NCBI GenBank assembly: GCA_031372065.1
Contig: JANMKN010000101.1
Coordinates: forward strand, 1-14,912
Origin: Abditibacteriaceae bacterium
GTDB lineage: Bacteria > Armatimonadota > Abditibacteriia > Abditibacteriales > Abditibacteriaceae
Direction: 5' to 3'
Length of the DNA stretch: 14,912 bases
Numbering within the stretch: the first letter of the stretch is position 1; each line of letters begins with the position of its first letter. Under the pieces are notes generated by a model. It searched no databases. It had not been told where the DNA came from and saw only the letters and a program-made list of their open reading frames with translations. The translations under genes and the position numbers were made by a program. Positions 1 through 14,912 of the stretch are shown here, one piece after another.

Positions 1-1
1 C

Positions 2-532
2 GGCAAATTTTACACGGATAAAGTGTTTTTCACTTCGCTCAGGCTGCGCGATGCTGTCGAAGTTTTAAATGAAGGCTTGCCGGTGATTGATCCGAATGCG
101 CCGCCGCCTGTGGTGGAACACAAAATCGGCAAAAACGGCAAGGAAATCATCGTTCCCGTCGCTAAATTGCTGAATTTGGCTGATATTGCGGCTGATCCGA
201 ATCAAGAGGTTTATCGGATTTCGATGCGCGTTTGGCTGGCGCCGTTCGACATGGGCGTTTCGCAAGATGCCGACATCATTTTGCTGCCGTCGCCGGAGCC
301 GGGACTTTACGAATTGCAATTGCGTTTGTGGCGTCAGAGCGGCGAAATCGCGGCTTGGCAGCGTGTGAATCGCGGCTTTTTGGGCGATTTGCGCAAGCAA
401 TTGTTGCTGTGGCGCACGATTCCGCGCGAAGTGCAGCAAGAATACATTTTGCGCGGGCGCGCTCATCTGCGCGGCCAAAATGTGCCGTCCGAGGAGCCGG
501 GCGCGTTAGTGGGAAGCGGCGTAGGCAGCTAA
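2..532 (+). CDS. 5'-truncated CDS; C-terminus of a protein resembling the large FtsX-like permease / M28 peptidase-domain proteins encoded next to OPT-like transporters
   Basis: Frame +2 is open from base 2 (GKFYTDKVFFTSL...) to TAA at 530-532, so GTG 23 is probably not the true start. The motifs VWLAPFDMGVSQ and SGE..AW.RVNR.FL.DLRKQLLLWR match, from memory, the C-terminal tail of that family. The product call is recall, not a search result. Confidence 0.55.
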   Translation, partial: GKFYTDKVFFTSLRLRDAVEVLNEGLPVIDPNAPPPVVEHKIGKNGKEIIVPVAKLLNLADIAADPNQEVYRISMRVWLAPFDMGVSQDADIILLPSPEPGLYELQLRLWRQSGEIAAWQRVNRGFLGDLRKQLLLWRTIPREVQQEYILRGRAHLRGQNVPSEEPGALVGSGVGS

Positions 533-544
533 AAGCGGCAATTT

Positions 545-754
545 TTGCCGAAAAGTGAACTCAATCTGCGGCAAAATGAGCTCATATTCTCGCAAAATGA
601 ACTCATTTTGCGAGAATATGAACTCATTTTTCGGCAAAGTGGACTCATTTTTCGAAAATATGAGTCCATTTTTCGGCAGATTGAGTTCATTCTGCGGCAA
701 AATGAACTCATTTTTCGGCAGATTGAGTTCACTTTTCGGCAGAATAGATGCCTC
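545..754. repeat. 21-bp degenerate tandem array (~9.5 units) of self-complementary units; the whole array is an imperfect palindrome with perfect 24-bp terminal inverted repeats
   Basis: Units start at 545, 566, 587, 608, 629, 650, 671, 692, 713 and 734 (partial); consensus approximately TTTCGGCAAAATGAACTCATT. TGCCGAAAAGTGAACTCAATCTGC at 546-569 is the exact reverse complement of 718-741. Confidence 0.95.
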
Positions 755-800
755 TGATCTTTTGGGAGATTTGAAGAAAACGTAGGAAACAAGGACAAGC

Positions 801-2861
801 ATGGCTAACAACTCGCCATTTGAAGTCAATTCGGACACCAAAGTCGAAGAAAAACCGGCTGGGCCACTCAATGTTGACCCGTCGCTCGGCGGCTCGCCTG
901 CGGATGATGTCACCGACGGCGACAACGAAGAATATATTGATGGTTTCAGTTGGAAAACGGTAATCGGCGCGCTGTTTATCGGCCTCATTATGATGCCGGG
1001 CGCGATTTACCTCAGCCTGATTGCCGGTCAGGGCATGGGGCCGGCGGCGGAATGGGTGACGATTATCCTATTCATGGAAGTCGCGCGCCGCTCTTATCAA
1101 ACCATGAAGCAGCAGGAAATTTACCTGCTTTATTACATCGGTGCGGGCCTGACTTCACAGGTGGGCGCTTTGGCCTTGACCGGCGGTGCCTTTGCCACGC
1201 TGATTATGACGCAATATGTTGTCAACTCGCCTGTGGCGCAGGCGCTTGGCATCACGCACGAAATTCCGCGCTGGGTGGCGCCCTCGCCCGATTCAGAAGC
1301 CCTTTCTTTGCGCACTTTCATGCACAAAGACTGGATTTTGCCGATTGGCCTTTTGATGTTCGGCCAGGTTTTTGGGCGTATGCAAGCGTGGGGCTTGGGT
1401 TATGTGATGTTTCGCATCACGTCCGACATCGAACGCTTGCCGTTTCCCCTCGCGCCGATTGCCGCAGCGGGCGCCACGGCTTTAGCCGAAAGTTCGGCGC
1501 AAAAAGAAGGCTGGCGCTGGCGTCTTTTCTCAATTGGCGCCATGATTGGCGTCGGTTGGGGCGCGGTTTACATTTTGTTGCCTGCCGTAACCGGTCTGAT
1601 TTTCTCGCAGCCGATTGTTATCGTCACCAATCCATTTATTGACCTGACGCAGAACACGCAAAAGATTCTACCGGCGGCGCAAACCGGCCTTGGCACCGAC
1701 ATCGGGCAAATCATGGTCGGCTTCGTGTTGCCTTTTCAAATCGTCGTGGGCACATTTTTCGCGGCACTTGCCTCCAAGGTCATCGCGCCGCCGATTCTTT
1801 ATAACAATCACATTTTGCACACTTGGACGCCGGGCATTGACCTCATTCAAACCGGCATCGTGAACGATGTGGACTTTTGGATTTCCTTCCATATCGGCAC
1901 AGCGCTCGTCGTGGCGATTGTCGGCATTGGCAGTGTAATTCGCGCCTTAGCCAAAGTCCGCGCAGACAAAGCATCGGGCACGGCTTCGGCGGCCCGCACC
2001 TCGCCGCCGCCGGGACGCGGCGATATTCCCATTTGGATTTCTCTGTCAATTTGGGCCATTGGCACAGCAGCGTTTATTTGGATGTGCCACCAGTTAGTCC
2101 CTTCTTTCCCGGTGGGAATTTTGATCTTCTTCGGCTTTGTCTGGACGCCGATTTTCTCCTACATCAACGCCCGTATGTCGGGCATGGCGGGCACCAGCGT
2201 TTCGATTCCTTATGTCCGCGAAGCCTCCTTTATGATGGCGGGCGAGCGCAGCGTTGCCATTTGGTTCGCGCCGATTCCGCTGGGTGATTTCGGCGGCATG
2301 GCGCAGCATTTCCGCACCGTTGAACTAACAAAAACCAAGTTCATCTCGATTGTCAAAGTGGAACTTTTAATGTTGCCGATTATGCTGATTTGCTCGTTTG
2401 TGTTTTGGAGTTTCATTTGGAAACTGGCACCGATTCCCTCGGCGGTTTATCCTTACGCGTCCAAATTCTGGCCCGCACACGCCCAAGTGGATGCTTTGTG
2501 GAAAACGGCCAACCGCGACCCAGAAACGAATTTCCTTTTGCAATCCATCAAACCTGCTTACATTGAAGCTGGCGCGGGCATCGCCGCGTTGACTTATGCG
2601 ATTGTTTCATTTTCGGGTGCGTCAATTTTATTTTTCTATGGATTGATTAACGGCACACACGCGCAGCCTTCGTTTGCGATACCGATGTTCATCGGCGCCT
2701 TGCTCGGCAAGTATTATTTCTCGCGGCGCTACGGCGTCGAAAACTGGCGTGCTTTTGCACCGGTTTTAGTGGCGGGCTATTATTGCGGTATGGGCCTCAT
2801 CGGCATGGCGGCGGTGGCATTGGCGCTACTTTCCAAAAGCGTGTCACGCTTGCCGTTTTAG
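801..2861 (+). CDS. OPT/YSL-like oligopeptide transporter family polytopic membrane protein (686 aa)
   Basis: Long ORF with many hydrophobic segments, and a purine-rich RBS-like stretch (AGGAAACAAGGAC) before ATG 801. Motifs AAEWVTIILF.EVARR, DIERLPFPLAP and the C-terminal W..FAPVLVAGYYCGMGL are recalled from OPT-like 'peptide transporter' proteins. Confidence 0.75.
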   Translation: MANNSPFEVNSDTKVEEKPAGPLNVDPSLGGSPADDVTDGDNEEYIDGFSWKTVIGALFIGLIMMPGAIYLSLIAGQGMGPAAEWVTIILFMEVARRSYQTMKQQEIYLLYYIGAGLTSQVGALALTGGAFATLIMTQYVVNSPVAQALGITHEIPRWVAPSPDSEALSLRTFMHKDWILPIGLLMFGQVFGRMQAWGLGYVMFRITSDIERLPFPLAPIAAAGATALAESSAQKEGWRWRLFSIGAMIGVGWGAVYILLPAVTGLIFSQPIVIVTNPFIDLTQNTQKILPAAQTGLGTDIGQIMVGFVLPFQIVVGTFFAALASKVIAPPILYNNHILHTWTPGIDLIQTGIVNDVDFWISFHIGTALVVAIVGIGSVIRALAKVRADKASGTASAARTSPPPGRGDIPIWISLSIWAIGTAAFIWMCHQLVPSFPVGILIFFGFVWTPIFSYINARMSGMAGTSVSIPYVREASFMMAGERSVAIWFAPIPLGDFGGMAQHFRTVELTKTKFISIVKVELLMLPIMLICSFVFWSFIWKLAPIPSAVYPYASKFWPAHAQVDALWKTANRDPETNFLLQSIKPAYIEAGAGIAALTYAIVSFSGASILFFYGLINGTHAQPSFAIPMFIGALLGKYYFSRRYGVENWRAFAPVLVAGYYCGMGLIGMAAVALALLSKSVSRLPF

Positions 2862-2920
2862 CGCGTCGGCAATTTCGCGGGAACGCCTAAGCCGCAAAAT
2901 TGGTATAAGTAGAAGAACAT

Positions 2921-2952
2921 CGCGCTCGGCCCCAAAGCCGGGCGCGGTTTTT
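2921..2952 (+). terminator. Intrinsic terminator-like hairpin after the transporter gene
   Basis: CGCGCTCGGC-CCCAAA-GCCGGGCGCG (10-bp stem with one G.U pair) followed by GTTTTT. Confidence 0.65.
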
Positions 2953-2958
2953 CGTGTT

Positions 2959-2979
2959 ATCGTTTACACTTTAAACGAT
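2959..2979. promoter_or_regulatory. Candidate operator: 8-bp inverted repeat overlapping a -10-like hexamer upstream of mnmA
   Basis: ATCGTTTA-CACTT-TAAACGAT, with TACACT at 2965-2970. Confidence 0.35.
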
Positions 2980-3001
2980 TCGATGTGGACGTGAAGCAAT
3001 C

Positions 3002-4084
3002 ATGAGCAGGCGAGTTTTATGCGCCATGAGCGGCGGGGTAGATTCCAGCGTCGCGGCGGCCCTTTTAGTGGAACAAGGTTACGAAGTCATCGGCGTCACC
3101 ATGAAATTATGGAAAGGCGAAGATGATCCTTTTGCAGCGCATCGCTTTGGCGGTTGCTGCACCCTTGGCTCATCCGAAGATGCGCGCCGCGTCAGCGACC
3201 AATTGAACCTGCCTTACTACGTTTTGAACTTGCAGGAAGAATTTCATCAAGCCGTGGTAGACGATTTTGTCGCCGAATACGCGCGGGGCCGCACGCCCAA
3301 TCCGTGCGCGCGATGCAACGAATTTATCAAGTTCAAATCGTTTTTAGAGCGCGCCGATGAACTCGACTGCGACTTCATCGCGACAGGTCACTACGCGCAG
3401 ATTGAACACATTAGCGACGCGCGCGGCGAACGCTACGCCTTGCGGCGCGGCACCGACCACAAAAAAGACCAAAGCTATGTTTTGGGAATGTTGACGCAGC
3501 GCGAACTTTCGCGCACGCTTTTACCGATTGGTCACATGGAAAAAAGCGAAACGCGCCAGCGCGCCGCCGAACTTGGTTTTTGCGTGGCGGCCAAGCCGGA
3601 CAGTCAGGAAATTTGCTTCGTCGAAGACGGCGATTACGCGCGTTTTGTCATCGAACGCGCGCCACAAATGGCCGAAATCGGCCCGATTTACGACGAAAGC
3701 GGCCAAAAACTCGGCGAACACGCCGGTTTAGCACGCTATACAGTTGGACAGCGCAAAGGTTTGGGTCTCAGCGCGCCCATGCCGCTTTTCGTGACGAAAA
3801 TTGACGCGGGGCAAAACGCGCTCGTCGTTGGCCCGCGCGAAGAATTAGATCAAAATGGCCTGAGCGCCGAAAAAGCGCGCTGGACATTTGATGTGCCCCC
3901 CATTGGCATGGAAATTTGGGCGCAAACGCGTTCACACGCGCGTCCGTGGCCCGCAACGCTGGAAAATGCGGGCGAAACTGAATTTTCGGTGCGTTTCCAC
4001 GAAGCACAAGCCGGTGTCACGCCCGGCCAAATGTGCGTGCTTTACGACGGCGACGAAGTTTTAGGAGCAGGAACAATTCAGTAG
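3002..4084 (+). CDS. mnmA: tRNA 2-thiouridine(34) synthase MnmA
   Basis: PP-loop AMSGGVDSSVAA, GRTPNPCARCN, IATGHYA, KDQSY, KPDSQEICF, YTVGQRKGLG, TPGQ..VLY. Confidence 0.97.
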   Translation: MSRRVLCAMSGGVDSSVAAALLVEQGYEVIGVTMKLWKGEDDPFAAHRFGGCCTLGSSEDARRVSDQLNLPYYVLNLQEEFHQAVVDDFVAEYARGRTPNPCARCNEFIKFKSFLERADELDCDFIATGHYAQIEHISDARGERYALRRGTDHKKDQSYVLGMLTQRELSRTLLPIGHMEKSETRQRAAELGFCVAAKPDSQEICFVEDGDYARFVIERAPQMAEIGPIYDESGQKLGEHAGLARYTVGQRKGLGLSAPMPLFVTKIDAGQNALVVGPREELDQNGLSAEKARWTFDVPPIGMEIWAQTRSHARPWPATLENAGETEFSVRFHEAQAGVTPGQMCVLYDGDEVLGAGTIQ

Positions 4085-4152
4085 TCGGTGGTCAGTGAGT
4101 GGTGATCAGATTTTGGCCACTAACCACTGACCAACGACCACTGACCACTGGT
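4082..4152. repeat. STRR-like 7-bp tandem repeats arranged as an inverted pair (hairpin) between mnmA and hrcA
   Basis: Left arm TAGTCGG TGGTCAG TGAGTGG TGATCAG; right arm CACTAAC CACTGAC CAACGAC CACTGAC CACTGGT. TGGTCAGTG is the reverse complement of CACTGACCA. Confidence 0.85.
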
Positions 4153-5244
4153 ATGCAATTGCGTTCACGACAGAAATTGATTTTGGCGGCGGTCATCGAA
4201 CGCTATGTGGCGGGCGCGGAGCCGGTTGGCTCGTCGGCGCTGGCGAAAGACCAACACTTCGCCGCGCAAGTCGGGCAACTGTCGTCGGCCACCATTCGCA
4301 ATGAACTGGCGGAACTCGAAGATTTGGGTTTGCTGCGTCACCCTCACACCTCGGCGGGCCGCGTGCCAACCGATGCGGGTTACCGCATTTATGTGGACGA
4401 AATGCTGCGTCCGCGCCCGCTTCCGCCTACCGAAAGGGCACAATTGGATGCGTGGATTTCGGCGCCGCCTGCGTCACTGGAAGACACCTTGCGTGAAGCA
4501 ACTGTAGCTCTGGCGCGTTTGACGGGCTATCCGGCAGTGGCGAGTTTGCCCGCCGCACGGCGCGACACGATGCGACAAGTGCAAATCAATCCCGTGCCAG
4601 CGTCTCGTCCGGGAGGCGCCCGCTTAATTCTGGTGTTGGTGACGGGCGCCGGACGCATTGATCATCGTATGTTTGAAGTCGAAAGCGATGTGCCGGTGGG
4701 CCGTCTGAACACAGTAGTTAATTTTCTCAACGACCAATTAGGTGGGCATTCGTTGGGTGCCATTCGCGCCTTGCAATTTGAAGCGGTTTCGGCAGGTTTG
4801 CACGACGCCGAAACGCTAAATTTAGCGCGGCGCGCGTGGGAATTGGTGCGCCAATCCATCGTTGACGCAGGCGATGAAAAAATCGTCGTGCAGGGCTTGA
4901 TAACGCTGCTGAATGAGCCGGAATTTTCCGACATCGGCCATGCGCGTTCGGCCATGCAATTATTCGATGATCAGGACGTGATGAGCGATTTGCTGCGCGC
5001 CTCGGTGCCAACCGATAGCATGGCGCTGCCGACAACAAGCACAGTTGTCATTGGTCACGAGTTGCCTTATGCCAACCATCCGGCCATTGAGAGATTTTCA
5101 TTAGTCGGCGTGGCCTATGGCGCGGGGGGCGAAGTGCTGGGCACGGTGGGTGTAATGGGGCCAACGCGCATGAAATATGCGGACGCGGTTTCGATTATGC
5201 CCGCGTTGGCCGCGCGCTTGCGCCATTGTTTGGAGACACTTTAA
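4153..5244 (+). CDS. hrcA: Heat-inducible transcription repressor HrcA
   Basis: RQKLILAAVIERY..AEPVGS, SSATIRNELAELEDLG, PHTSAGRVPTDAGYR.YVD, EPEF, GTVGVMGPTRMKY. Start is placed at ATG 4153 because the upstream extension from GTG 4099 is translated heptamer repeat. Confidence 0.96.
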   Translation: MQLRSRQKLILAAVIERYVAGAEPVGSSALAKDQHFAAQVGQLSSATIRNELAELEDLGLLRHPHTSAGRVPTDAGYRIYVDEMLRPRPLPPTERAQLDAWISAPPASLEDTLREATVALARLTGYPAVASLPAARRDTMRQVQINPVPASRPGGARLILVLVTGAGRIDHRMFEVESDVPVGRLNTVVNFLNDQLGGHSLGAIRALQFEAVSAGLHDAETLNLARRAWELVRQSIVDAGDEKIVVQGLITLLNEPEFSDIGHARSAMQLFDDQDVMSDLLRASVPTDSMALPTTSTVVIGHELPYANHPAIERFSLVGVAYGAGGEVLGTVGVMGPTRMKYADAVSIMPALAARLRHCLETL

Positions 5245-5263
5245 AATTTAAGGAGCGATTTTT

Positions 5264-5794
5264 ATGCGCATTTCCATTTTGAATAACGAAAAAACCGAGG
5301 GCATCGAAAACGAGGCATCGAACGGAGCCGAGGAAGCGGAAGTTTCCCAAGACGCCGCCAGTGAATTGGAAGCGGAATTAGCCGAAACCAAAGCGGCCTT
5401 GGTGCAACTGGCCGCCGATTTTGAAAATTATAAGCGTCAGGCAACGCGACGCGAAAGCGAAACGCGTGATCGCGCGGTGCGCAGTGTCGTTGAAGATTTA
5501 CTGCCGGTGTTGGACAACTTCGAGCGCGCCGTGGACGCCGCCAAAAATGCCACCGATATGGAATCGTTGCGCGTTGGTATCGGGTTTATTTTGCAGATGT
5601 TCCATGAAGCTCTGCGTAACAATGGCGTCACGCCCATTGAAGCTCAAGGCCAAAGTTTCGACCCCTTGCAGCACGAAGCCATTGAACAAATTGAGTCCGA
5701 GGCAGCCCCCGGCACCGTTGTCGAAGAAGCGCAGCGTGGCTACGCTTACAAAGGTCACGTTCTGCGCGCCAGCCGTGTCAAAGTAGCAGCATAA
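5264..5794 (+). CDS. grpE: Nucleotide exchange factor GrpE
   Basis: ADFENYKR, LLPVLDNFERA, FDPLQHEAI, GY...G.VLRASRVKVA; SD AAGGAG at 5250-5255. Confidence 0.96.
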   Translation: MRISILNNEKTEGIENEASNGAEEAEVSQDAASELEAELAETKAALVQLAADFENYKRQATRRESETRDRAVRSVVEDLLPVLDNFERAVDAAKNATDMESLRVGIGFILQMFHEALRNNGVTPIEAQGQSFDPLQHEAIEQIESEAAPGTVVEEAQRGYAYKGHVLRASRVKVAA

Positions 5795-5797
5795 GTT

Positions 5798-6955
5798 ATG
5801 AGTTCCACCACAATGCCGAGAGATTATTACGAAATTTTAGGTGTGTCGCGTTCAGCGAGCGCCGATGAAATCAAGCGCGCGTATCGCCGCTTGGCGCGCG
5901 AGCATCATCCCGATGTCAACCATGATCGCCGCGATGATGCCGAAGCCCAATTTAAGGAAATTGGCGAAGCCTATGCCGTTTTATCTGACCAAGACAAACG
6001 CGCCCGCTACGATCAATTTGGTCATGCTGGTGTGAACGGTAATGGCGGTGGCCCGGATATTGGCGCCAATTTGGGCGACATTTTCGAAGTCTTTTTCGGC
6101 GGTGGCATGGGCGGCGCGGCGAATAGCCGTCAACGAGAAACCACCCGTCAAGGCAATCATTTGCGCGCCAATGTGCAAATGACGCTCGAAGAAGCGTGGG
6201 CTGGAACCACGCGCGAACTGGAAATCGGCACGCTGCTCAAATGCGAAACCTGCAACGGCAATGGGGCCAAAGCAGGCTCACAAGTCAGCGAATGCAGCGG
6301 CTGTCAGGGCACGGGCCGCCAACGCACGGTGCAACGCACTTTTTTCGGCCAGTTTGTGCAGGAAGTGCCCTGTGCGCGCTGTGGCGGCAACGGAAAATAT
6401 GTCAGTGACCCGTGCCAGACTTGCGGCGGCGATGGCCGCGTGCGTGGCAAGCGCAAAGTGTCGGTTTCCATTCCGGCGGGCGTGGACGAAGGCACGCAAG
6501 TGCGCGTGCCCGGCAAAGGGGAAGATGGGCCGCAAGGCACACCGCCCGGCGATTTGTATTGTTTTATTTATCTGCGCGAACATGAGCAATTTCAGCGGCA
6601 TGGTAACGATGTCGTTTGTGTTTTGCCTATATCGTTTCCGCAAGCCTCTTTGGGCGACGAAGTGGAAGTGCCGACGCTGGAGTTGGACGAAACTGGGAAT
6701 CACAAAACAGTCAACGTCACCATTCCGGCGGGCACGCAAACTGATGAATTATTTCATGTCGCGGGCAAAGGCTTTCCAAACGGCTACGGCGCGCGAGGCG
6801 AGCAAATTTGCGTTGCCCGCGTCATGGTGCCGCGCCGCCTGAATGACCGCCAAAAAGAACTGCTGCGCGAATTCGCCGGAGAATCCGACGAGCAAGTCAT
6901 TGAACACCCGCGCGGTTTTCTGCATCGCCTCAAAGACGCCATTTTAGGCGATTAA
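5798..6955 (+). CDS. dnaJ: Molecular chaperone DnaJ (class A)
   Basis: J-domain DYYEILGV...HPD, a G/F region with DIF, four CxxCxGxG motifs (CETCNGNG, CSGCQGTG, CARCGGNG, CQTCGGDG) and C-terminal IPAG repeats. Alternative start is ATG 5813. Confidence 0.97.
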   Translation: MSSTTMPRDYYEILGVSRSASADEIKRAYRRLAREHHPDVNHDRRDDAEAQFKEIGEAYAVLSDQDKRARYDQFGHAGVNGNGGGPDIGANLGDIFEVFFGGGMGGAANSRQRETTRQGNHLRANVQMTLEEAWAGTTRELEIGTLLKCETCNGNGAKAGSQVSECSGCQGTGRQRTVQRTFFGQFVQEVPCARCGGNGKYVSDPCQTCGGDGRVRGKRKVSVSIPAGVDEGTQVRVPGKGEDGPQGTPPGDLYCFIYLREHEQFQRHGNDVVCVLPISFPQASLGDEVEVPTLELDETGNHKTVNVTIPAGTQTDELFHVAGKGFPNGYGARGEQICVARVMVPRRLNDRQKELLREFAGESDEQVIEHPRGFLHRLKDAILGD

Positions 6956-6979
6956 CTCGCAGCAGATAAAGTTGCAGAC

Positions 6980-7029
6980 CAGTAAAAAGCGCCCGGCCCG
7001 AAAATTTTCGGGCCGGGCGCTTTTTACTG
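6980..7029. terminator. Bidirectional intrinsic terminator between convergent dnaJ and tatD; perfect 50-bp palindrome
   Basis: CAGTAAAAAGCGCCCGGCCCGAAAA|TTTTCGGGCCGGGCGCTTTTTACTG: GC-rich stem flanked by A5 and T5. Confidence 0.9.
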
Positions 7030-7045
7030 TTTTCGAAGGCAACAA

Positions 7046-7840
7046 TCACTGTAAACCAAACAATATTCGTGCGTTGTTTGTGGTAATGGCGCCGATTTCT
7101 TCGATAGATTTTTCGTGTAATTCAGCTATCATCGCCGCGACGCGTGGCAAATAGGACGGCTCGTTGGTTTTGCCGCGAAAGGGCACCGGCGCTAAATAAG
7201 GCGCATCGGTTTCGATGAGCAAACGGTCCAACGGGCACAACTTCGCCACATCGCGCACGCTTTGCGCGTTTTTGAAGGTTACAAGGCCGGTAAAACCCAA
7301 ATAAAATCCCAAATCCAAACCGCGCCGCGCGACTTCCAATGGCGAGCCGAAGCAGTGATAAACGCCGCGCAAACCGCGAAAATCGGCTACCACACGCGGC
7401 AAAACGTCGTCGGCCTCACGATTATGCAAAACCACAGGCAAATTCAAATCTATCGCTAATTGCAATTGCTGGCGTAGCACGCTTTCTTGCATCTCGCGCG
7501 ATGCGCCGGGATAAAGCGGATGCGTTTGGTCATAAACAAAGTCCAAGCCGATTTCTCCGATGGCACGCACGCGCGGACGCATCGCTAAAACGCTCAATTC
7601 GGCTAACGAATTGTCGTTCCACTGCAAAGCGTTTTGCGGGTGCACTCCCGCTGTGGCCCACGCCGAGAAATTTTGTGCTGCCGCGAATTCGGCTTGCTCA
7701 CAAGCGGCGCGCGAAGAAGAAAGCGTGTCGCCGATATTAAGAAAACCAGTCACTTGCACGGCGCGGGCACGCTGCAAAACACCCTCGAAATCGGCGCGCA
7801 GTTCGTCGCTGGTGAGATGACAATGAGAATCGAAGAACAT
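7046..7840 (-). CDS. tatD: TatD family metal-dependent DNase/hydrolase
   Basis: DSHCHL, GVHP, AIGEIGLDF, LPVVLHNREA, GVYHCF, LLIETDAPYLAP, TTNNARILF. Confidence 0.95.
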   Translation of the reverse strand: MFFDSHCHLTSDELRADFEGVLQRARAVQVTGFLNIGDTLSSSRAACEQAEFAAAQNFSAWATAGVHPQNALQWNDNSLAELSVLAMRPRVRAIGEIGLDFVYDQTHPLYPGASREMQESVLRQQLQLAIDLNLPVVLHNREADDVLPRVVADFRGLRGVYHCFGSPLEVARRGLDLGFYLGFTGLVTFKNAQSVRDVAKLCPLDRLLIETDAPYLAPVPFRGKTNEPSYLPRVAAMIAELHEKSIEEIGAITTNNARILFGLQ

Positions 7841-7860
7841 GAAGGCTTCTGTGCAAAACC

Positions 7861-7902
7861 AAAAAGCGAAATGAACCTGTTTTTCGGTTCATTTCGCTTT
7901 TT
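7861..7902 (-). terminator. Intrinsic terminator of tRNA-Leu (potentially bidirectional)
   Basis: AAAAAGCGAAATGAACC (7861-7877), 8-nt loop, GGTTCATTTCGCTTTTT (7886-7902); it begins 4 nt after the tRNA 3' end. Confidence 0.85.
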
Positions 7903-7906
7903 ATAC

Positions 7907-7989
7907 TGCGCGAGAGAGGATTTGAACCTCCACGAGATTACTCTCACTAGATCCTGAATCTAGCGCGTCTGCCGTTCCGCCACTCACGC
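7907..7989 (-). tRNA. tRNA-Leu (anticodon CAG); CCA end not encoded
   Basis: The reverse complement folds as acceptor stem GCGTGAG/CTCGCGC + A, D-arm TGGCGGAACGGCAGACGCG, anticodon arm CTAGA-TTCAGGA-TCTAG, long variable arm GAGAGTAATCTC and T-loop TTCAAAT. Confidence 0.97.
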
Positions 7990-8054
7990 GATTGAGTTTT
8001 GACTGTATGAAAGGGCGCCGCTTTTGTCACATCTGCAACCGGCGGCAAGAGAAA

Positions 8055-8083
8055 ATTATAGCGGCGCGCAGCCAAAACGTCAA
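8055..8083 (-). promoter_or_regulatory. Sigma70-type promoter for tRNA-Leu
   Basis: Minus strand TTGACG (8083-8078), 17-nt spacer, TATAAT (8060-8055). Confidence 0.9.
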
Positions 8084-8157
8084 CAGATACTTTATTCAAC
8101 ACCGTGCAGCAAAGCAGAAAACCTCTGACATTTCTGTTTGAAAAATGCCTTGCCTTT

Positions 8158-9189
8158 TTATCGTCCCGGTGGTGGCCCAAAGGGCGGAGGAGGCCCAAAA
8201 GGTGGAGGTGGCCCAAAAGGCCCACCTTGTCCGCGTCCACCCGGCCCGCCAAAACCGCCGGGGCCACCTTGTCCGCCACCGGGCGGGCCTTTGCTGAAAC
8301 TTTGGTCGGGCGTGCCCCGATAAGCGCGTGGCACACAAGGAAACTCCTCGGTCAAAACGTAATAATAAGTGCCTTTGGGATATTCCGGCGTGACACCAGT
8401 GCGTCCGTTGCACTCGTCCAAATCGCCCGCGTCTTTTACATATTGCCAATCGGCGGTGAAAGTGCCGTCGTAAGCGCCGCCCGGCCCCTGATTGCCGCCG
8501 GGACGCTGGCCTTCTTTCAGGCGATAAGACGAACGCAGTTTTTTCAGCTTGCTTTTCGGGTCTTTGGCGTCGCTGTAGCCCATGTCGCTGTAAATCGGAA
8601 AGCCATCGGCGGCATAACCGAGCAGCGTCATGTCGTCTTTCTTTTGCAGTTTGGCGATTAAACCAGCAGGCACACCATGATAATGATAAGAGCCGCCGGG
8701 CTGAACGTGCGCTTTGTTCATGTCCACGCCCAGATTAATTTTGCCGGACAAGGCTTCATAATTCCAGCGGCGATCATTGTTCCAAAACTCGGCAGTGCCC
8801 GGATCGAACGGCACGCCACTCAAACCAACGCCGAACAAAACATTGGGGCGCCCCGGCGTTGGGGCCTCGGCGATTTTCGGTTCGAGCGGCATACGAAACT
8901 TGTAATCCTGCGCGCGAATCGCATTTGGATTGCCCCGATTGGGAAATTTGCCGGTTTCATGGCTCGGAATGCCGTTGGTCGTGATAAAACGAAAGCCATC
9001 TTTGATTTCGATGACAACTTTCGGCTCCGGCAATGGCCCGGCTTCTTCTTGCCCGAAACCGCCGCCCGGCCCACCAAACGGGCCGCCAAACGGCGGGCCT
9101 TGCGGAAATTGCGCCCGCACATAGCCGGCGCCCAGTGCCAGTGAAACCGCAGTCACAACGCCAATTGTTTGCTTTTTTCTTGAATTCAT
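8158..9189 (-). CDS. YHYH domain protein, probably exported, with Gly/Pro-rich termini (343 aa)
   Basis: SD AGGAGG before ATG 9189 and a signal-peptide-like start (MNSRKKQTIGVVTAVSLALGAGYVRA). Motifs NGIPSH, AHVQPGGSYHYHG, GYAADGFPIY, GDLDECNG, YYYVLTEEFP. The ORF-track start at 9303 overlaps the upstream gene and is not used. Confidence 0.88.
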   Translation of the reverse strand: MNSRKKQTIGVVTAVSLALGAGYVRAQFPQGPPFGGPFGGPGGGFGQEEAGPLPEPKVVIEIKDGFRFITTNGIPSHETGKFPNRGNPNAIRAQDYKFRMPLEPKIAEAPTPGRPNVLFGVGLSGVPFDPGTAEFWNNDRRWNYEALSGKINLGVDMNKAHVQPGGSYHYHGVPAGLIAKLQKKDDMTLLGYAADGFPIYSDMGYSDAKDPKSKLKKLRSSYRLKEGQRPGGNQGPGGAYDGTFTADWQYVKDAGDLDECNGRTGVTPEYPKGTYYYVLTEEFPCVPRAYRGTPDQSFSKGPPGGGQGGPGGFGGPGGRGQGGPFGPPPPFGPPPPFGPPPGR

Positions 9190-9196
9190 GTGCCTC

Positions 9197-10231
9197 CTAA
9201 ACCATAAACACGCGTTCGGCGAACCAAAACGCGCCGACGACAGCCACGCTCGCCGAGCCGTAAAACACAATCGGCTCGCGCCAACGTGGTCTGCTTTTGA
9301 CAATCCACGCCAGCGCCGGAGCGAATAAAACCACCAAAACGCCCTGCCCTATTTCCACGCCGCCATTGAACGACAACAGTGCCCAACCCAAGGCTTCGCG
9401 CGGCAATCCCGTTTCGCTTAAAGCCGCCGCGAAACCAAAGCCGTGAACCAGTCCAAAGCCGAGCGCCAACCACGGACGCGCATCCAAACGCGGTTTGTTT
9501 TCGGTTGCCAGCAAATTCAATCCGGCCACGGCGACTATCGAAAGCGCGATGAGCGGCTCGATAAAACGCGCCGGAGGCACCAAAATGCCCGTGGCGGCCA
9601 ACGAAAGCGTGATGCTATGCGCCAAAGTGAACGCTGTCACGATTTTTAGCAATTGTTTCCCTGTTCCGCCCAACAAAAGCAAGCTGATGAGAAACAAAAC
9701 GTGATCGAACCCGCCGAAAATGTGCGCCACGCCTTCACGCAAAAATTGGAAGCAGACTTTCGACACCGTCTGTTGGGTCACATCGCCCATTTGTGCCGAT
9801 GGGGTTTTCGCATTGACTAACGCTTCGCCCACGACTTGACGGTTTCTCAAAACCGTGACAACCGTAGATTCATTTTCCTTTTCGGGAAACAGCGGTGCGT
9901 CCACTTCCACGCGCGCCGCCGCGCCGTTTTGCGTGGCCTGCCAAATAACGATGCCATTAGCCCCATCGCGCACAATTTGCACTTTGTCGGCGCGAAACGG
10001 CTTGCCATTGAGACGCAGTTTCAAGCGATGCGAAATTTCAGCGGCAGGCGCGGCGCTTGCGCTGAAACTATGGCTGTGCGCCACCACGCTGACACTCACG
10101 CTCGCTTTATCCAAAATCACCTTGATGCTGGACACTTTCAGGTCGTGCGCTTGCGTGGATTTCTGCGCGTTCAGGGCACAAAACATTAACAGCAGCCACG
10201 CCAAAAATCCGCTTTGCCATTTTTGTTTCAT
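9197..10231 (-). CDS. HupE/UreJ family membrane protein (HupE_UreJ_2-like) with an N-terminal exported domain
   Basis: Signal peptide ending AH, then EGVAHIFGGFDHVLFL, VTAFTLAHSITL, IEPLIALSI, FGLVHGFGFA and FNGGVEIGQ. Confidence 0.9.
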   Translation of the reverse strand: MKQKWQSGFLAWLLLMFCALNAQKSTQAHDLKVSSIKVILDKASVSVSVVAHSHSFSASAAPAAEISHRLKLRLNGKPFRADKVQIVRDGANGIVIWQATQNGAAARVEVDAPLFPEKENESTVVTVLRNRQVVGEALVNAKTPSAQMGDVTQQTVSKVCFQFLREGVAHIFGGFDHVLFLISLLLLGGTGKQLLKIVTAFTLAHSITLSLAATGILVPPARFIEPLIALSIVAVAGLNLLATENKPRLDARPWLALGFGLVHGFGFAAALSETGLPREALGWALLSFNGGVEIGQGVLVVLFAPALAWIVKSRPRWREPIVFYGSASVAVVGAFWFAERVFMV

Positions 10232-10280
10232 CGCTGTTTTACGAACAATATTATCCTACATAACATTGGCTTTCGAGAGT

Positions 10281-10320
10281 GTGGAATCTTGTGAACAAAG
10301 GTGAAGCGCGGCCTGTGGAA
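10281..10320. promoter_or_regulatory. Phased direct repeats in the divergent intergenic region; candidate response-regulator boxes
   Basis: GTGGAA at 10281, GTGAAC at 10291 and GTGAAG at 10301 (exact 10-bp period), plus GTGGAA at 10315. Confidence 0.45.
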
Positions 10321-10382
10321 TCGGGGCTGCTCTTGCGCAACAGGCGCGCGCATAGGTAAACAAGTGGCGAAAGGGATAGCGA

Positions 10383-11372
10383 ATGGAAACGTCCAAGGGA
10401 CGCATTTTAGTGGTGGATGACGATGAAGCGAACCGCCTGAAATTGTCGGTCAGCTTGCAAGAAGCCGGATACGAGGTGACTTTGGCCGCAAACGGTCAAG
10501 AAGCGCTGGATTTGCTGCGCGCGGGCAACTTCGACACGGTTTTGCTGGATTTAATGATGCCCGTCATGGACGGATTCACGGTTTTGGAGCAGGTATTTCA
10601 AGAAAAAGAACTGCAAAATATCCCGTTTATTGTGATTTCCGCCGACGACGAATTGGAAAGCGTGGTGCGCAGCATCGAACTGGGCGCGGTGGATTATTTG
10701 GCGAAGCCGTTCAACGCTGTTTTGCTGCGCGCCCGCATCAATGCCAGCCTCGACAAAAAGCGTTCGCACGAGCGCGAAACTGCGCTTTTTTCGCAATTGC
10801 AGCAGCGTTATCTGGAATTGGAGCAGGTGAACTCCAAAGTGCAAGAGCAAGCCGAAATGCTCAAAGAACTCAGTATCCGCGACCCGCTGACCGGCCTTTA
10901 CAACCGCCGTTATTTCGACGAACAAGCCGCCAAAACCTTCGCGCAAGCCGTGCGCTTTGGTCATCCGCTCAGTGTGATGATGGGCGACATAGATTTCTTC
11001 AAAAACATCAACGACAACTTCTCGCACGCCACCGGCGACGAGGTTTTGCGGCGCGTCGGCAGCATTTTGCAAACGCACAACCGCCAAAGCGACATTGTCG
11101 CGCGTTACGGCGGCGAAGAATTCGTCATCGCCTTTTGCGAAACTCCGCTGGCGCAAGCCGTCGAACACTGCGAGCAACTGCGCCAACGCATCGAAAACCA
11201 CCCGTGGCACGAAATCAATCCCGCCCTGCGCGTAACCATGAGCATGGGCCTGTGCGCCGATGTGACTTTGGGCTCTCTTGACCAATTAATCGCCGCCGCC
11301 GATGAAAAACTCTACGAAGCCAAAGCGGGCGGACGCAATCGCATCTGCGCCGCCATCCCACAAACCCTGTAA
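10383..11372 (+). CDS. Response regulator diguanylate cyclase (REC - helical linker - GGDEF; WspR-like architecture)
   Basis: REC motifs ILVVDDD, LLDLMMP.MDG, ISA and AKPF; then DPLTGLYNRR, DIDFFK.IND, I-site RQSD and active site RYGGEEF. Confidence 0.95.
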   Translation: METSKGRILVVDDDEANRLKLSVSLQEAGYEVTLAANGQEALDLLRAGNFDTVLLDLMMPVMDGFTVLEQVFQEKELQNIPFIVISADDELESVVRSIELGAVDYLAKPFNAVLLRARINASLDKKRSHERETALFSQLQQRYLELEQVNSKVQEQAEMLKELSIRDPLTGLYNRRYFDEQAAKTFAQAVRFGHPLSVMMGDIDFFKNINDNFSHATGDEVLRRVGSILQTHNRQSDIVARYGGEEFVIAFCETPLAQAVEHCEQLRQRIENHPWHEINPALRVTMSMGLCADVTLGSLDQLIAAADEKLYEAKAGGRNRICAAIPQTL

Positions 11373-11379
11373 CGCCCCT

Positions 11380-11705
11380 CTAACACGCACTTTTTGCCTG
11401 CCGACACCTAATTTTTGAAATCTGACACCTAATCCGAGAAGACTGACAGTCAATCTTTAAAGACTTACAACCAATCTGCAAACTCTGACACTCAATCTGA
11501 GAACTCTTGCAGTTAATTCAAGGCGGCTTGCAACCTATTCTAAATGCCTCGCAATCAATCCGAGAACGCTTAAAGTCAATCTGAGAACTCTTACAGTTAA
11601 TCATCGGGCACTGACAATCAATCCGCAGCGGCTAACAGCCAATCCGAGGCGGCTAACAGCCTGTTATTGGCCGCTGACGGTTAATCCGAGGGCGCTGACG
11701 GCTAA
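11380..11705. repeat. Degenerate 21-bp tandem array (~16 units) filling the gap between the convergent cyclase and hsdR genes
   Basis: Units start every 21 bp from 11380 to 11695 with no indels, e.g. CTGACACCTAATCCGAGAAGA, CTGACACTCAATCTGAGAACT, CTAACAGCCAATCCGAGGCGG. Conserved core is approximately CTNACANNYAATC. Confidence 0.93.
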
Positions 11706-11710
11706 GAACG

Positions 11711-14700
11711 TCAATTCGCCCACTGTTCGGAACTGGCTTCGGCTTGTTCCAAGACTAAATCAATGGCGCGTTTTTCGGCGTCGGGCGGGTATTTGTATTT
11801 GCGCAGCGTGCGTTTGACCATCAGGCGCAGGCGGGCGCGCACAGCTTCGCGCACATTCCAATCTACCGTCACGCTGTTACGCAAATTCGTTGTCAGCTCG
11901 CGAGCGATGGCTTTTAAGGCTTCGTCGCTCATTTCCTGCAAAGCCGCTTCGTTGGTCAGCAAAGCATCATAAAAAGCCACTTCATCGTTGCTCAGTCCCA
12001 AACTTTCGCCGCGATTGAGGGCAGCGTTAAACTCGCGCGCCATTTGAATCAGTTCTTCGATGACCTGCGCCGTTTCGATGGCGCGATTATGATAGCGAAC
12101 GAGGGATTCTTCGAGCTTTTCGGAGAACTTGCGGTTTTGCACCACGCTGGCCCCGGCTCGCGTGCGGATTTCATCGCGCAGTAGGCGTTCGAGCAGTTCG
12201 ACGGCGACGTTTTGCTGCTTCAGGCCCGTTACTTCTTTAAGAAATGCCTCGGAAAGCAGGCCGATGTTGGGCTTTTCGAGGCCCACGAGCGCAAATAAAT
12301 CTTGCACGCCTTCGGAAGCGACGGCTTTGCTCATCAACTGGCGCACGACTTCTTCGCGTTGGTGGCTTTGCTGTTTTTTGCTGACGGTTTCGCCTTTATG
12401 CAAAGTGGCTTCGATGGCCTGCAAAAAAGCGATTTCTTCGCGGTAAACGATGGCTTCGGGCAATGTGGCGCACAAAGCAAACGCGCGCGAAATGAGGCGC
12501 ACGCTTTCGCTGAAACGCTGTTTGCCGTCGCGTCCTTTGCTGTCGGGGGCGAGGCCCAAAATATGGTCAACCGCTTCGCCGAGAATTAAATGCCCATCGG
12601 TGGCGAAGTCGCTCCAATCGAAACCGTGCAAAATGCCATGCACGGTTTCGAGATGCTCTTTGAGTTTGGGCAACACGCGCTGGGCGAGGTCGCCGCTTTC
12701 ATCCAGAGGTTTATCGGCGGAGGCGTATTGGCGCAGGGCTTCTTTGAGTTCGTTGGCGATGCCGATGTAATCCATAACAAGGCCACCCGGTTTGTCGCGA
12801 AAGACGCGATTGACGCGCGCGATGGCTTGCATCAGGGTGTGGCCCTGCATAATTTTGTCAACGTAAAGCGTGTGCAGCGGCGGCACATCGAAGCCGGTGA
12901 GCCACATATCGCGCACGATGACCAGCCTTAATTCGTCGTCGGGGTCTTTGAAACGCTTTTCGATGTCCTTGCGAACCTGCCGCGAATAAATATGGGGCCG
13001 CAACAAACTTTTGTCGCTGGCGCTGCCGGTCATAATCACTTTAATTTCGCCTTTGGCCGGGTCGTCGCTATGCCACGCGGGGCGCAATTTGATGATTTCG
13101 TCGTAAAGGCGCACGCAGTTTTCACGGCTCATGCATACCGCCATTGCCTTGCCGCCCATCGCTTCGACGCGCTTCTCGAAATGTGCCACAAGATCGGCGC
13201 CCAGTTGCTCCAAACGCGGCTGCAATCCGGCGATGCGCGCGGTTTCCGTCCATTGCGTGGTGAGCTTGGCCCGCTCGCTTTCTTCTTCGTCTTCGGTAAG
13301 TTCTGCGACTTCCTCATCCACCAAAGGCAACACGGCTTTTTGTGTGTCGAGCGGGATAGGATGGCTGTCGTAATAAATCGGCACGATGGCGCCGTCCTGC
13401 TGCGCCATTTGCATATCGTAAACATCCACATAAGGGCCAAATGTGGCCTGGGTGTCGCGCTCTTCTAACGAAACCGGCGTGCCGGTAAAAGCGATAAACG
13501 TGGCGTGGGGCAAGGCATCGCGCATATGCTTGGCGAGGCCGTAGGACATCACGCCGGTCTTGCGATTCATGGTGCCGGTGATGCCGTATTGCGTGCGATG
13601 TGCCTCGTCACAAATGACCACGATGTTTTCGCGGTCGGACAACTGCGGAAAGGCATCTTCCTCTTCAAAGGGCAGAAACTTTTGAATGGTCGTGAAAATC
13701 ACGCCACCAGCCGGACGCGACTTGAGCAAATTGCGCAGTTGTGCCCGCGAAGTGGCTTGCAGCGGCGTTTGGCGCAGCAGTTCGTGCGCTTCGCCGAAAG
13801 TCTCGAAAAGCTGACCATCCAAATCGTTGCGGTCGGTGACGCAAACAATGGTCGGGTTTTTCATCGCCGCCGCCGACAGCACTTTGGCGGCATAAAGCGC
13901 CATCGTGATGCTTTTGCCGGAGCCTTGGGTGTGCCACACCACGCCGCCTTTGCGGTCGCCCGCAGCGGACGTTCCGTCGCCCGGCGCGCTGGCTTCGAGG
14001 GCGCGCTCAAACGCCTTTTGCACCGCGCGGTATTGATGAAAACCGGCGATTTTCTTGATTAATAGGCCGCCTTCGTCTTCAAAAAGCACGCCGTCGCGCA
14101 GGAATTTGAGCAGCACATCGCGCCGCAACAGGCCGCGCACAAGGGTTTCGGTTTCGCGATGGGGGCCAAGCGGATCAAGACCAAACCCTTCGATAATGCG
14201 CCAGTGCATGAAACGCTCTTTGTCGGCGGTGAGCGAGCCATAACGCGCCGTGACGCCATCGGCGACGACGAGAATTTCGTTGGAAAAGAACAAATCGGGA
14301 ATTTGCTCTTTGTAGGTTTGCAGTTGCTCGAAGGCTTTCCAGATGTCGGCGTCTTTATCGGCGGGATTTTTCAGTTCGATAACGACAATCGGCAAGCCGT
14401 TGAGAAAAATCAAAACATCGGGGCGCCGCGTGTGCTTTTGCCCCGAAATCGGCAAACCCTGAATCGAAAACTGATTAACAGCTAACCATTCGTTGGCGTT
14501 GAGGTCGGAAAAATCAACCAACTTCACCAAATCGCCGACCGCTTCGCCCTCGCGTTGAAATTCCACCGGCACGCCATCACGCAGCCAGCGATGAAACTGC
14601 CGATTCGCCGCTACTTGTCCGGGAATATTGGGATTTTGCAACAGCAAAACCGCTTCTTCGATAGCTGTCGCGGGCAAGTGCGGATTGATAATTTTCAATT

Positions 14701-14863
14701 GCCGCCGCAAACGGTCAACGAGAATCACCTGCCGATAATTGTCGCGTTCGGGCCGCACGCCATCGGGTGCCGGGGCGATGTCATAGCCGCATTCGTAGCC
14801 GTAACCCAGTTCGCGCAGCCAGTCGAGCACAGTTTGTTCGAGATCGTTTTCGATGATAGGCAT
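11711..14863 (-). CDS. hsdR: Type I restriction endonuclease subunit R (1050 aa)
   Basis: Nuclease motif RRPDV...NGLP..VIELKN, Walker A HTQGSGKS, DEAHR, FTGTP, MWLTGFD, QAIARVNR and the C-terminal ...KYKYPPD region. Start is placed at ATG 14863 (MPIIENDLEQ). hsdM and hsdS would lie outside the window. Confidence 0.96.
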   Translation of the reverse strand: MPIIENDLEQTVLDWLRELGYGYECGYDIAPAPDGVRPERDNYRQVILVDRLRRQLKIINPHLPATAIEEAVLLLQNPNIPGQVAANRQFHRWLRDGVPVEFQREGEAVGDLVKLVDFSDLNANEWLAVNQFSIQGLPISGQKHTRRPDVLIFLNGLPIVVIELKNPADKDADIWKAFEQLQTYKEQIPDLFFSNEILVVADGVTARYGSLTADKERFMHWRIIEGFGLDPLGPHRETETLVRGLLRRDVLLKFLRDGVLFEDEGGLLIKKIAGFHQYRAVQKAFERALEASAPGDGTSAAGDRKGGVVWHTQGSGKSITMALYAAKVLSAAAMKNPTIVCVTDRNDLDGQLFETFGEAHELLRQTPLQATSRAQLRNLLKSRPAGGVIFTTIQKFLPFEEEDAFPQLSDRENIVVICDEAHRTQYGITGTMNRKTGVMSYGLAKHMRDALPHATFIAFTGTPVSLEERDTQATFGPYVDVYDMQMAQQDGAIVPIYYDSHPIPLDTQKAVLPLVDEEVAELTEDEEESERAKLTTQWTETARIAGLQPRLEQLGADLVAHFEKRVEAMGGKAMAVCMSRENCVRLYDEIIKLRPAWHSDDPAKGEIKVIMTGSASDKSLLRPHIYSRQVRKDIEKRFKDPDDELRLVIVRDMWLTGFDVPPLHTLYVDKIMQGHTLMQAIARVNRVFRDKPGGLVMDYIGIANELKEALRQYASADKPLDESGDLAQRVLPKLKEHLETVHGILHGFDWSDFATDGHLILGEAVDHILGLAPDSKGRDGKQRFSESVRLISRAFALCATLPEAIVYREEIAFLQAIEATLHKGETVSKKQQSHQREEVVRQLMSKAVASEGVQDLFALVGLEKPNIGLLSEAFLKEVTGLKQQNVAVELLERLLRDEIRTRAGASVVQNRKFSEKLEESLVRYHNRAIETAQVIEELIQMAREFNAALNRGESLGLSNDEVAFYDALLTNEAALQEMSDEALKAIARELTTNLRNSVTVDWNVREAVRARLRLMVKRTLRKYKYPPDAEKRAIDLVLEQAEASSEQWAN

Positions 14864-14866
14864 GAT

Positions 14867-14889
14867 GTAGGGGCGGGGTCTCCCCGCCC
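14867..14889 (+). repeat. GTAG-type REP element
   Basis: GTAG tetranucleotide followed by the hairpin GGGCGGGG-TCT-CCCCGCCC. Confidence 0.7.
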
Positions 14890-14912
14890 AAATTCCCCAT
14901 TTCACGCACATT

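Follow-up and report, generated by a model that had tools for sequence, protein, structure and literature searches.

A geneless palindromic array inserted in a conserved operon of an Abditibacteriaceae bacterium, and its likely link to a module of arrays and helical genes

Several kinds of intergenic repeat have been described in bacteria. Iteron arrays (with Rep) and centromere arrays (with ParR, TubR or SopB) are direct repeats upstream of one gene, and the STRR of cyanobacteria are heptamer intergenic repeats. Heptamer repeats with the unit TAACTGA lie between genes in Beggiatoaceae (PMC4679880). Bacterial MITEs include Correia, ERIC, Nezha and Chunjie (PMC3184786), and REPs and REPINs come with a RAYT transposase, in REPtrons and TIRtrons (PMC3116915, PMC3733652). 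Our comparisons with these published systems refer to excerpts of the cited papers.

The locus that we describe shares some features with each of these systems and differs from each. It lies in a stretch of 14,912 nucleotides from an Abditibacteriaceae bacterium, which we call the window. We conclude that it is a real lineage-specific insertion, that it is not a MITE, and that it is most likely a geneless progeny copy of an apparently undescribed module, in which a tandem array lies upstream of a gene for a small helical protein, with or without an FN3 domain. Several phyla have the module, for which no function has been described, and we found no description of it in the open-access full-text literature. 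What is new here is that geneless arrays are numerous, that their sites are empty in close relatives, and that genes and geneless arrays expanded together in one lineage. For these reasons we believe that the module should no longer be seen as an odd promoter but as a probable mobile system.

The palindromic array and its insertion site

The array lies between two chromosomal genes that are conserved neighbours. The features of the region, in window coordinates, are:

2..532, plus strand: conserved upstream gene (host), 3' end, with no Pfam or NCBIfam hit
533..789, unstranded: lineage-specific inserted segment of about 250 bp, starting directly after the upstream stop codon, with ends good to about 10 bp either way
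536..550, unstranded: small hairpin where the insert begins on the left; on the minus strand it resembles a terminator, by consensus match only
546..741, unstranded: array of nine near-palindromic 21-bp units with a TGA-AC/GT-TCA core, A/T tracts and a GC linker, in mixed orientation
546..569, plus strand: left arm of a perfect 24-bp inverted repeat found by self-alignment, equal to unit 1
582..621, unstranded: perfect 19-bp internal inverted repeat (582-600 / 603-621)
667..731, plus strand: exact 23-bp direct repeat in the sequence (667-689 = 709-731), 42 bp apart
718..741, minus strand: right arm of the 24-bp inverted repeat, equal to unit 9 and the exact inverse of unit 1
742..789, unstranded: non-repetitive 48-bp tail of the insert, without a match to the flanks of other arrays
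801..2861, plus strand: conserved host gene for a 686-aa membrane protein, OPT-transporter-like

A preliminary description of this DNA had reported the nested symmetry, and the alignment bore it out. The array aligns without gaps to its own reverse complement, with 154 of 196 positions equal about a centre at 643/644; the perfect 24-bp ends were reproduced and the internal 19-bp repeat was again perfect on recheck. TRF reported a period of 21 with 9.2 copies and a 71% match. The 20-bp dyad blocks form a mosaic of half-sites in both orientations, and the 23-bp direct repeat looks like a sign of slippage or unequal exchange. The array was also correctly described as AT-richer than its flanks (GC 39%, against 59% upstream and 55% downstream), and four of its six reading frames are open. 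The RNA of 533-800 is predicted to fold at -123 kcal/mol, with a z score of -13 against dinucleotide shuffles. Over the element Rfam returned nothing at gathering score, only sub-threshold matches of the miRNA hairpin type, and a promoter scan of 400-900 found none.

Contigs from three public runs, all of one study in which X1 may be the source sample, match the array letter for letter, and the worry that it might be an assembly artefact can be put aside. One contig of run X1 crosses 530-765 with 0 differences, and the junctions are bridged, again with 0 differences, by contigs of X3 (325-666) and X2 (595-994).

When we checked the orthologous site, where the preliminary description had suggested looking for an empty allele, it was empty in three genomes of the same genus (G001, G002 and G003) and in a closer strain (run X4). 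The stop-to-start gap is 268 nt here versus 32 nt in G001, about 26 nt in G002 and about 45 nt in G003, and in the X4 contig, which has 84 differences over 922 bp of the downstream gene, 12 letters separate position 524 from position 790. Because the gaps of the relatives are short and X4 joins these two positions, about 250 bp were gained after the stop codon. The inserted DNA had no match in five relatives. It exceeds the palindrome on both sides, by 13 bp on the left and by the 48-bp tail on the right, and the ribosome-binding region of the downstream gene lies just past the tail and is mostly unpaired in the predicted fold. Since the stop codon and the ribosome-binding site were spared, the insert was probably tolerated. 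No target duplication was seen at this site, where a duplication of 2-3 bp in an A-run would be below resolution (the empty allele is 9% diverged); the best match between the flanks is 6 bp (P 0.86).

The downstream 686-aa gene is present in 36 of 41 genomes, and PF03169 occurs in 15% of members among the Atlas neighbours of its protein. These neighbours also point to a host that is probably a member of the Armatimonadota. An ortholog of the upstream gene has what we take to be a permease-like segment. In other genera the orthologous gap is either empty or occupied by foldbacks that are unrelated, inverted heptamer arrays among them. Several of these genera (L003-L005, L020-L022) have palindromes centred on AGTACT in the gap, and others (L006, L010-L017, L024, L025) have inverted heptamer arrays of differing sequence. 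The element in the orthologous gap of G021 shares 18 10-mers with the flank of a TIGR02436 gene. Elsewhere in the window, there is a heptamer foldback between mnmA-like and hrcA-like genes (4078-4150), a perfect 25-bp hairpin after a dnaJ-like gene (6980-7029) and a tRNA on the minus strand (7907-7989).

Arrays of the same period across the genome and their helical genes

The focal array belongs to a class that is spread over the genome. The assembly (G000, with contigs given as C-numbers) is 94% complete and has 6.14 Mb in 410 contigs. In the autocorrelation, lag 21 stood out with 310 regions and lag 42 with 294; lags 16-20 had 0-29 and lags 22-23 had 1-4. A uniform detector gave 381 regions, from which 20 of short period were dropped. 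The remaining 361 arrays comprise 59 beside orphan helical genes (52 upstream, 7 downstream), 215 that lie in ordinary gaps (solos, a small number of which are probably coding repeats, three of them on C172 and one on C379), 61 near contig ends and 26 in coding sequence. The roughly 335 non-coding arrays have a period of 21 or 41-42 and unrelated sequences. The density is 59 per Mb (361 in 6.14 Mb) versus 4-5 per Mb in the sampled relatives, that is, in part of the G002 genome (8 in 2.0 Mb) and part of G003 (1 in 0.2 Mb), and several of the relatives' arrays are apparently coding.

We considered whether the arrays code for peptides and rejected this. There was no mod-3 contrast in conservation (0.09-0.11 against 0.11-0.12 for the nulls), periods such as 41 bp break the frame, and the open frames have no strand preference (31 sense and 33 antisense of 49). 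One result goes against the non-coding reading: the arrays have 2.2 stop-free frames versus 1.7 in column-shuffled controls.

There are 319 non-coding arrays of at least 84 bp; 205 are solos, and clustering placed 150 in multi-member clusters. At a threshold taken from column-shuffled arrays, 68 of the 205 solos cluster with a gene-linked array, and the largest cluster is made up of 13 solos together with 2 gene-linked copies. The other 137 solos have no gene-linked relative, which counts against the reading that they were copied from a module. By BLAST the exact focal sequence, including the 24-mer, is single-copy in the genome, with one weak cousin. This cousin, a solo on C218 with 65% identity over 165 bp, is the only relative that the focal array clusters with, and it sits just after the stop of a tRNA-synthetase-like gene. 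We found no gene-linked array of the focal type in the 94% complete, 410-contig assembly. In viral contigs the exact focal 23-mer had 0 matches and a loose three-core pattern had 9, mostly coding repeats with no clear counterpart.

A second solo in the window (11383-11705, about 15 units) lies right after the stop of a type I restriction hsdR gene and clusters with six other solos and with an array upstream of a helical gene on C107. At a contig end in the L280 genome (G042; C549:9-457) there are at least 21 units with the same TGAGTTCA core and 21-bp spacing.

An ordinary minisatellite, born on site by slippage from a chance palindromic seed, would fit the single copy of the exact sequence, and also a whole-array symmetry that is marginal against unit-permuted controls (P 0.035-0.077 for a self-match of at least 154). 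It does not account for the lack of a seed at the empty sites, the related solo elsewhere, the related units that precede genes of one family in distant genomes or the genome-wide spike at lags 21 and 42. The family structure disfavours this explanation and we think it very improbable.

The class is linked to a gene. The focal genome has 73 orphan helical(+FN3) genes and 52 of them have an array upstream, a proportion that is partly circular because the families were seeded from genes near arrays. Of the 21 helical genes without an upstream array, 7 have less than 400 nt of contig upstream. The genes have expanded together with the arrays: there are 73 here versus 1 in 2.2 Mb of relatives, where 26 would be expected. 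That lone gene, in the sampled G002 DNA, has its own upstream array, as does the single homologue among 40 relatives (G004). Using hhalign, we could link only families 20, 160, 337 and A1 as homologous, and the other eight were grouped by array linkage and helical look. Seven arrays are downstream of a helical gene instead (C43, C69, C239 and others; families 69 and 50), and most of these genes code for 150-165 aa with no FN3.

The linkage extends beyond this genome. The focal unit pattern, run against 185,579 species genomes, matched 3 times: two were focal-type arrays upstream of a gene for a 207-209-aa helical+FN3 protein, in a Blastocatellia MAG and an uncultured bacterium, and the third was a solo in Segetibacter. 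A metagenome scan with a single protein had no match, and a scan with the family alignment gave 80 loci, a few of them near-duplicates. Among the 68 loci with at least 400 nt upstream, 56 have an upstream array with a lag of 21, 41 or 42. Downstream of the gene, 6 of 63 have any array, all with a lag of 7-8, and 0 of 63 have one of the 21/41/42 type. The arrays end a median of 186 nt before the gene start and diverge much faster than the cognate protein, as the fraction of 8-mers shared between arrays is 0.43 above 85% protein identity and 0.01 below 55%. Units with at least 14 of 21 dyad-symmetric positions make up 46%, versus 9% in shuffles. What is conserved in the arrays is the period, not the sequence.

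The focal array fits the features of the module's arrays, with a period of 21 or 41-42, a length of about 200-260 bp and dyad-prone units. There is no helical/FN3 gene 140-290 nt downstream of it, and no such gene or remnant within 700 nt, so we take the focal element to be a solo derivative and not a full module.

AlphaFold2 on the family alignment predicted a short helix, a 54-residue helix, a second short helix and an FN3 domain (pLDDT 91). Structure searches with the model returned only FN3 domains, and a profile search of the protein representatives was dominated by multi-FN3 proteins. The linked genes had only fn3-type Pfam matches with no catalytic domain evident, and the NCBIfam profile search gave nothing beyond weak sub-threshold matches. 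The L063 protein was modelled as a homodimer with a score of 0.72 (best control 0.00; pLDDT at least 86). In calibration, 20 of 30 solved pairs attained the mark for a dimer, as did 1 of 23 single chains. At least 93% of contacts agree between runs, with the long helices antiparallel and in contact through the helical part, and the models support dimerisation of this protein. The helical proteins are near neutral or slightly acidic, so their charge does not suggest DNA binding. The genome also has 7 genes of the Y1/RAYT type; 6 of these lack an array within 600 bp, and the seventh is accompanied by one of a different type.

Dispersal of geneless arrays and how it may have come about

Syntenic flanks in the sampled DNA of relatives (2.0 Mb of G002 and 0.2 Mb of G003) were found for 41 solos. 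In the relatives, 32 of these 41 sites were empty and 1 had an array, and the rest were ambiguous or probable coding repeats. The gap was at least 100 bp longer here for 30 of the 41 solos versus 23 of 177 array-free controls (P 7e-14), and the controls had no size bias (23 larger, 21 smaller). Solos are a median of 54 nt from the 3' ends of genes, and convergent gaps are favoured over divergent ones (P 0.009). In these comparisons the solos behave as dispersed progeny at lineage-specific sites.

The main rival in our ranking is that the focal array is a remnant in place: a full cassette of array and gene was inserted and later lost its gene, and only cassettes move. Some loci look like this. 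A solo on C233 adjoins a gene fragment (56% over 73 aa), a solo on C19 matches about 400 bp upstream of a gene-linked copy, to near the start codon, and one whole cassette, on C137, is flanked by an 80-bp direct repeat. However, a tblastn trace of a helical gene within 700 nt was found for only 3 of 205 solos. Both flanks were found in relatives for 44 of 205 solos and 180 of 900 controls but for 0 of 40 gene-linked cassettes (P 2e-4, solos versus cassettes), from which we conclude that cassettes lie in non-shared DNA or at breakpoints whereas solos reach core operons. There are also up to 13 solos of a single array type, and the part of the focal insert that lies past the array is only 48 bp long. 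A remnant is therefore unlikely in our judgement, if less so than the other rivals.

Few solos (23 of 205) share a non-repeat flank with a cousin, and the focal site shares no end with the flanks of other arrays. Direct repeats of 25-80 bp flank 12 of 205 solos versus 8 of 502 control gaps and 0.2% of shuffled pairs. Examples with 26-80 bp are C137:14330-15960 (the cassette), C317:2750-3040, C286:4600-4940, C404:53710-53960 and C312:15280-15500. Some of these repeats duplicate the 3' end of the host gene, and at the C317 site the relative has one copy. At C230:6300-6870 an array of another type, with a direct repeat of about 20 bp on both sides, is nested in and splits an array with a focal-like core; the whole gap is 28 nt in G002. 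The insert around the solo at C135:45761-46400 has about 350 extra bp that resemble a captured piece of another gene, possibly kdpB.

The preliminary description read the focal array as a MITE or foldback element with 24-bp terminal repeats. Its view of a non-autonomous, inserted element survives, given the empty sites and the genome-wide class; the terminal repeats do not. A classical transposon of this kind, in which the ends are bound by a transposase, would agree with a size near 200 bp, the AT-richness, the stable stem-loop and the empty orthologous site, and a column model would rarely give ends as perfect as these (P 0.007 for a longest perfect inverted repeat of at least 24). Against it, the 24-mer is single-copy in the genome and has no match in viral contigs, the limits of the insertion lie outside the inverted repeat (533-789 versus 546-741), no target duplication is seen at the site, and the ends are merely units 1 and 9 of an array whose sisters uncommonly have terminal inverted repeats. 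A search for an autonomous IS with the focal terminal repeat turned up no further match to these ends in the genome, which is 94% complete. We regard the transposon reading as largely refuted.

The claim that the symmetry of the unit is insufficient to explain that of the array stood under the column model, and was reduced to a modest excess once real units were permuted. Under permutation, the first unit equals the reverse complement of the last with P 0.016-0.027, and 8% of unit-shuffled focal arrays fold equally well. The symmetry and the folding energy of the whole array are marginal by this measure. Perfect inverted repeats of at least 15 bp are present in 64 of 215 solos, 22 of 52 gene-linked arrays and 1 of 26 coding repeats, but terminal ones only in 9 of 215 solos and 1 of 52 gene-linked arrays. 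Since perfect inverted repeats are common in sister arrays but seldom terminal, the 24-bp ends are not a defining feature. Template switching can homogenise inverted arms, according to an excerpt of PMC8604942. We believe that the nested palindromes, and the focal palindrome itself, are probably an incidental by-product of template switching among dyad units together with slippage.

Two functional readings were also weighed. An RNA hairpin that tunes the downstream gene, as the preliminary description had offered, found no support: relatives lack the element, and of 60 sampled solos, half have a folding z score no better than -2. A broader version is that solos are domesticated sites, selected as operators, as nucleoid-organising sites for helical-FN3 dimers, or as mRNA-processing hairpins inside operons. 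The strict period of two helical turns, the dyad units, the dimer model and the very stable predicted hairpin between co-oriented genes are in its favour. The sites are lineage-specific with unrelated flanking genes, solos are depleted from the divergent, promoter-rich gaps, the folding of half of the sampled solos is poor, and the same gap is empty or has unrelated foldbacks in other genera. With these points against it, domestication seems improbable to us.

Of the earlier readings, the one that gained the most is that a dimeric protein would use the units as dyad sites at a spacing of two helical turns, because the period is kept as the sequence turns over and the cognate protein models as a homodimer. 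On balance, we lean towards the reading that the focal element is a geneless array, inserted after a stop codon in a conserved operon, that was copied from a mobile module of an array and a helical(+FN3) gene. In the mechanism we propose, the modelled helical+FN3 dimer would bind dyad units every two helical turns and would somehow promote the copying of array-bearing DNA in trans, by analogy with the logic of RAYT and REPINs. Strand transfer would be left to a host or other enzyme, since the protein shows no catalytic domain. As the units are nearly self-complementary, a strand could fold back, and template switching and slippage could then copy patches between units in either orientation. 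Such patch copying may have produced the exact 24-bp and 19-bp inverted matches and the 23-bp direct match. Copies of the array would survive best just downstream of stop codons. If the protein does drive the spread, this would be a route to intergenic repeat families without a recognised transposase.

A further-reaching version, which we put forward tentatively and think doubtful as a whole, is that this may be a new class of selfish element without its own transposase. Here a coiled-coil/FN3 dimer would read a two-turn (21-bp) DNA lattice and not a fixed sequence, and each gene would have its own fast-evolving array. Hundreds of geneless arrays would have been seeded into host operons, sometimes with target duplications of 25-80 bp. 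The focal array would be one progeny copy, and the genome would record a burst of at least 12 co-resident families.

Comparison with known systems

Iteron and centromere arrays are, like the arrays here, phased at two or four helical turns, and the phased repeats change along with the protein. Unlike them, the arrays here are chromosomal, have no linked Rep, ParA/ParM or replicon gene, occur in dozens of copies per genome and go with a protein that has no recognised DNA-binding fold.

Heptamer repeats, including those in the excerpt of PMC4679880, are also tandem units that form intergenic foldbacks. In the genomes compared here they occur with and without a small non-catalytic helical gene, and in other genera they occupy the same gap as the focal array. 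The period is 7 and not 21, the protein is a different one, and heptamer arrays are inverted on both sides of the gene whereas here there is one upstream array. In the genomes of relatives (L271-L278) there are TIGR02436 four-helix-bundle genes flanked by inverted heptamer arrays. Heptamer foldbacks with four-helix-bundle genes are likely a parallel system.

With MITEs, as portrayed in the excerpt of PMC3184786, the focal element shares a size of about 200 bp, AT-richness, a stable predicted stem-loop and orthologous sites that are empty or filled. It differs from them in that its insertion ends lack IS-derived terminal repeats, in its internal tandem structure, and in having no near-identical multi-copy family but one copy and one 65% cousin.

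REPs and REPINs, within what the excerpts of PMC3116915 and PMC3733652 cover, differ in several respects. Their cognate gene is RAYT, while here it codes for a helical(+FN3) protein with no HUH/Y1 match. In place of a REP doublet at a fixed distance there are nine tandem units in mixed orientation, and the period is 21 or 41-42 bp. In place of high copy number there are two clustered loci of the focal type and about 150 clusters with few copies each. No GTAG/CGTC tag was seen in the focal unit, and the array is on one side of the gene only. The likeness is in the arrangement: in both systems, extragenic palindromic repeats that can form hairpins lie beside a cognate gene and also occur as many geneless copies, mostly between co-oriented or convergent genes, with several families per genome.
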